Notes under the pieces: model-generated
Seen by the model: the letters and a program-made list of their open reading frames with translations, nothing else
Databases searched by the model: none
Told to the model about the DNA's origin: nothing
Shown: in pieces, positions 1 to 64,000 of the stretch
How the letters are laid out: every line of letters starts with the position of its first letter
Position numbering within the stretch: the stretch's first letter is position 1
Source of the DNA: a virus
Taxonomy: Duplodnaviria; Caudoviricetes
Virus record (IMG/VR): IMGVR_UViG_3300014208_000027
Coordinates: 1 to 64,000 of that record
Length of the DNA: 64,000 bases
Strand: one strand, 5' to 3'
Program-made: the position numbers and the translations under genes

Positions 1-1
1 A

Positions 2-373
2 GGTTTTATTAGAGAGTTTCAAAATAAAGTTAATTGGTATGAGATTCCCTATCGTCAAACTTTAAGCGAAGGTTTTATTAGAGAATTCCAAAATAAAGTT
101 CATTGGATTGATATTTCCCATTATCAAACTTTAAGCGAAGGTTTTATTAGAGAGTTTCAAAATAAAGTTAATTGGGCTAATATTTCCTATTATCAAACTT
201 TAAGCGAAGGTTTTATTAGAGAGTTTCAAAATAAAGTTAGTTGGGATAGGATTTCCTATTATCAAACTTTAAGCGAAGGTTTTATTAGAGAGTTTCAAAC
301 TAAAGTTGATTGGGATTATATTTCCAAAAACGACAATATTTCTAATGAAGTAAAAGAAGTGTTTAGGAAATAG
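2..373 (+). CDS. Trp-repeat protein copy A (5' end outside window); 23-aa repeats
   Basis: Own translation from nt 2: units xWxxISxxQTLSEGFIREFQNKV with 69-bp period (32,101,170,239), cap at 308, TAG at 371-373; not in ORF track because it has no start. Confidence 0.85.
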   Translation, partial: GFIREFQNKVNWYEIPYRQTLSEGFIREFQNKVHWIDISHYQTLSEGFIREFQNKVNWANISYYQTLSEGFIREFQNKVSWDRISYYQTLSEGFIREFQTKVDWDYISKNDNISNEVKEVFRK

Positions 374-387
374 GGCAGGTTTTAGAG

Positions 388-415
388 TTGACAAAGCATA
401 AAATCATGTCACAAT
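388..415 (+). promoter_or_regulatory. sigma70-type promoter TTGACA-16-CACAAT (sister copies at 2893-2920 and 4778-4805)
   Basis: Three near-identical copies TTGACAARGYATRAAAYCMTGTCAYAAT. Confidence 0.75.
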
Positions 416-448
416 AGAATGGTAGGGAAGAAAAAGGAAAAGATAAAA

Positions 449-601
449 ATGGAAAAGTGGTATGAATGGAGATGCATTGATGTTGCGACAAAGTCTTGTT
501 TGCTTGGCGTTGTTGTGGCGCGAACAAAAAAAGAAGCACAGTTTTTTGCTAATCAACAATTTTCTATTCCTTGCTTTGTTCTAAAAGGAAAGCTCCGATA
601 A
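449..601 (+). CDS. Small hypothetical protein
   Basis: ORF track 419..601; start moved to ATG after AAGGA. Confidence 0.6.
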   Translation: MEKWYEWRCIDVATKSCLLGVVVARTKKEAQFFANQQFSIPCFVLKGKLR

Positions 602-602
602 A

Positions 603-1880
603 ATGTCCGCTAAAAATATTGATGTTGACATTATTGAAAAAATTACTCCTTCTAAACCGGAACCTACTCAAGAACAAATAGATTCTTTTGATATTCGTAA
701 GTATTGTGTAAGTCTTCTTATGGATGAACCATTTTTCGCAGCATTATCTCGTAGAATAGATAAAATTTCTTCTTCTAGTTGCCCTACAGCAGGGGTAAGA
801 TTTAATAAATCTAAACAAAATTTTGAACTTGTTTATAATCCCAAATTTTTTCTATCCCTAGAAAATGGCACTCAATGTAGAGCAATTTTATTGCACGAGT
901 ATTATCACATTATTTTTGGGCATGTAACAGATAGAGGTCCAGGTGGATTTAAGGCAAATGGTTATGCCGGCGAAACAGTTTCTCAAATGTGGAATTATGC
1001 TGCTGACTTATCAATCAATTCTTTTTTGAAGGATATGCTACCACCTGACTTTGGTCTTGTACCAGGAAAACACCCTTTTGAGAATTATCCTTTGAATTTA
1101 AGTGCTGAACAGTATTATGAAATGATTAAAAAAGATCCTAATATCAAAAAAGTATACGTTTCATCGGATAGTGCTGGTGATCATTCTATGTGGGATGAAG
1201 ATGAAAATGGAAACCCTATAGATCAATCGACTAGAGAGCAAATTAACGAACAAATAAAAAATATTCTTGGTAAGGCTGTTAATGAATGCGCTAATAAAAA
1301 TTCATGGGGGACAGTTTCGGAAAGTTTAAGAAAAGATATTTTATCAAGGCTATCTTCTTTTGTTAATTGGAAGAATGTTCTACGTTATTTTATTAAGCAA
1401 AGTGTACGAAGTAGCAAAAGTAGTTCTATCAAAAAAATAAATAAAAGGTTTCCTTATATTCATGCTGGTAAAAAGACAAATAGAACAGCTAACATTGCAG
1501 TATCTATTGATCAATCGGGTTCAGTGTCAGATAATCTTTTAATGCAATTTTTCTCAGAATTAAATAAATTATCAGAATTAGCAAGTTTTACAGTAATTCC
1601 CTTCGATCATGAAGTAGCAATAGATAAAATTTATATTTGGAAAAAAGGAAAACATCAAAATTGTGAAAGAGTCTTAACAGGTGGTACAAATTTTGATGCA
1701 CCTACACAATATGTAAATGAGCATAGATTTGATGGTCATATAGTTTTAACTGATATGTGTGCTCCAAAGCCTATTGATTCAAAATGCCAAAGAATTTGGT
1801 TGACTACAACTGAAATTGCTGCAAAACCATATTTTGATACGAATGAAATAATTGTTCCTATTCCTGTTGTAGGAGATTGA
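603..1880 (+). CDS. DUF2201-type metallopeptidase-like + VWA domain protein (MoxR partner)
   Basis: LHEYYH (HExxH); DQSGS MIDAS, GGTNFD, VLTD in C-terminal VWA. Confidence 0.85.
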   Translation: MSAKNIDVDIIEKITPSKPEPTQEQIDSFDIRKYCVSLLMDEPFFAALSRRIDKISSSSCPTAGVRFNKSKQNFELVYNPKFFLSLENGTQCRAILLHEYYHIIFGHVTDRGPGGFKANGYAGETVSQMWNYAADLSINSFLKDMLPPDFGLVPGKHPFENYPLNLSAEQYYEMIKKDPNIKKVYVSSDSAGDHSMWDEDENGNPIDQSTREQINEQIKNILGKAVNECANKNSWGTVSESLRKDILSRLSSFVNWKNVLRYFIKQSVRSSKSSSIKKINKRFPYIHAGKKTNRTANIAVSIDQSGSVSDNLLMQFFSELNKLSELASFTVIPFDHEVAIDKIYIWKKGKHQNCERVLTGGTNFDAPTQYVNEHRFDGHIVLTDMCAPKPIDSKCQRIWLTTTEIAAKPYFDTNEIIVPIPVVGD

Positions 1881-1904
1881 CTTTTTCTGTCTGCAAGCTA
1901 GGAT
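1877..1904 (+). promoter_or_regulatory. Promoter TTGACT-16-TAGGAT, leaderless start at 1911
   Basis: ATG 7 nt after -10 hexamer; no SD. Confidence 0.65.
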
Positions 1905-1910
1905 CTAATC

Positions 1911-2273
1911 ATGACAAACCAAACATACCAAAAGTGGATGGCAGCATTAAAATTTAGTTGTGTTCCTATGACTGAAGATGAAATTGTAGAACATCAAAAT
2001 GCTGTAGAATGGTTTACTATTTTTGAAAAACAAAAGTTATCCGAAGGTTTTATTCGTAAATTTTACAATAAAGTGAATGTTGACTTTTTAGCAAGTAATG
2101 ATAAAAATGCAGTTGAGAAGGCCATAAGAGCAAATTTAACATTAATTTCCCACTATCAAGTGTTGAGTGAAGTATTTATTAGAGAATTTCAAGATATTTT
2201 GTGCTGGGATAATATTTTTTGGTATCAAAATCTTTCTAGTGAATTTATAAAAGAATTTTCTCATAAAAATTAA
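1911..2273 (+). CDS. Divergent Trp-repeat family protein
   Basis: QKLSEGFIRKF, YQVLSEVFIREF, YQNLSSEFIKEF units. Confidence 0.75.
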   Translation: MTNQTYQKWMAALKFSCVPMTEDEIVEHQNAVEWFTIFEKQKLSEGFIRKFYNKVNVDFLASNDKNAVEKAIRANLTLISHYQVLSEVFIREFQDILCWDNIFWYQNLSSEFIKEFSHKN

Positions 2274-2281
2274 GTTTCGTT

Positions 2282-2890
2282 ATGACAAATAAACTTAAAA
2301 TTGGTGATCTGGTAGAGTTCAAAAACAATCATCTTGTTGTTTTAGAATTCTTAACTTTAGAAGGTAAAGAGGAATATCCTTCCATTGAAATTATAAAAGT
2401 TATAGAATATCCTAATAATACGATTGGAATATATGAAATAAAAAATAATAAGGTTCAAAATAAAGTTGATTGGATAGATATTTCCTATTATCAAACTTTA
2501 AGCGAAGGTTTTATTAGAGAGTTTCAAAATAAAGTTGATTGGGATAATATTTCCTCTCGTCAAACTTTAAGCGAAGGTTTTATTAGAGAGTTTCAAAATA
2601 AAGTTGATTGGATTGAGATTTCCTATTATCAAACTTTAAGCGAAGGTTTTATTAGAGAGTTTCAAAATAAAGTTGATTGGATTAATATTTCCTATTATCA
2701 AACTTTAAGCGAAGGTTTTGTTAGAGAATTCCAAACTAAAGTTAATTGGTATGATATTTCCTATCGTCAAACCTTAAGCGAAGGTTTTGTTAGAGAGTTT
2801 CAAAATAAAGTTAAATGGGGTAATATTTCCAAAAACTATAAAATATCTAATGAAATTAAGAAGATGTTTAGAAAAGAAGGAAAATTCTAG
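2282..2890 (+). CDS. Trp-repeat protein copy B: N-terminal small beta-domain + five 23-aa repeats + cap
   Basis: Repeats 2468-2812 with 69-bp period; resembles 'tryptophan repeat' family first named in entomopoxvirus (from memory). Confidence 0.85.
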   Translation: MTNKLKIGDLVEFKNNHLVVLEFLTLEGKEEYPSIEIIKVIEYPNNTIGIYEIKNNKVQNKVDWIDISYYQTLSEGFIREFQNKVDWDNISSRQTLSEGFIREFQNKVDWIEISYYQTLSEGFIREFQNKVDWINISYYQTLSEGFVREFQTKVNWYDISYRQTLSEGFVREFQNKVKWGNISKNYKISNEIKKMFRKEGKF

Positions 2891-2953
2891 AGTTGACAAA
2901 GTATGAAATCCTGTCATAATAAAATGGTAGGGAAGAAAAAGGAAAAGATAAAA

Positions 2954-3217
2954 ATGGAAAAGTGGTATCGACCTGGGCATTTGGAAGAAATAAATAAAAA
3001 GAACTAAGAGATTCGAGAAACAATTGATAATATTCCCGAGGATAGAAAACAAGTGGTTATAAACCATATGAAAAATCTTCTTTTACTAGAAGACCCAAAG
3101 AGGAATATAACTCAACAAGATATTCGTGATAACAGTAGTTTATCTAGGGAAGAAAAAGTGCTTTTGGCGCATTTATTTGAAGAATATATTAAAAATTCCA
3201 AAAAAGGAAAGGAATAA
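2954..3217 (+). pseudogene. Chimeric ORF with in-frame TAA (3005-3007); 3' part paralogous to 3222..3455
   Basis: MEKWYRPGHLEEINKKN*EIRETIDNIPEDRKQVVINH... vs IFDNIPEDRKQAVINH. Confidence 0.7.
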
Positions 3218-3221
3218 ATAA

Positions 3222-3455
3222 ATGAGTAAGTGGAACAAAACAAGAGAATTAAAACAAAAAACTCAAAAAATATTTGATAATATTCCCGAGGATAGGAAAC
3301 AAGCAGTGATAAATCACGCTGAAAAATTATTGGAATTTGAAGGTAAAGATAGCTTCTCTCAAGAAATTGTTGACGAAAACAAAAGTCTTTCTAGTGAAGA
3401 AAAGTTATTTTTGGCTGAAGTAATCGATAATATTTTTGAGGAAAGGAATAAATAA
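3222..3455 (+). CDS. Hypothetical protein
   Basis: ORF with SD AAGGA; paralog immediately upstream. Confidence 0.75.
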   Translation: MSKWNKTRELKQKTQKIFDNIPEDRKQAVINHAEKLLEFEGKDSFSQEIVDENKSLSSEEKLFLAEVIDNIFEERNK

Positions 3456-4520
3456 GTGTCTATTTCTTTTGAAGCTTTGAACAAGTGTATCGATTCTGTT
3501 ATTGAGACAAGGTTTCCAATTTTGCTTCGCTCTGCTCATGGGCAAGGGAAGTCTTCGCTAGTATATCAAATAGGCGAACGTCTAAACCTCCAAGTGATAG
3601 AGCGTAGGGCCAGTCAAATGACCGAAGGTGACCTTCTAGGTCTTCCTAAGGTTGAGAATGATAGGACTACTTGGCTACCACCTGACTGGTTTGCTGTTGC
3701 CTGTGAACAGCCTGTAATCCTTTTTATCGATGAACTTGACCGGGCTACCCAAGAGGTTCGTCAAGGTTTCTTTGAGCTAGCAGATTCTAGAAAGATTGCT
3801 GGGCATACTTTGCACCCTGACACGATTATTTTTGCTGCTGTTAATGGTGGCGAACATGTTGCGCATTATCAAGTTGGTGAGATGGATCCGGCTGAGCTTG
3901 ACAGGTGGGTAACCTTCGATCTTGAGCCTACCATTGAAGACTGGCTTACTTGGGGAAAAAATAAAATAAATTCTTTAATTTGGGATTTTATTAACGAAAA
4001 TCACCAACATCTTGAGCATAAAGGTAATTTTGAGCCTAACAAAGTTTATCCTTCTCGAAGAAGTTGGCATAGGCTATCAGATGCGTTCAAAAATGTTAAA
4101 GATTTTTCAGAATATGTAAAATCTAATAATAATTTTTATAACTTAACTAAGGCTTTTATTGGCCTTGAAGGAGCAATTGCGTTGCAAGATTTTGTAAAGA
4201 ATTATAATAAGGCTGTAACAGTAGAAAATATCCTAGAAGAGGGAAAAATTAAATTAACAGAAAACTGGGGAATTCCAGAACATACAGCATTCGTTGAAAA
4301 GTTAAATTCCGTTTGGTCTGATAATAAACCTTTCTCAGATAAAAGAATTAAAAATCTTGCAAAATATTTTATGAAATTACCAGCAGAACCCGCTAGTAAG
4401 GTTTATGCAGATCTAAGCAAGGCCAATATCGAAGTTATGAGAAGTTTGCACCTTCAACCTGGAGTTAAAGCACGGTTAATCGAAATTCACACTAAAGAAA
4501 TCGAACTAAATTCAAAATGA
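3456..4520 (+). CDS. MoxR-like AAA+ ATPase
   Basis: Walker A variant SAHGQGKS, Walker B FIDELDR, MDPAELDRW. Confidence 0.85.
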   Translation: MSISFEALNKCIDSVIETRFPILLRSAHGQGKSSLVYQIGERLNLQVIERRASQMTEGDLLGLPKVENDRTTWLPPDWFAVACEQPVILFIDELDRATQEVRQGFFELADSRKIAGHTLHPDTIIFAAVNGGEHVAHYQVGEMDPAELDRWVTFDLEPTIEDWLTWGKNKINSLIWDFINENHQHLEHKGNFEPNKVYPSRRSWHRLSDAFKNVKDFSEYVKSNNNFYNLTKAFIGLEGAIALQDFVKNYNKAVTVENILEEGKIKLTENWGIPEHTAFVEKLNSVWSDNKPFSDKRIKNLAKYFMKLPAEPASKVYADLSKANIEVMRSLHLQPGVKARLIEIHTKEIELNSK

Positions 4521-4540
4521 TTTTTTTCTACTTTCCTACC

Positions 4541-4568
4541 TTGCTTTTCTCCTTTCACCTGCTATAGT
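4541..4568 (+). promoter_or_regulatory. Promoter TTGCTT-16-TATAGT, leaderless start at 4575; 26/28 identical to promoter at 27416-27443(-)
   Basis: Direct comparison of the two sequences. Confidence 0.75.
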
Positions 4569-4574
4569 TTCAAT

Positions 4575-4781
4575 ATGTCAAATAAACTTGAAATCGGAAC
4601 GTTAGTTAAAATAAAAGAAAATACTTATGGATATTCTGAATATCTAAAATTTAATAATCAAATTGGTGTTATTATTGAATATGGGAAGATTGGTAGGCAA
4701 GGACAATTATATCAAGTTGTGGTTTTTAATGATTTTACTAGGTGTCCTTTATACGAGGATGCTTTTACGATTTTAGATTGA
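4575..4781 (+). CDS. Small SH3/KOW-like protein
   Basis: MSNKLEIGTLVKI start, 68 aa, beta-rich. Confidence 0.65.
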   Translation: MSNKLEIGTLVKIKENTYGYSEYLKFNNQIGVIIEYGKIGRQGQLYQVVVFNDFTRCPLYEDAFTILD

Positions 4782-4844
4782 CAAGGCATGAAACCATGTC
4801 ATAATAGAATGGTAAGGCAAGAAAAAAATAAATTGGAAAGGAAA

Positions 4845-5261
4845 ATGAAAATGAGCGAGAATCAAAATGTTTCTACTGTTGAATTCGTCAAGGTCAAGCG
4901 TAATCGAAAGTCAGGCGGCAAGGTTACGTGTAAGATTTGTGGTAAGTTAGGCCATATGGCAAAGACCTGCTCGGAGAATCCCGACCGGACTGTTAAGATT
5001 GAAAAAGTTGCCAAGGTAAAGAAAAATAGTTTGTATAAAGAATATTTAACCCTTGATGAAATTAAAGTTGTAGAATCGTTTAGAGCAATGCAGCAAGAAA
5101 TTTCTGTTGAAAAAAATGATTTTAATCTTGCTAAAAAAGTAGCTAGCCATCTAAATCAGTTAGATGAATTAGAACAATCTACTAAGGATTCTCAACTAGT
5201 TCAATCTGACAATGCCGCTGTACTAGCTGAGATCCTTGCCGAAACTGGTAAACTTTTCTAG
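4845..5261 (+). CDS. CCHC zinc-knuckle protein
   Basis: CKICGKLGHMAKTC = C-x2-C-x4-H-x4-C after basic stretch; start moved to ATG after GAAAGGA. Confidence 0.75.
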   Translation: MKMSENQNVSTVEFVKVKRNRKSGGKVTCKICGKLGHMAKTCSENPDRTVKIEKVAKVKKNSLYKEYLTLDEIKVVESFRAMQQEISVEKNDFNLAKKVASHLNQLDELEQSTKDSQLVQSDNAAVLAEILAETGKLF

Positions 5262-5430
5262 GCACAAAATAAATAAACTTTCCTACTTGACATTCCTTCC
5301 CTACCTGTCATAATAAATTAAAGAATCAAACAACAAAGGAAAACAAAAATGACATTAAGTCTTATATTTCAGAAGTGTTTCACAATGTTTTGAATATTGA
5401 GGCTGATTAAACAAAAAACAGAATAGCCTA

Positions 5431-5459
5431 TTGACAGATTAGTTTGGATCGTTCATAAT
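5431..5459 (+). promoter_or_regulatory. Promoter TTGACA-17-CATAAT (similar ones at 5287-5314, 7014-7041, 7707-7734, 8092-8120, 9011-9039)
   Basis: -35/-10 hexamers with 16-17 nt spacers ahead of successive small genes. Confidence 0.7.
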
Positions 5460-5524
5460 CTAAGGGTAGGCGAGAAAAAAAGTTTTCCAAACCTGCCTTA
5501 ACAGGCAAGAAAGTGAAATGAAAA

Positions 5525-6556
5525 ATGGCGCATATGATCGAGAATGCAGCTTTTCGTGGTGGCGCGCAAACCGCTTGGCATAAGCTTGGCAATGAAATCA
5601 CATTTGATACAGCCGTCGAAAATTTGGCAGTATGTGGCCTTGACTGGCATGCACAAGTTGAGCAAGCTTTTGCATACAATTCAAACCTCGATAGGTATTC
5701 ACCTATTGACGGCGCCTACAGTGTGAACCGATATAATGCAAGTAATAATTTCATGAATGCGGTTTCAGTTGTAGGTGGACGATTTACTGTTATGCAACCC
5801 GCAGAGCTTGCCCAATTTGGCGATACTATTTGTGAGGCGTCTAATGGTAAAGCTATGCTCGAAACCGGTGGGTGCCTTGACAACGGTCGAAAAGTTTGGT
5901 TCCTATTCAAACACAATGGCGTTCAACAATTTCAAGGAGATAGTAGCGCATTCCAAAATTATTTCTTGCTATGGACTGGCCTTGACGGTAGCACGCCTAC
6001 TGAGATCCTTTTAACGCCTACTAGGGTAGTATGCAACAATACACTTTCTCTAGCTGTAAAGGGTGCGCAACGCAAAATTAGTGTAAGACATACACAGTCT
6101 GGTCATACTCGTCTTGCCGAAGCGGTACGTGTGCTAGGATCTGCCGATAATTACTTTAACAAATTTAATGAGTTGTACAATACGCTTACAAACAAGGCGT
6201 TTACTAAGCCACAATTCGAAATGTTAGTAAAATTACTTATGCCTGCTAAAGATGAAAATGATGTGTCTACGCGAACAAAAAATAATCGTGCCAACTTGCT
6301 TGCACAATGGGATACTACTCCAGGTGCTATGCCGGGGACTGCCGCAGGCGCCATTAACGCAATTAGTTACTACGAGGAACACTTGAGCCCTACTCGCGGA
6401 GTCGAAGGAAATCAGTTACTTGAACGCCGTGCCGAAAATAGCGTATCGTTGACCATGACTCAATCTGCTCTAGATCTTGTATTAGCCGCTACACTTGAAC
6501 AACGTAATCTAAACTCTATTAGTTCTAGCACGCCACTACTTAACTCGCTTCTTTAA
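5525..6556 (+). CDS. DUF932 family phage/plasmid-like protein
   Basis: MAHMIE..AWHKLG start, ETGGCLDNGRKVW, TPTRVVCNNTL. Confidence 0.85.
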   Translation: MAHMIENAAFRGGAQTAWHKLGNEITFDTAVENLAVCGLDWHAQVEQAFAYNSNLDRYSPIDGAYSVNRYNASNNFMNAVSVVGGRFTVMQPAELAQFGDTICEASNGKAMLETGGCLDNGRKVWFLFKHNGVQQFQGDSSAFQNYFLLWTGLDGSTPTEILLTPTRVVCNNTLSLAVKGAQRKISVRHTQSGHTRLAEAVRVLGSADNYFNKFNELYNTLTNKAFTKPQFEMLVKLLMPAKDENDVSTRTKNNRANLLAQWDTTPGAMPGTAAGAINAISYYEEHLSPTRGVEGNQLLERRAENSVSLTMTQSALDLVLAATLEQRNLNSISSSTPLLNSLL

Positions 6557-6581
6557 CATCTTGAAAGGTAAGGTGAATTTT

Positions 6582-6785
6582 ATGAAAGTATTTTTTGATG
6601 TTGTAAAAACAGAATGTTGGCCCGCCCAATGGTATGGAGGCCCAGTGTTCGTTGGGCAAAAAATGTCTAATGCAACTTGCTATTACTGGAGATCTTTTGA
6701 TAGTGCAAAAAAGTATTGTAATGAGCAGAATGATCATCTAAATCATTTGTTAATTGGACGCGAGGGAGATCATGAGATCCTTTAA
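6582..6785 (+). CDS. Hypothetical protein
   Basis: ORF 6561..6785, start moved to ATG after AAGGT. Confidence 0.6.
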   Translation: MKVFFDVVKTECWPAQWYGGPVFVGQKMSNATCYYWRSFDSAKKYCNEQNDHLNHLLIGREGDHEIL

Positions 6786-6951
6786 TGTGAATGATATTCA
6801 ATACATAATGACTTGCGAGGGTAACAAATATTTTGTTAGGCGCGATTACACTTTCGAAAATAATGACCGCGTTGACCCGATAACCAAGGAGCAAGTAAAA
6901 TACTTCTTGGCCTCCGACAAGGAGAGTGATTATGCGTCGCAAAGTAATTAA
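6772..6951 (+). CDS. Hypothetical protein
   Basis: ATG after GAGGGAG, overlaps upstream stop. Confidence 0.55.
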   Translation: MRSFNVNDIQYIMTCEGNKYFVRRDYTFENNDRVDPITKEQVKYFLASDKESDYASQSN

Positions 6952-7073
6952 GATCATTATTCGCAAGTAGTTTCAACGCTTTACAACTTTCTTCACTGCA
7001 ATAAAAATAAAACTTGCATTGTACCCAAACCGTGCTATTATTAATCATGGTCAATCAAACAGGGGAATAAAAA

Positions 7074-7253
7074 ATGCCGACAAACGTGGAACTAGATGCA
7101 ATCATTGACGAGGAAGAACGTGAAATGCTTCAGGATTGGCGCGACAAGGTAGCAGAGATGAGTCACGCCGATTTAGTTCAGGCGTTTTGCAATTGCAAGG
7201 GGAAGTATAAAGCGATTGCCCGTCGTCAAATGAAAAAGGAAGGGATTATCTAA
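7074..7253 (+). CDS. Hypothetical protein (59 aa, below track cut-off)
   Basis: Own translation MPTNVELDAIIDEEER...; SD AGGGGA. Confidence 0.65.
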   Translation: MPTNVELDAIIDEEEREMLQDWRDKVAEMSHADLVQAFCNCKGKYKAIARRQMKKEGII

Positions 7254-7254
7254 T

Positions 7255-7458
7255 ATGACATGGAAACTGGTAGAGCGCACCGAACGCTATGACGTTTATT
7301 TTTCTACCATCGGCGAGTGGTTCCTAGTCGACGCAAACGATATGCCAGATCAACATGATGTTGGCCTGTTGACATATCAGGAAGCCGTGGCAGAATATCA
7401 TGGCTGGAATGATTTACTAGCGCGAGAAGCCGGCCAGCTTGAACTATTCGCGGCATAG
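7255..7458 (+). CDS. Hypothetical protein
   Basis: ORF track; abuts upstream stop. Confidence 0.65.
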   Translation: MTWKLVERTERYDVYFSTIGEWFLVDANDMPDQHDVGLLTYQEAVAEYHGWNDLLAREAGQLELFAA

Positions 7459-7474
7459 GAAAGGAACTACTCTA

Positions 7475-7654
7475 ATGGATCCAACTGCTTGTCTCAAAAG
7501 GTTAAGGGAGCTTATGGATGAATATAATCGTGGTGAATCGGTTGACTCGCACGAAATAGTTGAATTATTTTATTCACTTGACAAATGGATAACGCGCGGG
7601 GGATCCTTGCCTAAGCAATGGGTCGAGCCCAAAGGTATGTATACTTTTCGATAA
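7475..7654 (+). CDS. Hypothetical protein
   Basis: MDPTACL start after AAGGA. Confidence 0.65.
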   Translation: MDPTACLKRLRELMDEYNRGESVDSHEIVELFYSLDKWITRGGSLPKQWVEPKGMYTFR

Positions 7655-7798
7655 GCGTAACAATATCACAGCCTCATAATAATTCACTAGGCAACAAAAA
7701 TAAAGCTTGCACTATCTTGACACCGTGCTATTATTAGATGTGGTTAATTAGATAAGAGGTAAGGGACTGACGAAACCTCTAGGAAAGGTTGGCGATCT

Positions 7799-8095
7799 AT
7801 GATCTATTCTCCAGTTGATATGGTTAGCGCGCAAGATTCTTACGATAATCTTCAAGAATATCATGATGATATTACTTATGAGCAACTTGATCAAGAGGCG
7901 AGAAAGCATGAACTTTTAGACTTGGCATATTATTTGAATGAACGATTGACGTGTTCGTATTGCTCGGGAACCGGCTGCAATGAATGTTACCGGCCAAAAT
8001 ATGGCGATCCCGTCTCGAAATACCGTGCACTAGATAAGGCCAGCCGAGAAGTTGTTGACGAAATGATTTATTTATTAAAATCACTTAGGTATTGA
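7799..8095 (+). CDS. Hypothetical protein with CxxCxGxGCxxC (DnaJ-like Zn motif)
   Basis: CSYCSGTGCNEC. Confidence 0.6.
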   Translation: MIYSPVDMVSAQDSYDNLQEYHDDITYEQLDQEARKHELLDLAYYLNERLTCSYCSGTGCNECYRPKYGDPVSKYRALDKASREVVDEMIYLLKSLRY

Positions 8096-8166
8096 CTAAT
8101 CAGATTAGATCGATCATAATAATCTTAAGAGGCAAGAAAAAAACAATCAACTCGGAGGTAAGGTAA

Positions 8167-8358
8167 ATGAAGTTTCTACTGTCACTTTCCCTAATACTTT
8201 TGGCATGTTACGGCGGTTATACTCTTTACAAGGGCAATCAAAAAACTGCTGATAAGTCTGCCAAAGTTGGCATGAAATATGCTGGCAAGGTAGCAAAAAA
8301 AACTTTTGATGTGCTATCGAGTGCTGCTAGTGCTGGCGTAAAAGAGGTATCGAAGTGA
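8167..8358 (+). CDS. Small membrane-anchored/secreted protein
   Basis: Hydrophobic N-terminus MKFLLSLSLILLACY; SD GGAGG. Confidence 0.65.
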   Translation: MKFLLSLSLILLACYGGYTLYKGNQKTADKSAKVGMKYAGKVAKKTFDVLSSAASAGVKEVSK

Positions 8359-8487
8359 GTGCAAGCGCGCTACTAATGAATCTAGGTGTTTTTGTGGTAT
8401 GCATCTCACTAGGCTATTTCGTGGTGGGTCCGGTTGTGATGCTTTATCTTGATAGGGATAAAAGGAAATAATACGAAGGGTAGAAAA

Positions 8488-8730
8488 ATGTTTGACCTTG
8501 AAATTTTGGCTATCGCGCAACGCATGGCACATAAAGTAACACCGCCGGCAAGAATGGTAGGCAATGACTTGCCAATGTGGTCCGAAACTGGCAAAAACCG
8601 GTGGGATTTCGAGAAGTTACAAGTTTACGGGAATCCAGGCTATAAAAGCGCAGCACAGTCTGCTATAGCTACAGCGAAAAGAAAAACAGTTTCAGGTACT
8701 TGTGACAATGACGGAGGTAACAAAAAATAA
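8488..8730 (+). CDS. Hypothetical protein
   Basis: ORF 8449..8730, start moved to MFDLEI. Confidence 0.55.
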   Translation: MFDLEILAIAQRMAHKVTPPARMVGNDLPMWSETGKNRWDFEKLQVYGNPGYKSAAQSAIATAKRKTVSGTCDNDGGNKK

Positions 8731-8776
8731 AACAGTTTAGGACTTGCACGAATTAGCCACCATGCTATTATTAATC

Positions 8777-9007
8777 ATGGCACCTAGAGATAAGACAATA
8801 TGTGGATGGCGTAAACCAAGAAATAAAAGACCCTTGACTAACTCTAATATTTCAGATCTTAGAGACTGGCGAGATACATTCGTTCAAGCTGGCGGAATTG
8901 CTCTAGAATCTGGCAATACTTCGCTGGCTATCAAATTGCTTGAAACTGCTAGTGATTTTAGTAGGGGTTTGCTAAGCAAAAAACAATTAGATTATGTTGA
9001 CTCTTAG
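8777..9007 (+). CDS. Hypothetical protein, probably leaderless
   Basis: ATG 6 nt after TATTAT (8766-8771). Confidence 0.55.
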   Translation: MAPRDKTICGWRKPRNKRPLTNSNISDLRDWRDTFVQAGGIALESGNTSLAIKLLETASDFSRGLLSKKQLDYVDS

Positions 9008-9089
9008 GTATTGACTAATTGAATTAACTTTGCTATGATCTAAGGGTAGGCACAAAAAAAACAATCTAACCAATTGAAAGGGTAAAACA

Positions 9090-9290
9090 GTGTCAAACGA
9101 TTACAATCGGTTTCACAATACAGCTATTCTTCTGGAAGAATGTTTTGACTGTATTAATGACGATCTGTCCAATAGCGAAAGTAGGGCTAGGAATAAACTA
9201 ATAAAACTGTGCATGGCCATCACAGAGAATCAGCTTGACTTGGAGAATCAAGAGGAGTATGATTCTGAAGAATTTGATTGTCCTCTCTAG
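9090..9290 (+). CDS. Hypothetical acidic protein
   Basis: GTG start after GAAAGG. Confidence 0.65.
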   Translation: MSNDYNRFHNTAILLEECFDCINDDLSNSESRARNKLIKLCMAITENQLDLENQEEYDSEEFDCPL

Positions 9291-9344
9291 CAAGTTTTCC
9301 TGGTAGGCAACAAAAAACAATCTAACCAATTGAAAGGTATAAAC

Positions 9345-9728
9345 ATGTCAAGTTATATGGTGGGTGATAAGACTTTGAATGTCGTATTGTCAGCCCTAGC
9401 ACAATCGGATGATGATTGCTTTAATCTCGGCTATTCTAGTCGTGATACCCTACTAGAAGCACTCTTCAGAATGAATAGAGACGCTGTAGAGGTAAGGTAT
9501 GGAAAGGAGGTTGACTTCCCGTTGCCTATGTTAATGGACTATATTCAAGAGGCAACAAATAAATATGTAGTGCTAAAATGCCTTGACTGTTACCTCTATC
9601 AATGCTCGGAAGGAGATTGCCCAAAGCTTTCACTATATCAAGAAGTTGAGAAGGCACGAAATAAATTGGTGAATAAGCTAATAGCAGGAGTGCCAGCATA
9701 TCAAGTAGCGCCATGGGGAATTGATTAA
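9345..9728 (+). CDS. Hypothetical protein
   Basis: ATG after GAAAGGT; leader duplicated from 9045-9090. Confidence 0.7.
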   Translation: MSSYMVGDKTLNVVLSALAQSDDDCFNLGYSSRDTLLEALFRMNRDAVEVRYGKEVDFPLPMLMDYIQEATNKYVVLKCLDCYLYQCSEGDCPKLSLYQEVEKARNKLVNKLIAGVPAYQVAPWGID

Positions 9729-10004
9729 CCCTAGCAAGTTTCCCTAGTAGGCAACAAAAAAATAAAGAGTAAAGGATAGAAGCAAGTTACAGATAATATC
9801 CTACCTGTAGCAAACTAACAAGCCAAAGCAATCCTTCCATTAGAGATACCTCAGAAGCCTTTACAGGCAAGAAAAATAATAGCTAAAGAAGGTTAGAGTA
9901 CCAGCAAAACAGGTAAGAACAACTTAGCCAAGGTAGGAAAGCTATAACCCATTTTCCATACCATATTTTACCACTGTTTACCACTTTATACCCTTGACAA
10001 TTTG

Positions 10005-11121
10005 TAACCCATTGAAATTGTTAGGTAGTGTTTTGCTACCCTTCTAGCCCTTCATATCATTTACTTGGCCTCTATCTTGCACTACTAGCATATATCATAC
10101 CAAGTATCATCAGGCTAAAGTTAAATATTTCTTGCTTAGATAAGCATTAACTTATTGACAGTACTATATATTTTATGCATACCTATAATAGATATTGTGA
10201 GATTGTAGGTAGCTTTATCAAAGTACAGGGAATCATTAAGGAAAATTATTTGGGTTAACATGACAGCCCACGTTGGCTTAACATGACACGCTAAGTAATT
10301 GGAATTATTGATGAACTAGAAAGAGTGATACTGGTAAAATTTAATAAAGAATGTCTTGACGGCAATGACTACAGTGTGGATAAGTTACTTCCCCTGATAC
10401 CTTAGCTAGACGTTCTGAAGGTGCTTCAAAGATTATTTTAACTTCACGGTTAGAGTAATAAGTCAAGAAGAATAATAAAGTTTTATTTACTGTATCCTTT
10501 GCATATATCATACCAACTATTTTCTACCCTTAGTTACTTTTTCCTTGTCTTTACTATCCTTTCTATGGTATAATCCTACCTTTTTATATTATTAAAAACT
10601 GTGGAAGCTTATCACACCTTGTTAGTATTGTAAAGATATTTTTTTTATTCCCTATCATTTTTATGGCCTATTACTTGCTAATACATTTTTCATGCCTAGT
10701 CAATCCTATGCACAGTAGCTATCCCTTGTCAAGTATTATTTTAAGTTACCTACCCTTGTTACCCCTTGCAAGTTCTACACCATCTTATTGGCACGTTATA
10801 TGCTTACTAACCTTTCCCCTATTCTTAGCAAGTATCATACCATTGCTAACCCTTTGATATCCTTAATCTATTAGCGACACACGTTATAAGGGTAGGCACA
10901 AATAAAATTCTATGCCATGTATTTACCTTGCATAACCTATGCCTAATAACCTTAACGATTACAAAGGGTTACAAAGGATAGCTAACCTTGAGTCCCTACT
11001 TGTAGCTACCTTACTAACCATAGCGCGGCATGACACTTGCAAAGGGTTGAAGTGTAGGCAAGCTCAAACTTGTGGACTCTGTTTTGACAAGGCTAAATAG
11101 CGTAGGGATATCACGGGGTTA
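10005..11121. repeat. Four copies of 19-bp motif TAACCCNNTGWWATYSYTA
   Basis: (+)10005-10023,10847-10865; (-)10953-10971,11103-11121. Confidence 0.75.
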
Positions 11122-11166
11122 CCGTAATGTAGGTAGGGGTGGGATACGGGGTGGCACGGAGGTTGC
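10066..11166. promoter_or_regulatory. Array of ten sigma54-like -24/-12 sites (GG-N10-GC)
   Basis: (+)10066,10664,10789,11026,11152; (-)10088,10501,10768,10828,10930; best site TGGCACGGAGGTTGC. Confidence 0.7.
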
Positions 11167-11390
11167 CTTAATAGGCTTTCATTACGGGTATAATTTTTAC
11201 AGTTTTGAAATGTCTTAATGCGTCATAACTATTTTACAGTTCGCTAGTATTCTCTACCCTTTTCCACTCCTTCTCCTAATAGGCTTTAAATTTTCTTTAC
11301 TATACGTATCCCTTAAAAATCCGGAGAAAAAATTTTCTAGAGTTTTAATTTGTGGCTAATACTCTAGCTTCTTTGGTCGCTATTACTCTA

Positions 11391-11603
11391 TCACATTCTA
11401 TCAAAGAAATTATCTCTAATCCTATCCTTATTATAAGCCGTATAAAATGTTTCATTCTCTTTTAAGTCTAGAATTTTTAAACTATTATTCCTTTTATCTT
11501 TTACTAATATTAAAAACAGTCCAATATGATTTCTACAATCAATATATTGAATTATATCTCCCACCGCCCAAGTCTTCAATTCAGTATCTTCAAAGTCTAG
11601 CAT
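11391..11603 (-). CDS. Small SH3/KOW-like protein
   Basis: WAVGDIIQY motif; start moved to MLDFED. Confidence 0.6.
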   Translation of the reverse strand: MLDFEDTELKTWAVGDIIQYIDCRNHIGLFLILVKDKRNNSLKILDLKENETFYTAYNKDRIRDNFFDRM

Positions 11604-11619
11604 ATCTGTTACCCTTGGC

Positions 11620-12471
11620 CTAGCCTTCAAACATTTTTAATTGTTTACTATCCGTTAAGGATTGTTTACTATCGGTAGAACCATCAGGATCTTCTACTTT
11701 ACTTTTCCCGTCGTATCCTTTACCTTTTGTAAAATTTGCTATTTTATTACAGAATCTGATAAACTCTCTGCGACTAAAATCACGTTTTAAAAAATTACAA
11801 AACTTACAACACGGGGAACAATTATCTATTTCATATCCTCTAGAATTGTTTATTCTATCGATACCAGTAAATTTTAATTCTTTATTGGACCATCCTCCAC
11901 AATAGGAACATGGCTTACTTGTCAACTCTTCAAATTGTTCAAAAAGCAATGGGATCATGTTTCTTGCTATTGTATTTCTTTCATATTTTTTATATCTTTT
12001 GTTTACAGTTTTGTTCTCAATTTTAACTTTTTTTTTATTAAGGCACTTTTTACATTGGCTACGATAGCCATCATAGGTAACAACATCTCTTCCAAAAAAG
12101 CAATATCTTCTTTCTTTTTTACAACAGCCACATTTTTTAGTTCCAAGTGGTTCGTTTGATAATGAAATTAAATTTTTTTCTTTATTATTTTTTTTTGACT
12201 TCATTACCGCCAGATTTTTACACTGTTTACAAGCTGAGGATATTCCAGCCTTCATCGATTTATCTACCCCAAACTCTTCTACCCCCTTTACTTCTTTACA
12301 CTTGCTACACACCTTAGTTTTTCTTTCTTCCCTACCGTGAAGTATATCTTCAGATCGTTGCATTGCGTTAGTCTTGACCGAAAGGTTAAGTGCATAATCA
12401 TAGGTTTCTTTTCTTTGTTCCTCCGTTAAATCTTTTAATGGTTGGTATGGATCATAATCTTCCTCTTTCAT
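11620..12471 (-). CDS. HNH-type endonuclease-like protein with two CxxC..CxxC zinc ribbons
   Basis: CSYCGG..GIDRINNSRGYEIDNCSPCCKFCN. Confidence 0.75.
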   Translation of the reverse strand: MKEEDYDPYQPLKDLTEEQRKETYDYALNLSVKTNAMQRSEDILHGREERKTKVCSKCKEVKGVEEFGVDKSMKAGISSACKQCKNLAVMKSKKNNKEKNLISLSNEPLGTKKCGCCKKERRYCFFGRDVVTYDGYRSQCKKCLNKKKVKIENKTVNKRYKKYERNTIARNMIPLLFEQFEELTSKPCSYCGGWSNKELKFTGIDRINNSRGYEIDNCSPCCKFCNFLKRDFSRREFIRFCNKIANFTKGKGYDGKSKVEDPDGSTDSKQSLTDSKQLKMFEG

Positions 12472-12482
12472 TTAATCTCCTA

Positions 12483-12665
12483 TTATTTTACTATAAGTTC
12501 ATAAAAAAACTCTTGATATTCTTTATATCCTTTCTGAGTATTCTTTTTGCATTGATCCTCAAAATCATAATAGACAAAGAAATCTTCTCCTTTTTCAAGG
12601 ATTAATCTATAGCTTTCATACCATTTTACTATCATACCAACTTTTATATCTTCAAATTTCATCAT
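12483..12665 (-). CDS. Small SH3/KOW-like protein
   Basis: IKVGMIVKW. Confidence 0.6.
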   Translation of the reverse strand: MMKFEDIKVGMIVKWYESYRLILEKGEDFFVYYDFEDQCKKNTQKGYKEYQEFFYELIVK

Positions 12666-12934
12666 TTTTTATTTATCCCTGTCCATTCTTCTACTGTAGC
12701 TTCCTTCCAAGTCTTAGTTTGTTGTTTAATAAAGTATTCTCTTTTTAATGCTTGTGATCTGTTACCAAATTGTTCTGTATAGGTTATTGTTACAGGCAAC
12801 TTACTTCTAGTATATTTTACTTTTCCTGCCATATGTGCAGCTAATCTCTTATCTAAATTATTTGTTATGCCTGTATAAAGAGTACCGTCAGAACACCTCA
12901 GCATGTATACCCACCACGATGATTCAGAGATCAT
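12662..12934 (-). CDS. GIY-YIG nuclease (UPF0213-like)
   Basis: VYMLRCSDGTLYTGITNNLDKRLAAH, ALKREYFIK. Confidence 0.9.
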   Translation of the reverse strand: MISESSWWVYMLRCSDGTLYTGITNNLDKRLAAHMAGKVKYTRSKLPVTITYTEQFGNRSQALKREYFIKQQTKTWKEATVEEWTGINKK

Positions 12935-13140
12935 ATACCTTCACAAAATAATTGAAAACCTATATTCCCCTCAAGGACACCTCTAATTCCAAAAAAACTC
13001 TTACAACCTCTTTTAAAATCGAATACCATTATTCCCTTCTGTTCATCTCTGTCTTCAAAATTTAAAATCAAATAATAATTTTTCTCTCCCTGACTAGAGT
13101 ATATTATGGCTCCAGGTTTAATATCTTTTATTAGTATCAT
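12931..13140 (-). CDS. Small SH3/KOW-like protein
   Basis: IKPGAIIY. Confidence 0.55.
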   Translation of the reverse strand: MILIKDIKPGAIIYSSQGEKNYYLILNFEDRDEQKGIMVFDFKRGCKSFFGIRGVLEGNIGFQLFCEGI

Positions 13141-13145
13141 TTGTA

Positions 13146-13361
13146 TTAATCTAACCTATACCAGAATTCTTGTTCTATTCTATGTGCAGTTTTTAAACAT
13201 CCAAATTTTTTATTGTTTTTAATATCTAAAAATTCTGCCCATGTCCAGTCTTCCGTTAGAAACAAACACAAATAATATCCTTTTCTATTAAGTTCATCTA
13301 TATAACAAATAATATCCCCAGGTTTATAATCTTCTAACGTTATATCTTCAAAGTTAAACAA
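13146..13361 (-). CDS. Small SH3/KOW-like protein
   Basis: YKPGDIICY; resembles 11391 ORF. Confidence 0.6.
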   Translation of the reverse strand: MFNFEDITLEDYKPGDIICYIDELNRKGYYLCLFLTEDWTWAEFLDIKNNKKFGCLKTAHRIEQEFWYRLD

Positions 13362-13365
13362 TTAT

Positions 13366-13602
13366 TTATTTGTTCCTACTCATCCTTTTCTTTACCTCTT
13401 CCCAGTCATAATACCATTTCATATCTACTTGTGCTAGTCCTATAGCTAAACTATAACAATTATTTAAAGACATCCTATGCTCTTCTTCCTGTCTTGTATT
13501 CCAATAAATTGTTATAGTCCTTACAGGAATTAAAAGATAATGTCTTCTACGCCATACTCTAATATACCACGGCTGATCTTGATAACGATTACTCTTGATC
13601 AT
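13366..13602 (-). CDS. Hypothetical protein
   Basis: ORF track, operon-like packing. Confidence 0.65.
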   Translation of the reverse strand: MIKSNRYQDQPWYIRVWRRRHYLLIPVRTITIYWNTRQEEEHRMSLNNCYSLAIGLAQVDMKWYYDWEEVKKRMSRNK

Positions 13603-13781
13603 TATACTATCTTTTCAAAATGTTTTTTTATTCGGTGTTCAGATGTCCACCAAAAAGATGAATTTTGCGAAATATTTTTTACTTTATAATTATAAGAAAA
13701 TTCATCTACTTGTTTATCTTTAAACAAAATCAGAACAACTTCTTTTTTTCTATCTAAAAACAAATCACCCACTTTAAACAT
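13602..13781 (-). CDS. Small SH3/KOW-like protein (59 aa, not in track)
   Basis: Own translation MFKVGDLFLDRKKEVVLILF...; TAATG overlaps at both ends. Confidence 0.65.
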   Translation of the reverse strand: MFKVGDLFLDRKKEVVLILFKDKQVDEFSYNYKVKNISQNSSFWWTSEHRIKKHFEKIV

Positions 13782-13996
13782 TATATTTCTCTATACCTTC
13801 CAAGTGGGAAACTTTCTTTGTAACCTGTCATGTCCCATTGAACACGACCTTCTGTGAAATTAAAAACATGAAATTTATCAGCGTAAAGATAGTAATCTTT
13901 TTCTATTTTCAGAACAACAAATTTGTTTCCTAATGCGTCCTCGATAAGCATTCCAACTTCAAGTTGTTTAGGCATTTTTAATTTTATCCCAGGCAT
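13781..13996 (-). CDS. Small SH3/KOW-like protein
   Basis: LEVGMLIED. Confidence 0.55.
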   Translation of the reverse strand: MPGIKLKMPKQLEVGMLIEDALGNKFVVLKIEKDYYLYADKFHVFNFTEGRVQWDMTGYKESFPLGRYREI

Positions 13997-14177
13997 TATT
14001 CATTGCTTCCTCGATAGTATCCCCACGACCAAGCGTTTTAAGACAATCTCTAAACCCTCCCAAGCCAACCTGCCATTTAAGTTTCCCCTCATAAAAAATT
14101 CTTTCGATGATGGTACCCGGAACACCACGACAAACCATTTTTTCCACCTCTTCAATTTTCATTTCTAACGACAACAT
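13968..14177 (-). CDS. Hypothetical protein
   Basis: ORF track; GDTIEEA motif. Confidence 0.55.
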   Translation of the reverse strand: MLSLEMKIEEVEKMVCRGVPGTIIERIFYEGKLKWQVGLGGFRDCLKTLGRGDTIEEAMNNAWDKIKNA

Positions 14178-14183
14178 ATTATT

Positions 14184-14399
14184 TTATTTCTCCACTGCTT
14201 CCACATCAACTTCTGTCGTGTAGTCAACAGATACGTGTTTGGTCACAATCAAATGGTGTCCATTTCTGCATTCCCAATCAGTTGATTCACCGTCTTCAAT
14301 GCTCAATTCCCACGCATCCCGATCAACGGCTCCACATAATGGGCAAGTTGGATATGATCCAAATGTTGGAGACCCGTCAAAGGATTCATCGATCATCAT
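14184..14399 (-). CDS. Small Zn-ribbon protein
   Basis: CPLCG..WECRNGH. Confidence 0.6.
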   Translation of the reverse strand: MMIDESFDGSPTFGSYPTCPLCGAVDRDAWELSIEDGESTDWECRNGHHLIVTKHVSVDYTTEVDVEAVEK

Positions 14400-14400
14400 T

Positions 14401-14703
14401 TTATTTTATTTCCTTATCGCATTCAGAACAAACTTTCATAAAATGGTTTAGCAATAAAACTTCTTTTGCTTTACCTCCACACGAACATCGTCTATCATTC
14501 TTGACAAACTTTAGATGTCTCATGTTTAACCAAAGTTTCCACTCTTTCTTCTCTATATTTGCGAACGCAGTATAATCAGAGGAGTCAATATTTAAAATTG
14601 TTGCCTCGCATCCGATATTTTCATAATGATTTTTTCCGCAGACGACATTCATATTTTCAGGCTCTAAAATTTCTACAACATCATCAACCTTAAAATCATA
14701 CAT
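14401..14703 (-). CDS. SH3/KOW-like protein with C-terminal Zn ribbon
   Basis: FKVDDVVEI; CSCG..CSEC. Confidence 0.6.
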   Translation of the reverse strand: MYDFKVDDVVEILEPENMNVVCGKNHYENIGCEATILNIDSSDYTAFANIEKKEWKLWLNMRHLKFVKNDRRCSCGGKAKEVLLLNHFMKVCSECDKEIK

Positions 14704-14704
14704 T

Positions 14705-15013
14705 TTAATTCACTCCTACAGGTTTTGGCATATTAGGAATAGCTTCCACATTTTTATTTTTCTTTAGTAACTCTTGCTTATCCCAAATATCTTCTATACA
14801 TTTAAAAGAATTTTCTTTTGTCATTCCCAATACGGTTAGGACATGATATAAAGAATTTATCATAGCTGTAATACAGATTTCAGGAAGTTTATCAGTTCCG
14901 GCATAATCCAAAACAAAATTTGTTATACTTCCTATGATGTCAGCAGTAGCAGCTTCCACAACAGGAAGATCTTGTGTAGTTAAGAGTATACCGGTATTTT
15001 TATTTTCACTCAT
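14705..15013 (-). CDS. Hypothetical protein
   Basis: ORF track. Confidence 0.65.
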   Translation of the reverse strand: MSENKNTGILLTTQDLPVVEAATADIIGSITNFVLDYAGTDKLPEICITAMINSLYHVLTVLGMTKENSFKCIEDIWDKQELLKKNKNVEAIPNMPKPVGVN

Positions 15014-15191
15014 TGTCTAATCCTGTTGGTCCATTGTCCAAATGATAAATATCTCTTTCTTGCGTGGCAATATTCATTGCAGTAAATTTAAAAATACTAT
15101 CGACATCGATATAAGTTGAAAGAATCAAATAAATTTCATTCCCATTATCACCTGAGCATTCTACAAGATCGCCAACTTTAAGTTCGTTCAT
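15006..15191 (-). CDS. Small SH3/KOW-like protein
   Basis: LKVGDLVEC. Confidence 0.6.
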   Translation of the reverse strand: MNELKVGDLVECSGDNGNEIYLILSTYIDVDSIFKFTAMNIATQERDIYHLDNGPTGLDNE

Positions 15192-15370
15192 GCTATCACC
15201 TTAAAATATTTTTTAATCCAACTACCCAAAAATGATTCTTGTACATTTTTTGTCAAGTTAAAGAACTTTATTATTTCACATTGTGGGCTAATTTCTAAAA
15301 TTAGATACAAATCATCATCACCATTATAATAATCTTCCAAAGATATTATATCTCCAACTTTAAAATTCAT
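15188..15370 (-). CDS. Small SH3/KOW-like protein, leaderless
   Basis: FKVGDIISL; promoter TTGACC-17-TATAAT at 15377-15405. Confidence 0.65.
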   Translation of the reverse strand: MNFKVGDIISLEDYYNGDDDLYLILEISPQCEIIKFFNLTKNVQESFLGSWIKKYFKVIA

Positions 15371-15415
15371 AATTAAATTATAGCAGAGAAATGCTAGAAG
15401 GTCAATAGAAAGGTG

Positions 15416-15862
15416 TTACTTCACAACAACTTTTTTATTTGTGCCTTGATCTTTCAGCGCAGTGACATATAAAATTCCATCTTCATATCGAGCATCTACA
15501 CAACCATCCTTAGTGGACGCCTTATCAACTAGAAAAGATTTTTCCCAGTTTGCTTTGTCACCGTTCATATATTTTACCAGTAATTGACTTCCAACTAACG
15601 ACACGTCAATGTCTTTTTTCTTTATACCAGGGGAAGTTACGGTTACTTCATACCTATCTTTTTCTTCCTTAAACGTAAAAGAATATTTTTCATAACCAGT
15701 TAAATACAAATCACTACTCGCATAAGTTTTATAAGGATTCTCTGTATATTCAGGAAACACTTGCCAAAAAGGTAGCTTGTTTCCCCAAATATCCTCATAT
15801 CTTCTATAATCATACTCAGACATCCAATTAATTATAGATCTTACATCGTTTTTCTTTTCCAT
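15416..15862 (-). CDS. Small heat-shock protein (Hsp20/alpha-crystallin)
   Basis: YEVTVTSPGIKKKDIDVSL..VDARYEDGILYVT. Confidence 0.85.
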   Translation of the reverse strand: MEKKNDVRSIINWMSEYDYRRYEDIWGNKLPFWQVFPEYTENPYKTYASSDLYLTGYEKYSFTFKEEKDRYEVTVTSPGIKKKDIDVSLVGSQLLVKYMNGDKANWEKSFLVDKASTKDGCVDARYEDGILYVTALKDQGTNKKVVVK

Positions 15863-15911
15863 TTATTTTCTCCTTTTAATATGGAAGTTTAAGTTAAAAT
15901 AACTTCTATCT

Positions 15912-16232
15912 TTATTTTGTCAAGAGGAAAAAGTGAAAAAAGTTTAAAAAATGTGTCATGGTTATGAAAATGAACATTGCTAGCACGATCCAACATGTTC
16001 TTACTGCCATTTTTATATTGTTTTTTGCTATCAAAATTAAAGAAATACTTACGCCTAAACATATTAAGAATTTAAATGCGTACATGCTCACAAAACCATA
16101 ATACTCAATTAAAAAATTAATAATTGGGTTTAATTCTTGCCCATTAAAATGCAATAATGAATAGTGAGTTGCACCAGCATCAATTAAGTTTAGAAGCGTA
16201 ATAATAATATTAAGGATTACAACTTTACGCAT
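15912..16232 (-). CDS. Membrane protein (DUF5658-like)
   Basis: LNLIDAGAT..ELNPI, three hydrophobic segments. Confidence 0.65.
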   Translation of the reverse strand: MRKVVILNIIITLLNLIDAGATHYSLLHFNGQELNPIINFLIEYYGFVSMYAFKFLICLGVSISLILIAKNNIKMAVRTCWIVLAMFIFITMTHFLNFFHFFLLTK

Positions 16233-16233
16233 T

Positions 16234-16575
16234 TTACAATTTTTCAGGAGCTATTCTGTTATAATAGTTTTTGCGCGCTGAAGGAAACTGTTCTTCCCAA
16301 TTTGGCGCATACTTCTTTTTAACATCGGAAGAGTTAGCAGGATTGTTAGCAACATAATCTATATATCCTTTTAAATATTCCCAAAATGTTTGTACAAATT
16401 CATCTGAAAGAATTTGATATTTTGCAATAGAATACCAATCGACATAATTTTTAAATTTTTTTATCACTTCTTCAGACAATGTAATCTCGCTAGAAACTTT
16501 TTTCCAATCTATAAAATCTGGTATAGTGCTAGCAGCAATTAGAAAACTTTTAATCACTCTTGGATCTTTATTCAT
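16234..16575 (-). CDS. Divergent Trp-repeat family protein
   Basis: IDWKKVSSEITLSEEVIKKFKNYVDWYSIAKYQILSDEF. Confidence 0.7.
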   Translation of the reverse strand: MNKDPRVIKSFLIAASTIPDFIDWKKVSSEITLSEEVIKKFKNYVDWYSIAKYQILSDEFVQTFWEYLKGYIDYVANNPANSSDVKKKYAPNWEEQFPSARKNYYNRIAPEKL

Positions 16576-16629
16576 TTCGTTTCTCTTTGTTTATAATAAT
16601 TACTTGTTTGTTTAAAAAGAATTTCATTA

Positions 16630-17766
16630 TTATAATTTCTTAAACTCTATGCTATTCTTCTCAGTGTCAATAAATAAAACTGCACCTTCAGGACTAGGAT
16701 GATCCGGTTCTATCAGCCATCCACCAAGATTATATGATTCCATTCCATCTGCAAATTTAAATTGGTCAGGTACATGAGTATGTCCACTAACAAAAACAGT
16801 TTTTATCTCTGAACTTGTAGGAATAAATCCAACACTGTTTCTATACTTTATCATTTGCTGCCTAGTATTTTCTACGTCTTCATAACGATTATTAGACGTT
16901 AAACTTATTTTTCTTTCCTTGGCATTTTTGTCTAATGCATTGTTAACTATTTTTTTAACTAGCCATCGTTCCCACGAGTCAGGCATGCCCTTAACAAACC
17001 CATTGCTCATCAAAGCGTCTATACCATCGTTCACAGCCTTTTTAAGTAGGCTATTATTCCCTTTATCATGGTCAGAGTAAATCGCTTCTACGAGGCCGTC
17101 AACGCCCATACCGCATCCCATTTCGCCTAGCAGCCAATAGATAAATTCTATGATAGGCATATTAACGGTTGCAAGTTTTTCTTCAAAGGATTTATTTTGT
17201 AATGTTAAGGCGTTTTTAAGGATATCAGAAAGTGTAGTATAAATGTCACCGAACAAATGACCATGCGTAAAGAAAATGCTTGTGTTGTTAAATTTAAGAG
17301 TATAAGAAGGATAAGCAGTAGTAACTATAAAATCTGAGCTTACATAAAACTTCATCATTTCAGATAAGGAATGAAAATAAGTCCCGTGATCTACACCGTA
17401 AACTGACCCTTGTTTTGGCAAATGACCCTGGCGCATATCATCTAAAACTTTATCTTCACAAGATAAATTCCAGACATGCGTATCATGATTTCCGATTGTA
17501 TAAATAAATTGATTAACATTTGGAAGTTCTTTTAAAAGTAAGTTTAAATCTTCTAGACAATCACGCATCGTAGCCATGGAAAGATCTAGAATGTCTCCTA
17601 CGCCAATCAAAATAATTTTGTCACCATTGGCAAAATCTTTAACTTGTTCAGCTAACGTAGCAACTTTATTTTTAGTTGCCATTGTTGAAAGAATAGAAAC
17701 ATAACCTAATCCATCTTTACCATTTTGGCCAAGGTGGGTATCGGATAAACAAATATATTTGCTCAT
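16630..17766 (-). CDS. Calcineurin-like metallophosphoesterase
   Basis: SDTHLG, GDILD, IGNHD, FTHGH, GHTH. Confidence 0.85.
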   Translation of the reverse strand: MSKYICLSDTHLGQNGKDGLGYVSILSTMATKNKVATLAEQVKDFANGDKIILIGVGDILDLSMATMRDCLEDLNLLLKELPNVNQFIYTIGNHDTHVWNLSCEDKVLDDMRQGHLPKQGSVYGVDHGTYFHSLSEMMKFYVSSDFIVTTAYPSYTLKFNNTSIFFTHGHLFGDIYTTLSDILKNALTLQNKSFEEKLATVNMPIIEFIYWLLGEMGCGMGVDGLVEAIYSDHDKGNNSLLKKAVNDGIDALMSNGFVKGMPDSWERWLVKKIVNNALDKNAKERKISLTSNNRYEDVENTRQQMIKYRNSVGFIPTSSEIKTVFVSGHTHVPDQFKFADGMESYNLGGWLIEPDHPSPEGAVLFIDTEKNSIEFKKL

Positions 17767-17984
17767 TATATTTTTCTATCGAGATTAATTAAATCTTTTC
17801 GTTTGTGGCCAGAGGCGTCTTTAGAATTTCCCCAAAGTACCCAAACTATTTCACCTTTTCCCACTCTAACGTCAATAGATTCTACAATACCATTTTTATC
17901 AATACAATTGCTATCTTTAAAAACAACTCTATCGCCCGCTTTTAAACTTTTATTTCTTTTGTGACTCATTTTCCCATGTACCAT
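17766..17984 (-). CDS. Small SH3/KOW-like protein
   Basis: LKAGDRVVF..GIVESI..VWVLW. Confidence 0.6.
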   Translation of the reverse strand: MVHGKMSHKRNKSLKAGDRVVFKDSNCIDKNGIVESIDVRVGKGEIVWVLWGNSKDASGHKRKDLINLDRKI

Positions 17985-18970
17985 TTTTTACAACGATTAT
18001 TTACTTGTTTGGCTACATCTGGCCATGCTAATTTCCCTACTTCAAGTTCTGCTAAACCTTCTTTTTTAATATCTTGTCCCATCCACTTTAGAAAATTTCC
18101 TAATAACTTAATATCTTTTACGCCTTGGCATGCTTCTTGTAAACCTTGATTTAACCTTGCTTCAGTTACCATTAAATCTACAAATTCTAAAACAGTACTA
18201 GGATTAGCTACTTCAACTTGAACAGGATTTTTTTGTTTTGCTACACGATGTTTTTCACCTTTAGCTTTAAAAATTAAATCAGTAAATCTACCAGACACAC
18301 TTTCTACTAATGAATATGGATACATTACTACGCCTTCACCAGTACCAGATACATTAAAATTTTCTTTAACCCATGGGTCCTCTTTTTCAACGCATTCTAC
18401 AAGTTCGTTTATTTGTGCAGCAGCTTGTTGCATAGATTCTTCACTACCCCAATCAATAGTAATACGTGAATTCATCCAAGGCAAAACAAAAATATCTTCA
18501 TATTCTGGTATTAGAGTGTGTATAAACATAGGTTCAAATAACCAGTAAGTTTTTTCATCTTCTTCTGTACCAACTTTAATAGCAAATATAGAAAAAATTT
18601 TCTTTCCTATATCACAAACTGCTACGCCTGATTGAATTCCAGAGCCAGCAAATTCTCCATAGATTACAATGCCTTGTACATCAGAGGCAGCTATTTTTTT
18701 TTGTACCTCTTGAAAATATTCTTTTCGTTCCATCACCCATTTTGCAAATCCAGCATTGTCTTTCCCTACAATGGATAAATTATAATTTCTACTTTGTGGA
18801 ATAATCTCGCCAGACCTATAAATTTGTACAGCCGCATTCGTACCGTGAAGTTTAATTTTTGGTACATACTCAATAATAGGTGGCGTATAACCTTTTTCTT
18901 TTTGTTTATCTAGGTTACGTTTAACATGTTGAAATCCTTCAATATCAATCCATGGATAGTGCCTAGGCAT
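17966..18970 (-). CDS. RNA ligase (Rnl2-like nucleotidyltransferase)
   Basis: KIKLHGTN motif I, IYGEFAG, GEGVV, FKAKGEKH. Confidence 0.8.
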   Translation of the reverse strand: MPRHYPWIDIEGFQHVKRNLDKQKEKGYTPPIIEYVPKIKLHGTNAAVQIYRSGEIIPQSRNYNLSIVGKDNAGFAKWVMERKEYFQEVQKKIAASDVQGIVIYGEFAGSGIQSGVAVCDIGKKIFSIFAIKVGTEEDEKTYWLFEPMFIHTLIPEYEDIFVLPWMNSRITIDWGSEESMQQAAAQINELVECVEKEDPWVKENFNVSGTGEGVVMYPYSLVESVSGRFTDLIFKAKGEKHRVAKQKNPVQVEVANPSTVLEFVDLMVTEARLNQGLQEACQGVKDIKLLGNFLKWMGQDIKKEGLAELEVGKLAWPDVAKQVNNRCKKWYMGK

Positions 18971-19292
18971 CTTTTTCTCCGTCTATCAAAGATTTACATT
19001 TTGGGCATCTAGACTTTAGTTCTTCTAGATTACTTTGTACATTAACCGTTCCAGCTTGATACACTGGAAAGGATTTTAATTCGCTCTTGTGTTTCATGCC
19101 TCTTTTAGCCATCTCTTCAGCTAATTCTTGGTGTCTGGTTGAAATATTATGTACTTCGACTAGTCCTTTTTCTAAAAATCCTTTGATAGACTTTCCACCC
19201 AAAATAGATCCTACAAGCATGTGCATTTCGACATGCTCTCCTAGCAAATGCTTTCTACATAGACATTGCGTTGGGACCTTCCACATTCTCAT
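18963..19292 (-). CDS. denV: Pyrimidine-dimer DNA glycosylase (T4 endonuclease V-like)
   Basis: MRMW..LCRKHLLGEHVEMH..RHQELAEEMAKRGMKH. Confidence 0.75.
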   Translation of the reverse strand: MRMWKVPTQCLCRKHLLGEHVEMHMLVGSILGGKSIKGFLEKGLVEVHNISTRHQELAEEMAKRGMKHKSELKSFPVYQAGTVNVQSNLEELKSRCPKCKSLIDGEKDA

Positions 19293-19450
19293 TTACTCAG
19301 CCCTTTCTTGAGTTTATCAATGTAATTGCGCACTTCCAACAAAGACTTAAATGAAACTTTTTCTTTTTCTGTTGCTACCGTATAAGGCGTCTTGACCCAA
19401 GCAGCGCCATCAACGGCAATACTAATTTCTTTATACTGTAGATTGACCAT
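19289..19450 (-). CDS. Hypothetical protein (53 aa, not in track)
   Basis: Own translation MVNLQYKEISIAVDG...; overlaps both neighbours. Confidence 0.55.
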   Translation of the reverse strand: MVNLQYKEISIAVDGAAWVKTPYTVATEKEKVSFKSLLEVRNYIDKLKKGLSK

Positions 19451-19995
19451 TATAGCAATCCAAAGTGTTGCAACATTTTTTTTGTTTCCTCTAATAAGCC
19501 ACTCTTGTCATGCGGAGTAGGGTTCTTAATTACATAATCATAGTCTTCATTTGTCCAACTATCTAACTCACACTCAGATTCGTGTTCATCAGTATCAAGG
19601 TTTCTTTCAATTTCACGATTTACAAAAACCAAAATACCACCATCTTCTCGAATCCACTCAGCCTCGTTGAAAAATCGGCAATCGGGAATAACGCAATGAG
19701 TGTGACGATTAATTCTTTTTCTTTTTAGGGTATCAATGAAAATATCTTTATTTATAGAACGAAAAGAATCTCCAATTTCTTGAAAAATTTTTCTTGGAGT
19801 TTTCCCGTAACGAGGATCTATAGTGTGTTTTAATTTTCCTTCGCGCTGGTCCCAGCTTAAATCAAAAACTTCTCTGCATATTTTTTTTATTGGCTCAGCG
19901 AAAGCATAAAACTCGAAACTTCGTTGAGTCTGCTCACAATACTCGGCTACTAAATTTTTACCACTGCCTCGTTTGCCGCAAAGACCTATAATCAT
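19450..19995 (-). CDS. Deoxynucleoside monophosphate kinase
   Basis: IIGLCGKRGSGK, FAEPIK, TPRKIFQEIG, IPDCRFFNE, HESE. Confidence 0.85.
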   Translation of the reverse strand: MIIGLCGKRGSGKNLVAEYCEQTQRSFEFYAFAEPIKKICREVFDLSWDQREGKLKHTIDPRYGKTPRKIFQEIGDSFRSINKDIFIDTLKRKRINRHTHCVIPDCRFFNEAEWIREDGGILVFVNREIERNLDTDEHESECELDSWTNEDYDYVIKNPTPHDKSGLLEETKKMLQHFGLL

Positions 19996-20007
19996 TAAGC
20001 AATCCTT

Positions 20008-20259
20008 TCAATCATTAAACGATGGGCCAAAAAAACATTTAAAATCATTTAGAAAAGCCTCAGAGCATCCTACTTTCTTTTTTATCATTCGTTTAAGCAC
20101 ATCATTTATTTTTCCTAATGAAGGATAATACCTACAACCTATTTTATTATCTGGGTACTCTATGGTTTTAATCAAGTTAAGTTCTTTAGAATATTTAAGA
20201 ATAATAAATATTTCGCCATCGAAATCTTTTAATTCCCCAACTATCCTATCAACTTCCAT
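20008..20259 (-). CDS. Repeat-less homolog of the Trp-repeat N-terminal domain
   Basis: LIKTIEYPDNKIG vs IIKVIEYPNNTIG. Confidence 0.55.
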   Translation of the reverse strand: MEVDRIVGELKDFDGEIFIILKYSKELNLIKTIEYPDNKIGCRYYPSLGKINDVLKRMIKKKVGCSEAFLNDFKCFFGPSFND

Positions 20260-23200
20260 GATTTTGCCAGATATCCATTTGTTGAAAACCCCCACTTTGA
20301 ATCAAATGTTGGTTCAACCAAATATGGATGGTTAACTAAAAATTTATCTCTATCAGTCACACCCCAACATTTTACCTTTGTAAACGCAAAATTGCTATCC
20401 ACTAGTATTACCTCATAATATAGCTTACCCTTAGAAGTCTTCTTTGTCAACACTTCTTTTACTACTGCCCAACAAACTTTTTTTTCTTCACTATAATCTG
20501 ATATTGGATTAATACCTCTTTTATTTAGCTTTTCAATTAAACTGCTATCTATGACTTTTTCTAGCGGATAAACACCTATATATTGCACGATAAAGTTTAT
20601 TTTTTCTTCCTCTGTGAAATCTTTTTCGTTGGCATAAATTGAAATATTATCATTTAATTGTTTCAAATTTTTTGGTCTAGGCTCACATACACATAAATAA
20701 AAATGTCTTAGATGGTTAAACCGTTTATCAATTAAACAATTAGCGGCTTGACTTTTGATGAGCACTTCAAGACACTTTTTATTAAACTTAGTATAGTTCA
20801 TATCAGGGTTAAATATCAACTCTTCAACTGTATGAAAAGGTCGGTACTTAAGGATTTCACTTACCGGAACATCACCAAGACTTTTAATACTTGACAAAGG
20901 TTGAACAATAGTATTTTTTTCTACCTTATGACCTTCCCATATAGCAGAAGATATATTTATATCAACTTCTTGAATCTTAAAACCCATTTGCTTGGCAGAA
21001 GATATGGCACGTTCTTTTTTATCTTCATGTTCAGTATCTTTTTCAAGGAAAGCACAAGCCCATTCTAATGGATAATAGGTTTGTAGCCAAGCACAATTGT
21101 AAGATAGGATACAATATGAAACAGCGTGTGAAAAATTAAATAAATATTTATTTGACTTTTCAATAGCGTCCCAAATTTTATTAGTCTGTTCTAAAGTTAA
21201 ACCTTTTTCTAAGCACCCATCAACATACTTTTTATGAATTTTTTCTTTCTTGCTATCGCTTTTTTCATCACCACGCTTTACAAGTAATTTTCTTAATTGG
21301 TTTCCCTCTTCAAGAGAAACATTTTTTCCCATTCTATGTGCAATAGAAGCAATAGTTTCCTGAAAAACAAGACAACCGAATGTATCACTTAAAATTTCTT
21401 TTAGTATAGGGTGGTCATAAACAATTGAATCTAGATTATCTTTTGCTTCAAGATATTTTTTATCCACATCAGAAGATAGAGGACCTGGACGATATATACT
21501 TGAAATTGTTACAATATCTTCTAAACTCTTTGGTTTTGCTGCAACGCAAAAATTTTGCGCTCCAAGTTCCTGAAACTGGAAGATATTAAAAAACTTACCT
21601 GTACGAAATGTACTCTCATAAACTTTTTGATCGTTAAAGTCAATAACTTCTGGATGAAGGTTGTTATTGTAAAACTCCTTTACTTGCTCAAAGGTAGGTT
21701 CTTCAATACCATGATGATTTTTAAGTAACAAATAAATCGCCTGACGAATCATTCTTAGAGTAGCTAAACCAAGAAGGTCAAATTTAATAAATCCCATTGG
21801 TTCAAGTAATCGAATAGCTTGCCCTTCTGGCCAGGGCGACTGGATAACACCACCAGAATTAACTAATGGCATATAATAATTTAAGTTTTCACCAATAATA
21901 CACCCACTGGCGTGCCGCGAAATCTGTCTGTTTTGTCCATTTAATGCTTTAAGATGTTCTTCAACAAATGGATATTTCATCACAAATATTTTATAACTTT
22001 CGCTGTATTTCGCTATTTCTTCTAGTGTAGGGTTATATACACCAGCAGTTATGTCATGATCTTTTTTTGCCTGCGGAATTGTTTCTTCAAGAATTTTATT
22101 TGTTACCTCATTAACTTCTTGAAAGGGTATATCATAAAATTTTGAAATATCCTTAATTAAACTCTTTGTTTGCATTGTGGAAAAATTTGAAATTGGGATA
22201 ATACAACTTTCGCCCCAAGTTTTAGCAAGATCTTCTTTCAACTGCATGGGCAATTCCACGTCAGTGTCAATGTCTGGATAGCCTGTAGAATCAGCAGACA
22301 TAAATCGTTCAAACTGAAGATTGAATCTTATTGGATCTACCTGCGTAATTCCTAAACAATAAGCTGTTAAAGAACCCGCTGAGCTGCCCCTACCTGGTGA
22401 GATCATCTGAGTTTGTTGAGCAAAATCTGTAATAGCCTTCATTGTTAAAAAGTATCTACTAAAACTATTCTTGTGAATAATCTTAATCTCTTTTTTCAAT
22501 CTTGCTACATACTCTTTATTTTTTTCTTTCCCTCGTTTCTTCAATCCCTCAATTGCAAGCCTTGATAATGCTCCTTCGGGTGTTTCATCTTTTGGTACTA
22601 CAAATTGAGGTAATCTAATAGTCTTATCAGGTTCAAAACTTTCAATTCTTTCGTGTGCAATTTGACAGGTATTTTCTATTGATTGCCTAATCACATCATC
22701 TTCATAAGTAAACCCACATTTCTTAGAGTATTTTTTATAAGATTCCCAAACTTGGTCACCATTTTTTACATATAATTCATAATCCATATCTTCTATAGAG
22801 TTTGGAATAGGTTTTGAAACGTGTCCAGGTTTATCAGTCTTTCCTAGCCACCCCATTCTTTTATACATTTCCCTATCTTTCCAAGATTTTTTAGCAGGGA
22901 AATGACAATCTACAGCAGAAATAAGTTTGTATCCCATTTCATAAGATAATTGAATAACCATTTGGTTAATTTCATGTTGTTCTTTAATAGCATTCCATTG
23001 CAACTCGCCATAAAACCTATCTCCAAAAATATCTTGGAAAGTTTGAATGGCGTTTCTAATAATATCTTTTCTCTCTGTTTCAGTTTTTTCTTTGTTTTTA
23101 ATCAAGAGAACCGATAAATACCCAGATAGACATGCCGAAGTTGCTATCAGTCCTTCATTATGCTTTCGTAACAATTCAAAATCTATACGAGGGTAACGAT

Positions 23201-23687
23201 AAAAATTTTCTTTCCTACTTGAAGCAGATACTAAACTGTAAAGATTATTTAATCCTATTTGATTTTGAACTAATAGAACTAAATGTGAACGCCCTCTAAG
23301 GTATGATTTTAAAATATCATCACCTTCGTTATCGTCAATAGAATCACTACCCTCTTCAGTAGTATTTTTCTTTTCATCTTTAACAGACTTTTTAGTCTTT
23401 TTATTAAGTTTACTCTTTTCATATTCTAAACGCCACTCATCTAGGCTAGGTAAAAAATAAAGTTCCCCGCCTATGATGTACTTTATAGGTTTACCATCTT
23501 TAAGCAGTTTGTCGCGGCTATGAAGGGCCAGAGCGACACTATTGCAGTTACCATGTTCAGTAATAGCTAAAGCGTCCATACCAGCGTCTAGAGCGGCTTT
23601 AAAGTAATCTATAGGTTGGTCTATGGCATCATAGATAGAGCCTATGCCGGTATGACAATGAAGGTTGACAAATTTTAGATGAGACAT
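20241..23687 (-). CDS. dnaE: DNA polymerase III alpha subunit
   Basis: PHP NLHCHT, PGRGSSAGS, PDIDTD, RHASG, KFDLLGL, FNFSHAVSY. Confidence 0.95.
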   Translation of the reverse strand: MSHLKFVNLHCHTGIGSIYDAIDQPIDYFKAALDAGMDALAITEHGNCNSVALALHSRDKLLKDGKPIKYIIGGELYFLPSLDEWRLEYEKSKLNKKTKKSVKDEKKNTTEEGSDSIDDNEGDDILKSYLRGRSHLVLLVQNQIGLNNLYSLVSASSRKENFYRYPRIDFELLRKHNEGLIATSACLSGYLSVLLIKNKEKTETERKDIIRNAIQTFQDIFGDRFYGELQWNAIKEQHEINQMVIQLSYEMGYKLISAVDCHFPAKKSWKDREMYKRMGWLGKTDKPGHVSKPIPNSIEDMDYELYVKNGDQVWESYKKYSKKCGFTYEDDVIRQSIENTCQIAHERIESFEPDKTIRLPQFVVPKDETPEGALSRLAIEGLKKRGKEKNKEYVARLKKEIKIIHKNSFSRYFLTMKAITDFAQQTQMISPGRGSSAGSLTAYCLGITQVDPIRFNLQFERFMSADSTGYPDIDTDVELPMQLKEDLAKTWGESCIIPISNFSTMQTKSLIKDISKFYDIPFQEVNEVTNKILEETIPQAKKDHDITAGVYNPTLEEIAKYSESYKIFVMKYPFVEEHLKALNGQNRQISRHASGCIIGENLNYYMPLVNSGGVIQSPWPEGQAIRLLEPMGFIKFDLLGLATLRMIRQAIYLLLKNHHGIEEPTFEQVKEFYNNNLHPEVIDFNDQKVYESTFRTGKFFNIFQFQELGAQNFCVAAKPKSLEDIVTISSIYRPGPLSSDVDKKYLEAKDNLDSIVYDHPILKEILSDTFGCLVFQETIASIAHRMGKNVSLEEGNQLRKLLVKRGDEKSDSKKEKIHKKYVDGCLEKGLTLEQTNKIWDAIEKSNKYLFNFSHAVSYCILSYNCAWLQTYYPLEWACAFLEKDTEHEDKKERAISSAKQMGFKIQEVDINISSAIWEGHKVEKNTIVQPLSSIKSLGDVPVSEILKYRPFHTVEELIFNPDMNYTKFNKKCLEVLIKSQAANCLIDKRFNHLRHFYLCVCEPRPKNLKQLNDNISIYANEKDFTEEEKINFIVQYIGVYPLEKVIDSSLIEKLNKRGINPISDYSEEKKVCWAVVKEVLTKKTSKGKLYYEVILVDSNFAFTKVKCWGVTDRDKFLVNHPYLVEPTFDSKWGFSTNGYLAKSWKLIG

Positions 23688-24259
23688 TAAAAAATTTTCT
23701 TAGTAATTGGATCAATTAAAGTGATACTATTTTGAACTTGATCACCCCACACATCCCAACCAGGTGTTTCTTGTCTAGCGAATAACTCTACTCTTGGAAG
23801 ATCTCCCATTAGTTGAACAATTTTATCTCTTACTATATCAGGTTTTTTACTATGATATTCTATGGAATTATCTATAATTGAAGATACGCTAGCAGAAATT
23901 CTTTTAGGCTTTCCTTTAGTACAAAGTAAACACAATTCTGCATTAGATCTTGTCCAATTCCCCATACCAAAAAACCAGGTTGGACTCTTTTTATTTTTCT
24001 TTACCCACGTAAAAGCACACGTTTTATACTCAAAACCCCATGCTTTAATAACATCAAATACATTATTAAGTTGTGGCATGGTAACCCATAAGAATAATAT
24101 ACAATTATCGTCAGAAATATATTTTATGGGAAGATTTTTAATATCTTCCAACGTCATAACTTTGTATTTACAACTAGCACCACGATCACCAGCTAAAGCT
24201 TTATCTTTATAAGCCCATGGAGGATCGGATAAAATGATAGAATACTTTTTGTTTGTCAT
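23687..24259 (-). CDS. MT-A70 family adenine methyltransferase
   Basis: SDPPW, LFLWVT, HSKKP, ELFAR..GWDVWG. Confidence 0.9.
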   Translation of the reverse strand: MTNKKYSIILSDPPWAYKDKALAGDRGASCKYKVMTLEDIKNLPIKYISDDNCILFLWVTMPQLNNVFDVIKAWGFEYKTCAFTWVKKNKKSPTWFFGMGNWTRSNAELCLLCTKGKPKRISASVSSIIDNSIEYHSKKPDIVRDKIVQLMGDLPRVELFARQETPGWDVWGDQVQNSITLIDPITKKIF

Positions 24260-24453
24260 GCTATAACCTTTCCGCGCACAGTGAGAGTATCCAAAAATGC
24301 ATATATCATTCCTGCTTTATTTTCTTTTATGTCCAATATTTTTGCATAGGATGGAATTGTAACTTTTTCTAGTTCTAGTATTAGATAATATTTTGTTCCA
24401 CCAGGGTAATGCTTTAATTTTACAATGTCGCCTACTTCGAGTTTATTTGTCAT
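24256..24453 (-). CDS. Small SH3/KOW-like protein, leaderless
   Basis: MTNKLEVGDIVKL; TATAGT 7 nt upstream. Confidence 0.65.
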   Translation of the reverse strand: MTNKLEVGDIVKLKHYPGGTKYYLILELEKVTIPSYAKILDIKENKAGMIYAFLDTLTVRGKVIA

Positions 24454-24483
24454 ACCACAACTATAGCATACTTTCTGTAAACA

Positions 24484-25494
24484 TCAACTGAAGTGTTTGC
24501 CTATCCATCTTTTTTGTTGCTCTAAGTTATAATCTTCAAATTTTTTCTCTTCAAATACTTCCGGTCGTACAAACAAATCAAACATTAGTCTTTTTAAATT
24601 TTTATCTATTATTCCTTCAAATTCACTAATTATTTTTTCTTCCTTCAAATCTAAACACCAAGTGATTCCTCCTACTTCTTCATAAATATTTTTTCTAATA
24701 TCTCTAACTTGTCTAATTTCATGCTCAAAATTCATTGCTCGATATCGCTGCTTGGGTTCTTTGTCCGGATAATATCTATACCCTTTTTTTATTCCGTGAA
24801 TACCAAAAGAGTTAAGCAATTTAATAAGAGATAGCATTATAAAAGTCGGAGAATACTCAAATTCGGAAAGATCTTTTTCGTCAATTATCGAGGTAACAAT
24901 TAAATCTTTATCTAGATTACGTGTTTTATTGTACACAGAATCATAAAAGAACACTTCATTTATAATTTGAGAATTATTTTTAAGATAATATAAATTATGA
25001 GGCTCACAACACATTGAAAAGAACCAATCAACAACTTGTTTTTTGTTATCTTGTTTTTTTATTACAGGAGGTAGACCATTTATACCTTCCTCGTTGAAAA
25101 TATAGAGTTGGTTATATCGTATTCGTACAACTTTTTCTTTAGATATGGTGATAACTATTTTTTTTTCTTCAGAGTCTAACCGCATTAAGACAAACTTGTC
25201 AGATAAAAAATTAAGCCCTGATAAAGATAAAACAAAACTTAACCTTTTATATATGTAAGACTTTTGCCAGCCGAATGTTTTTTCTTCACCGTTCAAAGAA
25301 ATTAAACGATTTGTAATTTTAGGGATATTGAAATAAGTTTTTAAATCAATATCGAGCGGTAAAAAATCTATAGGAAGGATAGAGGAAATGCTAGTTTTAA
25401 CAATAGGAATATTATAAAGGTATGAATAAACTAAAGCGCTTAGGTTATTGCCTATGATAAGTTTAGGAAAATAATATTCGTGATAAGTTTGCAC
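24484..25494 (-). CDS. Hypothetical protein (possible degenerate Rossmann start)
   Basis: LIIGNNLSAL near N-terminus. Confidence 0.6.
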   Translation of the reverse strand: MQTYHEYYFPKLIIGNNLSALVYSYLYNIPIVKTSISSILPIDFLPLDIDLKTYFNIPKITNRLISLNGEEKTFGWQKSYIYKRLSFVLSLSGLNFLSDKFVLMRLDSEEKKIVITISKEKVVRIRYNQLYIFNEEGINGLPPVIKKQDNKKQVVDWFFSMCCEPHNLYYLKNNSQIINEVFFYDSVYNKTRNLDKDLIVTSIIDEKDLSEFEYSPTFIMLSLIKLLNSFGIHGIKKGYRYYPDKEPKQRYRAMNFEHEIRQVRDIRKNIYEEVGGITWCLDLKEEKIISEFEGIIDKNLKRLMFDLFVRPEVFEEKKFEDYNLEQQKRWIGKHFS

Positions 25495-25497
25495 AAA

Positions 25498-25788
25498 TTA
25501 AATTTCTCTAAACTTGTTCCAACCTTTAGGAAGAGATAATTTTCCATCAATAACTTCCTGCCACTCTTGTGGACATAATAAAACAATAACAACAGGAAAT
25601 TCAAACTCATCCATCACTTCTTTGTTTGCAAATTTGAAGGGTAAAACTTCACCAGAATAAGGACAACTTTCAGAAATTTCTACTAACCGAATCTCATTTC
25701 TGCTATTGTAAAGAAATATATTTGTTATATACTTATCTTGAACACGATGTAAATCAGCTAGATTTCTAGCTATTTTTAGAATTGACAT
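25498..25788 (-). CDS. Hypothetical protein, leaderless
   Basis: TTGACT-17-TACAGT at 25795-25823. Confidence 0.65.
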   Translation of the reverse strand: MSILKIARNLADLHRVQDKYITNIFLYNSRNEIRLVEISESCPYSGEVLPFKFANKEVMDEFEFPVVIVLLCPQEWQEVIDGKLSLPKGWNKFREI

Positions 25789-25836
25789 AATAAGACTGTA
25801 TCAGAAAATCAGAGAAAAGTCAACAGGAAAGAAAAA

Positions 25837-26544
25837 CTATTTCTTGCCAGTAGCTTTTGGAGCCACTTTCTTCATTTCCATCAAACGCTTGGCTACTCGC
25901 TCAGCAAGAACTTTAATTTGTTGTTGTTTAGTCAACTTTTTAGACTCGTTAACTTTTCCAACTTTGGCTTTTGGAGCAGCGGTATACTTAGCGTCTTTTT
26001 GAGTTCCACCAAACATTTTAGTCTCTTCTACAACTTTATCATGCGTAGGAAGATTTTGAAGGTCTTCATCTTCTTCAGAACGGTCACCAGATACTAAAGT
26101 TTTATCTTCCTTAACAACTTCTTCGTCACCAGAAGGTTCAACTTCACTTGTGGGCTCTGATTCAGGCATTTCGGGTTCATCTGCTGCGGGATCAGCGGTT
26201 TCTTTACTTTGTACTGACACTTGAACACCAGTTTCTTTTGCAATAGCGTCAGCAATAGCAGAAATAATATCTTCTACCTTGTCTTCCATTCCGCCACCCA
26301 TACTGGGTTCACCCATATCACCTTCAGGAGCAGGAGGAGGAAGTTCTTCACCCCCAGCAGTTCCACCAGCTTCAGGTGAAAACTCCATCTCGTCTTTCCC
26401 GTCCTCTAGTTCATCTTCTTCTTTTTCTTCATCATCACCCTCATAGAGTTCTTTAATAAAGTTCTCAGTGAGAGGTTTAAGTTTCGCCAGTTTCATAAAA
26501 TGACGAACCGTGGTCTCGTTCAAAAGTTGCTTAGTCTTAGACAT
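25837..26544 (-). CDS. Acidic low-complexity protein, possible prohead core/scaffold
   Basis: D/E/P-rich, repeated L/V-x-E motifs; SD AGGAG. Confidence 0.5.
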   Translation of the reverse strand: MSKTKQLLNETTVRHFMKLAKLKPLTENFIKELYEGDDEEKEEDELEDGKDEMEFSPEAGGTAGGEELPPPAPEGDMGEPSMGGGMEDKVEDIISAIADAIAKETGVQVSVQSKETADPAADEPEMPESEPTSEVEPSGDEEVVKEDKTLVSGDRSEEDEDLQNLPTHDKVVEETKMFGGTQKDAKYTAAPKAKVGKVNESKKLTKQQQIKVLAERVAKRLMEMKKVAPKATGKK

Positions 26545-26615
26545 TAAAAAAGTCTCCTTGTTTTAGTTTCGTAACCAAAAATAATTAGTGTGTAGTCAAA
26601 GAAAAAGAAAAGATA

Positions 26616-27005
26616 TTATAGTTCTGGCATATCATCATCTATTTCAACGAATATCTTTTCTTTTTCTTCCCCCTCTTCTGTCAAATTTTGTTCAATTCTA
26701 TCTAATAATGTAGAAGTAATGTTTTTTTTAGATACCTTCATTATTTCCTTTATTGCAATATCTAAATCTCCAATTGCAGCGTAAACACAGTTAGAGAAGA
26801 ATTTTTCAGGGTCTATTTTATTACCTGCCAGCATAACATAAAAATCGGCAATATGTTTGTTGTGAATTTTGAAGGAAATACCAGAAAGGCGTTCAGGACT
26901 GAAATAGCCTCGTTGAACCTTACCATCTAATTTTTCTACGTGGTTTTCAGATTCATCTTCTTTTACACAGATGATACCGTATTTAATTTTATTTTTCTTT
27001 GTCAA
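26616..27005 (-). CDS. Hypothetical protein
   Basis: ORF track. Confidence 0.65.
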   Translation of the reverse strand: MTKKNKIKYGIICVKEDESENHVEKLDGKVQRGYFSPERLSGISFKIHNKHIADFYVMLAGNKIDPEKFFSNCVYAAIGDLDIAIKEIMKVSKKNITSTLLDRIEQNLTEEGEEKEKIFVEIDDDMPEL

Positions 27006-27007
27006 CT

Positions 27008-27409
27008 CTAGAATTTTCCTTTTTTCTTAAATTTTGTTTTTACTTCATTGGAAATGTTTTTATTTTGAGAAATCCAATTCCAATGAACTTTAGTTTGAAA
27101 CTCTCTAATAAAACCTTCGCTTAAAGTTTGATAATAGGAAACATTATACCAATCAACTTTATTTTGAAACTCTCTAATAAAACCTTCGCTTAAAGTTTGA
27201 TAATGGGAAACATTATACCAATCAACTTTATCTTTAACTTTGTTATCTTTTATTTCATATAATTCAATAGTAGAATTAGGGTATTCTATAACTTTTATAA
27301 TTTTAATAGAGGGATAATTGTCTCTACCTTCTAAAGTTAGAAACTCTAGAATAACAAGATGATTATTTTTGAACTTTACCAGATCACCAATTTCAAGTTT
27401 GCTTGACAT
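27008..27409 (-). CDS. Trp-repeat protein copy C: N-domain + two repeats + cap, leaderless
   Basis: Paralog of 2282..2890; start moved to MSSKLEIGD, promoter 27416-27443. Confidence 0.85.
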   Translation of the reverse strand: MSSKLEIGDLVKFKNNHLVILEFLTLEGRDNYPSIKIIKVIEYPNSTIELYEIKDNKVKDKVDWYNVSHYQTLSEGFIREFQNKVDWYNVSYYQTLSEGFIREFQTKVHWNWISQNKNISNEVKTKFKKKGKF

Positions 27410-27452
27410 GACTAAACTATAGCAGGTGGAAGGAGGAAAGCAAGAGGAAAAA

Positions 27453-29024
27453 TTAAATTGATAAAATAGCAGCTTCACAAAAAAGAATTGTTGTAGCAGC
27501 AGATATAGCATGTCTTACAGCACAGCAAACTACTTTGGTCGGGTCAATAATCCCAGCATCAAATATATTTTCTATTTTATCTGTTGCTGCGTTATATCCT
27601 AAATCATTTGAAAAGTCACACTTTGACTCTATAAGTTCTACATTCTTTTTAGCATTTTGAATAAGTTTTTTAAATGGTTCTTGGATAGCCTTTTGAACAG
27701 TTAAAATACCAAATCTAACATCTTCTTTTTCTATGCCTAGTAACAAGTTCTCCATAGAAGAAGAAATCTTCATTAAAGCTACACCACCACCTGTCAAAAT
27801 ACCTTGCTCAATAGCAGATCTACAAGCTTCAACAGCGTCTTCAATACGGTGACGCTTTTCTACCACTTCCATTTCAGTATTTCCACCAACATAAATAATT
27901 GCTATACCTGAAGAAAGTCTAGTAATTCGCTCTTGAGACTTTTTGCACTCTTCCATATCATCAGAATTTTTAATTAACTCTTTTAAATCATCAATACGAG
28001 TCTTAACTTTTTCCAGCTCTCCATTACCACCTACAATAGCAGTATAATTTTTCTGCACCTCTACTTTTTTAGCAGAGCCGAAATGTTGTAACTTTATATC
28101 TTTAATTCTAATACCACTTTCTCTAGAAATAAATGTAGAACCAGTGTTAATACATAAATCTTCTAGAATATTCCGTCGCTCTAAACCATATCTTGGTGGC
28201 TTAATAGCTACAATTTTCATATTATTTTTAATACTATTGAGAACTAAAGCAGCTAATGCTTGACCAGAGACTTCTTCGGAGATTAAAACTAGTGGCTTTT
28301 CGGTTCGAGCGGCAATCTCAAGAATAGGCATCATTTCTTGAACAGTGGTAAACTTATAATCTGTTACAAATACTAAGACATTTTCATGGTTTGCAGCTTG
28401 ACGACGTTCGTCAGTTACAAATTGTGGTGACACATAACCAGAATCAAACGTAAAACCTTCAATGATTTTTAATACAGTATCAGTAGTTTTCCCATTTTCA
28501 ATAATAACTGCCCCATCTTTGCCAACACTATCAATAGCTTCAGACACCATATTACCAATGGTAGAATCATTATTGGCTGAAATAGTGGCAATATTTGTCA
28601 AATCTTGTTTAGAAGTGATTTGTTTGGAATCTTTTTCTAGTTGTTCAATGACATACTTTCCGGCTAGTTCAATACCATCACGAATATCTAAAGAAGATAC
28701 ATTAGAAGAAATATATTTCTTCACGTTTTGCAGGAGAGCGTTAAGAAGAACCAAAACTGTAGTGCTACCATCACCAGCCAATGTGGCATTCTTTTCAGAA
28801 ATCTCCTGTGCTAACCTAACACCTAAATTTTCATAAGGGTCTTGAAGTTCAAACGCCTTAGAAACGGTATATCCATCTTTAGTAGCGATAGGTTTCTGTT
28901 CTCTTGGAGCGAGAAATACAGTGTTCCCTTTTGGACCAAGCGTCAAACTAACAACATCAGTAAGTTTTTTTATGCCATCAAATAGTTTTTGATAAAGTTC
29001 TGGATTAACCTTATAATCAATCAT
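27453..29024 (-). CDS. groEL: Chaperonin GroEL-like
   Basis: TLGPKG, TKDG, AGDGSTT, ISANND, GGG, GIIDPTKV; no GGM tail. Confidence 0.92.
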   Translation of the reverse strand: MIDYKVNPELYQKLFDGIKKLTDVVSLTLGPKGNTVFLAPREQKPIATKDGYTVSKAFELQDPYENLGVRLAQEISEKNATLAGDGSTTVLVLLNALLQNVKKYISSNVSSLDIRDGIELAGKYVIEQLEKDSKQITSKQDLTNIATISANNDSTIGNMVSEAIDSVGKDGAVIIENGKTTDTVLKIIEGFTFDSGYVSPQFVTDERRQAANHENVLVFVTDYKFTTVQEMMPILEIAARTEKPLVLISEEVSGQALAALVLNSIKNNMKIVAIKPPRYGLERRNILEDLCINTGSTFISRESGIRIKDIKLQHFGSAKKVEVQKNYTAIVGGNGELEKVKTRIDDLKELIKNSDDMEECKKSQERITRLSSGIAIIYVGGNTEMEVVEKRHRIEDAVEACRSAIEQGILTGGGVALMKISSSMENLLLGIEKEDVRFGILTVQKAIQEPFKKLIQNAKKNVELIESKCDFSNDLGYNAATDKIENIFDAGIIDPTKVVCCAVRHAISAATTILFCEAAILSI

Positions 29025-29027
29025 GAG

Positions 29028-29405
29028 CTAACAGTACTCCACAGATTCTAAGAATAAACTGAATTTATCTTTAAGTGTTTTCTTGGTTAACATCAAATTT
29101 CCAATATAGATTTTTAGTGTTAGTTTTTCAGATTCTTTAAACTTTAATATCTTTGTACTTGATGTTTTTGGCTCCATTAGTATGGCAGAAACTAATCTTT
29201 TTAATTGTAGTAAACAATAATAACTTTCAATAAGTGTCGCCACAGGGCTTTTAAGTTCCCAATTTTCTAGCTCTTCATTTTCTACATATTCTTGTAAAAA
29301 AGTAGACACATATACGAGTTTTTTATCTAAATTTTTAAATGTGTCTGTTAAGTCTGTTACTTTTATTCTATCATTTAAAAGTTCTTGAAACATTTTTTTC
29401 CTCAA
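29028..29405 (-). CDS. Hypothetical protein
   Basis: ORF track. Confidence 0.6.
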   Translation of the reverse strand: MRKKMFQELLNDRIKVTDLTDTFKNLDKKLVYVSTFLQEYVENEELENWELKSPVATLIESYYCLLQLKRLVSAILMEPKTSSTKILKFKESEKLTLKIYIGNLMLTKKTLKDKFSLFLESVEYC

Positions 29406-29605
29406 ATAGGGTACAGTTTATCCGCTTGCACATAGAAAATATTTTCTTCACATAGTATTTTATATTCCCATCCATTTATTCCCAGTACTAGACCAATCAT
29501 AGATTTTTTTAACGATAAACTTCGCAAACCACCCCCATCCTCTTGAATTACTTTACTCTCCATTGGAATATGAACCAAATCGCCTATTTCAATGTTATTC
29601 AACAT
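29402..29605 (-). CDS. Small SH3/KOW-like protein
   Basis: IEIGDLVHI..IGLVLG. Confidence 0.6.
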   Translation of the reverse strand: MLNNIEIGDLVHIPMESKVIQEDGGGLRSLSLKKSMIGLVLGINGWEYKILCEENIFYVQADKLYPI

Positions 29606-29849
29606 CTTTAAGAGAATTCACTTTTTGGTCATATTCTACAAGCATAGTATAACATTCTTCAGCCAACAAATCGAGAGAAATTAATTCTTCTCTAAGTTTT
29701 GAGATCACTTCCAAACAATGGTTCATCTCAGTTGTATTTTCAAATCCATAATATCTAATTTTGTCTAAAGATTGCTTGATAAGTTTACTCAAATGATTTT
29801 TTAAATCACTTTCTTGAACTGTATAAGTAATAGAAACTGATTTATCCAT
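29595..29849 (-). CDS. Hypothetical protein
   Basis: Promoter TTGACA-17-TACAAT 29879-29907, SD GAAAGG. Confidence 0.65.
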   Translation of the reverse strand: MDKSVSITYTVQESDLKNHLSKLIKQSLDKIRYYGFENTTEMNHCLEVISKLREELISLDLLAEECYTMLVEYDQKVNSLKDVE

Positions 29850-29909
29850 TAGTTGTTAGCCTTTCATAGACATAGTTCATTGTAGCGACAAAAGAATAAT
29901 TTGTCAAGT

Positions 29910-30938
29910 CTAAATGAGCGTAAATCTAACATTCTCTTGAAAAGACTTTATGTCTGTACCACCACCATAGGTAATACCAGACCTTAAAGCACCAGCATAT
30001 CGGTTTAAAAGAGATTCTGCTGATTCACCAATATCAAAATAAGACACTTTCCCTTCTGCACAGGTCAAAGGCTTTACTCCACCTTTCCATGAGTCTTGAG
30101 CTTTACTACTAGCCATACCGAAGTGAATTTTTTTTCTTTGCCCATCAACTTCTACAATCTCACCAGCAGATTCAGGGCATCGACAAAAGATACCACCGGC
30201 CATAACAGAACTAGCTCCACCACCTATGGATTTTGTGAAGTCAGATGCTTGTCTTATACCACCATCAGAGATAATAGGCATTCCATATTTTCTAACTAAC
30301 TTTCTATACTTATAAACGGTAGAAAACTGTTTTTCGCAGCAAGCAGCAGTTATCGCAGTAGTGCAAACTATACCATTGCTGAGTCCTACCTTTAAAGCAT
30401 CAGCAAAATCAAGTACTTCCATATACATTTTTTTATTATGAGTATTCCCAACAATAACTTTTACTCCAAGTTCTTTTTTAATCTTCCTACCAAGATCAAT
30501 AACTGGTTGACTATAACCATGAGCAATGTCAATTGTAATGATATTTGCACCAGCAGATACTAAAGTTTTTGCTAATTCAAATTGATTTTGTCCAACTCCT
30601 ACGGATACAGCTACCCATTCACATTCTTTAACAATTTTTTTTGTTTCCTCTACCATCCATTGAACAGGAGCAGCTCTATGTAAAATTCCAAACGCTCCAA
30701 GTTTATAAAGTTTAATAATAAATTCTGAATTTGTTGTGCTTTTCATGTTAGCAGCAACCAACGGTATTGGTCTTGTAACTCCTTTAATAATTTCAGATGA
30801 TATGTCAACATCAAGACGTGACAAGCATTTATTTTTTTGCTGCAAAATGGCTACATCATCAAATCCATAGGATTGTGGAAATGGCTGAAGTTGTTTCTTA
30901 ATACGCTTAATTAAACGTTTGACTTCTATTTGGTCCAT
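29910..30938 (-). CDS. IMP dehydrogenase/GMP reductase family (no CBS domains)
   Basis: YGFDDV, AANM, IDIAHG, KVG..G..CTT, SDGGIR, FGMAS, AEGK, LRSGITY. Confidence 0.85.
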   Translation of the reverse strand: MDQIEVKRLIKRIKKQLQPFPQSYGFDDVAILQQKNKCLSRLDVDISSEIIKGVTRPIPLVAANMKSTTNSEFIIKLYKLGAFGILHRAAPVQWMVEETKKIVKECEWVAVSVGVGQNQFELAKTLVSAGANIITIDIAHGYSQPVIDLGRKIKKELGVKVIVGNTHNKKMYMEVLDFADALKVGLSNGIVCTTAITAACCEKQFSTVYKYRKLVRKYGMPIISDGGIRQASDFTKSIGGGASSVMAGGIFCRCPESAGEIVEVDGQRKKIHFGMASSKAQDSWKGGVKPLTCAEGKVSYFDIGESAESLLNRYAGALRSGITYGGGTDIKSFQENVRFTLI

Positions 30939-30939
30939 T

Positions 30940-31800
30940 TTAATTCTCAAATCCTTTAAAAAACCGTTTACCATCCATTACAAAGATGCTTTTTTCTCTC
31001 TTTATCATTTCTCTTTTTTCTAAATCTGAAAAATAGTTCATATATTCTTGCCAATTATCAAATTTATGATAAAATGGTAGTTCAATAATCATTTTTTGTT
31101 CGCTCTCATACCTGGAAAAATCAAATATCTCTTCCATTCTTACAATTTTTTTATCGTCATTATTCTTTCTTTCCTGAATTACATCTCGCCACTTCTGCCA
31201 AAACGCTAAAAAATCTTCAAATTTTACCGTACACCCTAATAGTTCGAAACTATTATAGAAAGTTTTTCCGTTGAAGTCAAGTGCAAAATGTCTTTTAAAC
31301 TTTCTTGCAGCTTTCCAACAAGATTTTAAATTCTCTACCGGATAAACGCTATTAGGAAAAGAAAGATAATACTGGGTTGGTATTGTCCAAAGTGATAATC
31401 TTCGATATGCCCAGAAAGAAACAAGCATACTGTAAAGAATTTCATATAGCAAAGATTTTTTTTGAGAATCAACTGTGTCAATCGAGATATAGTGAATAGG
31501 AATAATTTTATTGCTTGGCGATAATACCCATTCACCCATACGAATTTTTAAGAATTTACCAATCTTTTTATTACACGTTACCCATATCGTATTGCATCCC
31601 ATTAAAGCGCATTCCATAATACTTCGCTCTATCAATAATAAATCATCAGATATAGGCATTAAACAATCATGCCAGGGCATTTTGAAAGTAGAGTGATAGC
31701 AATTTATAGGAACAATACCAACTAAGTGAAAAGCTAAGGCGTTATTCTTTACATAATCCGGTAGAAAATCACAAATAGTTAATTTTTTAACGTTTGACAA
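30940..31800 (-). CDS. Hypothetical protein, possible degenerate nucleotidyltransferase fold
   Basis: VGIVP..LMPI..IERSIMECALMGCNTIWV. Confidence 0.45.
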   Translation of the reverse strand: MSNVKKLTICDFLPDYVKNNALAFHLVGIVPINCYHSTFKMPWHDCLMPISDDLLLIERSIMECALMGCNTIWVTCNKKIGKFLKIRMGEWVLSPSNKIIPIHYISIDTVDSQKKSLLYEILYSMLVSFWAYRRLSLWTIPTQYYLSFPNSVYPVENLKSCWKAARKFKRHFALDFNGKTFYNSFELLGCTVKFEDFLAFWQKWRDVIQERKNNDDKKIVRMEEIFDFSRYESEQKMIIELPFYHKFDNWQEYMNYFSDLEKREMIKREKSIFVMDGKRFFKGFEN

Positions 31801-31810
31801 ACTTTAAGGC

Positions 31811-32530
31811 TCAAGTATTTTGATCATTTTTGACCAAGCCCATTGTAATAGGAAAGAGGTCTGTTAAAATTTCTTCTACAGCTTGTGCAACTACTCTAAT
31901 TTCCCACTGACTATGCTCAGAGTTTCGCAAGGTAAGAAAATGTAAAAGATTATTAAGATTACAAGTACCATAATATTCAGTGTAAAGATTCTGTGGCAAA
32001 ACCATCCTAGCCATTTCTCTAGCTACTTCTGAACTTAGCAAGGCTTCATATAGAGACAAACTATTTTTTACGTGCTGAGCAATCAAATCATTAGCAGATT
32101 GATTAGAATAGTTCTTCATATCAGGATGAAACCAATCTTCTACCGATGCTTGTTTATCTTTTTCGTGAGGTTTACGATACACTTGTGGCATATAAAATTG
32201 AATGTTTTCAGATGTATACCTCCTAGAAATTTCATTCGCCGCCCACCACTTCCAAGTTCTATGTCTAGCATGTTGTTGTTTAATAAACATTGGAACAGTA
32301 AATTTAAAGGTTACTCCGCAACTTTCTAGTGGACTGCTATGATGGTTATCCAGCAAATATTTTATTAACTTTACATCCTTATCTTTAATTTCTTCTATTT
32401 CTTTACCATAAGAAACTTTTGCAGAATTAAGAATCATTCTATCAGAACCATAATGTTGGATATAACTTACTTCACCAATATCATCACCACATTCTTCATA
32501 GAGTTTAATAATCTTCTTATAATCAGACAT
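31811..32530 (-). CDS. thyX: Flavin-dependent thymidylate synthase
   Basis: HSSPLE, RHR..NEISRRY, REMARMVLP, LRNSEHSQWEIR. Confidence 0.9.
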   Translation of the reverse strand: MSDYKKIIKLYEECGDDIGEVSYIQHYGSDRMILNSAKVSYGKEIEEIKDKDVKLIKYLLDNHHSSPLESCGVTFKFTVPMFIKQQHARHRTWKWWAANEISRRYTSENIQFYMPQVYRKPHEKDKQASVEDWFHPDMKNYSNQSANDLIAQHVKNSLSLYEALLSSEVAREMARMVLPQNLYTEYYGTCNLNNLLHFLTLRNSEHSQWEIRVVAQAVEEILTDLFPITMGLVKNDQNT

Positions 32531-33441
32531 TATTTTAAACTTTCCACTAAGGATTTTAGATCTATTCCTGCAATGTCCCACTTTTCTTTATTTTGATGAT
32601 AATGTCCAACAATGCCTCTATAGGTACAGTTTTGCACTTCGCTAGACACCTCATAGAGCCCGTTTCCATCCTTATCAAGTGGAGTATCTAGTGGAATGTT
32701 TAACCCCGTAGAAAGGGCTTTAAGTAGTACCTTAAGCGCTTCTATTTGAATAGGATATAGTCCTAGGAAATTTTTATATTTATGCCCATGGAAAGTTTGT
32801 GATTTAACAATGGGTCGTGAAGGCAATCCTTTGCTGGTATAATAAGAATTATATTTTGTCTCAATAGGATTACAAACTTCAATACCAACAGAATAGGAAT
32901 TAATATTTCCGCAATGTTGTGCGCTATATTGAAGGTCTGTTGACTGATAAATTGTTCCATCATAATCGATGAGAAACCCGATTGACAATCCTCGCCTTTC
33001 TAAAACTTTGAAACAATCATGAGAAGTTAAACAAACATCGTGGTGACAAACAATCATATTAATTGGATGTCCATGTCTTGGACGAATATTTTTTTCCGAC
33101 GCTGCTAGTGGTTTTCCACTGTATAAACCAATAAACTTATCCCATGGAATTTCAAAACTATTAGAACCATTGACAATATAGTTTTTTTGTTCCAAATTTA
33201 GAGATTTTGACTCGAACTTCTGCTTAACAAGTTCAAATTTTAATTGTCTATCATTGTTAATAGACCGAAATGTATTAGGACCACATAAACCATCGGCCCG
33301 AAGATTGTTATTTGTTTGATAATTTTTAATAGCTTCAGTTAAAGTTTCATTAAATTCAGAAGCCCCGAACCATTCAGGCAGCCATCCTAACATATTTGCG
33401 CTGGCTTTATTATAAAAAATAGGATCTTTAATTTCCGACAT
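32530..33441 (-). CDS. Endolysin: PG-binding domain + N-acetylmuramoyl-L-alanine amidase (Amidase_2)
   Basis: YQTNNNLRADGLCGPNT; VCHHD, GFLIDYDGTIYQ, SVGIE, GHY..KWD. Confidence 0.8.
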   Translation of the reverse strand: MSEIKDPIFYNKASANMLGWLPEWFGASEFNETLTEAIKNYQTNNNLRADGLCGPNTFRSINNDRQLKFELVKQKFESKSLNLEQKNYIVNGSNSFEIPWDKFIGLYSGKPLAASEKNIRPRHGHPINMIVCHHDVCLTSHDCFKVLERRGLSIGFLIDYDGTIYQSTDLQYSAQHCGNINSYSVGIEVCNPIETKYNSYYTSKGLPSRPIVKSQTFHGHKYKNFLGLYPIQIEALKVLLKALSTGLNIPLDTPLDKDGNGLYEVSSEVQNCTYRGIVGHYHQNKEKWDIAGIDLKSLVESLK

Positions 33442-33895
33442 CTTGACCTTTCCTTTTCTTTCCGCTAGGTATCCCACCGAAAGATTGTGATTTTTTTTTC
33501 TTTACTGCCCAAAAGTTTTTATTTTTAGGATCATCTGTTAGTAGCGTTGCTTCAATGTATGAATAATTTGTAGTTTTTTTAAATTTATAGGTATATAATT
33601 GCAAAAATCCATATTCATAAACTATTTTTTTGTTCCTTTTTTTACCCTTTGGTTTGTTAAGGTATTTTAAACATCCTTCAATTATTTCTTGTTCATTTTT
33701 TCCTAATACTAAATTTTCATTAACTCGAATATAGACACAGATAATCCAGTTATTTTTTTGTTCATCATTTAGCGAAAAGCTAGAACCATGATATTTTCCA
33801 CTTTTTAATTTTTGTTCCTCAATTGGTTTATATAGACACACATGTTGAGGAATTTGAACAAAAGAACATTCAATGGAATTTGTATTATCTTCCAA
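33428..33895 (-). CDS. Hypothetical protein
   Basis: ORF track. Confidence 0.6.
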   Translation of the reverse strand: MEDNTNSIECSFVQIPQHVCLYKPIEEQKLKSGKYHGSSFSLNDEQKNNWIICVYIRVNENLVLGKNEQEIIEGCLKYLNKPKGKKRNKKIVYEYGFLQLYTYKFKKTTNYSYIEATLLTDDPKNKNFWAVKKKKSQSFGGIPSGKKRKGQDVGN

Positions 33896-33997
33896 GAGAC
33901 TTCACTTTTCTAGATAAAATCTTTGCTAATTCTATTGTGGCAACAAAAAAAAGATTAATTGGAAGAAGTGGAAATCCAATAATTCCCCTTATGTTTT

Positions 33998-34204
33998 TTA
34001 AAATTGCCATGCTATATTTTCTGATCTAACTTTTATCTCGTTGTCTTGTTGTAATAAACCAATTAAACTTGATAGGTAGTTACAAAAATCTACATTTCCA
34101 TTATCCCCAATGAGATAAAAATTTTCTTTTACAGTTTGAAGTAATGTTTGAGTTACACTAATTCCAATATCAATATTTTTCCGCTCATTGCCAGTGATTT
34201 TCAT
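33998..34204 (-). CDS. Hypothetical protein
   Basis: ORF track. Confidence 0.55.
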   Translation of the reverse strand: MKITGNERKNIDIGISVTQTLLQTVKENFYLIGDNGNVDFCNYLSSLIGLLQQDNEIKVRSENIAWQF

Positions 34205-34219
34205 ATTATCATACTTTCT

Positions 34220-34495
34220 TCAGGAGTGCAATACTGATTCTAACATTCTTTTTGTTTCACTCGTTAATTTGTGTCCAAGCGATCGCAAACTCTCACTAAT
34301 CAATAATTTAACTTGTGCTAATGGGACATAAGTACTTCTATTCCAAGCACTATCTGGATCAAAAACAAATTCAGGTTTAACAGGCCCAGTTTCTTTAGTT
34401 ATGATTTCTTTTTTTTTACTTACACAAACTGCTTTATTATCTAAAGATGTTTTAGCTTCTCGGATAGTTTTAGCTTCGTCTTCATAATTTGACAT
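34220..34495 (-). CDS. Hypothetical protein
   Basis: ORF track. Confidence 0.6.
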   Translation of the reverse strand: MSNYEDEAKTIREAKTSLDNKAVCVSKKKEIITKETGPVKPEFVFDPDSAWNRSTYVPLAQVKLLISESLRSLGHKLTSETKRMLESVLHS

Positions 34496-34685
34496 TTTTA
34501 GACTTTCTAAAGTATTGTTTTAATTTATATATTTCAACATCTGCCAATAACTCCAAAAGAGTTTTAGGAAGCTGCGCTGAACTTTTTAAACATTGTTCCC
34601 ACCCGTCTGTTGAATAAATTCGTTGTTCCTCGTCAAAATAAACTTTAATTTTGTCGGTTGACATATTGTCAATATGGCAGAACAA
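34482..34685 (-). CDS. Hypothetical protein
   Basis: ORF track; start uncertain. Confidence 0.5.
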   Translation of the reverse strand: MFCHIDNMSTDKIKVYFDEEQRIYSTDGWEQCLKSSAQLPKTLLELLADVEIYKLKQYFRKSKNVKL

Positions 34686-35109
34686 TGATTTTTGTCAAGT
34701 GGGTAACAAACAAATTTATCCATTGAGCCATTTTGTTTTCTACGTGTATACAACCATGACTATGGTGAAAAAAATTTCCTTTCCATTCATTTTCACTACT
34801 TCCATGAATACTTTGTGAGTTTATTTTTACAGCCCAAGGCATTTTAGCTTTATTTTTTTTGTCTAACGGGTATAAAGAAGACCTGTGATATTTCGTATAT
34901 TTCACCAACGGATAAAATATTCCGTGTAGCGTTTTACAACCTCTATTAATGTCCGGGCAGTACCTTTTTCCACCACTCGCCAAACCAGTCTTTATTTCTT
35001 TACCATCATAATCATATGCTGTCCATTTAAAATGCTTCAAATCAATAACAATAGTTTGTTCTTTTGGTTGAGAATGAAACAAAAACAAAGAAAAAATTAC
35101 TATTTTCAC
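34669..35109 (-). CDS. L,D-transpeptidase (YkuD fold, EnhA-like)
   Basis: IHGS..HSHGCIHV catalytic motif; SGGKRYCPDINRGCKT; hydrophobic N-terminus. Confidence 0.8.
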   Translation of the reverse strand: MKIVIFSLFLFHSQPKEQTIVIDLKHFKWTAYDYDGKEIKTGLASGGKRYCPDINRGCKTLHGIFYPLVKYTKYHRSSLYPLDKKNKAKMPWAVKINSQSIHGSSENEWKGNFFHHSHGCIHVENKMAQWINLFVTHLTKIIVLPY

Positions 35110-35115
35110 AATTAA

Positions 35116-35172
35116 ACATTAGCAAAAAGTTATTATTTTGTCAATTGACATTTTTTATCTTTCTGATATGAT
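35116..35172. promoter_or_regulatory. Back-to-back divergent promoters sharing palindrome TGTCAATTGACA; both leaderless
   Basis: (-)TTGACA-17-TAATGT to GTG 35109; (+)TTGACA-16-TATGAT to ATG 35179. Confidence 0.75.
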
Positions 35173-35178
35173 ATAGTT

Positions 35179-35766
35179 ATGAACACTAAGTTGACGATTT
35201 TTTGTGATATGGATGGTGTTCTTGTGAATTTTCGAGATGCCGTCTTGGAACTTATAAATTATTCCTTATACAACAAAGAAATTTTTGATCCTTTTGAAAA
35301 AAAAATGACTGAAGAATTAACTAATATGTATTGTGGTAGAAAAATAACGATTGAAAATTTTCTAAAAGAAGACTCTAAAACACCTTATCTTTCTTATTAT
35401 ATGTTTTTTTTAATTCGTAACGCTATTAATCTTTGGGCAGACTTACCGTGGAATCCAGGTGGTAAAGAACTTTGGAAATATCTTCTTTTAAATTATAGAA
35501 ACGTTTGTATTTTATCTGCGCCTGCTGACGGTAAAGCATTTGAAAATTGTATTCGCGGCAAATGTCAATGGATAACTAAAAATCTTTGTTATCCTATTGA
35601 AAAATGTTACTTCTATAAAAAGAAATACATATTTTCTAATAAAAAATCTATACTTATTGATGATAGAAAAGATAACGTAGAACTTTTTCGACAAAAAGGT
35701 GGTTTTGCTATTCTTCATAAAGATGCAAAAACTACTATTTTAACCCTTCAGACATTTTTTCAATAA
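35179..35766 (+). CDS. HAD-family 5'(3')-deoxyribonucleotidase-like
   Basis: DMDGVL, ILSAP, LIDDR. Confidence 0.85.
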   Translation: MNTKLTIFCDMDGVLVNFRDAVLELINYSLYNKEIFDPFEKKMTEELTNMYCGRKITIENFLKEDSKTPYLSYYMFFLIRNAINLWADLPWNPGGKELWKYLLLNYRNVCILSAPADGKAFENCIRGKCQWITKNLCYPIEKCYFYKKKYIFSNKKSILIDDRKDNVELFRQKGGFAILHKDAKTTILTLQTFFQ

Positions 35767-35798
35767 TCTTTTTTCTTTTTATTCCGTCTAATTAAGGC

Positions 35799-36293
35799 AT
35801 GGACAAAACCTTACTTAAACAATTAATTCTTGAAGAAATGCAAAATATGGTCACTGAAGCCACAGTTGATCCTGCTCAGCAAAAAAAAATGGCTATTGAA
35901 AATGTTAATAAACACTTTAGATTACTTAAACTTTTGAAATCAACCATTAAACAAATTAAAATGCCTGATGAATTTAGTAAAATGTCTGAAATGGTTAAAA
36001 ACTCTAACACACCTTCATTTCTTTCGCAATTTCTAGGCGTTAAAGATGATGTACCTGTGAAAGTTGAGGCTCTCTTGACAAATCCACTTGGAGTAATTCA
36101 ATCCGTAATTGATGAAGTTATTGGAAGTGCTTATAAAAATGCCAAACAAAAATTAACAGAAGATAAAAATATTGTCGGCGGAATTAAACGCTTAGGATTA
36201 GAAGACCCTGACATGCTCAAGAAAAAACACGATAAGAAAAAGAAAACATCTACTATTAAAGAGCCTATTGTGGAAACAAGTGACAAAGATTAA
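35799..36293 (+). CDS. Hypothetical, possibly virion-associated
   Basis: LKQLILEEMQ start. Confidence 0.6.
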   Translation: MDKTLLKQLILEEMQNMVTEATVDPAQQKKMAIENVNKHFRLLKLLKSTIKQIKMPDEFSKMSEMVKNSNTPSFLSQFLGVKDDVPVKVEALLTNPLGVIQSVIDEVIGSAYKNAKQKLTEDKNIVGGIKRLGLEDPDMLKKKHDKKKKTSTIKEPIVETSDKD

Positions 36294-36295
36294 CA

Positions 36296-36715
36296 GTGAA
36301 TAATTTTCTTAAAGATTCTGCTAAATTAAAAGAACTTCAAACTCTTTTAATCGATTTATATAAATTTATAACTGAACAGCTATCATTTTCTCCTGGTATA
36401 TTAATTATTTTAAAACATGATGGTCAAAATGCGAGTAATCCACTAGGCAATACTGGATATTTTGACGTAGGCAACAAAAAAATAATTCTCTATACGACAG
36501 ATAGACACATTAAAGACATTTTAAGAACATTTGCTCATGAAATGTACCATGTATTTCAAAATTATGATGGCAAATTGACGGGTGAAGAAAAAACATATTC
36601 TTCAAAATATTTTCAAGAAGATCCTCATTTAAGAGAACTTGAAAAAGAAGCCTATGAAAAAGGAAATATATTATTCAGAACTTGGACAGAAAACAAATCT
36701 GGCAAAGAAAAATAA
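36296..36715 (+). CDS. Small zincin-like protein
   Basis: DILRTFAHEMYH..E..AY. Confidence 0.65.
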   Translation: MNNFLKDSAKLKELQTLLIDLYKFITEQLSFSPGILIILKHDGQNASNPLGNTGYFDVGNKKIILYTTDRHIKDILRTFAHEMYHVFQNYDGKLTGEEKTYSSKYFQEDPHLRELEKEAYEKGNILFRTWTENKSGKEK

Positions 36716-37897
36716 ATGATCGCATATGCTTGTAGCGTCAATGCTCCATTACTTGCAAGATGGGATGGTAGTTCGTGGGCATCGGTAACTATCCCAGCTA
36801 AAACAATTGGAAACAATACACCCCAAATTATTAAAGGCTCAAGCGCAAGTAATATTTGGATGGCAGGAGATAGCCCAGCAGAAGTTTGGTATTATAATGG
36901 AACTTCTTGGAGTTTGGTTTCAACTGGAATAACTTCTACGTGGAAAGTAAACGACCTTCTTGTTTTATCTCCAACAGACGTATGGTTGTCAGTTAATGAA
37001 GCTGGAGCGTCTAAAGGGATATATTTTTATGATGGCGCTACGTGGTCTTTGGAATATAACTCTTCATTTGTAGGATTTAAGGGTTGTGGTACTGGAACAA
37101 GTAAGTCCGATGCATTTTTAATGTATGGAACTCATCCTGCTCATGGTTCGTATAGGTATAATGGGTCATGGTCTCAAATAGCTGTCGGATCAGCAAATTG
37201 GGTGGATGGAATTTCTTGTTTGTCTTCAACAAATGTATGGGCTAGAACTGCCGCAGCAACTCCTGATGTTTACAGTTTTAATGGAACGTCTTGGTCTTTG
37301 CAGTTTTCCGGAACAAATCTAGCAGCCTCAAGTTTAAATGTTAATGGAAATAAAATTTATTCTAATTCATCTAATGGTAAAATATGGATTATGGGCGATG
37401 TTGGTGGTTCAACTTCTACAACACTACACTACTGGTATTTTAATGGAACAACTTGGTCAGATAATAATGATGGTGCTGTAAAAACCGCTGGAGCAACTTT
37501 GAGAGATGGTGGAATACATGGAGATGGAGATAATGTATGTATGGTTGGTGGATCGGATGCGTTCTTTTGGAACGGAACTGCATTTACGCTAGATACTACA
37601 GGCGTTACTTTTAATGGGGTAAAGGATGTTTTTGTTGTGCCTTCTACGATTTCTCCCGTTGTTGTTCGTTCTTGCCCTTTACCTCCAATCGGCTCTGATT
37701 TTACTATTAATAATTTAAATTGTTTGCCTAGTCAGTTTTATGATGGGTCTGGTAATTCATTAACTATCGCTCCATATTTTCTCAATACTCCCATGGCATC
37801 TTTAAGAAATCGAGCAAATCCGCTATCTTCCACGTTACAAGAGCAAAAAGTTAAATTTACAACTCTTCCAAAGAGTACCTCTACGGGTTCATTCTAG
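36716..37897 (+). CDS. Beta-propeller-like WxG(S/T)xW repeat protein, possible virion/receptor-binding protein
   Basis: About seven (W/Y/F)(D/N)G(S/T/A)xW units; S/G/T-rich. Confidence 0.6.
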   Translation: MIAYACSVNAPLLARWDGSSWASVTIPAKTIGNNTPQIIKGSSASNIWMAGDSPAEVWYYNGTSWSLVSTGITSTWKVNDLLVLSPTDVWLSVNEAGASKGIYFYDGATWSLEYNSSFVGFKGCGTGTSKSDAFLMYGTHPAHGSYRYNGSWSQIAVGSANWVDGISCLSSTNVWARTAAATPDVYSFNGTSWSLQFSGTNLAASSLNVNGNKIYSNSSNGKIWIMGDVGGSTSTTLHYWYFNGTTWSDNNDGAVKTAGATLRDGGIHGDGDNVCMVGGSDAFFWNGTAFTLDTTGVTFNGVKDVFVVPSTISPVVVRSCPLPPIGSDFTINNLNCLPSQFYDGSGNSLTIAPYFLNTPMASLRNRANPLSSTLQEQKVKFTTLPKSTSTGSF

Positions 37898-37934
37898 AAA
37901 CAAAAACTAATTATTTTCACAAAGGAGTATCCTC

Positions 37935-38159
37935 ATGGCCAGTCCTAGACGTAGACGAGCACTTAAACTTGCAAGGCAACAAAAAAATAATCCTTTACCT
38001 GTACAAGAAGTAGTAGTTCCTGTAGAGGTAGTTGAAGTAGAACTTCCAGTTGTTGAGGAGGTTGTTACTGAAAAAATTGTTCAAGAGGTAGAACCAGTCA
38101 CAGTTAAACAAACTTATGCAAGTGTTGGTAGACCTAGAAAGAATAAGGCTACATCTTAA
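37935..38159 (+). CDS. Small protein: Arg-rich N-terminus, V/E/P linker, AT-hook-like GRPRK
   Basis: Translation; SD AAGGAG. Confidence 0.6.
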   Translation: MASPRRRRALKLARQQKNNPLPVQEVVVPVEVVEVELPVVEEVVTEKIVQEVEPVTVKQTYASVGRPRKNKATS

Positions 38160-38161
38160 TA

Positions 38162-38455
38162 ATGTACAAAGTAAAAGTTAATTTTGATGAATTTGGAAAA
38201 CTTATCAGAGATTTTTTAACTGAAAATCTTAACAAACCTAGTTTACAAAGTTATGTTGAAAACTTAACTAAAATTGTAGAGGGTATGAAGCCTCATTCAA
38301 GTAAAGAAGTTAGATATTATGAAATGGCTAGACATAATCTTCGTGAAATTCGTAACGGTATTAAGCGTTTGGAAGAAGAAAAAAATACATTAGCTGAACA
38401 ACTTAAACTATTAGAAGAAGAAAAGGTAGCCAAACTAAGTGGTAGAAAAAAATAA
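38162..38455 (+). CDS. Hypothetical coiled-coil protein
   Basis: ORF track. Confidence 0.65.
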   Translation: MYKVKVNFDEFGKLIRDFLTENLNKPSLQSYVENLTKIVEGMKPHSSKEVRYYEMARHNLREIRNGIKRLEEEKNTLAEQLKLLEEEKVAKLSGRKK

Positions 38456-39485
38456 AGTTATCTCTGAAGAATCTGCAATGGGTGCTGGTGCTGTAGTCGG
38501 TGCTCCTAGCTTATCAGGCTCTTTAGAAGAAGAAAAAGATTATCAAACTTCTGTGAAATCTCATCATTCTGGTTATAAATCTGCGATGATTGACCATGGT
38601 AATCAAACAAAAGGTAGCGAACCTTTTACTGTTAAACCTAATATGAAACGTAGTAAGTCTGCGCCTCCTTTAGGAGAAGATTTTAAAATGACTGATAAAG
38701 CTCAAATAGATGAAGAACTTACCTTACGAAAAGCTATTCGTAATTTTATTAAAGAAGAAAAAAGTTCTTTACTTAAAGAATCATTAGAAGAGTCTAAACT
38801 TCGGGGATATATTCGCACTCTTCTCAAGGAAGAAAAAAGCAAAGTCGAAAAAGAAATACCCTACGATTCTACCGGTATTAATGTACTAGAAGATTTGCTA
38901 AAGAAAGTTCTTCCTATTGTTGAGACAGACTTTAAAAGTTTAACTTCCGATCCAGCTCAAAGAGAAAGTTTCAGGGCACACATTCTAACATCTATTCAAA
39001 ATACGCTTATGCCTTCCATCTTAACGAAGCATAGAGAGCGAAGAGAAGATAGTCCTGCTGAATCTCCAGAAATGGAATTAGAAGATAAAGAATTAGATGT
39101 AACCATTGGTTCTGATACTGTTCCTATGACTTCACCGGATCCTACAGGTTTTATTGATATCAGTAAAAAGAAGCCGCATGTATCATCCTTTGTAAATCTA
39201 CCCGATCAGGACGAGACGGGCAAAAATATGGCGCTGAAAACGTTCGACAAGATAGAAAAAAGTATTCTTGAGGCGTATGAAATTCTAGCTAATGAAGAAG
39301 ATGAACAGTTGTTTTATGATTATCTCATTACAAATCTGAAATTATATTGCGAAAAATGGTCTGATGAGTTAAGTTCGTCAGTAGAAGAACCTACTACACC
39401 AGAGTACGAAAAGACTAAAGATGATATCGAACAAATCAAAAGTCAAACCGATCCGGATGTAGCCTCAGATAATCCGGTCAATTAA
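38439..39485 (+). CDS. Acidic protein, possibly head-internal
   Basis: Repeated (I/L)xEE motifs (LRKAIRNFIKEE, LRGYIRTLLKEE). Confidence 0.55.
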   Translation: MVEKNKVISEESAMGAGAVVGAPSLSGSLEEEKDYQTSVKSHHSGYKSAMIDHGNQTKGSEPFTVKPNMKRSKSAPPLGEDFKMTDKAQIDEELTLRKAIRNFIKEEKSSLLKESLEESKLRGYIRTLLKEEKSKVEKEIPYDSTGINVLEDLLKKVLPIVETDFKSLTSDPAQRESFRAHILTSIQNTLMPSILTKHRERREDSPAESPEMELEDKELDVTIGSDTVPMTSPDPTGFIDISKKKPHVSSFVNLPDQDETGKNMALKTFDKIEKSILEAYEILANEEDEQLFYDYLITNLKLYCEKWSDELSSSVEEPTTPEYEKTKDDIEQIKSQTDPDVASDNPVN

Positions 39486-40121
39486 TTTATACTTCAGACA
39501 AGTCTCGGCATCAAAAAATAGATCATGTTTAAGAATTCCGCTTAACTGTTTCTTGGGAATTTTAGTATAAACTAGATAAGTTTCGATGATTTTACTCATC
39601 AGTAATTCACAATTCGCCATTTCATCTTGTAGGTTAGCAAAACTTCCCCAAAACTGGGTTGAGAGTTGATGAATCAGCATTACAGAATTACGCATCATTG
39701 ATCTTTTATGCCCAGAAACAGACATAATTGTAGCTGCCGAACTACATTCGCCTTCAACTACAGTTAAAACGGGCACAATAGAGCTTCTAATAAGATCTGA
39801 AGCTAAAATACCATCTACAGCAGAACCACCTGGGCTATTAATATGCAAAACAATTTCTTGTTCAGGTGTACCCATTTCAATGCTAATTTGTTTAGACACA
39901 ATTCCAATGCGTTTAATTTCTTTGTGCAAATCTAAAACAGAACTTTTATTTACTCCAGTGTAGAAATAGATCTCATTATTTACTGAAGTAACACGTTCAT
40001 CATCATCGTCATGTTCATCATTTCTTTCTTTATCGCGTTTGTCTTCAAGATCACACATTTCGCAAAGGTTATACTTATTTTTTCTCTGTATTAGTTTTTT
40101 CAAACACGTCTCCTTGACCAA
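39465..40121 (-). CDS. clpP: ClpP-like protease (start may be ATG 40058)
   Basis: INSPGGS, ECSSAAT (Ser), MLIHQ (His), HDLFFDAE. Confidence 0.85.
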   Translation of the reverse strand: MVKETCLKKLIQRKNKYNLCEMCDLEDKRDKERNDEHDDDDERVTSVNNEIYFYTGVNKSSVLDLHKEIKRIGIVSKQISIEMGTPEQEIVLHINSPGGSAVDGILASDLIRSSIVPVLTVVEGECSSAATIMSVSGHKRSMMRNSVMLIHQLSTQFWGSFANLQDEMANCELLMSKIIETYLVYTKIPKKQLSGILKHDLFFDAETCLKYKLIDRII

Positions 40122-40500
40122 AATAGGTATCTGGATGATATTTTTTAATTATTTTAATATAATCTTGCCTAGTTATGCCCATAATAGCATAGGCTTCTCG
40201 GTGATAATCTGCTACTGACCAATAGTATTTTAACAAAGCGTCTCTAACAACATCTTTTAATGAATACCAAAGTGGGTGTCCAAATATGCCACCACCAAAA
40301 GATTTTGCTGCTAGTTCAAGTTTAAGACCAATAATTTCTTCTAAGGATAATTGATTAAGCATAACTTCAAACTCTTGGGTGGTTTTACCCTCCTTTTCTA
40401 ATTTTTTAGATAAAGAACAGAGTAACTTTTTCTTACTCTTGGCATAATTTTTCTTTTTACGCCATTCTAAAAGATTAAAATCAATTTTATCCACTTCCAC
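40075..40500 (-). CDS. Hypothetical protein, leaderless GTG
   Basis: TTGACT-17-TAACAT at 40507-40535. Confidence 0.65.
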   Translation of the reverse strand: MEVDKIDFNLLEWRKKKNYAKSKKKLLCSLSKKLEKEGKTTQEFEVMLNQLSLEEIIGLKLELAAKSFGGGIFGHPLWYSLKDVVRDALLKYYWSVADYHREAYAIMGITRQDYIKIIKKYHPDTYFGQGDVFEKTNTEKK

Positions 40501-40602
40501 ATGTTAATGTTACTAAAAAAAAACTTAATAGTCAATAAGAATTTTCACAAGGAAACAAAAAAAAGATGCTTGACAATTAGCATGAATGTGATAAGTTAGA
40601 AG

Positions 40603-40676
40603 AGCGTAACGTTCCTTTTCTCATCAAAAAATTGGAAACAATTTTCCCGGTAGCTGGTTACTACCGGGTTTTTTTT
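40603..40676 (+). ncRNA. Candidate ~75-nt small RNA
   Basis: Promoter TTGACA-16-TAAGTT (40570-40597), GAAA-tetraloop hairpin 40628-40645, terminator; no ORF. Confidence 0.6.
40646..40676 (+). terminator. Intrinsic terminator
   Basis: CCCGGTAG-7-CTACCGGG followed by T8. Confidence 0.85.
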
Positions 40677-40867
40677 ATTTTAACTTGTCATTTAATGCTC
40701 TTGAGAACATATTATATACCTTTAACGGCTCTGAACGGCATATTGGGCCAATCTCCGACCCGTACCCCTCTAGCCGCACTTGTAAGCGTCTAATAAGCTC
40801 GCTAAGAGGGTTTCTAGCGTTAGATACATCCTAAGGTGGGTAGAACTAAGAACGCTTTGTGACGCCG

Positions 40868-41635
40868 TTAAACGCCTTTGAGGAAGTCTTTGAGAAAGTC
40901 ATGCGTACAAGAAAAAAGAAAATGATCCATAACGGAAAACCCACTATGCACCATACCAATAAGTTGCCCATACCGATTAACAATCATACTCCCACTACTA
41001 CCCCCAGCAACAAATAAAGAATATGTGGCTACTTCACCTTTAAGACTGTTTGGCATAGTAATACTTCCACTATAGAAACCTTCAAAAATTGGTGAAGATC
41101 CTGAAATGTAAATTCCTTTAGGGTATCCAATGTATAGAACTTTTTCTCCAATTCTTGGACCATTCTTAGATATTTTAACAGCAGGCATAAATAAATTTTC
41201 TACTGTCATTAAACAAGCATCTTTTGCGGAGTCAGTTTTTAAAACTTTAGTCTTTTCATAAGAATTGCCATCAAAATCGTAAATTACATACTCAAATTTA
41301 ACATTCTTCAGCGTGATAAAAGATGGTGGTGTTGGTAATTCGATACTGCAAATATGATTAGCTGTTAAAACTACTGAACTTCCAACATTATTTTTAACTA
41401 CAGAACCAGAACCAAAAGCTAAAGAACTTTTGTCAAAACAGACTTCTCCATTTTGTTGCACACAAACCTTAAATGATGTTTTGATCTTAATATGAACTGC
41501 CGACTTGTAAGGAACAAAATTGTCGCTGGAAGAAGAAAAATAGTTTCCATTCAAACCCTGTGTGCAGCATAGCTGAAAAAAAATAGGAACGGCGAGAACT
41601 GCTAAAAACGGTAGGGTTTGCTTGGTATACTTCAT
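40868..41635 (-). CDS. Trypsin-like serine protease with signal/lipoprotein-like N-terminus
   Basis: LTANHIC, KDACL, GGSSGS. Confidence 0.85.
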   Translation of the reverse strand: MKYTKQTLPFLAVLAVPIFFQLCCTQGLNGNYFSSSSDNFVPYKSAVHIKIKTSFKVCVQQNGEVCFDKSSLAFGSGSVVKNNVGSSVVLTANHICSIELPTPPSFITLKNVKFEYVIYDFDGNSYEKTKVLKTDSAKDACLMTVENLFMPAVKISKNGPRIGEKVLYIGYPKGIYISGSSPIFEGFYSGSITMPNSLKGEVATYSLFVAGGSSGSMIVNRYGQLIGMVHSGFSVMDHFLFSCTHDFLKDFLKGV

Positions 41636-41720
41636 GTATTATATCTCCTTACATTTAATTATGTTGCAATGAAGAAAAAAAATCTAATAATGGGTTTAGA
41701 ATTCTAGATAAGAAGAAGGG

Positions 41721-43058
41721 ATGTTCAAACTTAAAAAGGAGTACCGCTTGAGCAAAAAAATCTATGTCTTCGACACGAACATAATCTTGCATGACCCACA
41801 GTCAATCTACAACTTTCCAAACTCTGAGATTATTATACCTCTAATAGTTTTAGAAGAGTTAGACCGTACAAAAATAAAGTTTGATAATGTGGGTGTTAAT
41901 GCTCGAAACTTTATTAAAACTATGGATGGACTAAGAAACAAAGGAAGTTTGTTTGGTGGTGTAGAATTAGTAGAAAATTGTATTGTAAAGGTAAAAGATA
42001 TTAAAAAAGATTTCTCTTTTGGAAATAACTCATCATTGTCTCTAGAGAGTAATGATAATAGAATTTTAGCTCTTGCTGTAGTGGAACAATTTAATAATCC
42101 TGAGAAAGAAGTAACTCTAGTAACAAGAGATTTAAATCTTAGAGTAAAAGGAGATAGCGTAGGAGTAAAATCTGAAGGATATGACAAGGACAAGACGGTA
42201 ACATCAAGAGATGAATTATACGATGGGTTTGCTGAAATAGAAGTTGAAGATGAGTTAATAGATCGCTTCTATGCGGGGGAAAAAGTATTCTTAGATAATA
42301 ATAATTTATACTGTAACCAATTTGTAAATCTTTTGGGTAGGAACAATAATAAAAAGTCTGGATTAGCAAGGTTTGTTGGAGAAGGGAAAGAATTAGCTAA
42401 GGTAGGGGAATTTAAAAAAGGTTGTTTTGGTCTTTATCCGAAGTCAAAAGAACAAATTGCGGTACTAAATCTACTGATGGATCCTAGTATTGCTGTTGTA
42501 TCTTTGTCAGGGCAAGCAGGAACCGGGAAGACTCTCTGTGCATTAGCGGCTGGTTTGCAACAAGTGATTGGTAGTAAACAAAAATACAAAAAAATTATTG
42601 TATCTCGGCCAAATACATCCATCGGACCCGGTTTAGGTTGGGTCCCCGGAACAAAAGAAGATAAGATTCTTGTTGGGATGGGATCAATAATTGATAACCT
42701 AGACTTTATGCTTGGAGATTCTAGAGCGTTAGAAAATTATGTAGACCAAAATATTATTGAATTAGAAAATTTATCCTACATACGAGGAAGATCTATTAAC
42801 GAAGCTTATATAATTTTCGATGAATGTCAAAGTTATACTCCCAATGAAATGAAAGCAATTCTTACAAGAGTTGGTGAAGGAAGTAAAATTATTCTCACTG
42901 GAGATCTTGAACAAATTGACACTCCAAACTTGAATGAATTAACTAGTGGATTTTCTTATACTATTGAAAAACTCAAAGGACAAAAATTCTTTAGCCATGT
43001 TACTCTAAAGAAATCTGAAAGATCTGAAGTAGCTGGTGTTTGTGCTAGACTATTATAA
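41721..43058 (+). CDS. phoH: PIN-PhoH protein
   Basis: VFDTNIILHD PIN domain; GQAGTGKT, YIRGRS, FDECQ. Confidence 0.92.
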   Translation: MFKLKKEYRLSKKIYVFDTNIILHDPQSIYNFPNSEIIIPLIVLEELDRTKIKFDNVGVNARNFIKTMDGLRNKGSLFGGVELVENCIVKVKDIKKDFSFGNNSSLSLESNDNRILALAVVEQFNNPEKEVTLVTRDLNLRVKGDSVGVKSEGYDKDKTVTSRDELYDGFAEIEVEDELIDRFYAGEKVFLDNNNLYCNQFVNLLGRNNNKKSGLARFVGEGKELAKVGEFKKGCFGLYPKSKEQIAVLNLLMDPSIAVVSLSGQAGTGKTLCALAAGLQQVIGSKQKYKKIIVSRPNTSIGPGLGWVPGTKEDKILVGMGSIIDNLDFMLGDSRALENYVDQNIIELENLSYIRGRSINEAYIIFDECQSYTPNEMKAILTRVGEGSKIILTGDLEQIDTPNLNELTSGFSYTIEKLKGQKFFSHVTLKKSERSEVAGVCARLL

Positions 43059-43102
43059 TCCGCTAACATGCTTGAGCATGATTACGGATTTATATTTTTT
43101 TT
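43058..43102 (+). terminator. Probable terminator after phoH
   Basis: ATCCG..CATGC-TTGA-GCATG..CGGAT then T-run. Confidence 0.6.
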
Positions 43103-43109
43103 CCTATTA

Positions 43110-43555
43110 CAAATTTTAATTTAAAACCTCTGAGGTCTTCTTAGTCTTTTCTCTATCTTACTAAATTATATAACTTTTTTACTCTTTTTTTGTTAAGGTA
43201 AAAACTTTTATCTTATTTTTTTCTACCTTGCAATATATTTTTGGAACAGTTCTTGCATATTAACTATGAATCTTTAAAGATTACTATTATCACCAAAAAC
43301 TCACAAGTTAGATAACTTTTAAACTTTTCTTTAACCAATCTTATAGTTACAAACTTTTTTCTTTTACTTTTATAATTGGTGAACTTTTCTTTTTAACTTT
43401 TTTCTACTTGATCAGGTTAAATTAGTAGATTTCCTAATGAGAACTGTTATAGTAGTTAATCTTTTAACCGTTGTTAAGTACCGTCTGAAGTAAAACTACT
43501 TGTTTTAACTGAAGACCAATAGAGAGAATTTATCACACGATTTTCATCAAGTCAA
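43110..43555. other. AT-rich non-coding tract, candidate replication origin
   Basis: Seven AACTTTT copies, 14-bp palindrome 43269-43282, leftward promoter 43527-43555. Confidence 0.4.
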
Positions 43556-43696
43556 GAAAAATTTTTACTATATGATATTGTTGATGTTTTTTTACATTTT
43601 TCACTTGACAAGGCTTCTAACGCACTGTGTCTAACTTACTCTCCAAATAGGCCAAATCAAGCATTTCATCGTATTTTCTATCATCATTATTTTTTC

Positions 43697-43725
43697 TTGA
43701 CATGTCGGTGTGGTTTTGCTATAGT
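43697..43725 (+). promoter_or_regulatory. Promoter TTGACA-17-TATAGT
   Basis: Followed by SD AGGAG and ATG 43744. Confidence 0.75.
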
Positions 43726-43743
43726 TCATAGTAGGAGCAAAAA

Positions 43744-43941
43744 ATGTTAGATAAATGTTTATTTGTAGGTCTTCTTTCTTTGGTTTTATTTTTCATGAGC
43801 GTGTTATGGTTTAAGAGAACAAATTTTCAAACCATTACTCAGACAGTTTCGTTAGCTTGTGTTGGAACATTCTTAACTATTTCTTCACTATGTTTCTTTG
43901 TAGTTCTAATTAAGTTAATGTTATGGACGCTAGAAGTTTAA
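43744..43941 (+). CDS. Small two-TM membrane protein
   Basis: Two hydrophobic segments. Confidence 0.65.
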   Translation: MLDKCLFVGLLSLVLFFMSVLWFKRTNFQTITQTVSLACVGTFLTISSLCFFVVLIKLMLWTLEV

Positions 43942-44039
43942 TAATGTTATCATCTTGGAAATTTACCTACATACTTTTAGTCACAATGTCCACGTTATGG
44001 ATCGTTTCAGCTATTTTTATATACTTTAATAGGTAAATC

Positions 44040-44726
44040 ATGTTTCAACATTTAAAAGAAAGTTCGAATCGTTCGCAAATGAAGAATATTCAGTTTTTTA
44101 ATTATATACCAGTGATCGTTAAAGATCCTTTTTTATCCAATATCGATGTTGTAAAGGTTATTAGAAAGTTACAATCTTTAATCCCCAGTACTTTTGTTGA
44201 AGGTTTGGATTCAATCTATATTGGTGATTTTAATTTTTTGAATGAACGTAAACTACAAGCGATGTATCTTGACAATGTTGTTTATGTTTCTAATATTCAG
44301 AAAAATGAAGATAGCTGCGCTACTAATATTCTTCATGAGTTAGGTCATTTAGTTGAAGATTCTTATTCAAATGATATTTATGGTGATGGTAAACTTAAAA
44401 AAGAGTTTATGGTTAAGCGAGTATGGCTTTACAATTTCGTCAAGTCTCATTTAAATTCAGATAATATGCCTTTGGAACAATATAAAAATGTTGAATATGA
44501 TGTAAATTTTGATAAATATCTTTATGATTCTCTAGGATATCAATTATTAGTGATGAATACAGCTAGTGTATTTCCTAGTGCATATTCAATCACTTGCCTT
44601 CGCGAATATTTTGGGATAGGTTTTGAAAAGTTTTTTGGTAGGAATGTAAATGACCGAGAATATTTAAAATCTATTTGTCCGGTTCTTTATGAAAAAATCT
44701 TTAATCTTCAGGAAAATTATCGATAA
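44040..44726 (+). CDS. Zincin-like (HExxH) protein
   Basis: ILHELGHLVE..REYF. Confidence 0.65.
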   Translation: MFQHLKESSNRSQMKNIQFFNYIPVIVKDPFLSNIDVVKVIRKLQSLIPSTFVEGLDSIYIGDFNFLNERKLQAMYLDNVVYVSNIQKNEDSCATNILHELGHLVEDSYSNDIYGDGKLKKEFMVKRVWLYNFVKSHLNSDNMPLEQYKNVEYDVNFDKYLYDSLGYQLLVMNTASVFPSAYSITCLREYFGIGFEKFFGRNVNDREYLKSICPVLYEKIFNLQENYR

Positions 44727-45070
44727 TGAGTTTATGCATTCATAATATTGGAGATTTTACTCCAGAAGAAGTTCTTAGTTATTATGATGAACCTCTGCTT
44801 TTTACATTTAAAACAACAGACAGTGAATTATTTCTTGCTTGTTGTTCATTAAATAAACATGATTGTGAGTTTTTTGCTGTTAAAACTTTCCCATATATAA
44901 TTTCATCCTTAGTGAACGGTAAAATAAGTGTTCGTTCTATTTTGTGTAGTAAATCTTATCTATATGTAATAGATACAGATTGTTTCAAAGTTCCGAAAAA
45001 AGTATATATTATGGAAGTTAATGATATTCCAGAAGATTATTTACCTAAAGAAGGAATTAAAGTACGCTAA
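44726..45070 (+). CDS. Hypothetical protein (DUF6575-like)
   Basis: YYDEPLLF motif. Confidence 0.5.
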   Translation: MSLCIHNIGDFTPEEVLSYYDEPLLFTFKTTDSELFLACCSLNKHDCEFFAVKTFPYIISSLVNGKISVRSILCSKSYLYVIDTDCFKVPKKVYIMEVNDIPEDYLPKEGIKVR

Positions 45071-45582
45071 TGTTATTTGAGAATAAAAATATTACTATTA
45101 CTCAATGGTTAGTTTCTAACAACTCAAATGTAGATGGCTGTTATACTGCTACCCTTCATGTTAGTCTTGAATTGTTGGATCAAGAAGAACGCGGAGCAAA
45201 GTTTATTTCTTTTTGTACTGCTGAAGCAATGCGCCTTGTTAAGTCAGAGTATCAATTTCAAGTTTTAGATATTTTAACGCCATGTACAATTTTTAATAAT
45301 CTTGAGAATGCTCGCCACGGTATTTGGATATTTATGGGTAAGTTTTTGGTTGGCAAAGATTCAGAGTGGCTGTACAAAAATAAAGATGCTCTTAAAAGCG
45401 TCCGTAGTGGCCTACAGAAAGCCGCAGACCTTCCCTTTGTCGAAGGTGTTGTTGAAGAAGATAAACGTCCTGTAGAGGCTGTAGACGTGCTTGACGTATT
45501 CGATCCATGTGCTACTGTTGAACAAACAGGTGAATCAAAGTCCAGAGTAAAAAGAATTAAGGCGCAGAAGAATAATTTATGA
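45070..45582 (+). CDS. Hypothetical protein
   Basis: ORF track. Confidence 0.6.
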   Translation: MLFENKNITITQWLVSNNSNVDGCYTATLHVSLELLDQEERGAKFISFCTAEAMRLVKSEYQFQVLDILTPCTIFNNLENARHGIWIFMGKFLVGKDSEWLYKNKDALKSVRSGLQKAADLPFVEGVVEEDKRPVEAVDVLDVFDPCATVEQTGESKSRVKRIKAQKNNL

Positions 45583-45691
45583 TTTCTATCACGACTTCAT
45601 TTGCAGTAGGTCTTCTAACCATTACAGGTGGAATAGTTGGTTTACTGCTAATAGCTATTTTAATCTCATCTAAAAAATAGAAAGTAATTTC

Positions 45692-46495
45692 ATGTCAAAA
45701 GTTCATATTTCGTATTCTGAACTTAAAGATTATGTTAAGTGTTCCTATTATCATAAACTAAAGCACATTGACGGTATTGAATGTTGGGAAGATAATATTC
45801 ATGCTGCTTTTGGTTCTGCTATTCATAAAGTAGCTGAAATAAAAATTAAAGAAGAAGACCAGTCTAATTGCAAAGAATTATTTGAATCTGAATTTCTGAA
45901 AATTCTTCAAGGTATAAAAAAAAAGAATCCTAAATTTGAAATTGATGAAGATATTATCAATGAGTTTAGAGCGCAAGGTCGTATTCTTTCCCAATTGATT
46001 ATTCCAGGATTAAAAGAAGAATTTGGTGACTTTGAAATAGTCAGTACAGAACAAGAATTTTATGAGTCTATTCAAGGCTTGAATCTTTTAAAAAAGTTTA
46101 ACTATAAAGGGTTCATTGACCTTATCATTCGCACTAAAGATAATAAAATTATCATCCTTGATTATAAAACAACTACTGCTGGTTGGTGGGGTAGAGATAA
46201 ATCAGATAAAATGCGTTTGTATCAGTTAGTATATTATAAACATTTTTATTCTGAAAAGTATAAGGTAGATATTAAGGATATTGAAACCTACTTCTACCTA
46301 CTTAAAAGAGCCGTGAAAAAAGAACATACAGAAATGTATAAAATTACTTCTGGCAAGAAACGTATTGACAATGCTATGCTATTGTTGGAAAAAGTTGTTA
46401 ATGATATAATCTTAGGAAAGGCATACAAAAATAAAAAATCATGTGAGTATTGTCCTTTTAGCGGGACAGTTCATTGCGAAGGGAATAAAAAATAA
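45692..46495 (+). CDS. PD-(D/E)xK nuclease, Cas4/AddB-like with Fe-S cysteines
   Basis: ISYSEL..C, GFIDLI..ILDYKT, QL..Y, CEYCPF..C. Confidence 0.85.
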   Translation: MSKVHISYSELKDYVKCSYYHKLKHIDGIECWEDNIHAAFGSAIHKVAEIKIKEEDQSNCKELFESEFLKILQGIKKKNPKFEIDEDIINEFRAQGRILSQLIIPGLKEEFGDFEIVSTEQEFYESIQGLNLLKKFNYKGFIDLIIRTKDNKIIILDYKTTTAGWWGRDKSDKMRLYQLVYYKHFYSEKYKVDIKDIETYFYLLKRAVKKEHTEMYKITSGKKRIDNAMLLLEKVVNDIILGKAYKNKKSCEYCPFSGTVHCEGNKK

Positions 46496-46496
46496 A

Positions 46497-46760
46497 ATGT
46501 CTGCTGATGAAATTTTGAAGATAATGGTTGAAAAGAATATTTCTTTAACTCCTGTGATTAAAACGGTGTTGAGGAGAAGAAAATGTTATGAAGAAGTTAT
46601 GTGGCATGCTGGGTATAGAAGATTATCTACTGATAAATGGTTAAACGTAACTCGTTCCAATGAATTTGCTATGGGGGAGACTCCAGAAGAGGCAATGAAA
46701 AAATTACTTGCTGGTGATGTTATGTACCCTAGACAAGTTTCTGACGATAGTGTTTTGTGA
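46497..46760 (+). CDS. Hypothetical protein
   Basis: Start moved to MSADE. Confidence 0.55.
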   Translation: MSADEILKIMVEKNISLTPVIKTVLRRRKCYEEVMWHAGYRRLSTDKWLNVTRSNEFAMGETPEEAMKKLLAGDVMYPRQVSDDSVL

Positions 46761-46776
46761 AGGAACAAAAAAATAA

Positions 46777-47094
46777 ATGCTACACGAGTCAAAATATATC
46801 TACTGTATCAATGTTTTTAATGTATGGAGTGGTGGTCAAGTTAGAGACGGTAGATGTTGGGGGTGGTTTAGACGATTTGAAGATGCTGAAAGCTGCGTAA
46901 AGGACAATGAACATGACATCTATGAAGGTGGGACGTATAATATGGCGTTGATAGAAAAGGTGGCAGAAGGTGTTACTTGTTTAGCAGTTGAAGAACATTG
47001 GTATAGTGTTAAATTTGACGGAAAGGGGTATAAAGTAACAGTATCCAATAAACCAGAAGATTTCAAACACATACACTTTTTTTCGTTTCAATAG
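46777..47094 (+). CDS. Hypothetical protein
   Basis: ORF track; SD AAGGA. Confidence 0.65.
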   Translation: MLHESKYIYCINVFNVWSGGQVRDGRCWGWFRRFEDAESCVKDNEHDIYEGGTYNMALIEKVAEGVTCLAVEEHWYSVKFDGKGYKVTVSNKPEDFKHIHFFSFQ

Positions 47095-47106
47095 AAAGGC
47101 GGCTGA

Positions 47107-47319
47107 ATGACAAAAGTTCTTAAGAATGATGTTGAGCTAAAGTCTCTCGGTATGAATGTATTTATTCCTTCTGGTTCGTCTGTATGTTGTATTGATGAAA
47201 CTGAAGATTTTTATAAAGTTTGTTATGAAATGAAGAATTTTTGGAATAATTCTGATAAACGATTACAAAATGTAGGGGTAGATGTAAATTTTTATGTAAA
47301 AAAATATGAGTTAGAATAG
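47107..47319 (+). CDS. Small SH3-like protein
   Basis: IPSGSSVCCIDETEDFYKVCY. Confidence 0.5.
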   Translation: MTKVLKNDVELKSLGMNVFIPSGSSVCCIDETEDFYKVCYEMKNFWNNSDKRLQNVGVDVNFYVKKYELE

Positions 47320-47547
47320 TTTTTCTAGTCTTTCTAGTTCCTGCCTACTATTTATTATTACAACCATAATTGCCAAAAATTTCACCTGATAAAGAACAAA
47401 TAAATTTAATCATTGAAAAGTCTTGGAAGACTAAACTTCAAGATTGTGCTCGCCATGAATCCGTGGCACAAAATAAAGATATATCTTATCTTGAACTTAT
47501 TAAGCAACTAATTTCTACCTTTTTAACAGGTTCCGGGAGAACTTAGC

Positions 47548-48804
47548 ATGGAAAGAAAAATTAAAATTTTTGCATTAGGTGACGCATGTGTAGCTCCAAG
47601 CGGAGTTGGATCCCAACTTAAATACATTTTCGATGCTCTACTAAAGTCTGGAAAATTTATAATTAGACAATTTGGTGGGGCTGTAAAACATGCAAGTTAT
47701 CAACCTATCAAATTAGAAGAGTATGGGGATGATTTAATTATTTACCCCGTAGATGGCTTTGGGACTAAAGAAATGGTTAGAAGTTTTCTAAGGAATGAGA
47801 AGCCGGATATAGTGCTATTGATGGCTGACCCAAGATTCCTTACGTGGCTCTTTGAAATTGAAAACGAAATTAGACCGCTATGTCCTGTATTGTGGTATAA
47901 TGTGTGGGATAACCTACCTTTACCTACATTTAACAAACCTTATTATTTATCATGCGACAAACTTGTAAGTATTTCAAAACTTACTAGTGGAGTTAATAAA
48001 GAACTTACACCGGAAGTTGAACAAGAATATCTTGGTCATGCTGTAAATGATTCTATTTTCAAACCTTTACCACTGGAGGATGTGTTGCGTTTTCGTTCCG
48101 ACACTGTCCCAACAGCTAAAGGAAAAATGTTATTTTTTTGGAATAATCGGAATGCTAGAAGAAAAAATTCCGGAACATTAATTTTTTGGTTTAAAGAGTT
48201 CTTAGATATTATTGGACACGATAAAGCTAGTCTGCTTATGAAGACGAATGTAAAAGATGAAAATGGGCCTGATTTAGAAGCAATTATAAGGTTTTTGGGG
48301 TTAACACACGGAGAAATTCTTTTCGGTCAAGACGTTTACCCGCCGGAAGTGATTTCGCTTATGTACAATATGTCTGATTGCACAATAAACATTGCCAATA
48401 ACGAGGGGTTCGGTCTATCAACTTTAGAAAGTTTATCTTGTGGCAAGCCAATTATTTGCACTAAAACTGGAGGGCTTACCGAGCAGGTTGAGTATGAAGG
48501 TGGTCCCGTTGGTTTTGGTATTAAACCTGAGAGTCAAATGTATGCAGGGAGCCAGCAAATCTCATGGATTCTGGAAGATGGTATTACCAAATCTGCATTT
48601 CTCAAGGCCATGATTGATTTTTATAACCTTTCTCAGGAAGAGCGAGATGTTATGGGTCGTAACGGTTGTGAACATGTCTTGAAGAATTATAATTTTCAAC
48701 GATATGGCCAACGGTGGGTAGAAATCATGGAAGAAGTACATGAAAAACACGGTTCTTGGGATACTCGCAAAAATTATAATCCCGTTTACTTTAAAAAATT
48801 CTAA
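47548..48804 (+). CDS. GT-B (GT4-like) glycosyltransferase
   Basis: NRNARRK, EGFGLSTLESLSCGKP. Confidence 0.88.
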   Translation: MERKIKIFALGDACVAPSGVGSQLKYIFDALLKSGKFIIRQFGGAVKHASYQPIKLEEYGDDLIIYPVDGFGTKEMVRSFLRNEKPDIVLLMADPRFLTWLFEIENEIRPLCPVLWYNVWDNLPLPTFNKPYYLSCDKLVSISKLTSGVNKELTPEVEQEYLGHAVNDSIFKPLPLEDVLRFRSDTVPTAKGKMLFFWNNRNARRKNSGTLIFWFKEFLDIIGHDKASLLMKTNVKDENGPDLEAIIRFLGLTHGEILFGQDVYPPEVISLMYNMSDCTINIANNEGFGLSTLESLSCGKPIICTKTGGLTEQVEYEGGPVGFGIKPESQMYAGSQQISWILEDGITKSAFLKAMIDFYNLSQEERDVMGRNGCEHVLKNYNFQRYGQRWVEIMEEVHEKHGSWDTRKNYNPVYFKKF

Positions 48805-48817
48805 AAGGAGAATTTCA

Positions 48818-49030
48818 ATGGCAAAAGAAAAAAGTTTTGATCGTAGTAATGATTTTGATCTAGTTTATTTCCAAAATGAGCTTGACAAACTGACTCAAAC
48901 AGTTAATAATCTTTCTAGTGATCTTGCTATGCTTAAAACGCGCGTGACAGGTAATTTGGCAGATCAACTTGCAGAGATGAAACAACATATTGAACAATTA
49001 GAAAATGTTATGCGCAAACAAGGATTTTGA
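48818..49030 (+). CDS. Small coiled-coil protein
   Basis: ATG after AAGGAG. Confidence 0.6.
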   Translation: MAKEKSFDRSNDFDLVYFQNELDKLTQTVNNLSSDLAMLKTRVTGNLADQLAEMKQHIEQLENVMRKQGF

Positions 49031-49031
49031 T

Positions 49032-49643
49032 ATGGCAACAAAGAAAATTGATGATACAATAAAAAAAACATTCGAAGAAGAACTCAATGTTATCTGTAAG
49101 CGCCATGAAAACAATGTAGCGCCTTGGGAAGTTGTAGCTGATCATCTTTGGCAAAGTTATAAAACATTTAGTGATACAGTTTTATGGCTTAAAAATGGAA
49201 GTTTTACCGAGGAACAAGAAAAAAAATGTCTTCTAGATTGCTGCAATACTAAAAAAGTTTTAGATAAGACTTCTGGTGTTGATGAAGTATTACTAGAAGA
49301 AAATTCTTTTCCACTTGTAGAAGATTATCAAGTTAAGCGTTATAATCGTGGGTATAGGGCTGGATATAGTGGAAAGTCTTTACCTTGGAATTTTACTAAA
49401 GAATACGTATTAGGGTTTGAAGATGGTAGAAATCAGTTAAAACTTGAAGAAGATAATAAAGTAGATTTCCAAAAGGAGCAAAAAAGTAAAAGTTACCAAC
49501 GAGGATATGACGCTGGTTATAATGGAGAGCCTTATAGGGGAAAGACAATCGATTATCAAGATGGATATGAATGGGGAGAAGCGGATTTTAAAGAAAATAA
49601 CAAAGACGGGAAAGTAAGTTCTGGAGTTATGTGGAAATTTTAG
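49032..49643 (+). CDS. Hypothetical protein with YxxGYxxG repeats
   Basis: RYNRGYRAGY, YQRGYDAGY, YQDGYEWG. Confidence 0.65.
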   Translation: MATKKIDDTIKKTFEEELNVICKRHENNVAPWEVVADHLWQSYKTFSDTVLWLKNGSFTEEQEKKCLLDCCNTKKVLDKTSGVDEVLLEENSFPLVEDYQVKRYNRGYRAGYSGKSLPWNFTKEYVLGFEDGRNQLKLEEDNKVDFQKEQKSKSYQRGYDAGYNGEPYRGKTIDYQDGYEWGEADFKENNKDGKVSSGVMWKF

Positions 49644-49662
49644 TTAATTTTGTAGGATACTG

Positions 49663-49983
49663 ATGAAAAACTTTTATTGTGAATGGTTTAATATATGCCA
49701 AAATGTAAAATTGTCTGAATCATTCATAGAGGAACACCAAGAAGAATTAGATTGGTCAATAGTATCTTCCTATCAAACTCTATCTGAAGACTTTATAGAG
49801 AAATTCAAAGATAAAGTGCATTGGGGACATATTTCAAGTAATCAATATTTGTCACAAGCCTTTATAGAACGATTTAAAAATAATGTAAATTGGGTGAATT
49901 TGTTTGCTAATAATAAGATATTGTTAAGAACTAGGCAATACTTCATGAATGAGTTTGTGCAAGGAAACAAAAAAGATGTCTAA
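49663..49983 (+). CDS. Divergent Trp-repeat family protein
   Basis: LDWSIVSSYQTLSEDFIEKFKDKVHWGHISSNQYLSQAF. Confidence 0.75.
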   Translation: MKNFYCEWFNICQNVKLSESFIEEHQEELDWSIVSSYQTLSEDFIEKFKDKVHWGHISSNQYLSQAFIERFKNNVNWVNLFANNKILLRTRQYFMNEFVQGNKKDV

Positions 49984-50305
49984 AAACGTAAAACAAAGAA
50001 AAATTTCCTTTGAGAGTGCACTTATAAATCTTTGCAAACAATATGAAGACGAATGGGATTGTCCATATTCTATTGTTTCTGAGCACCTTAGAAAAAATTT
50101 TATAACACTAAACGAAACGCTTCTTTTTCTGAAAAATAATACATCTTTTTTTAACCTACCTGTTTCAACCGTCATAGAAGACAAACACATTAAACGGTAT
50201 CAAAGAGGATATCAAGCGGCTTGGAAAGGTGGAAAATGTCTTGGCGATACGGAAGAATATAAAAAGGGCTATGAGGATGCAACACAAGAAAGTTTCTACT
50301 TTTAA
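49976..50305 (+). CDS. Paralog of 49032..49643
   Basis: FE..L..LCK..E..V.EHL N-terminus; RYQRGY, YKKGYED. Confidence 0.6.
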   Translation: MSKNVKQRKISFESALINLCKQYEDEWDCPYSIVSEHLRKNFITLNETLLFLKNNTSFFNLPVSTVIEDKHIKRYQRGYQAAWKGGKCLGDTEEYKKGYEDATQESFYF

Positions 50306-50323
50306 GTTTTAAGGGAAAATAAC

Positions 50324-52312
50324 ATGGCAAAGAAAAAAGTTTTACTTAAAGGACCAACCCTCGTTTTAGCAGGTTACGGACATCATTCGCGTACTGTACT
50401 AAGGTCATTACGAGCCTACGAAGATGTGTTCGACATTTACGTAGAACCACTAAACTGGGGGCATTGTTCGTGGCTCCATACTGATGATGAAGAAAGAAAA
50501 TATATTGATAGCCTGGTTATGAAGACTGCTCAATATCATCAAGTGAGTAATGGTAATCCTGAGTATGATATTATAGCGCATGTTTCAATTTTGGGAGAAT
50601 TTGAAAAAAAAGGTAGTGCTAGAATAGTTGGAATTACTGCTGGTGTTGAAAGTAATAAAATATCTCCTCAATGGCTTGAACGAACCCAAGTTTGTAACAA
50701 TATCATAACGATTTCTGAGCACGCTAAGAATGGTATAGTCAATACGACTTATGAAGCTAAAGACCAATTTGGTAACGTAGTAAAAGATTTTAAGTGTCAG
50801 ACACCAGTAAAAGTTATTGGTTATCCAGCTAATGCGTTTGAACCAGAACCTTTCCCAGAATTGGAACAAATTGATACAGATTTTAATTTTCTTACAATTT
50901 GCCAGTGGTCGCCAAGAAAGAACTTAGAGACGCTTATTTCTTCTTTTATTGAAGAACATCATGATAACTCTAATGTCGGGTTAGTATTAAAAGTAAATCT
51001 TGCTGCAAATTCTATAATTGACAGGACTCATACTGAGAATCGCTTGCAATATAATTTAAGCAAGTACCCCGATAAGAAGTGTAAAATTTATTTGATCCAC
51101 GGTGATTTGACTGAAAATAATCTTGCGGCTCTTTATTTGCATCCAAAAATTAAAGCTTATGTAAGTGTTGGACCGGAAGGATTCTGTTTACCTGCTTTTG
51201 ACGCTACCTTATATGGAATGCCTGTAATTACAATGCCTTGGGGTGGTTATACTGAATATTTGTATATGCCAATGAAGTCTAGCAAAGGGAAAGAATATAA
51301 TAAAGCTATGTTTGCTGAAATTGATTGGGAATTAAAGAAGATTCCTCAAGAAGCGGTTTGGGATGGGGTTTTGGTGGCTGATAGCTCATGGGGTGTAGTA
51401 AAGCCTGGAAGTTTGAAAGTTAGAATGAGGGATGTCCGAGGGTCATATCAAAAATACAAAGATATGGCTTTGAAGTTACAAGAGCATAATCTTGATAAGT
51501 TTAACGAAGAAAAAATCTATGCTGCCTATGCAAGTGAGATATTGGGAGAACCTATCAAACGGGTAACAATAGAAGAGTTGCCTGGAGTATCTCTTTTTAC
51601 TTCAGTATTTAGGTCAAAGTTGTATTTAGAGAATTTTTTCCAGGAAATGTCCAAACAAACTATTTTTAACAAATGTGAAATTTTACTTGGCCATCCAAAA
51701 ACCAGCCCAGATTTTGAGGAAGAGAAAAAAATAATTGACAGGTATATGGCTAAGCACAGTAACATCAGCTATTATGAACTAGAAGAAGATCCTGGTCTTT
51801 ATGGTGTATGGAATTATTTAATTCCTAAGACAAAATATGATATTATTAGTAATGCCAACACAGATGATGTTAGATCATATGACTGCTTAGAGAAGTGCAG
51901 TAGAGAGCTATATCTTAATCCAGAAGTCGATAGTTTGTACTTCGATCAAAAAATAACAAATGTTCCAAATCAGAATTTTTATGAAAACTCTTCAGAAGGT
52001 AGACAATATACTTTTGCGGAGTACTCTTTTGCTTATCTAAAAATGATGAATTTGACTTTTCACGCTATGCCTGTATATAGGAAGAGTATGCATGATAGGT
52101 GGGGTATGTATGATGCAAAGTATAAATCTAGCGGTGATTGGTGTTTTGCGTTAACTTGCGGCGCTGGTGGAGCAAAATTTAAAAAAATGGGAGAAGTTTT
52201 AGGTTTATATCTATTCAATGAGGTAGGTATCTCTACAAATCCGGCTAATTTTTCCTGGAAGCAACTTGAAGAAAAAGAAGTGTTTGAAAAATTTAAAGAT
52301 ATTAACTTATAG
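50324..52312 (+). CDS. Fused GT4-like + GT2-like glycosyltransferase
   Basis: QWSPRKN, EGFCLP..GMPVI; C-terminal NANTDD, SGDW. Confidence 0.82.
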   Translation: MAKKKVLLKGPTLVLAGYGHHSRTVLRSLRAYEDVFDIYVEPLNWGHCSWLHTDDEERKYIDSLVMKTAQYHQVSNGNPEYDIIAHVSILGEFEKKGSARIVGITAGVESNKISPQWLERTQVCNNIITISEHAKNGIVNTTYEAKDQFGNVVKDFKCQTPVKVIGYPANAFEPEPFPELEQIDTDFNFLTICQWSPRKNLETLISSFIEEHHDNSNVGLVLKVNLAANSIIDRTHTENRLQYNLSKYPDKKCKIYLIHGDLTENNLAALYLHPKIKAYVSVGPEGFCLPAFDATLYGMPVITMPWGGYTEYLYMPMKSSKGKEYNKAMFAEIDWELKKIPQEAVWDGVLVADSSWGVVKPGSLKVRMRDVRGSYQKYKDMALKLQEHNLDKFNEEKIYAAYASEILGEPIKRVTIEELPGVSLFTSVFRSKLYLENFFQEMSKQTIFNKCEILLGHPKTSPDFEEEKKIIDRYMAKHSNISYYELEEDPGLYGVWNYLIPKTKYDIISNANTDDVRSYDCLEKCSRELYLNPEVDSLYFDQKITNVPNQNFYENSSEGRQYTFAEYSFAYLKMMNLTFHAMPVYRKSMHDRWGMYDAKYKSSGDWCFALTCGAGGAKFKKMGEVLGLYLFNEVGISTNPANFSWKQLEEKEVFEKFKDINL

Positions 52313-52352
52313 TAACGAAAAACATAACCTTTTGCAATCATTATCGTGACCC

Positions 52353-53750
52353 ATGCCGCTTACTAAAAGTAATAATGTTGCCAGTTACTCTTTATGGGGT
52401 TGTAATCCTAAATATTTAATCGGTGCGCTAGAAAATGCTCGTTTAATTCCTAAAATTTATGAAGGGTTTTCTACACGTTTTTTTGTTGATAATTTAGTAC
52501 CTACTTCTATTATTTATCAACTCAAAGATCACGGCGCCGAAATTATTTTTACTAACGAGTTTGGCACCGCTCGTAACGGTATGTTTTGGAGGTTCAAATT
52601 TCTTCCTAATGATGATATTGTCCTTGTCAGAGATTGTGATTCTAGACCTTCAGAGCGTGAATTTGCTTGCTACACTCATTGGTTAACCACAGATAAAAAT
52701 GTTTCTACTATTGTAGACCATCCGTATCATCAAGAGTTTGTCCTTCCAGGACTTATGAATTTTAAAGCTCAGCATTTTTTAAATCTTTATGATACACTTG
52801 TCAATGTCTCTAAAAATATTGAGTATGGCGTAGATTATCAGGCATTTAGAGATATTTCCCATATCATTTCCCCGCAATTGATAACTTATGGCCGTGATGT
52901 AAAAATTCTTCATAAGCGAAACAAATTACATTTCGTGGGTGAGGTTTTCAACGCCGATGGTTCTAATGTTCAAGCCCATACTGATGCTTTACGTCACCAC
53001 CTTGATCAGTCAGAATCTCATTTATATATTTACCATCATCTCGGTCTAGGTGATTGCTTTGACCTTAACGCAGCAGTTCGTATTTTATTAGATCAGCATA
53101 ATCTTGAGCGCGTCTATGTCTTTTGTAAGCGCAAGTTTGAGAAAATTATTTCTTATATGTATCGTGATAATACTTCTATTATAGTACTTCCTATTGATGC
53201 TGATACTTATGAACAAGAAGTTAAAAATGTCTCTACTACAATTGGTAACGACCCTAATTTTTTAATCATTGGTCATAATAATTATCAGGCTCATGGTGGT
53301 AGAGAGAAAGAGCTTGGTAAGGCATGTGCAGAACTATTTTATGAACAAATTGGTATTCCTTTTGAACGCCGTTTTACAGACTGGAAATTTGAACGTGATT
53401 TACTAGAAGAAGAACGTGTCTTTAATAAGTTAAATCCTACAGGTGAAGATTATATATTTGTTCATCATGACCCTTCAAGAGGTTTTACGATTCCAGATAA
53501 AAAAATATTTGACATTTACGGAAAATCTGTTAAACTCGTTTATAACGATATGAGTGAAAACCCTCTACACTTTTTTAAGATTTTAGAAGAAGCTAAACAA
53601 ATTCATAGCATGGAAAGTTCTTTTAAATCGTTAATAGAAGTGTTAGAATTTAAAAAAGATGTATGGTTTCACAACTTTAGGCCCGGAGCTAGTTCATTTC
53701 TTGGCAAAACAAGACAAAATTGGAAAGAGATAACATATGCCAACGTATAG
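52353..53750 (+). CDS. Two-domain glycosyltransferase-like protein
   Basis: SYSLWG..Y..GA.EN, RDCDSR; HHLGLGD, HSMESSF. Confidence 0.6.
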   Translation: MPLTKSNNVASYSLWGCNPKYLIGALENARLIPKIYEGFSTRFFVDNLVPTSIIYQLKDHGAEIIFTNEFGTARNGMFWRFKFLPNDDIVLVRDCDSRPSEREFACYTHWLTTDKNVSTIVDHPYHQEFVLPGLMNFKAQHFLNLYDTLVNVSKNIEYGVDYQAFRDISHIISPQLITYGRDVKILHKRNKLHFVGEVFNADGSNVQAHTDALRHHLDQSESHLYIYHHLGLGDCFDLNAAVRILLDQHNLERVYVFCKRKFEKIISYMYRDNTSIIVLPIDADTYEQEVKNVSTTIGNDPNFLIIGHNNYQAHGGREKELGKACAELFYEQIGIPFERRFTDWKFERDLLEEERVFNKLNPTGEDYIFVHHDPSRGFTIPDKKIFDIYGKSVKLVYNDMSENPLHFFKILEEAKQIHSMESSFKSLIEVLEFKKDVWFHNFRPGASSFLGKTRQNWKEITYANV

Positions 53751-54042
53751 ATATGGATCAGTAATTTCAAGTTTAGAATTGACAACTAAAGATACTGTTC
53801 CTGGTTCTAACACTTTGAATGGTGAGATTCAGATTACTCATCACCAAGATCAAATTTTTATTGTGTCTTCTAAACAACCAATAGATTTAGATATTCCAGT
53901 TAAAAAATTAGGGCGACTACCACAAATTGATCTTACCATGGAAACTTATGTAAATCTTTCATCACTTTCTAATGATTTACAAGCTAAAGTTCGTGAAGAA
54001 CTGAAAGTACGCCGTGAAGTTAATGTCAGTCAAGAAACTTAA
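53737..54042 (+). CDS. Hypothetical protein
   Basis: ORF track. Confidence 0.55.
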   Translation: MPTYRYGSVISSLELTTKDTVPGSNTLNGEIQITHHQDQIFIVSSKQPIDLDIPVKKLGRLPQIDLTMETYVNLSSLSNDLQAKVREELKVRREVNVSQET

Positions 54043-54286
54043 ATACTTCACTTATGGCTTTGGTCCTCTCAACTATTCTCCAGAGCCAGGATCGGTTGAG
54101 TATGACTACTATCATTTCACAGAGAAAAATAGTGAGTTTTATAAAGTAAACTTTGACGGTGAAACATTTGATTGTTACATTGCTAATCCTAAAGAATTTT
54201 CACGCCTCAAAAATGAAGGAAAAATAGTCTCTACCTATGATAATGGGCTTGGAAAAGTATATCAAGTCAATCACAAATTGATGTAG
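54014..54286 (+). CDS. Hypothetical protein
   Basis: ORF track; start uncertain. Confidence 0.55.
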   Translation: MKLMSVKKLKYFTYGFGPLNYSPEPGSVEYDYYHFTEKNSEFYKVNFDGETFDCYIANPKEFSRLKNEGKIVSTYDNGLGKVYQVNHKLM

Positions 54287-54295
54287 AGGTTCACA

Positions 54296-54451
54296 ATGCA
54301 TACTTATCGCAAACAATTAGAAGAAATTAAAAAAGGTACTCTTGATTGTACAAAACTTCTTGAACTTGCAGAATCTATGTTATTAAGTTTAGAAGAAGCA
54401 GATGAAGAAATTGAGTATTTGCAAGATGAGATTGGGTACCTCAATGCTTGA
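54296..54451 (+). CDS. Small coiled-coil protein (51 aa, not in track)
   Basis: Own translation MHTYRKQLEEIKK...; SD AGAGG. Confidence 0.55.
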   Translation: MHTYRKQLEEIKKGTLDCTKLLELAESMLLSLEEADEEIEYLQDEIGYLNA

Positions 54452-55340
54452 TAATAATACTTTAATTTGTTATAATATTTGGCCATTGTTTGCCGATCAT
54501 ATTCTTGATTATTCTAAAGAATATTATAAGCATTATGGTGTTGAACGTCTTCATAATAAAGATAATTTTATTCCTGAAAACGTTAAAGAAGGTGAGATTG
54601 TTTTTGTTAAAACCGATTTTATTGCTGATGGAACTTTCTATCAACATTTTTTCCCGGGCATAAAGAATAAGTTTAAATTGATAACTGGGAATTCTTCTTA
54701 TCAGCTTGGAAATCATACTCCACTTGATCAACTTAAATCAATTTTAGATAGTCCTAAACTTATTACTTGGTTTTGTACAAATCCACCAGACCTAAAACAC
54801 GAGAAAATAGTTAGTTTGCCAATAGGTTTTGAAGAGATGAGTCGTGCAGGTGGCAATCAGCTTTTACTAAATAATGCTCGTAAACGTCAACGATATTTTT
54901 GGCACAAGGAAGATAAAGTTTTCCTTCCTTATCATGGCTCTACTAATCCTCAACGCGCCTCACAAGTTAATTTTCTTTCTTCCTTTGAATTTGTCAAAGC
55001 ACAACATGAAAAGCAAGATATTTTAGATTATTTAAATGATATTGATAAGTATAAATTTGTGATATGCCTTGGAGGCGCTGGTAACGATCTTCATCGTATT
55101 TACGAAACTTATCTTATGGGAAGTATTCCTATTGTTCAAAAATCTTCTCTAGAAAAACTCTTTTCATTTTATGACTTACCCGTTGTAATGGTTGATAGAT
55201 GGGAAAATTTTGATAAGTTGTTAATTGCTACCTATAGAGCGTATTCTCCAGGCGACGTACTCGTTAAAAAACTAGAGAATGTAGGTAGATTTTTAATGGC
55301 GTGTAATTATAAAAATCTCTTTGAAACAGGAAATTTTTAA
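54444..55340 (+). CDS. Exostosin (GT47)-like protein
   Basis: KYKFVICLGGAGNDLHRIYE..GSIPIV. Confidence 0.65.
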   Translation: MLDNNTLICYNIWPLFADHILDYSKEYYKHYGVERLHNKDNFIPENVKEGEIVFVKTDFIADGTFYQHFFPGIKNKFKLITGNSSYQLGNHTPLDQLKSILDSPKLITWFCTNPPDLKHEKIVSLPIGFEEMSRAGGNQLLLNNARKRQRYFWHKEDKVFLPYHGSTNPQRASQVNFLSSFEFVKAQHEKQDILDYLNDIDKYKFVICLGGAGNDLHRIYETYLMGSIPIVQKSSLEKLFSFYDLPVVMVDRWENFDKLLIATYRAYSPGDVLVKKLENVGRFLMACNYKNLFETGNF

Positions 55341-55741
55341 TGCTGATAGATGTTTCTATTGGTGAAGTATTTGATAAAGTAACGATTTTAGAAATTAAAC
55401 GAGAAAGAATAAAAGATATTGGTAAATTGTTTCACATTGAATACGAATTAAATATTCTTAATGAAACTTTGAGAAATTCTTTTAAAAAAGATTCCCCTAC
55501 ATTTCCAGAAGAACTTTACAATTCTCTCAAGTTAGTAAACGAACAACTTTGGGATCTTGAAGATGTTCTCCGGGAAAAAGAAAAAAATAAGTGTTATGAT
55601 GAAGAGTTTATTAAGTGTGCAGAAGGAGATTCTGTTCTAAATGATAAAAGGTTTCTTATTAAGAATGAAATAAATAATTGGTTTAAATCTGACATTAAAG
55701 AACAAAAGAGCTATAAGCATTTAGATTATAAAAATGAGTAA
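55340..55741 (+). CDS. DUF6165-like protein
   Basis: VSIGEVFDKVTILEIK..VNEQLWDLED..ND.R..IK..IN..EQKSY. Confidence 0.7.
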   Translation: MLIDVSIGEVFDKVTILEIKRERIKDIGKLFHIEYELNILNETLRNSFKKDSPTFPEELYNSLKLVNEQLWDLEDVLREKEKNKCYDEEFIKCAEGDSVLNDKRFLIKNEINNWFKSDIKEQKSYKHLDYKNE

Positions 55742-56843
55742 AAAAATGATTCCTCAGATTCAGCCTTATTTTGATCGTTCTGAATGGAAAGAAGTTAAAA
55801 AGGTTCTACGGTCAACCTATCTGACAGAAAATAAGGCTACTGAGACCCTTGAGGAGATGTTTTGTACTTATACAGGTGCCAAGTATGCTATCGCTGTTAA
55901 TAACGCCACTGTGGGGCTATACTGTTGCTTAAAGGCACTTGGTATTGGTGATAATCCTGATGATGAAGTAATTGTACCAAACTTAACTTTTATTGCTACT
56001 GCTAATGCTGTTTTAATGGCTGGTGCAAAAGTAGTTTTACATGACGTTAATTCTTATACATGTCAATTAAGTGTTGATGGGTTAGAAGAAAAAATAAATA
56101 AAAATACTAAAGCAATTATTCCTGTTCATTTATATGGTTATGCTGCCGAGATTGACACCATAAATGATATATGCGAAAGAAATTATATTTTTTGCATTGA
56201 AGATGCGGCACAAGCACTAGGTGTTCTTTATAAGGATAGACATGTAGGAACGCTTGGTACTTTTGGAGTTATTTCTTTATATGGTAACAAGAGTATTACT
56301 ACTGGTGAAGGTGGGATAATTCTTACAAACAGTGAAGAATTGTATAAGAAATGTTATCGTCTTAAAAATCATGGCAGAGAGAAGAAAGGTGTATTTATTC
56401 ATGAAGAGATAGGATACAATTTTTGCTTTACTGATTTGCAAGCTGCAATTGGTATTGCTCAAATGAATAAGTATGATAAAATTCTGAAGAGGAAAGAAGA
56501 AATTTTTCTTAACTATTGTAAAGGATTTGAAGGCATAGAAGAAATTGAATATTTTGATGAGAAAAATACAACTCCAAATTATTGGTTTTCATCATTTAAG
56601 TTCTCCAAAAGTACATCCTTAAAGTTTTATCTTGAAAAAAATGGAATTCAAACAAGAGATTTTTTCTACCCTTTAAGCCTACAACCTTGTTACAAAAACA
56701 GGGAAGATGTTATTATAGATGGTGATTCATTAAACAGTTGTAAGTTATATTCACAAAGTTTATCACTTCCATCATCTTTTAACTTGACAAATAGGCAACA
56801 AAAATATATTATAAGACGCATAAAGGAATTTTACGATACGTGA
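55734..56843 (+). CDS. DegT/DnrJ PLP aminotransferase, perosamine-synthase-like
   Basis: NNAT, PVHLYG, EDAAQA, YGNKSITTGEGG (Lys retained). Confidence 0.88.
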   Translation: MSKKMIPQIQPYFDRSEWKEVKKVLRSTYLTENKATETLEEMFCTYTGAKYAIAVNNATVGLYCCLKALGIGDNPDDEVIVPNLTFIATANAVLMAGAKVVLHDVNSYTCQLSVDGLEEKINKNTKAIIPVHLYGYAAEIDTINDICERNYIFCIEDAAQALGVLYKDRHVGTLGTFGVISLYGNKSITTGEGGIILTNSEELYKKCYRLKNHGREKKGVFIHEEIGYNFCFTDLQAAIGIAQMNKYDKILKRKEEIFLNYCKGFEGIEEIEYFDEKNTTPNYWFSSFKFSKSTSLKFYLEKNGIQTRDFFYPLSLQPCYKNREDVIIDGDSLNSCKLYSQSLSLPSSFNLTNRQQKYIIRRIKEFYDT

Positions 56844-58018
56844 TTAAGCTTGTTCAAAATTCTATATCGAAAGAAGAAATAAATTCCCTTTGTGAGTGGT
56901 TACAAACAGATCCGCGTCTCACTAAAGGGGAGTTAACTGTTCAATTTGAAAAAGAATTTGCAGAATTTGTTGGATCTAAGCATGCTGTTTTTGTCAATTC
57001 AGGTTCTTCTGCTAACTTGATAGCGTTGTATACTCTTTTATTGCGTTATTTTCCAGACTACCAAGAATATAGGGAAAAAATAAAAGTTATTGTTCCTGCT
57101 CTTTCTTGGATCACTACTGTAAGCCCGGTAATTCAATTTGGAATGCAACCGATTCTTTGCGATTGTGATAGAGCAACTCTTGGGTTAGATGTTGAGCACC
57201 TAGAAAGATTAATACTTCAACACAATCCGAAAGTTGTTATGTGTGTACATGTTTTGGGTTGGCCAGCAGATATTGTTAAAATTAGAAATATGTGTGAACA
57301 CTATGGCGCACTTTTGATTGAAGATACATGCGAAAGCATGGGTTGTCGGTGGAATAATAAGTGTCTTGGAACAGCAGGAAATGTTGGTACGTATTCTTTT
57401 TATTATGGTCATTTAGCTACCACTATTGAAGGTGGAATGCTTGTGACTAATGATGAAGCAATATATGATCTCGCTATTATGCTTCGTTCCCATTCTTGGC
57501 TTCGTGAATTTTCCGCAGAGAAACAAAAAAAACTTTATGATTTGTATGGGTTAGACGAATTTCAAGGATTATTTTCTTTCTTCTTTCCAGGGTTTAATCT
57601 TCGGTCAACGGATTTACAAGCTTTTCTAGGCTTGGGTCAATTAAAAAGACTTCCTGCGATGAATGAACAACGCATGGAAAATACAAAATTATATGATAGG
57701 CTAATTGAGAATGATTTTTGGAAAGTGAACATGTCAAGAGAAGCTTATACGGCTAGTCAGGCATATCCAATTATTACAAGGACTCCAAAACAAAGGAAAA
57801 AAATAGTTGAAGATTTAAAGGAAAATGGAGTTGAAACTAGACCATTGATTGCAGGTTCAATAGGAAGACAACCGTTTTGGATTGACAGATTTGGAGTTAC
57901 TAATTTAAAGATGGCGGATCTTGTTCATAACAATGGACTCTACGTACCGAACAATCATCAAATTACTGAAGAAGAAATAAAAAAAGTTTGCAGCGTTGTT
58001 AATAGGAACATTTTATGA
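56840..58018 (+). CDS. DegT-fold sugar 3-dehydratase, ColD-like
   Basis: VNSGSSAN, EDTCES, YYGHLATTIEGG (His in place of Schiff-base Lys). Confidence 0.8.
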   Translation: MIKLVQNSISKEEINSLCEWLQTDPRLTKGELTVQFEKEFAEFVGSKHAVFVNSGSSANLIALYTLLLRYFPDYQEYREKIKVIVPALSWITTVSPVIQFGMQPILCDCDRATLGLDVEHLERLILQHNPKVVMCVHVLGWPADIVKIRNMCEHYGALLIEDTCESMGCRWNNKCLGTAGNVGTYSFYYGHLATTIEGGMLVTNDEAIYDLAIMLRSHSWLREFSAEKQKKLYDLYGLDEFQGLFSFFFPGFNLRSTDLQAFLGLGQLKRLPAMNEQRMENTKLYDRLIENDFWKVNMSREAYTASQAYPIITRTPKQRKKIVEDLKENGVETRPLIAGSIGRQPFWIDRFGVTNLKMADLVHNNGLYVPNNHQITEEEIKKVCSVVNRNIL

Positions 58019-58752
58019 TACACAATGAAGAAAAGTTTATTTTATCTAGAGGAAAGAAAAAACTTGTTTCTGTTTTAATCCCGTCTAGAGGTAGAATTGA
58101 TAAGTTATTAGAAGTTATTGATAATGTTGTTGAGAAGAGTGCAGATGTTAATAAAATTGAGATATTGATTAGGTTTGATTCAGATGATTTTCAGAGTATT
58201 GAAAAAATAAAAGATCTACCATTTAATAAAGTGGATATATATGTTTTAATTGGAGAAAGATTTAGGGGATATAGAGACTTACATTTCTTCGTTAATGAAT
58301 TAAGTTCTTTGTCAAGAGGCGAGTTTATTTTTCTTTTCAACGATGATTCCTATATTGTTTCAGAGAAGTGGGAAAATAATTTGGAACCATTTTCTAATCA
58401 AGTAGTCATTCTTAAGCCAGAAACAAAGGATGATGCTTCAAATTATAATACCTTCCCAATAATTAACAGAAGTGTTTTTGAAATTTTACATCATTTTTCT
58501 TTACAAACTCACAATGACACATGGATGCAAGAAATTGGAAGAAATTTAAACATTGAACGTTCTTTGTACGGGTTAGAAATTTTTCATGATCGCCCTGACA
58601 ATCCAAATAAGAAAACTTTAGAGGAAGATGAGACCTGGGTAAATGGTAGAAAAACGTGGAATACTTCTAGGGTTGAATTTGATGAGGGAAAGTATCAAAT
58701 TCTAAGACAACAAGATATAATGGATATATTAAATTACTATAAGTCCAAATGA
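58015..58752 (+). CDS. GT2-like glycosyltransferase
   Basis: VSVLIPSRGR, FNDD, HNDTW. Confidence 0.75.
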   Translation: MIHNEEKFILSRGKKKLVSVLIPSRGRIDKLLEVIDNVVEKSADVNKIEILIRFDSDDFQSIEKIKDLPFNKVDIYVLIGERFRGYRDLHFFVNELSSLSRGEFIFLFNDDSYIVSEKWENNLEPFSNQVVILKPETKDDASNYNTFPIINRSVFEILHHFSLQTHNDTWMQEIGRNLNIERSLYGLEIFHDRPDNPNKKTLEEDETWVNGRKTWNTSRVEFDEGKYQILRQQDIMDILNYYKSK

Positions 58753-60020
58753 ATTTAGATAAAGTAATACTAGTAATTCCTGTTGATAGAATAGATTTTA
58801 ATCCCTTAACCTATCCTCCTTTGGGTTTATTATATATCGCCGCTGCGTTGGAAAAAGAATTTGTTGTTGAAGTCTTTGACATGCGCGAAGAGTATAATAC
58901 GATTGATAAAATTGGAGAAGCTGATTATTATGGATTTACAGCAACAACTTCTCAATTTGATGATGTTTTATATTGTGTCAATTTCTTGAAGAGAAAGAAT
59001 AAAAAATCTTTTTATTTTATTGGAGGGTCTCACGCTTCTTGGATGTATGAAGAAATAAAACACGATTTTAATGCGACGATAGTCGGGGAAGCTGACTTAC
59101 AGATTATTGATATTTTAAAGAGCAAAAAAGAAGGAGTTTTCTATTGTAATCTTAAAAAAGAAAATTTGGACGAGATTCCTTTTCCAGCAAGACACTTGAT
59201 GTTGTCAAATAGAATTGTTAGTAGTGATTTGTGGGATGGAGAGGGATATCAAAAAGAAAATTGTTCTACATTAGCTACGACTTTAATAACTTCAAGAGGA
59301 TGTCCATGGAAGTGTTCCTTTTGTGCAAATATACCGCAGAAAGTGAATTATAGATCTGAAGAAAATATAATTAAAGAAATTGAAAAAATTATTGAAGAGT
59401 ATACGTGTAGAAATTTTAGATTTCTTGATGATAATTTTTTAATGAACAAAAAGCGTCTTTTCCAATTGTTGCCAATGTTGAAGACTAAGAACATTTCTTA
59501 TAGATGTTCTGGTCGGTCTGACTTAATTGATGATAATATTTGCAAGCTTTTGTATGAAAGTGGGTGTAAAGAAATTGGGTTTGGCGTGGAAACAGCCGAT
59601 GATGAAGTTTTAAAACTGATAAATAAGGGAGAAAGTGTTGAGGAACACGAAAGAGCTATTAAATTAGCTAAACAAAATAATTTAAGAGTTAAGATTTTTA
59701 TGATGGCTGGATTACCCCTGGAGTCGTGGGAAACAATAGAAAAAAATAAAAGATTTATAGAGAAAACTCAACCGGATAAAGTCATTGTTACATTGTTTAC
59801 GCCATATCCTGGAAGTGATGCTTATAGATTCCCTGAAAAATATAAAATCAAAATTAAACAGGATGAGTGGAAATCGTTTTTCCAAACATATCCATCAAAG
59901 TCTATCATTTCAACAGATAAATGTTCATCAGAAGAATTAACTGAACATCATGAAACTATGATAAATTTTTTGCTTGATTTTAACAAAAAAAACAAGTATG
60001 ATTTACTAAAACAAAAATAG
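58749..60020 (+). CDS. B12-binding radical SAM protein (class B methyltransferase-like)
   Basis: PLGLLYIAA, GGSHA, TSRGCPWKCSFC, FGVET, GLPLE. Confidence 0.88.
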   Translation: MNLDKVILVIPVDRIDFNPLTYPPLGLLYIAAALEKEFVVEVFDMREEYNTIDKIGEADYYGFTATTSQFDDVLYCVNFLKRKNKKSFYFIGGSHASWMYEEIKHDFNATIVGEADLQIIDILKSKKEGVFYCNLKKENLDEIPFPARHLMLSNRIVSSDLWDGEGYQKENCSTLATTLITSRGCPWKCSFCANIPQKVNYRSEENIIKEIEKIIEEYTCRNFRFLDDNFLMNKKRLFQLLPMLKTKNISYRCSGRSDLIDDNICKLLYESGCKEIGFGVETADDEVLKLINKGESVEEHERAIKLAKQNNLRVKIFMMAGLPLESWETIEKNKRFIEKTQPDKVIVTLFTPYPGSDAYRFPEKYKIKIKQDEWKSFFQTYPSKSIISTDKCSSEELTEHHETMINFLLDFNKKNKYDLLKQK

Positions 60021-60032
60021 GAGAATTTTGTC

Positions 60033-61283
60033 ATGGAACAAAAAAAAATTGGTTTCGTAGGGTTAGGGAAGCTTGGTTTGCCTTGTGCTATGGCTATTGA
60101 GCAAGAAGGTGGATACAAAGTCTGTGGATATGATCCCGATCCAAGAGTTGAAGAAACATTGCTAACAAGACAACTTCCGTATAAAGAACATTTAGCTCAA
60201 GACTATTTGGATGAGACCAACATTACTCTTTATGATTCAATTAAATTGGTTGTTCAGAACTCTGACATTATTTTTGTTCCAATTCAAACTCCGCATCTTC
60301 CATTATACGAAGGAGATGTTAGAATTCCTGAAAGTAGAGTGGATTTCGACTATTCTTTTCTAAAAACTGGTATTGAAGAAATTTCTAAATGTATTTTAGA
60401 AGAAAAAAAAGAAAAGGTGGTAATTATTATTTCCACGGTTCTTCCAGGAACAGTTGAAAGAGAACTAAAACCGCTTCTTAATCAATATGTTAAATTGTGT
60501 TATAACCCATTTTTTATTGCCATGGGAACGTGTATACCAGATTTTCTTAACTCAGAATTTATTCTTTTCGGAGTTGATGATTCCGTTGCTGCAGGAATTG
60601 CAGAAAATTTTTATAAAACGATAACTAAATCTCCGTTTTATAAAACAACAGTTAAAAATGCAGAATTGGTAAAGGTCGCATACAATACATTCATTGGAAT
60701 GAAAATTGTTTTTGCAAATGTTTTGATGGAAATTTGTCACAAAACTGGAGCTGACGTTGATGCTGTTACAAATGCTTTAAAATTGGCAAATAGAAGAATT
60801 ATTAGCGGAAATTATTTTTCTGGCGGGATGGGCGATGGTGGAGGTTGTCATCCAAGGGATAACATTGCGCTTTCGTGGCTGGCAAAGAAATTAAACTTGA
60901 GTTACGACTGGTTCGAGGGTGTAATGGTTGCGAGAGAAAATCAAACTGAGTGGCTGGCAACTCTCATGGAACAATATGATTTGCCGAAAGTCATTCTAGG
61001 AAAGGCATTCAAGCCAGAAACAAATTTGACTCTTGGAAGTCCTTCGGTTCTGTTAAAGAATATTTTGGTTGAAAAAGGATATACTGTCACGATTTTTGAT
61101 CCTTTTGTTGATGGTGTCGTTCCAAAATTTGAGAAAAGCGTATTTTTGGTTGGAACCAAACATGAATGTTTTAAGGATTATGAATTTCCCGTTGGGTCTG
61201 TTGTCATTGATCCATGGAGATATATTCCAGATAAAGCTGGAATAACTATTATTAGAGTTGGAGAAGGAAAAGATGGAAATTGA
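60033..61283 (+). CDS. UDP-glucose/GDP-mannose 6-dehydrogenase family
   Basis: GLGKLG, STVLPGT, ELVKVAYN, GGGCHPRD. Confidence 0.9.
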   Translation: MEQKKIGFVGLGKLGLPCAMAIEQEGGYKVCGYDPDPRVEETLLTRQLPYKEHLAQDYLDETNITLYDSIKLVVQNSDIIFVPIQTPHLPLYEGDVRIPESRVDFDYSFLKTGIEEISKCILEEKKEKVVIIISTVLPGTVERELKPLLNQYVKLCYNPFFIAMGTCIPDFLNSEFILFGVDDSVAAGIAENFYKTITKSPFYKTTVKNAELVKVAYNTFIGMKIVFANVLMEICHKTGADVDAVTNALKLANRRIISGNYFSGGMGDGGGCHPRDNIALSWLAKKLNLSYDWFEGVMVARENQTEWLATLMEQYDLPKVILGKAFKPETNLTLGSPSVLLKNILVEKGYTVTIFDPFVDGVVPKFEKSVFLVGTKHECFKDYEFPVGSVVIDPWRYIPDKAGITIIRVGEGKDGN

Positions 61284-62109
61284 TAAGGTAAAAACTTTCT
61301 GGAACAACAGACCTTGCAATATCAAGCACTCTGTAAATGATATCGGAACAAAAAAATATTTTGATGAGGTGGAACAGAGGCGATATTTTGTTGAACCTCA
61401 CATTAGAACTTTCGCAGAATTTGATAAATGGAAAGGAAAAAGGGTTTTAGAAATTGGATGTGGCATAGGAACAGATACAATCAATTTCGCTCGTTATGGA
61501 GCTTTTGTTGATGCTGTTGATATTTCAGAGAAATCTTTAAATATTGCTATAAACAGAGCAAATATTTTTCAACTAGATCATAAAATAAATTTCTTTTTAC
61601 TAAGTGCAGAGGAATTAACAAAAAACCCTGTTATTTCTAAAACGAAATATGATTTAATATATTCTTTTGGGGTATTGCATCACACACCAAATCCATTTCT
61701 GGCTTTTTCTGAAATTAAAAAACTGTGTTGTCCTGAGACTGTTATTAAAATAATGCTTTATAATAAGTTCTCGATAAGATCGTTAGAAATGTTTTTTGAA
61801 CAAGTTTTCAATAGTGGGTTAGGTAATATCAAAAAATTTGCTTCAAACAACTCTGAGGCGCAAAAAGGATGTCCGTATACGTATGTATACGGAAGTAGAG
61901 AGATAAAAAAAGTGCTTTCCGGTTTTGGATTTGATTGTTCGGTTTCTATAAAACATATTTTTCCATATAATATATTTGAGTATATTAAACATAATTACGT
62001 TAAAAAGTGGTATTATAGATACATGCCTAGTTTTGTTTATGATTTTTTGTATAATTGTTTTGGTTGGCACTTGTTAATAGATGCTCATGTTCGGAATGAT
62101 AATGTTTGA
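61273..62109 (+). CDS. Class I SAM-dependent methyltransferase
   Basis: VLEIGCGIG, DLIYSFGVLHH. Confidence 0.88.
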   Translation: MEIDKVKTFWNNRPCNIKHSVNDIGTKKYFDEVEQRRYFVEPHIRTFAEFDKWKGKRVLEIGCGIGTDTINFARYGAFVDAVDISEKSLNIAINRANIFQLDHKINFFLLSAEELTKNPVISKTKYDLIYSFGVLHHTPNPFLAFSEIKKLCCPETVIKIMLYNKFSIRSLEMFFEQVFNSGLGNIKKFASNNSEAQKGCPYTYVYGSREIKKVLSGFGFDCSVSIKHIFPYNIFEYIKHNYVKKWYYRYMPSFVYDFLYNCFGWHLLIDAHVRNDNV

Positions 62110-62827
62110 AATAGATTCTGAATTAAACCTTATTTTAGAAAATAAACGAGTTGCTCTCATAGGACCATCTAATCATCTAATTGGGTCAGGTCTTGGAAAA
62201 ATTATTGATTCCTACGATGTTGTTTGCAGAATCAATGAGTCATACGCTTATGGTTATGAAAAGGATTATGGGGAAAGAACAGATATAGTTTTTCATAATA
62301 TGAATTCTTTGGATGGAATACCTCAAATTGAAGAAGAGTTTAAAGAAAAATGGGAAGAAATTAAAAAAATTAAATACTATGTGTGTCCTCAATATAAAAT
62401 TGATGATTTGAACATTAATTTGATTGAGGCATTTAGAAAAATAAACTTTTTAAATATTCCGTTTTATTATATAGGTGACAGAAATTACGACTTGCTTCGT
62501 TCTCGTTTTAGTTTAAAACCATCTACTGGTTTGATTTCTTCTGAAATGCTTCTTGAATACAATATTCGAGAATTATTCATCTCGGGACTATCGTTTTATT
62601 ATGGAAAAAATCTAATAGCCGAAGGCGTGCATCCAGCTCATTATGTTGGGAAACTTCCTCAAGGAGGACCAACAAATGGTCACAATTTTCTAAAAGAAAT
62701 GGAATATTTTTCCTTGCTAATGATAAAGAATTGTAATAGAACTAGAATTGACTCTTTTTTGTATAAAATTCTTCGCTTGAATGGTTTCTTCGTAAGAAGT
62801 GATGTTTGTATGATCAAAGATATTTGA
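62081..62827 (+). CDS. GT29 sialyltransferase-like protein (start may be 62102)
   Basis: VALIGPS..G..IDSYDVVCRIN (L-motif-like), PSTG..GLSF (S-motif-like). Confidence 0.65.
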   Translation: MLMFGMIMFEIDSELNLILENKRVALIGPSNHLIGSGLGKIIDSYDVVCRINESYAYGYEKDYGERTDIVFHNMNSLDGIPQIEEEFKEKWEEIKKIKYYVCPQYKIDDLNINLIEAFRKINFLNIPFYYIGDRNYDLLRSRFSLKPSTGLISSEMLLEYNIRELFISGLSFYYGKNLIAEGVHPAHYVGKLPQGGPTNGHNFLKEMEYFSLLMIKNCNRTRIDSFLYKILRLNGFFVRSDVCMIKDI

Positions 62828-62844
62828 TAAAAAGATAAAATCTT

Positions 62845-63735
62845 ATGAACGCAAAATGTTATATGTGTAATGAAAATTCGCTGTTTAAAAGATCTGAAAG
62901 AGTTAGAGATAATGAATTTCTTAATGTTTTTCAGTGTTCTTCTTGTGGGTTAATCTCTCTTTCTGATTTTTCTCATATTTCTAATGAGTTTTACGAATCG
63001 TCTACTATGAGAAGGGGAGATGCAGAGCAGCAAATTGCTGAGATTTTAGAGGCTTCAAAAAATGATGATGAAAGAAGATTTGAATATGTTAAAAAAAAGA
63101 AAGAATTATTTAAGAAAGAAAAAGTTGTTCTAGATTATGGTTGTGGTGCCGGAGGGTTTTTATTAAATCTTAGCAAACTTATTGATAAAAGCAAATTGTA
63201 TGGAATTGAAATTGAAGACATGACACGGCGTTTTTTAAATGATTCTGGAATAAAAGTTGTTAAAAGCGTTGAAGAATATAAAAAAAATGTAGGGCAAAAA
63301 GTTGATTTTGTTTCAATGTTCCATGTGCTAGAACATCTTCCAGATCCCAAGAAGTGTTTAATTGAATTGAGAAGTATTTTAACGGATACTGCAAAAATAT
63401 TTATAGAGGTTCCAAACGCCGATGATGCTTTGTTGTCAATTTATAAATGTGAATCGTTTGCCAATTTTGTATTTTGGTCGCCCCATTTGTATACGTTCAA
63501 TATTAAGAGTTTTGAAATAATGGCAAAGGAAACTGGGTATAGTTTGAAAAATATTAAACAAATTCAAAGATATCCGATTTCAAATCATTTATACTGGTTA
63601 AAAGAAGGCAAGCCAAACGGCCATAAGATGTTTGACATTTTTAATTACGATAGGCTATCCTATGAATACGAAAAAGTCTTGCGAAAAAATAAAATATGTG
63701 ATACTTTAATGGTGGAATTTGAAGTTCAACCTTAA
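62845..63735 (+). CDS. Class I SAM methyltransferase with N-terminal Zn ribbon
   Basis: CYMC..CSSCG, VLDYGCGAG, FHVLEHLPDP, IEVPN. Confidence 0.88.
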   Translation: MNAKCYMCNENSLFKRSERVRDNEFLNVFQCSSCGLISLSDFSHISNEFYESSTMRRGDAEQQIAEILEASKNDDERRFEYVKKKKELFKKEKVVLDYGCGAGGFLLNLSKLIDKSKLYGIEIEDMTRRFLNDSGIKVVKSVEEYKKNVGQKVDFVSMFHVLEHLPDPKKCLIELRSILTDTAKIFIEVPNADDALLSIYKCESFANFVFWSPHLYTFNIKSFEIMAKETGYSLKNIKQIQRYPISNHLYWLKEGKPNGHKMFDIFNYDRLSYEYEKVLRKNKICDTLMVEFEVQP

Positions 63736-63763
63736 AGTCGTTCAAAAAGGGAAATGATAGATT

Positions 63764-64000
63764 ATGAGAAATAAAAGAGTTTTTGTTATCGCAGAAATAG
63801 GGTTAAATGCAAATGGAGATGTTAGTATTGCTAAGGATTTAATTCTTAAATCTAAAGAATCTGGATGTGATGCAGTTAAATTCCAAAAACGAACAATTGA
63901 AGCGGTTTATTCTAAAGAAGAATTAGATTATTTTAGGGAAAGTCCTTGGGGTAATACAAATAGAAAGCAAAAAAACGGGCTTGAGTTTAGTAGAGAACAA
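63764..64000 (+). CDS. neuB: NeuB/PseI/SpsE-family nonulosonate synthase (truncated by window end)
   Basis: Own translation MRNKRVFVIAEIGLNANGD..GCDAVKFQKR. Confidence 0.85.
   Translation, partial: MRNKRVFVIAEIGLNANGDVSIAKDLILKSKESGCDAVKFQKRTIEAVYSKEELDYFRESPWGNTNRKQKNGLEFSREQ

Follow-up and report, generated by a model that had tools for sequence, protein, structure and literature searches.

Tryptophan-repeat proteins of a groundwater phage combine a homogenised 23-residue scaffold with a diverse helix face, a putative binding surface

Three closely related genes of a phage, here called A, B and C, encode tandem units of 23 residues whose DNA is almost identical from unit to unit except in a few codons, which raises the question of how the units are kept alike and what the changing residues might be for. 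All three genes lie wholly or partly in the window, i.e. the whole stretch of 64,000 nucleotides that was analysed. Tandem Repeats Finder reported 69-bp arrays at 1-325 (gene A; 4.7 copies, score 492), 2454-2830 (gene B; 5.5 copies, score 577) and 27080-27231 (gene C; 2.2 copies, score 283), and open frames span all of them, which bears out the units that the initial annotation had described in three close paralogs. With the more diverged members, eight genes of this kind are present in the 203-kb groundwater phage genome:

genome 203004-203498, outside the window: 5' part of gene A, N-terminal domain and 4.5 units (units 1-5)
1..373, plus strand: 3' part of gene A, rest of unit 5 at 2-31 and units 6-9 at 32-307
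308-373, plus strand: 3' end of gene A, degenerate cap unit and stop
1911..2273, plus strand: diverged member D (120 aa), immediately upstream of gene B; phrog_3532, E 1.8e-20
2282..2890, plus strand: gene B (202 aa), N-terminal beta-rich domain at 2282-2467
2468-2812, plus strand: five 69-bp units of gene B, followed by its cap unit and basic tail at 2813-2890
16234..16575, minus strand: diverged member E (113 aa); phrog_3532, E 1.9e-11
27008..27409, minus strand: gene C (133 aa), N-terminal domain at 27409-27224
27223-27086, minus strand: two units of gene C, followed by its cap at 27085-27008
49663..49983, plus strand: diverged member F (106 aa); phrog_3532, E 2.5e-24
genome 151460-152545 and 176465-177553, outside the window: two further members

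The phrog_3532 matches confirm D, E and F as the diverged relatives proposed earlier. The ends of the record cut gene A in two: window positions 1-373 resume the reading frame of genome 203004-203498, with five bases (AGCGA, or 5 + 69n) missing at the junction. Because the 5' half sits at the other record end, gene A has at least nine units plus the degenerate cap, although near-identical 69-bp arrays assembled from short metagenomic reads are possibly collapsed or mis-ordered and the record breaks inside this very array. Thus, of the unit numbers given initially (at least 4, 5 and 2), those of B (five plus cap) and C (two plus cap) stand, while copy A is twice the supposed length. The start of gene C is most likely at 27409 rather than at the first ATG of the open reading frame, at 27511, and a phage GroEL gene lies directly upstream.

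The 16 full units of A, B and C are each exactly 23 aa long and carry W at position 2. Nearly invariant across them, synonymous sites included, are 45 of the 69 bases; variable nucleotide sites make up 5/45 in codons 9-23 vs 16/24 in codons 1-8 (Fisher p = 3.5e-6), and unit-to-unit change falls on codons 1, 3, 4, 7 and 8. The amino-acid entropy is 1.1-2.0 bits at these five positions and 0 at 12 of the 15 scaffold positions, with minimal variation at the other three (16 and 21; synonymous variants only at 10, 18 and 19). The contrast between a near-identical scaffold (positions 9-23) and five changing positions, noted from the sequence at the outset, therefore holds.

Judged by sequence similarity, A, B and C belong to the viral "tryptophan repeat gene family" known from entomopoxviruses, of which they are, within the window, a typical and very clean example: they consist of tandem units of about 23 aa with one Trp each, resemble named members and form a multigene family in their genome. 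The AlphaFold2 (AF2) model matched MSV027 in BFVD (45% identity, 141 columns, E 1.1e-15), and the BFVD matches also include MSV205, AMV029, four other entomopoxviruses and phage G gp558-563; the entomopoxvirus family proteins match at 45-50% identity (E 1e-15 to 1e-12). Over the family comparisons as a whole, identity is 39-50% across 120-155 columns, and the predicted fold agrees. The top AlphaFold DB clusters are named "tryptophan repeat gene family" (56% identity), tblastn retrieved BpSp gp045, annotated under the same name, and the phrog_3532 profile matched with E 2.2e-45. The name covers the entomopoxvirus proteins MSV027, MSV029, MSV205 and AMV029 and is in use for proteins of Bacillus phages BpSp and G as well. 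The entomopoxvirus proteins and A, B and C share the 23-residue unit, W at position 2, the motifs I-S, Q-x-L-S-E-x-F-I and F, and multigene expansion inside one viral genome; A, B and C differ in having an N-terminal beta-rich domain of their own and a bacterial rather than an insect host. Swarms of paralogs occupy at least 40 places in Listeria phage LPJP1, 38 in Bacillus phage BpSp and 25 in phage G, and the protein library holds ~5,900 cluster representatives of the family at 50% identity.

Other searches returned little. Scanning the repeat proteins with Pfam, NCBIfam and PADLOC models gave nothing above noise, with no HEAT_PBS, HEAT, Ank or LRV match in the Pfam scan at E up to 1, and in a sequence-profile search of the PDB engineered OspA was the sole match, a spurious, periodic one. 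The N-terminal domain of A, B and C has no relatives in IMG/VR outside this genome, and member F yielded no homologue candidates in a word-index search, the sensitivity of which is limited by the index. Neither a Pfam model nor a solved structure of the family turned up, and the searchable papers contain no analysis of its function, structure or variable face. Afonso et al. 1999 (J Virol 73:533; cited via PMC7728225) reportedly named the entomopoxvirus family; this name, and its use in the annotation of phage genomes, had been missed by the initial annotation.

Structure prediction, at high confidence, stacks the 23-residue units into an alpha-solenoid, a helical spring. AF2 models the repeats with pLDDT 92-99, each unit forming two short helices that keep strictly to the same register (DSSP: helix A = unit positions 2-8, helix B = 13-18), while the N-terminal domain of A, B and C is modelled poorly (pLDDT about 53). 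The core of the unit would be packed by W2, I5, S6, L11, F15, I16, F19 and V23. On the helical wheel positions 3, 4, 7 and 8 occupy the arc 100-240 degrees, opposite the conserved W2, I5, S6 and Q9 (arc 300-40 degrees), and position 1 is the N-cap; positions 3, 4, 7 and 8 are thus predicted to make up the exposed side of helix A, an assignment that derives from the DSSP register and helical-wheel geometry rather than from measured accessibility. The structure prediction suggested as a check at the outset accordingly places the variable residues on one helix face, as had been anticipated from their spacing. Among solved structures the nearest are no more than generic solenoids (DARPin, Z 5.2; alphaRep fusions, Z 5.1, 4.8 and 4.3; designer PPR, Z 5.0; LRV, Z 4.1), all of them weak matches, and Foldseek found no match in the PDB at E up to 1e-3.

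The units of A, B and C evolve in concert, as indicated by a scaffold dS between the paralogs of 0.03-0.10 vs 0.30-0.47 in their N-terminal domains, which supports the earlier proposal of homogenisation by recombination; the nucleotide identity of their cap units is 62-76%. At codons 1, 3, 4, 7 and 8 the NG86 method gave dN 0.518 and dS 0.196 (dN/dS about 2.6), compared with dN 0.0156 and dS 0.077 (dN/dS 0.2) at scaffold codons 9-23, figures that are noisy, because the genome is AT-rich and the units recombine, are not independent of one another and offer few synonymous sites. In three unrelated metagenome genes with repeats of this family, omega at the variable codons is 3.7 (L005), 6.1 (L007) and about 1.1 (L006), the scaffolds of L005 and L007 being near-identical as well. 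Values above 1 are suggestive of positive diversification, and together with the recurrence of the pattern in unrelated family members they support the diversified face claimed initially.

On balance we favour the view that A, B and C are alpha-solenoid Trp-repeat proteins in which the scaffold is homogenised and the diverse helix-A face serves as a putative binding surface, most likely for proteins. The scaffold DNA is kept near-identical by recombination or gene conversion, which acts between units and between the genes, while the face of helix A (positions 3, 4, 7 and 8 together with the N-cap, position 1) stays different from unit to unit. The stacked faces would then line up into a long ridge rich in Tyr, His, Asp, Asn and Arg, putatively a ligand-binding surface with proteins as the most likely ligands, and new specificities could arise from altered unit numbers and from shuffling of 8-codon cassettes. 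A, B and C have in common a small N-terminal beta-rich domain, hence they would be adaptors that bring different targets to one function, conceivably in host takeover or counter-defence.

The strongest competitor, which we nevertheless consider unlikely, is a structural or spacer solenoid in which the scaffold is kept by folding and short-patch gene conversion, conversion halts at the heterologous 24-nt island, and positions 1, 3, 4, 7 and 8 drift neutrally with no role in recognition. Conversion tracts that end at heterology might in theory even out the 45-nt block and nothing else, and both the omega of about 1.1 in L006 and the noise of the dN/dS estimates are compatible with drift; however, omega reaches 2.6, 3.7 and 6.1 in three of the four lineages. 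Moreover, the other exposed positions of the unit (10, 14, 17, 18, 20 and 22) are variable across the family yet frozen in A, B and C, so exposure alone fails to explain which sites vary. Neutral drift is further opposed by the enrichment of Tyr at the variable positions, which is typical of binding sites.

A family-wide set of 1,704 units from 260 proteins displays the same tendency, with an entropy of 3.8-4.0 bits at positions 3, 4 and 7, where the ratio of within- to between-protein mismatches is 0.94-0.96 vs 0.73-0.81 at positions 10, 14, 17, 18 and 20. The units contain 1,471 distinct residue quartets at the variable positions, the ten commonest amounting to 3%; many quartets are hydrophobic or aromatic, and Tyr constitutes 19% of the variable-position residues. 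This distribution bears directly on the suggestion that the units could be a "programmable" TALE/PPR/PUF-type reader of nucleic acids, with one unit per base recognised via the variable residues. Near-identical units with few hypervariable codons are indeed a hallmark of TALE genes, and Xanthomonas TALE repeats likewise vary in unit number among paralogs and have their units shuffled by recombination; in addition, the weak fold matches include a PPR protein, and DarT-like ssDNA ADP-ribosyltransferases occur as fusion partners of some family members. However, the quartets do not form a discrete code, five residues vary per unit compared with two in TALE repeats and one to three in known codes generally, and A and B, two of the three close paralogs, are acidic (pI 5.9 and 6.0, net charge -5.7 and -1.4), unlike the basic TALE repeats. 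Furthermore, the unit is 23 aa long vs 34 aa in TALE, to which there is no sequence or fold match, and F-box and RING fusions in the family suggest protein substrates. For PPR, with a unit of 35 aa, there is no Pfam match, and the designer PPR (Z 5.0) ranks level with ankyrin and alphaRep. A reader of this type is therefore improbable and the TALE/PPR-like code is left unsupported; protein binding is the likelier function in view of the missing discrete code and the acidity of two of the three proteins.

About equally improbable is the possibility that the repeats bind carbohydrates or the cell envelope, e.g. to decorate the virion or to anchor it to the wall, in the manner of the aromatic-rich choline-binding or cell-wall-binding repeats of about 20 residues. 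The aromatic and polar character of the variable surface (Tyr, His, Asn, Asp, Arg) would suit such a role, the homologue P0096 bears a muramidase label as given by its source, and two members of this genome start with a tag common to candidate virion proteins. On the other hand, the predicted fold is all-alpha while wall-binding repeats are beta-hairpins, inspection of the A, B and C sequences by eye revealed no N-terminal hydrophobic leader, and eukaryotic viruses have abundant members of the family, fused with intracellular ubiquitin-ligase domains. Hypermutation of the variable codons by a diversity-generating retroelement, to which the restriction of variation to few codons in otherwise identical sequence might point, is extremely improbable, as substitutions also occur outside adenine positions and a search of the complete 203-kb record, with positive controls, found no reverse transcriptase (PF00078).

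A putative protein-binding ridge on helix A finds its nearest parallels in alphaRep (HEAT_PBS) and DARPin proteins, in which hypervariable helix-face positions are reportedly used for binder libraries (Urvoas et al. 2010 for alphaRep, Binz et al. 2003 for DARPin). These too are built of stacked two-helix units with a conserved scaffold and variability at i, i+1, i+4 and i+5 of one helix. The likeness is one of working principle rather than of membership: the Trp-repeat unit has 23 residues vs 31-33 in alphaRep and DARPin, its helices, of 7 and 6 residues, are far shorter, and neither a sequence-profile match at E up to 1 nor a Foldseek match in the PDB links them, although HEAT_PBS is found on 12-31% of the members of neighbouring Atlas clusters. 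LRV (PDB 1LRV; Pfam LRV, LRV_2) likewise has a very short two-helix unit (24 residues) and forms a right-handed superhelix, and LRV_2 occurs on 17% of the members of one neighbouring Atlas cluster; the Z score of its fold match (133 residues aligned) does not suffice to assert a common fold, and it has no sequence match to the Trp-repeat proteins.

Family members elsewhere are fused to RING, DUF7666 and DUF3846 domains, to a DSP phosphatase and, in clusters, to F-box and DarT; in a scan of 20 of the 92 long homologues a phosphatase domain was the single Pfam assignment. In this genome two other members consist of a larger body with the same repeats at its C-terminal end, a layout that would fit a targeting module plus effector, as with the RING, F-box, DarT, phosphatase and DUF7666 partners. 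For the 361-aa member, Atlas neighbours at TM 0.37-0.38 are the only basis on which an ART-PolyVal-like body may be considered, as a lead; its body used as a homologue query gave one weak match only, and single-sequence AF2 of the protein reached pLDDT 36.5.

More tentatively, we speculate that the whole family could be a natural virus-borne binder scaffold, in use across jumbo phages, poxviruses and giant viruses, with units interchangeable by recombination, five-residue patches diversified by selection, and specificities coupled to effectors. It would be a 23-residue analogue of DARPins and alphaReps, the effectors being E3 ligase domains, ADP-ribosyltransferases, phosphatases or the N-terminal domain of A, B and C, which would represent three specificities of one adaptor. 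Concerted units with a diverse helix face in several unrelated lineages turn the "hypothetical repeat protein" of a family that forms 25-40-copy swarms in some jumbo phages into a testable hypothesis, namely that a viral binder scaffold sets the target specificity of the attached effector domains. If true, a large block of the dark matter of jumbo-phage and giant-virus genomes would be explained, and a very compact natural repeat scaffold would be available for binder engineering.

Regarding the neighborhood, megablast of window positions 1-8000 gave no match among phage records. The repeat genes stand outside a conserved module around the neighbouring VWA-peptidase gene, because none of the 44 IMG/VR loci related via that gene contains a Trp-repeat gene within 4.5 kb. 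Short sequence elements recur around the paralogs:

383..415, plus strand: duplicated 3' element after gene A, with a shared 14-mer overlapping the stop region
2888..2920, plus strand: the same 3' element after gene B
4556..4781, plus strand: 15-mer 5' element at 4556-4570, then a 68-aa gene at 4575-4781
27414..27428, minus strand: 15-mer 5' element before gene C

The 15-mer is identical before gene C, gene A (genome 202985) and the 68-aa gene, whose product has only its first 24 residues in common with A, B and C and is devoid of Trp repeats. The 14-mer of the 3' element holds a sigma-70-like site (TTGACA, 16 nt, TG-CACAAT), and the copy at 2888..2920 is the best promoter-like site of the region, with 11/12 matches and an extended -10.

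The three close Trp-repeat paralogs (genes A, B and C) have a common build, in which an N-terminal domain of ~62 residues is followed by n units of exactly 23 residues each and by a degenerate last ("cap") unit with a basic tail. The 69-bp arrays identified by Tandem Repeats Finder, all three located inside open reading frames, are:
window 1-325: gene A
window 2454-2830: gene B
window 27080-27231: gene C
Gene A is split by the ends of the source record (203,498 bp, with the window as its first 64 kb): genome 203004-203498 holds 4.5 units along with the N-terminal domain, and the frame runs on into window 2-373. The record ends with CAAACTTTA and restarts with AGGTTTT, which implies a gap of five bases (AGCGA, or 5 + 69n) at the junction, with the frame carried on. 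As the junction joins both halves of the gene, A has at least 9 units, with 5 in B and 2 in C. Since the record starts and ends within gene A, the phage genome is circular or circularly permuted; the assembler break fell within array A, and the "linear" label of the record reflects this break in a repeat array.

A, B and C belong to the tryptophan repeat gene family, as evidenced by the following matches. All eight Trp-repeat members of the genome fall into phrog_3532 of PHROGs (function unannotated). tblastn revealed that jumbo phages of Firmicutes harbor swarms of paralogs: Listeria phage LPJP1 is matched in at least 40 places, Bacillus phage BpSp in 38 and phage G in 25. One match, BpSp gp045, is annotated as "tryptophan repeat gene family protein". 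The AlphaFold2 model matched MSV027, MSV205, AMV029 and other same-named entomopoxvirus proteins in BFVD (39-50% identity, E-values down to 1e-15), as well as pithovirus, marseillevirus and iridovirus proteins, and the best-matching AlphaFold DB clusters bear the name of the family. An exhaustive phmmer search (E-values up to 1e-3) reported 5,939 cluster representatives, and scans of the repeat proteins against Pfam, NCBIfam and PADLOC gave no match. In the searchable literature the name "tryptophan repeat" is confined to annotation tables and passing remarks, and we found neither a structure nor a function for the family, nor any analysis of its variable positions; the genes are new members of a known, unstudied family.

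The initial annotation noted that positions 1, 3, 4, 7 and 8 change from unit to unit on a nearly identical scaffold (positions 9-23), and codon counts in the 16 full units of A, B and C bear this out: a single codon is used at 12 of the 15 scaffold codons, and 5 of 45 nucleotide sites vary in the scaffold, compared with 16 of the 24 sites of codons 1-8 (Fisher p = 3.5e-6). Each of the five positions accommodates 3-5 different residues (entropy 1.1-2.0 bits). The Nei-Gojobori method yielded dN 0.0156 and dS 0.077 for the scaffold, and dN 0.518 and dS 0.196 for the variable codons; the resulting dN/dS (omega) of ~2.6 is only suggestive, because the units are non-independent and synonymous sites are few. 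Across the family (1,704 units from 260 homologs) the entropy is highest at positions 3, 4 and 7 (3.8-4.0 bits, near the maximum of 4.3), followed by positions 8 and 1. At positions 3, 4 and 7 units of one protein differ as much as units of unrelated proteins (ratio 0.94-0.96); scaffold positions predicted to be exposed (10, 14, 17, 18 and 20) are homogenised inside proteins (ratio 0.73-0.81). Three unrelated metagenomic genes exhibit near-identical scaffolds, with scaffold codons unlike those of A, B and C and variable-codon omega of 3.7, 6.1 and 1.1. Judging from these sequences, the variable face is a family-wide property.

AlphaFold2 (45-sequence alignment; pLDDT 92-99 over the repeats) predicted two short helices in every unit, helix A (positions 2-8) and helix B (positions 13-18), which recur with strict periodicity. 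According to the geometry derived from the DSSP register of this model, the conserved W2, I5, S6 and Q9 occupy the 300-40 degree arc of the helical wheel and presumably face the core, positions 3, 7, 4 and 8 lie on the opposite arc (100-240 degrees), and position 1 is the N-cap. The proposed solenoid with a variable face is supported by both the structure prediction and the evolutionary pattern. Foldseek identified no solved structure matching the model, and an exhaustive aligner reported generic solenoids only (DARPin/ankyrin, alphaRep, designer PPR and LRV; Z 4-5). The N-terminal domain of A, B and C was modelled with low confidence as three strands, and its relatives were found within this genome only.

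The synonymous divergence of the internal-unit scaffold blocks between genes (dS 0.03-0.10) is far below that of the N-terminal domains (dS 0.30-0.47), and the caps are merely 62-76% identical at the DNA level, which indicates that internal units were exchanged or converted among units and paralogs after A, B and C had diverged. The recurrence of eight-codon cassettes between genes fits with shuffling: A contains H-W-I-D-I-S-H-Y twice, K-W-G-N-I-S is common to A unit 4 and the B cap, and N-W-Y-E/D to A6 and B5. A diversity-generating retroelement as the source of the variable codons is disfavored, since no reverse transcriptase (PF00078) is detectable in the complete 203-kb record.

The suggestion that the units read nucleic acids in a "programmable" manner is disfavored. 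The 1,704 units contain 1,471 distinct residue quartets, of which the ten commonest account for 3%, and reveal no discrete residue code; Tyr makes up 19% of residues at variable positions, and both A and B have an acidic pI (5.9 and 6.0). Together these features argue against base reading of the TALE/PPR type and for recognition of protein, or possibly another ligand. Elsewhere in the family the repeat array is combined with RING finger, DUF7666, DUF3846 and DSP phosphatase domains, and with F-box and DarT clusters; AMV254 is described as an F-box member (PMC7728225). In an unrelated metagenome contig (L007, 1-447) a Trp-repeat gene adjoins a gene for a 2H-SAK (2H phosphoesterase, "Swiss army knife") domain, a further hint of conflict-system neighborhoods.

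Analysis of the genomic neighborhood in the window revealed:
603-1880: DUF2201 VWA-metallopeptidase gene
3456-4520: MoxR-type AAA (AAA_5) ATPase gene
4556-4781: 15-mer element and 68-aa gene (identical 15-mer upstream)
27453-29024 (-): GroEL-type chaperonin gene (Pfam Cpn60_TCP1, E 3e-59)
The first two genes, which usually appear as a pair, are separated here by B, the diverged member D (at 1911) and two small ORFs. The VWA gene of 44 related IMG/VR loci (41-53% identity) is in no case accompanied by a Trp-repeat gene, and thus B and D are lineage-specific insertions and not partners of the VWA module. The GroEL gene lies directly upstream of C, and its nearest cultured relatives (from Flavobacterium, Staphylococcus and Vibrio phages) are just 37-38% identical.

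The duplications take in the gene flanks. A, C and the 68-aa gene at 4575 each have the 15-mer ahead of their starts. The first 24 residues encoded by the 68-aa gene resemble those of A, B and C (50% identity), and this gene lacks Trp repeats; a common 5' module seems to be reused. A 14-mer with a strong sigma-70-like site occurs 3' of A, B and C. Past the stops of A and B ~85 bp are duplicated (window 383-470 and 2888-2975), of which C has the first 14-mer only. The duplicate holds a near-consensus sigma-70-like promoter (TTGACA, 16 nt, TG-CATAAT), followed by a small ORF, of 60 aa downstream of A and 27 aa downstream of B, with the conserved start M-V-G-K-K-K-E-K-I-K-M-E-K-W and a divergent remainder.

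Two larger proteins of this genome (361 and 362 aa) carry three C-terminal Trp units each and a common N-terminal tag, M-x-F-N-F-K ... L-W-E, which also opens four other, unrelated ORFs; the genome coordinates of all six are:
76726-77808 (-): tag-bearing ORF
97052-97348: tag-bearing ORF
98924-99859 (-): tag-bearing ORF
151460-152545: tag-bearing ORF with Trp repeats
176465-177553: tag-bearing ORF with Trp repeats
180620-181078: tag-bearing ORF
Across these six otherwise unrelated ORFs, two of which end in Trp repeats, the tag reads M-(x)-F-N/L-F-K/R and leads into an amphipathic stretch, and it may serve as a capsid-targeting or processing signal. The Atlas neighbors (TM 0.37-0.38) of the body of the 361-aa protein provide a weak lead to its possible ART-like nature. 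Window 4788-5261 encodes a basic protein of 157 aa, in which one zinc-knuckle-like CCHC motif scores slightly under the cut-off (Pfam zf-CCHC, E 7e-4).

What the first reader, a model, noticed from the sequence alone, without database searches (positions are those of the whole stretch)
10066..11166. Array of ten sigma54 (RpoN) -24/-12 sites with no genes to drive
Seen: ten 15-mers with exact GG-N10-GC geometry. Plus strand: TGGCCTCTATCTTGC 10066, TGGCCTATTACTTGC 10664, TGGCACGTTATATGC 10789, CGGCATGACACTTGC 11026, TGGCACGGAGGTTGC 11152. Minus strand: TGGTATGATATATGC 10088 and 10501, TGGTGTAGAACTTGC 10768, TGGTATGATACTTGC 10828, AGGCATAGGTTATGC 10930. Some pairs are only 6-7 bp apart. Established: the RpoN consensus is TGGCACG-N4-TTGC, and sigma54 holoenzyme forms stable closed complexes that do not fire without an enhancer-binding ATPase. 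Inference: a DNA decoy that titrates host sigma54-RNAP, a protein coat protecting or anchoring incoming DNA, or sites for a phage RpoN-box mimic. I know of no named system for this.
Basis: partly seen in the sequence, partly recalled or inferred. Interest (0 to 1): 0.8.

Follow-up and report, generated by a model that had tools for sequence, protein, structure and literature searches.

The report
Sigma-54 box array in phage gap
The largest gene-free stretch of this 203-kb groundwater phage holds ten real copies, facing both ways, of the two-part DNA signal that bacterial sigma-54 RNA polymerase binds, with no gene behind any of them; it is a looser example of a kind of array that recurs in unrelated phages and that I found described in no paper.

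Summary
Observation confirmed. All ten 15-mers are at the stated places and strands. In the gene-free gap 9729-11390, GGY and WTGC words lie exactly 10 nt apart ten times, and 0-2 times at every other spacing from 3 to 30. Shuffles of the gap give 0.36 such sites (maximum 4 in 2000). Nine of the genome's 27 matches fall in 0.55% of its length. The flanks of the boxes are unrelated, so the boxes are not a repeat family.

Every variant half-site has a counterpart among E. coli sites bound by sigma-54 in vivo. No box has an ORF behind it. The phage is a distant T4-like myovirus with no sigma-54 or activator gene. The gap lies where two gene blocks converge. Thirty-eight relatives lack such a cluster.

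This scan found similar arrays before on other DNA. My own scans agree: at least 120 viral contigs carry paired perfect boxes, and 56 of 58 larger arrays there are not tandem repeats.

Best reading (0.4): docking sites for host sigma-54 polymerase that act by binding, as a sink, parking place or occluder. Rivals are conditional antisense promoters, or another protein's sites. The host is unknown, binding is untested, and three boxes double as sigma-70 extended -10 elements. The link to genome ends is not supported.

The parts
9729..11390 (.). Largest non-coding gap of the genome (1662 bp). It lies between the end of the + strand early-gene block (last ORF 9330-9728) and the end of the - strand block (79-aa ORF 11391-11630).
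   Evidence: ORF lists and the genome-wide gap list. No Rfam family matches even at E<=1. Pieces are reproduced without differences in a second groundwater study.
10066..10080 (+). Box TGGCCTCTATCTTGC (9/12). It faces box 10088-, with 7 bp between them.
   Evidence: E. coli ChIP-bound counterpart: CTGGCCTCGACTTTGCA (serS).
10088..10102 (-). Box TGGTATGATATATGC (9/12). It also reads as an extended -10 element, TGgTATGAT.
   Evidence: E. coli ChIP-bound counterpart: TTGGTATGACCAATGCA (ndh).
10501..10515 (-). Box TGGTATGATATATGC (9/12), identical to 10088-. It also reads as an extended -10 element.
10664..10678 (+). Box TGGCCTATTACTTGC (9/12).
   Evidence: Bound E. coli counterpart: CTGGCCTTCGAATTGCA (carB).
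10768..10782 (-). Box TGGTGTAGAACTTGC (8/12, weak). It stands back to back with 10789+, 6 bp apart.
   Evidence: Bound E. coli counterpart: GTGGTGCAATACTTGCA (emrE).
10789..10803 (+). Box TGGCACGTTATATGC (11/12), one of the two best boxes.
10828..10842 (-). Box TGGTATGATACTTGC (10/12). It faces 10789+ and also reads as an extended -10 element.
10930..10944 (-). Box AGGCATAGGTTATGC (8/12, the weakest). It lies inside the long hairpin and overlaps an AGGCA leader-type word.
   Evidence: Bound E. coli counterpart: AAGGCATGTTTTATGCA (glgA).
11026..11040 (+). Box CGGCATGACACTTGC (10/12).
   Evidence: Bound E. coli counterparts begin CCGGCATG... and ACGGCAC....
11152..11166 (+). Box TGGCACGGAGGTTGC, a full match to TGGCACG-N4-TTGC (11/12). 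It points at the 3' end of the - strand block.
10566..10574 (+). Extended -10 element TGGTATAAT, with TTGTCT 18 nt upstream. This is the best sigma-70-type promoter candidate in the gap, and it fires rightwards.
10845..10985 (-). Long imperfect hairpin of about 140 nt, more stable as - strand RNA.
   Evidence: A 120-nt window gives z -6.4. The 166-nt fold gives -51.7 kcal/mol with z -4.15 on the - strand, against -35.6 kcal/mol and z -2.5 on the + strand. It corresponds to inverted repeat I1.
9731..9761 (+). Copy (94%) of the early-region intergenic module at 9287-9317, with no ORF behind it.
10887..10907 (+). Copy (95%) of the leader that follows the early promoter at 9031 (AAGGGTAGGCAC plus an A-run). 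Here it has no good promoter in front and no ORF behind.
10250..10288 (+). Two direct copies of TTGG(G/C)TTAACATGACA, 23 bp apart. Reader unknown.
   Evidence: family D14.

Best explanation
The ten boxes are docking sites for the host's sigma-54 RNA polymerase holoenzyme (or free sigma-54), gathered in the phage's one large gene-free region.

Sigma-54 holoenzyme binds its -24/-12 site as a stable closed complex and cannot start without an ATPase activator. The phage has no such activator, the boxes have no genes behind them, and several overlap face to face or back to back. I therefore infer that they work mainly by binding rather than by expressing a product.

Each replicated phage genome would add ten more sites. 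These could soak up the scarce sigma-54 pool and mute the host's sigma-54 regulons. They could also park polymerase on phage DNA, and occlude the three overlapping sigma-70 extended -10 elements.

Shown: the motif, its strict geometry, its enrichment, its independence from flanking repeats, the absence of ORFs, the absence of phage sigma-54 and bEBP genes, and the recurrence of such arrays in unrelated phages.
For: - Geometry: 10 pairs at N10 against 0-2 at every other spacing.
- Enrichment of 40- to 100-fold over the genome and over shuffles.
- Unselected positions follow TGGCAYG-N4-WTGCW. Two boxes carry TGGCACG in full, and 11152+ matches TGGCACG-N4-TTGC completely.
- Each variant half-site (TGGTATG, TGGCCT, TGGTG, AGGCAT, CGGCAT, ATGC) occurs among E. 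coli sites bound by sigma-54 in ChIP-seq (PMC4591121). That paper also states that sigma-54 holoenzyme binds in a transcriptionally inactive state, and at many sites that are not conventional promoters.
- No ORFs lie downstream.
- Close opposed pairs have only 6-7 bp between the boxes; by inference from published closed-complex footprints, two holoenzymes could hardly fire from them together.
- The phage has no sigma-54 DBD or CBD domain and no bEBP AAA+ domain.
- Box flanks are unrelated, at 26% identity.
Of 58 viral arrays with four or more boxes, 56 are not tandem repeats. Arrays reach 14 boxes per 1.2 kb, and 45 of the 120 clusters mix orientations. Roughly 41% of boxes in the 28 arrays whose flanks I could type have no co-oriented neighbouring ORF.
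- Precedent for a phage using host sigma-54: YuA (PMC5053324, PMC10914365).
Against: - The host is unknown, so the presence of rpoN is unverified. The nearest cultured relatives infect Flavobacterium (which has RpoN, from my own knowledge) and Microcystis (cyanobacteria lack it, from my own knowledge).
- Only two of the ten boxes have the full TGGCACG, and two boxes are weak.
- The three TGGTATGAT boxes equal this phage's own extended -10 signal, so they may be sigma-70 promoters.
- None of 38 relatives has such a cluster, so conservation cannot be used as evidence.
- A T4-like phage may shut off host transcription by other means, which would make a sink redundant (my knowledge of T4).
- In Salmonella, loss of rpoN lowers the success of some phages (PMC8744999), so muting sigma-54 is not obviously beneficial.
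- There are no binding or expression data.
Confidence: 0.4

Rival explanations
1. The boxes are working but conditional sigma-54 promoters, fired by a host activator acting from solution or from unrecognised sites. They would give non-coding transcripts. The outermost boxes point outward (10088- and 10501- to the left, 11026+ and 11152+ to the right), so their RNAs would run antisense into the ends of the two converging gene blocks. That could interfere with them, or prime replication through an R-loop as at T4 oriF/oriG.
For: - The sequence evidence for sigma-54 is the same as for the best explanation.
- The two rightmost boxes are +, and two of the three leftmost are -.
- The gap also holds sigma-70-type promoter elements without ORFs and a strongly folding 140-nt hairpin, so non-coding transcription here is plausible.
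- YuA has an active sigma-54-like promoter region seen by TSS mapping (PMC10914365).
- In the class, 13 of 28 arrays lie between diverging genes, where they could act as promoters.
Against: - I recognised no activator gene and no upstream activator sites.
- IHF cores are not enriched.
- Face-to-face pairs 7 bp apart would collide.
- No terminator-like site in 9000-12000 would bound such transcripts.
- No Rfam family matches.
- No RNA data are available.
Confidence: 0.25
2. The two-part motif is read by another DNA-binding protein, from the phage or the host, and only resembles a sigma-54 site. The gap would then be an origin, a partition-like or packaging-related site, or a nucleoprotein scaffold.
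For: - The array is lineage-specific.
- Other repeated words are also enriched in the gap, such as CTACCCTT/AAGGGTAG (5 copies here against 13 elsewhere) and a 23-bp direct repeat.
- Box starts are about 100 bp apart (96-126 bp) across 10664-11152, apart from one close trio (10768, 10789, 10828).
- Cumulative GC skew peaks here.
- Most of the phage's small proteins have no known function.
Against: - The agreement with the sigma-54 consensus extends to nine positions that were not selected, and to the exact spacing.
- The same motif in perfect form recurs in unrelated phages, which a private phage protein would not explain.
- There is only one DnaA box.
- Genes converge on the gap rather than diverge from it, which does not suit an origin.
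- T4-type packaging needs no pac site (my own knowledge).
Confidence: 0.15
3. The array is a mixed bag. The three TGGTATGAT boxes are sigma-70 extended -10 promoters left from decayed early-gene modules, and the other boxes are weak look-alikes in a fast-changing junk region next to homing-endonuclease genes.
For: - TGnTAT(G/A)AT occurs 39 times in the genome and 4 times in the gap (expected 0.3). The -10 of confirmed-looking early promoters is TATGAT.
- The gap holds decayed copies of early leader modules.
- The right flank carries Endo VII/HNH-like and GIY-YIG genes.
- A distant relative with the same layout has only a 197-bp junction with an ordinary two-way terminator.
Against: - This does not explain the seven boxes that have no -10 likeness.
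- It does not explain the WTGC kept at fixed distance in all ten boxes, or the sharp N10 peak.
- Shuffles never exceed 4 sites.
Confidence: 0.1

Closest known systems
Bacterial sigma-54 (RpoN) -24/-12 promoters and non-promoter sigma-54 binding sites (E. coli ChIP-seq, Bonocora et al. 2015, PMC4591121)
   Same: GG and GC lie exactly 10 nt apart, and the consensus is TGGCAYG-N4-WTGCW. Every variant half-site seen here is found among sites bound in vivo. Many bound E. coli sites also lie where they drive no obvious gene.
   Different: The bacterial sites are scattered singly around a chromosome. Here ten are packed into 1.1 kb on both strands, some overlapping, in a virus with no activator gene. 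Binding has not been shown here.
Host sigma-54-dependent transcription of Pseudomonas phage YuA (Ceyssens et al. 2008, as cited in PMC5053324 and PMC10914365)
   Same: A phage without its own sigma-54 that relies on the host factor, with a sigma-54-like promoter region on phage DNA.
   Different: YuA's element acts as a promoter in front of phage genes. Here there are ten boxes and no gene. YuA is a siphovirus of a known host. I could not read the original paper.
Sigma-54-box arrays noted earlier by this scan in other uncultivated phages (e1-3433578, e1-3539627, e1-3266403 and others), an undescribed class
   Same: Many sigma-54 boxes sit in a long non-coding control region, often in both orientations, with no activator gene. 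The boxes are conserved while flanks and spacers are not (my).
   Different: Those arrays are mostly near-perfect consensus boxes, tightly packed, and most often between diverging genes. This one is looser (two full TGGCACG boxes out of ten), spread over 1.1 kb, in a T4-like 203-kb phage, at a converging junction.
Protein-titrating DNA loci such as E. coli datA (DnaA) and the P1 incA iterons (RepA); from my own knowledge, not tested here
   Same: A cluster of binding sites whose proposed job is to hold a scarce protein, not to express a gene.
   Different: Those loci regulate the element's own replication initiator. Here the target would be a host transcription factor.
Bidirectional intrinsic terminators at converging gene blocks, as in the distant relative L394
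   Same: The same genomic position, where the replication/nucleotide-metabolism block meets a block of small genes.
   Different: L394 has a 197-bp gap with one hairpin flanked by A and T runs. This phage has 1662 bp, no terminator-like site and the box array.

Membership tests
Sigma-54 (RpoN) -24/-12 binding site | GG and GC doublets separated by exactly 10 nt | tested here: met
   All ten boxes meet this. N10 is the only enriched spacing in the gap, with 10 pairs against 0-2 at other spacings.
Sigma-54 (RpoN) -24/-12 binding site | Flanking consensus TGGCAC(G) ... TTGCW | tested here: met
   Boxes score 8-11 of 12. The unselected positions agree with the consensus. Each variant has a counterpart among in vivo bound E. 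coli sites. Two boxes are weak.
Sigma-54 (RpoN) -24/-12 binding site | The cell in which the DNA acts contains sigma-54 | not testable with these tools
   The host is unknown. Attempts to infer it from GroEL gave nothing. The phage itself has no sigma-54 domains.
Sigma-54 (RpoN) -24/-12 binding site | Physical binding by sigma-54 or its holoenzyme | not testable with these tools
   This needs EMSA, footprinting or ChIP.
Sigma-54-dependent promoter (functional transcription unit) | An enhancer-binding AAA+ activator, with its sites upstream | tested here: inconclusive
   No PF00158 or PF14532 domain in the phage. I recognised no upstream activator repeat, and IHF cores are not enriched. Host activators are unknown.
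Sigma-54-dependent promoter (functional transcription unit) | A gene or defined RNA downstream | tested here: not met
   No ORF over 64 aa in the gap. No ORF led by a Shine-Dalgarno-like site behind any box. No PHROG or Rfam match.
Phage sigma-54-box array (class seen by this scan, undescribed in the papers searched) | Four or more boxes within about 1.2 kb of a long non-coding region of a phage genome | tested here: met
   Ten boxes lie within 1.1 kb of the longest gap of the genome.
Phage sigma-54-box array (class seen by this scan, undescribed in the papers searched) | Boxes conserved while flanks and spacers are not (so not a tandem repeat) | tested here: met
   Own flank identity is 0.26. 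The class median is 0.33, whereas bacterial tandem-repeat cases give 0.62-0.89.
Phage sigma-54-box array (class seen by this scan, undescribed in the papers searched) | Near-perfect consensus boxes | tested here: inconclusive
   Only 10789+ and 11152+ carry TGGCACG. The mean score is about 9.5 of 12.
Sigma-70 extended -10 promoter (for boxes 10088-, 10501-, 10828-) | TGnTATAAT-like element, with or without a -35 | tested here: met
   TGGTATGAT occurs in all three, and the same -10 hexamer occurs in this phage's early promoters. The -35 matches are poor. This reading is compatible with a double reading of the three boxes.
Replication origin with DnaA boxes or iterons | Several DnaA boxes or a direct iteron array beside an AT-rich stretch | tested here: not met
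   One DnaA box (10375-10383), below chance for the window. The boxes are in mixed orientation with unrelated flanks.
Intrinsic terminator at a converging junction | GC-rich hairpin followed by a T run | tested here: not met
   No terminator-like site in 9000-12000. The long hairpin at 10845-10985 has no U run.

The most novel reading that the evidence does not exclude
Many unrelated phages, this T4-like jumbo phage among them, carry DNA arrays whose job is to capture the host's sigma-54 RNA polymerase. That would be a protein-free, replication-amplified way to silence or commandeer a whole host regulon, such as stress responses, flagella, pili or nitrogen control.
Probability: 0.3. Interest if true: 0.8.

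Novelty: new variant of a known kind. Interest (0 to 1): 0.55.

Why it matters
Sigma-54 is the one bacterial sigma factor that sits on DNA without firing, which makes it well suited to capture by decoy sites. Phage takeover of host transcription is known mostly through proteins such as AsiA, Gp2 and P7. A DNA-only device aimed at sigma-54 would be a new principle.

It would also be easy to test: clone the array and read out a sigma-54 reporter. This phage adds a case in which the boxes cannot be ordinary promoters, because nothing lies behind them. That sharpens the question for the whole class of phage arrays.

Tried and rejected
- Similarity searches on the gap: blastn against GenBank phages gave no match. 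Rfam gave nothing at gathering threshold or at E<=1. No tRNA was found.
- Relatives through the flanking genes: the 283-aa and 132-aa proteins gave only distant, non-syntenic hits. DNA polymerase III alpha and the phosphoesterase gave nothing in viral contigs. The closest phosphoesterase relative (73%) sits on a 1.8-kb contig.
- Box clusters in relatives: I scanned the records of 35 capsid-protein relatives from IMG/VR (55-67% identity across the retained set) and three GenBank relatives. None had a cluster.
- Exact 16-mer GCATATATCATACCAA in viral contigs: 14 single hits, none with a cluster.
- Sequencing runs: a second groundwater study holds identical pieces, so there was no variation to read. 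No piece spans the whole gap, and no RNA holder was listed.
- Host inference from GroEL: no bacterial relative was found, and the nearest clusters are viral.
- Other sites in the gap: IHF cores and DnaA boxes are not enriched.
- Small ORFs in the gap have no family match.
- Could the tandem-box hits be mere tandem repeats? Yes for 5 of 13 bacterial arrays. These include a 16-box Paenibacillus repeat and an actinobacterial one, both in genomes where no sigma-54 DNA-binding domain was found. It holds for only 2 of 58 viral arrays.
- The YuA paper (PMC2238194) is not held.
- Chance was rejected as an explanation on the spacing and shuffle controls.

Full report
SETTING. The window is the first 64 kb of a 203,498-bp IMG/VR virus record from groundwater, rated complete, with no terminal repeats. 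Its GC content is about 33%. Its major capsid protein, portal and large terminase are of the T4 type. The nearest cultured relatives by capsid protein are Flavobacterium phage immuto (47.5%), Microcystis phage Mel-JY01 (47.8%) and Rhodothermus phage RM378.

Genes run rightwards up to 9728 and leftwards from about 35.1 kb down to 11391. The stretch 9729-11390 is therefore a junction where two gene blocks converge. At 1662 bp it is the longest gene-free stretch of the whole genome. The right flank carries an endonuclease VII/HNH-like gene and a GIY-YIG gene.

THE OBSERVATION. All ten 15-mers are present as written. Three independent controls show that the cluster is not chance.
- Density. GG[CT][AC]N6[TA]TGC occurs 27 times in the genome, 9 of them in this 1.1 kb (expected 0.15). 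Of 11 genome sites matching at least 10 of 12 consensus positions, 4 are here.
- Spacing. Within the gap, GGY and WTGC words stand exactly 10 nt apart ten times, and 0-2 times at every other distance from 3 to 30. The rest of the genome shows no preference.
- Shuffles. Two thousand dinucleotide shuffles of the gap give 0.36 sites on average and never more than 4.

These are T before GG, Y then A after it, T before GC, and A or T after it. The DNA around the boxes is unrelated (26% identity), so they are ten separate sites and not copies of one repeat. Two boxes (10768-, 10930-) are weak.

IS IT A SIGMA-54 SITE? By sequence, yes, as far as sequence can tell.
- Boxes 10789+ and 11152+ carry TGGCACG, and 11152+ matches TGGCACG-N4-TTGC in full.
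- The other variants all have close counterparts among E. coli sites that sigma-54 occupies in vivo. TGGTATGA...ATGCA matches ndh, TGGCCTC...TTGCA matches serS, TGGTG...CTTGCA matches emrE, AGGCAT...TATGCA matches glgA, and CGGCA forms also occur (PMC4591121).
- The phage itself has no sigma-54 domain and no enhancer-binding ATPase domain. A host factor would therefore have to read the sites.
- I could not identify the host. This is the main gap in the argument.

WHAT THE BOXES COULD DRIVE. Nothing recognisable.
- No frame in the gap exceeds 64 aa, and none of the small frames has a family.
- No ORF of 20 aa or more with a ribosome-binding site follows any box.
- No Rfam family matches.
- Pair 10066+/10088- is face to face with 7 bp between the boxes. 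Pair 10768-/10789+ is back to back with 6 bp. Two polymerases could hardly use them at once; this is an inference from published closed-complex footprints.
- The outermost boxes point outward, so any RNA from them would be antisense to the ends of the two gene blocks.

OTHER THINGS IN THE GAP.
- The three TGGTATGAT boxes are also perfect extended -10 elements, with the same -10 hexamer as this phage's early promoters. A fourth such element (10566+) has a fair -35. Sigma-54 and sigma-70 polymerases would compete at these places.
- A 140-nt imperfect hairpin (10845-10985) folds far better than shuffles, especially as - strand RNA. It contains the weakest box.
- There are decayed copies of early intergenic modules, a 23-bp direct repeat, and an excess of CTACCCTT words.
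- There is no terminator-like site, only one DnaA box, and no excess of IHF cores.

RELATIVES.
- The lineage is thinly sampled. Thirty-five capsid-protein relatives (55-67% identity across the retained set, one of them a complete 185-kb genome) and three GenBank relatives have no such cluster.
- A distant relative with the same local layout, an RNA ligase to phosphoesterase block converging on small genes, has a 197-bp junction with an ordinary two-way terminator and no boxes.
- The long gap and its array are therefore a lineage-specific gain. Conservation cannot be used as evidence.
- A second groundwater study holds identical pieces of the gap, so at least 9776-10806 is not an assembly artefact.

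THE WIDER CLASS. Earlier notes of this scan report sigma-54-box arrays in the control regions of at least 22 other phage genomes. I tested the claim myself.
They occur in 108 stretches of a 596-Gb set of bacterial genomes, several of them short contigs, and one of them identical to a viral contig.
- Around the viral hits there are up to 14 boxes per 1.2 kb, and 45 of 120 clusters mix orientations.
- Of 58 viral arrays with four or more boxes, 56 have unrelated flanks and spacers. Of 13 bacterial ones, 5 are plain tandem repeats, including those in genomes where I found no sigma-54.
- The arrays sit in long non-coding gaps. Of 28 that I could type, 13 lie between diverging genes, 4 between converging genes, and 11 between co-directional genes. 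About 41% of their boxes have no co-oriented neighbouring ORF (this rests on crude ORF calls).
- Five large array-bearing records share no capsid protein with this phage.
- The array here is thus a looser member of a recurrent, convergently acquired feature of phages.

LITERATURE. Sigma-54 holoenzyme binds in an inactive state and at many non-promoter sites (PMC4591121). One phage, YuA, is reported to depend on host sigma-54 (PMC5053324; PMC10914365). I found no paper on arrays of sigma-54 sites in phage genomes, but the library is partial.

VERDICT.
- The best-supported reading is a set of host sigma-54 polymerase docking sites that act by binding: as a sink that grows with genome copy number, as parking for polymerase, or by occluding overlapping sigma-70 elements. 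My confidence in this is 0.4.
- The rivals are conditional promoters for antisense or priming RNAs (0.25), sites for another protein (0.15), and a mix of sigma-70 elements and look-alikes in decaying DNA (0.1).
- The idea that the array relates to genome ends or incoming DNA is not supported.
- Interest is moderate to high. The phenomenon is undescribed and testable, but this example has degenerate boxes, no known host and no comparators, and the scan has already met clearer cases.

Noticed in passing
window 10845-10985 (- strand): A long imperfect hairpin of about 140 nt. As - strand RNA it folds at -51.7 kcal/mol (z -4.15; a 120-nt window gives z -6.4). It has no U run after it and no Rfam match. 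It could be a 3' stabiliser of the - strand block, a small RNA, or a cruciform.
   Followed up: partly
window 10094-10102 (-), 10507-10515 (-), 10566-10574 (+), 10834-10842 (-): Four extended -10 elements TGnTAT(G/A)AT lie in the gap, against 39 in the whole genome (expected 0.3 here). Three coincide with sigma-54-like boxes.
   Followed up: partly
window 5462, 9042 and 10888 (+): An early promoter/leader module: a -10 (TATGAT or CATAAT), then CT, then AAGGGTAGGC, then an A-run. The copy at 10888 has no good promoter in front and no ORF behind, and looks decayed.
   Followed up: partly
window 10250-10288 (+): Two direct copies of TTGG(G/C)TTAACATGACA, 23 bp apart, in the AT-rich middle of the gap. 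This may be a binding site for an unknown protein.
   Followed up: no
window 11620-12471 (-) and 12662-12934 (-): A 283-aa Cys-rich endonuclease VII/HNH-like protein and a 90-aa GIY-YIG domain protein sit next to the gap. They are homing-endonuclease-type genes that mark a plastic region.
   Followed up: partly
window 43059-44039: The second-longest gene-free stretch of the genome (981 bp). It holds a single sigma-54-like box, TGGAACAGTTCTTGCA, at 43242 (+).
   Followed up: no
L297 (Paenibacillus wenxiniae scaffold 1, first 8 kb): Sixteen perfect sigma-54-type boxes lie in 355 bp. They are a plain tandem repeat (flank identity 0.89) in a genome where I found no sigma-54 DNA-binding domain. This warns that box pairs alone do not prove a sigma-54 function.
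   Followed up: partly
L394 11929-12126: A distant relative (phosphoesterase 38% identical) has the same converging layout. Its junction is only 197 bp and holds a GGAGACC/GGTCTCC hairpin flanked by A and T runs, which is an ordinary two-way terminator.
   Followed up: yes
L393 1-643: Another distant relative carries an anti-Pycsar Apyc1-type metallo-beta-lactamase-fold gene (Pfam PF23023) near its phosphoesterase block.
   Followed up: no

Follow-up and report, generated by a model that had tools for sequence, protein, structure and literature searches.

A candidate small non-coding RNA unit in an intergenic gap of an uncultured groundwater phage

The locus and its transcription signals

The window analyzed here is the first 64 kb (64,000 nt) of a virus record of 203,498 bp that is rated complete and derives from a groundwater metagenome. 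The mean G+C content of the genome is 34%, and non-coding DNA makes up 5% of it. The candidate unit sits in a 367-nt gap (40501–40867) between two minus-strand genes. One of these (40075–40500) encodes a 141-aa protein of no known family and is followed by a ClpP-like gene. The other (40868–41635), which flanks the gap on its far side, encodes a secreted-looking Trypsin_2 protease, past which lies a PIN-PhoH gene on the plus strand. The nearest plus-strand genes end at 39485 upstream and start at 41721 downstream, and the plus strand downstream of the unit is gene-free for 1.1 kb. Because no plus-strand gene lies nearer than these, the promoter described below (P1) is the sole nearby source of plus-strand transcripts for the terminator that follows it (T1). 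A tRNA/tmRNA search of the window returned no genes, and no paralogues of the unit were found elsewhere in the genome.

P1 occupies positions 40570–40597 on the plus strand and is composed of a TTGACA box (40570–40575), a 16-nt spacer, a TG dinucleotide (40589–40590), and the −10 box TAAGTT (40592–40597). Upstream of the −35 box, at a distance of 6–13 nt, the sequence reads as an A8 tract (40557–40564); this is where an UP element would lie, and the tract may act as one. The −10 box is weak, with 3/6 consensus matches, which is why P1 is not listed by a consensus promoter scan; a looser genome-wide scan of TTGACA boxes did pick it up. A genome census of these boxes reveals a phage promoter class of the host-type, extended −10 form cTTGACA-N13/14-TGn-TAnnnT, with approximately 15 good members found mostly in non-coding DNA, and P1 fits this class. 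One class member precedes the two tRNA genes of the phage (121489–121648). These minus-strand genes for Ile(tat) and Leu(caa) are outside the window (121489–121688), and their promoter of the P1 class reads TTGACA-16-TGc-TAATGT.

Other promoter-bearing sites were observed in the window. A repeat with the pattern TAGAGTTGACAAAG.ATRAAA.C.TGTCAYAATAGAATGGTAGGG is present in three near-identical copies (388–415, 2893–2920, and 4778–4805), two of which fall within crude ORF calls. Additionally, the non-coding regions 5262–5524 and 9729–10340 contain strong host-type promoters on the plus strand (5287, 5431, and 9994) with no ORF start nearby. The second of these regions is a 0.6-kb gene-free stretch where gene orientation switches.

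The intrinsic terminator T1 (40646–40676, plus strand) is made up of the stem CCCGGUAG/CUACCGGG (40646–40668) and a U8 tail (40669–40676). The stem has 8 bp, 6 of which are G-C pairs, and closes a 7-nt loop (ΔG = −13). Among the 429 U-runs in the non-coding DNA of the whole 203-kb genome, T1 ranks as the best canonical hairpin-plus-U-run. Canonical intrinsic terminators are nearly absent elsewhere, as the next sites are weaker and have poor tails (e.g., 43059–43096, after the PhoH gene, and 8401–8450); the phage must end most transcripts by other means. When T1 is read on the minus strand the hairpin is followed by AAAAUUGUUU, indicating that T1 is oriented for the plus strand.

Together, P1 and T1 delimit a predicted non-coding RNA of about 74 nt (40603–40676, plus strand), the start of which is placed at 40603–40605 from the −10 spacing. 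Near the 5′ end of this RNA is the pyrimidine-rich stretch GUUCCUUUUCUCAU (40611–40624), which is unpaired in the minimum free energy fold of 40603–40676 and is a candidate pairing region. An A-run then leads into a weak A-U hairpin of 7 bp, AAAAUUG-GAAA-CAAUUUU (40628–40645), with a folding energy of −3.5 kcal/mol on its own. The fold of the whole RNA is modestly better than that of shuffled sequences (z = −2.0 to −2.4), which is mostly owed to T1. The RNA contains no AUG or GUG. The sole ORF is a 53-aa TTG ORF (40632–40793) that crosses T1, has no Shine–Dalgarno (SD) sequence, and is missing in relatives; consequently, a small peptide was rejected as the product of the unit.

On the opposite side of P1, the 141-aa gene has a divergent promoter, TTGACT-17-TAACAT (40535–40507, minus strand), with a −10 box that ends 6 nt before the GTG start codon at 40500. 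Since this distance is 6–7 nt in all lineages described below, the mRNA of the 141-aa gene is probably leaderless. The family of the 141-aa protein numbers approximately 50 sequences, occurs widely in contigs of uncultured phages, among them marine contigs from Tara, and has no Pfam or PHROG match. Its LSLEE..LKL core is invariant, and its C-terminal motif, EAARFLGI..L..LLKKY, resembles a Fis/NtrC-type helix-turn-helix. The resemblance to Fis is below significance both in a PDB profile search (E ~0.1) and in Foldseek comparisons with Fis chains (TM 0.57–0.64, E 5–10), for which the structure model has a pLDDT of 64.7.

These elements agree closely with a first-pass annotation made from the letters of the sequence, which had described a self-contained small RNA gene here. 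The promoter that it placed before the RNA, the ORF-free stretch behind it, the pyrimidine stretch, the AAAAUUG-GAAA-CAAUUUU hairpin with its GNRA loop, the 8-bp terminator with U8, and the divergent promoter at 40500 are all present, with the qualification that the −10 box of P1 is weak.

A short promoter-driven RNA beside an A+T-rich stretch could also prime DNA synthesis, as at oriF and oriG of phage T4. Such a role would fit a strong promoter followed by the A/T-rich segment 40623–40645. However, an efficient terminator would release the RNA rather than leave an R-loop, the locus has no repeats or iterons, and the cumulative GC skew turns not here but at ~35 kb, where gene orientation flips. 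A replication-origin primer is thus very improbable.

Conservation in two diverged lineages

Public data hold only two diverged lineages of this locus besides identical copies (L008 and run X2). Contigs from four groundwater DNA runs are identical over 40292–41099, with no microdiversity. A search of sequencing runs found this DNA in no RNA run. The first diverged lineage is a 944-nt JGI contig (L007) encoding a 141-aa protein that is 72% identical to that of the window. The second is represented by two Logan contigs from one sample (SRR33452759), L005 and L006, with identities of 69% and 63% and a break inside the gap spacer. A blastn search of GenBank phages gave no match, exact-pattern scans of IMG/VR for the RNA body and the terminator returned nothing, and protein-based scans of IMG/VR recovered only distant loci (L002–L004) that are without the unit. 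A metagenome scan with the P1 pattern returned 46 loci, every one an unrelated promoter from some other organism. Distant relatives of the 141-aa protein (~50% identity), including L055 and L056, have other neighbors and no unit; in L055 and L056 the upstream genes are co-directional.

The layout of P1 is kept in both lineages (TTGACA-16-TGc-CATAAT in L007 and TTGACA-16-TGg-TATAGT in L005), each of which scores 11/12 plus the TG and carries an A6 tract 4–5 nt upstream of TTGACA. The identity of the P1 core between lineages is 0.64–0.82, versus ~0.55 for shuffles. The promoter of the 141-aa gene is also arranged in the same way in L007 (TTGCAA-17-TAATCT-7-ATG) and L005 (TTGCTT-17-TAACCT-7-ATG). 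Non-coding DNA is randomized at this divergence, with the spacer between start codon and P1 and the RNA body both at shuffle-level identity (0.46–0.58 between lineages for the body, equal to shuffles). No words of at least 7 nt are shared in the RNA body between the window and L007 or between L007 and L005. The GNRA loop is missing from L005, and the A-U hairpin from L007, the RNA of which carries a 10-bp 5′ hairpin. The window and L005 share the block UCAAAAAA, the hairpin, and AAUUUUCC; the L005 hairpin (AAAAUUAG/CUAAUUUU) is one A-U pair longer than that of the window and has the 7-nt loop AACCACC.

With regard to termination, L007 carries its own, unrelated terminator ~77 nt beyond its predicted start, in which a 9-bp stem precedes UCUUUUCUU. 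As L007 keeps a terminator directly behind the same promoter, it is less likely that T1 is a mere stop for read-through from outside. In L005 no terminator is seen within the 82 nt of transcript before the contig ends, and the transcript would enter the 3′ end of an extra convergent ORF. In the SRR33452759 lineage this extra minus-strand ORF (MKINDLIKFEGNY..., L006:4855–5023 and L005:1–40) separates the small-RNA unit from the protease gene. A promoter of the leaderless type, TTGACA-17-TATCTT-6-ATG, precedes it in L006; the assembly break falls inside the ORF and the two contigs are unjoined. In the window, a second promoter-like site of ambiguous status, TTGTCA-17-CATATT (40685–40713, plus strand), comes directly after T1. 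The hexamers and spacing of this site are identical in L007, and the promoter of the extra ORF in L006 uses this box, in reverse orientation, as its −35 box.

The combination of the best terminator in the genome, a promoter of the phage class, and conservation of that promoter in two diverged lineages indicates that the unit is beyond chance. We put the odds that a discrete RNA of ~74 nt is made from it at roughly two in three. A different account is that the unit has no dedicated function, with P1 and T1 being leftovers of a lost gene and T1 stopping stray upstream transcription of the plus strand. The gene content at this junction does vary, as seen from the extra ORF in L005/L006 and a G+C-rich insert specific to the lineage of the window. 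Furthermore, the RNA body is unconserved, and between the plus-strand genes that end at 39485 and T1 there is no terminator belonging to those genes. A strong promoter without a use would be expected to decay, yet all P1 elements and spacings are kept amid randomized non-coding DNA, and L007 retains its terminator directly behind the promoter; these observations leave the remnant explanation with only a slight probability.

The same pattern, in which the promoter and the presence of a stop are conserved and the transcribed sequence is not, is what would be expected if the act of transcription mattered rather than the RNA. P1 would then be kept as the counterpart of the leaderless promoter that lies back to back with it in front of the 141-aa gene, for example through supercoiling coupling or through recruitment of or competition for polymerase. 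T1 would only block an antisense run into the convergent protease gene, and the RNA would be a by-product. Both divergent promoters stand at the same distance in all three lineages, and T1 stands between P1 and the convergent gene. On the other hand, L005 shows no terminator before its convergent ORF, the promoter-like site right after T1 would defeat insulation if it is real, and the window and L005 share a hairpin block within the RNA body. Promoter coupling is also rare as an evolved design. We regard this account as the main rival to the reading of a functional RNA, with a fairly low probability. A related proposal is that of a throw-away unit, in which P1 and its prompt stop are kept only so that the firing of P1 controls the leaderless promoter of the possibly Fis-like 141-aa gene. 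If true, this would explain a conserved promoter and stop around a freely drifting RNA, with control exerted via local supercoiling or polymerase sharing; we regard it as improbable.

The downstream spacer and the minus strand

The remainder of the gap, 40677–40867, contains the most G+C-rich non-coding DNA of the phage (53% over 40726–40825 versus 45% in the tRNA region) and gave no Rfam match. Within it, a stable 61-nt hairpin (40722–40782) forms on the minus strand only, with a folding energy of −25.3 kcal/mol (z = −3.53) that was equaled by 0/200 shuffles; the plus strand of the same segment folds with −13.2 kcal/mol (z = −0.8). The hairpin segment is an insert specific to the window lineage and absent from L007 and L006. 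Blocks next to the protease stop codon occur in the window, L007, and L006 alike, and long-range helices can form from them on either strand. These features suggest a long structured 3′ region on protease transcripts that extends in the direction of T1. The spacer may belong to the protease mRNA as such a structured 3′ region, or it may form an RNA of its own. The hairpin lies outside the small RNA but bears on what crosses T1.

The latter point is relevant to a cis-antisense role, combined with a convergent terminator zone. Protease read-through on the minus strand would cross T1 towards the 141-aa gene, and the RNA from P1, fully complementary to this read-through, would cause it to be cleaved or terminated. 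No canonical terminator belongs to the protease gene itself, and the 190-nt spacer after it holds the minus-strand-only hairpin, which suggests that minus-strand transcripts reach at least 40722. Moreover, the hairpin at 40628–40645 is followed by U6 when read on the minus strand, and the equivalent hairpin of L005 lies 15 nt past the stop of a minus-strand ORF and is followed by U7. On the other side, the read-through is hypothetical, L007 is without the A-U hairpin, and downstream of the overlap there is a conserved promoter that belongs to the 141-aa gene itself. The strand opposite the RNA carries neither an annotated gene nor a ribosome-binding site, and a search opposite 40603–40676 found no credible minus-strand ORF or start site. 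Consequently, a cis-antisense role is given a small probability.

Candidate functions and relation to known small RNAs

The first-pass annotation had read the unit as the gene of a trans-acting sRNA, the pyrimidine stretch of which could pair with SD sequences, or alternatively as that of a protein-sponge RNA. The self-contained unit stands, in that a predicted non-coding transcript is framed by its own promoter and its own rho-independent terminator, a statement that draws on sequence and its conservation. No conserved single-stranded seed accompanies this frame, as no seed is common to the three lineages. The proposed anti-SD seed UUCCUUUUC is missing from L007, it lies in a body at shuffle identity, and its pairing with SD sequences is at or near chance. 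The sponge idea also does not hold. Sponges of CsrA/RsmA (of the CsrB and RsmY/Z type) need multiple GGA motifs in loops, and the RNA has a single GGA at the stem-loop edge of 40628–40645 that is not conserved, the L005 loop being AACCACC. Rfam 15, searched over the whole window as the first-pass annotation had proposed, matched no family at the gathering score. In E-value mode the top match was manA-II (28 bits versus a gathering score of 100), which was driven by the terminator, and the rest scored at most 23 bits.

Target prediction among phage genes, another of the checks proposed at first pass, gave results at or near chance. When the free 5′ part of the RNA was compared with the start regions of 276 phage genes, the best duplex (−22.7 kcal/mol, gene 141470–141877) was borderline, as 3/100 shuffled seeds equaled it. 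A perfect 10-nt complement, AGAAAAGGAA, is present in the ribosome-binding site of the Amidase_2 endolysin gene (ATG at 33441). This match is ordinary: ten-mers like it occur 22 times in the genome, and 179/500 shuffled RNAs pair equally well. The endolysin gene of the L005 lineage (P0064, L057), which is on the same contig as L005, has the site AGAGGAAAAAAGAA, which the L005 RNA does not match beyond chance (67/500). Control of endolysin by the RNA is therefore not supported, as the match is at chance level and shows no co-variation in the L005 lineage. Pairing of the RNA of each lineage with its own neighboring mRNAs also gave no signal.

Trans-acting sRNAs of the MicC/SgrS type are described as having a pairing region, a structure that binds a chaperone, and a terminator of the rho-independent type (PMC9761848). 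Like these sRNAs, the unit has its own promoter and a predicted length of ~74 nt; its 5′ region is free, a segment rich in A/U adjoins a hairpin, and the terminator hairpin is followed by a long U tail. It differs from them in having no conserved seed, no target above chance, and no Rfam family. With respect to binding of an Hfq/ProQ-type chaperone, the predicted RNA shows motif resemblance only (the A-run, the hairpin, and U8).

Regulatory RNAs encoded by phages include PAK_P4as15, which is antisense at an endolysin gene, CfrI of cyanophage S-PM2, which is antisense at psbA, and DicF (PMC12197685). Like these, the unit would specify a phage-encoded small untranslated RNA, presumed to tune phage or host expression. 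The 10-nt match to the endolysin ribosome-binding site recalls PAK_P4as15, but it is no better than chance and shows no co-variation. Both PAK_P4as15 and CfrI are RNAs in cis-antisense to a gene, whereas the unit overlaps no gene and has no sequence or Rfam similarity to them. A further comparison is offered by the divergent regulator/small-RNA gene pairs oxyR-oxyS, gcvA-gcvB, and sgrR-sgrS. As in these pairs, the RNA gene is back to back with a small conserved gene, here one with a weak Fis/NtrC-type resemblance. In contrast to these pairs, the assignment of the 141-aa protein as DNA-binding is below significance, and distant relatives carry the gene without the RNA unit.

Based on these results, the unit probably makes a small non-coding RNA early in infection. 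Host RNA polymerase would start at P1, using the A-tract, TTGACA, the 16-nt spacer, TGn, and the −10 box, and would stop ~74 nt later at T1, the genome's strongest intrinsic terminator. Once released, the RNA would possess an unstructured, pyrimidine-rich 5′ part of ~25 nt, followed by the A-run, the weak A-U hairpin, and the terminator hairpin with U8. Early in infection, its free 5′ part would most likely pair with one or a few mRNAs of the phage or the host, and this pairing part of the RNA would evolve fast. We infer the production of the RNA, its start site, its action in trans, and any target from the DNA sequence and its comparison. Among the readings considered, that of an independent early transcription unit with an RNA that is itself functional by base-pairing in trans leads, because the layout is that of classical trans-acting sRNAs and the bodies of sRNAs often drift at this divergence. 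We assign it a tentative probability of about 0.45.

The unit is accordingly best described as an unproven candidate among phage-encoded small RNAs that belongs to no described family. To our knowledge, regulatory RNAs have been poorly catalogued in large lytic phages, and none has been described for uncultured groundwater phages. Should the RNA be real, it would be an early and probably abundant phage transcript from a promoter under clear constraint. It would then offer a handle on early host takeover or the timing of phage gene expression. As a candidate drawn from sequence, the unit has a modest immediate value. The most instructive aspect of the unit is that a conserved promoter and terminator surround an unconserved body, which separates the question of whether an RNA is made from the question of whether the sequence of that RNA does something.
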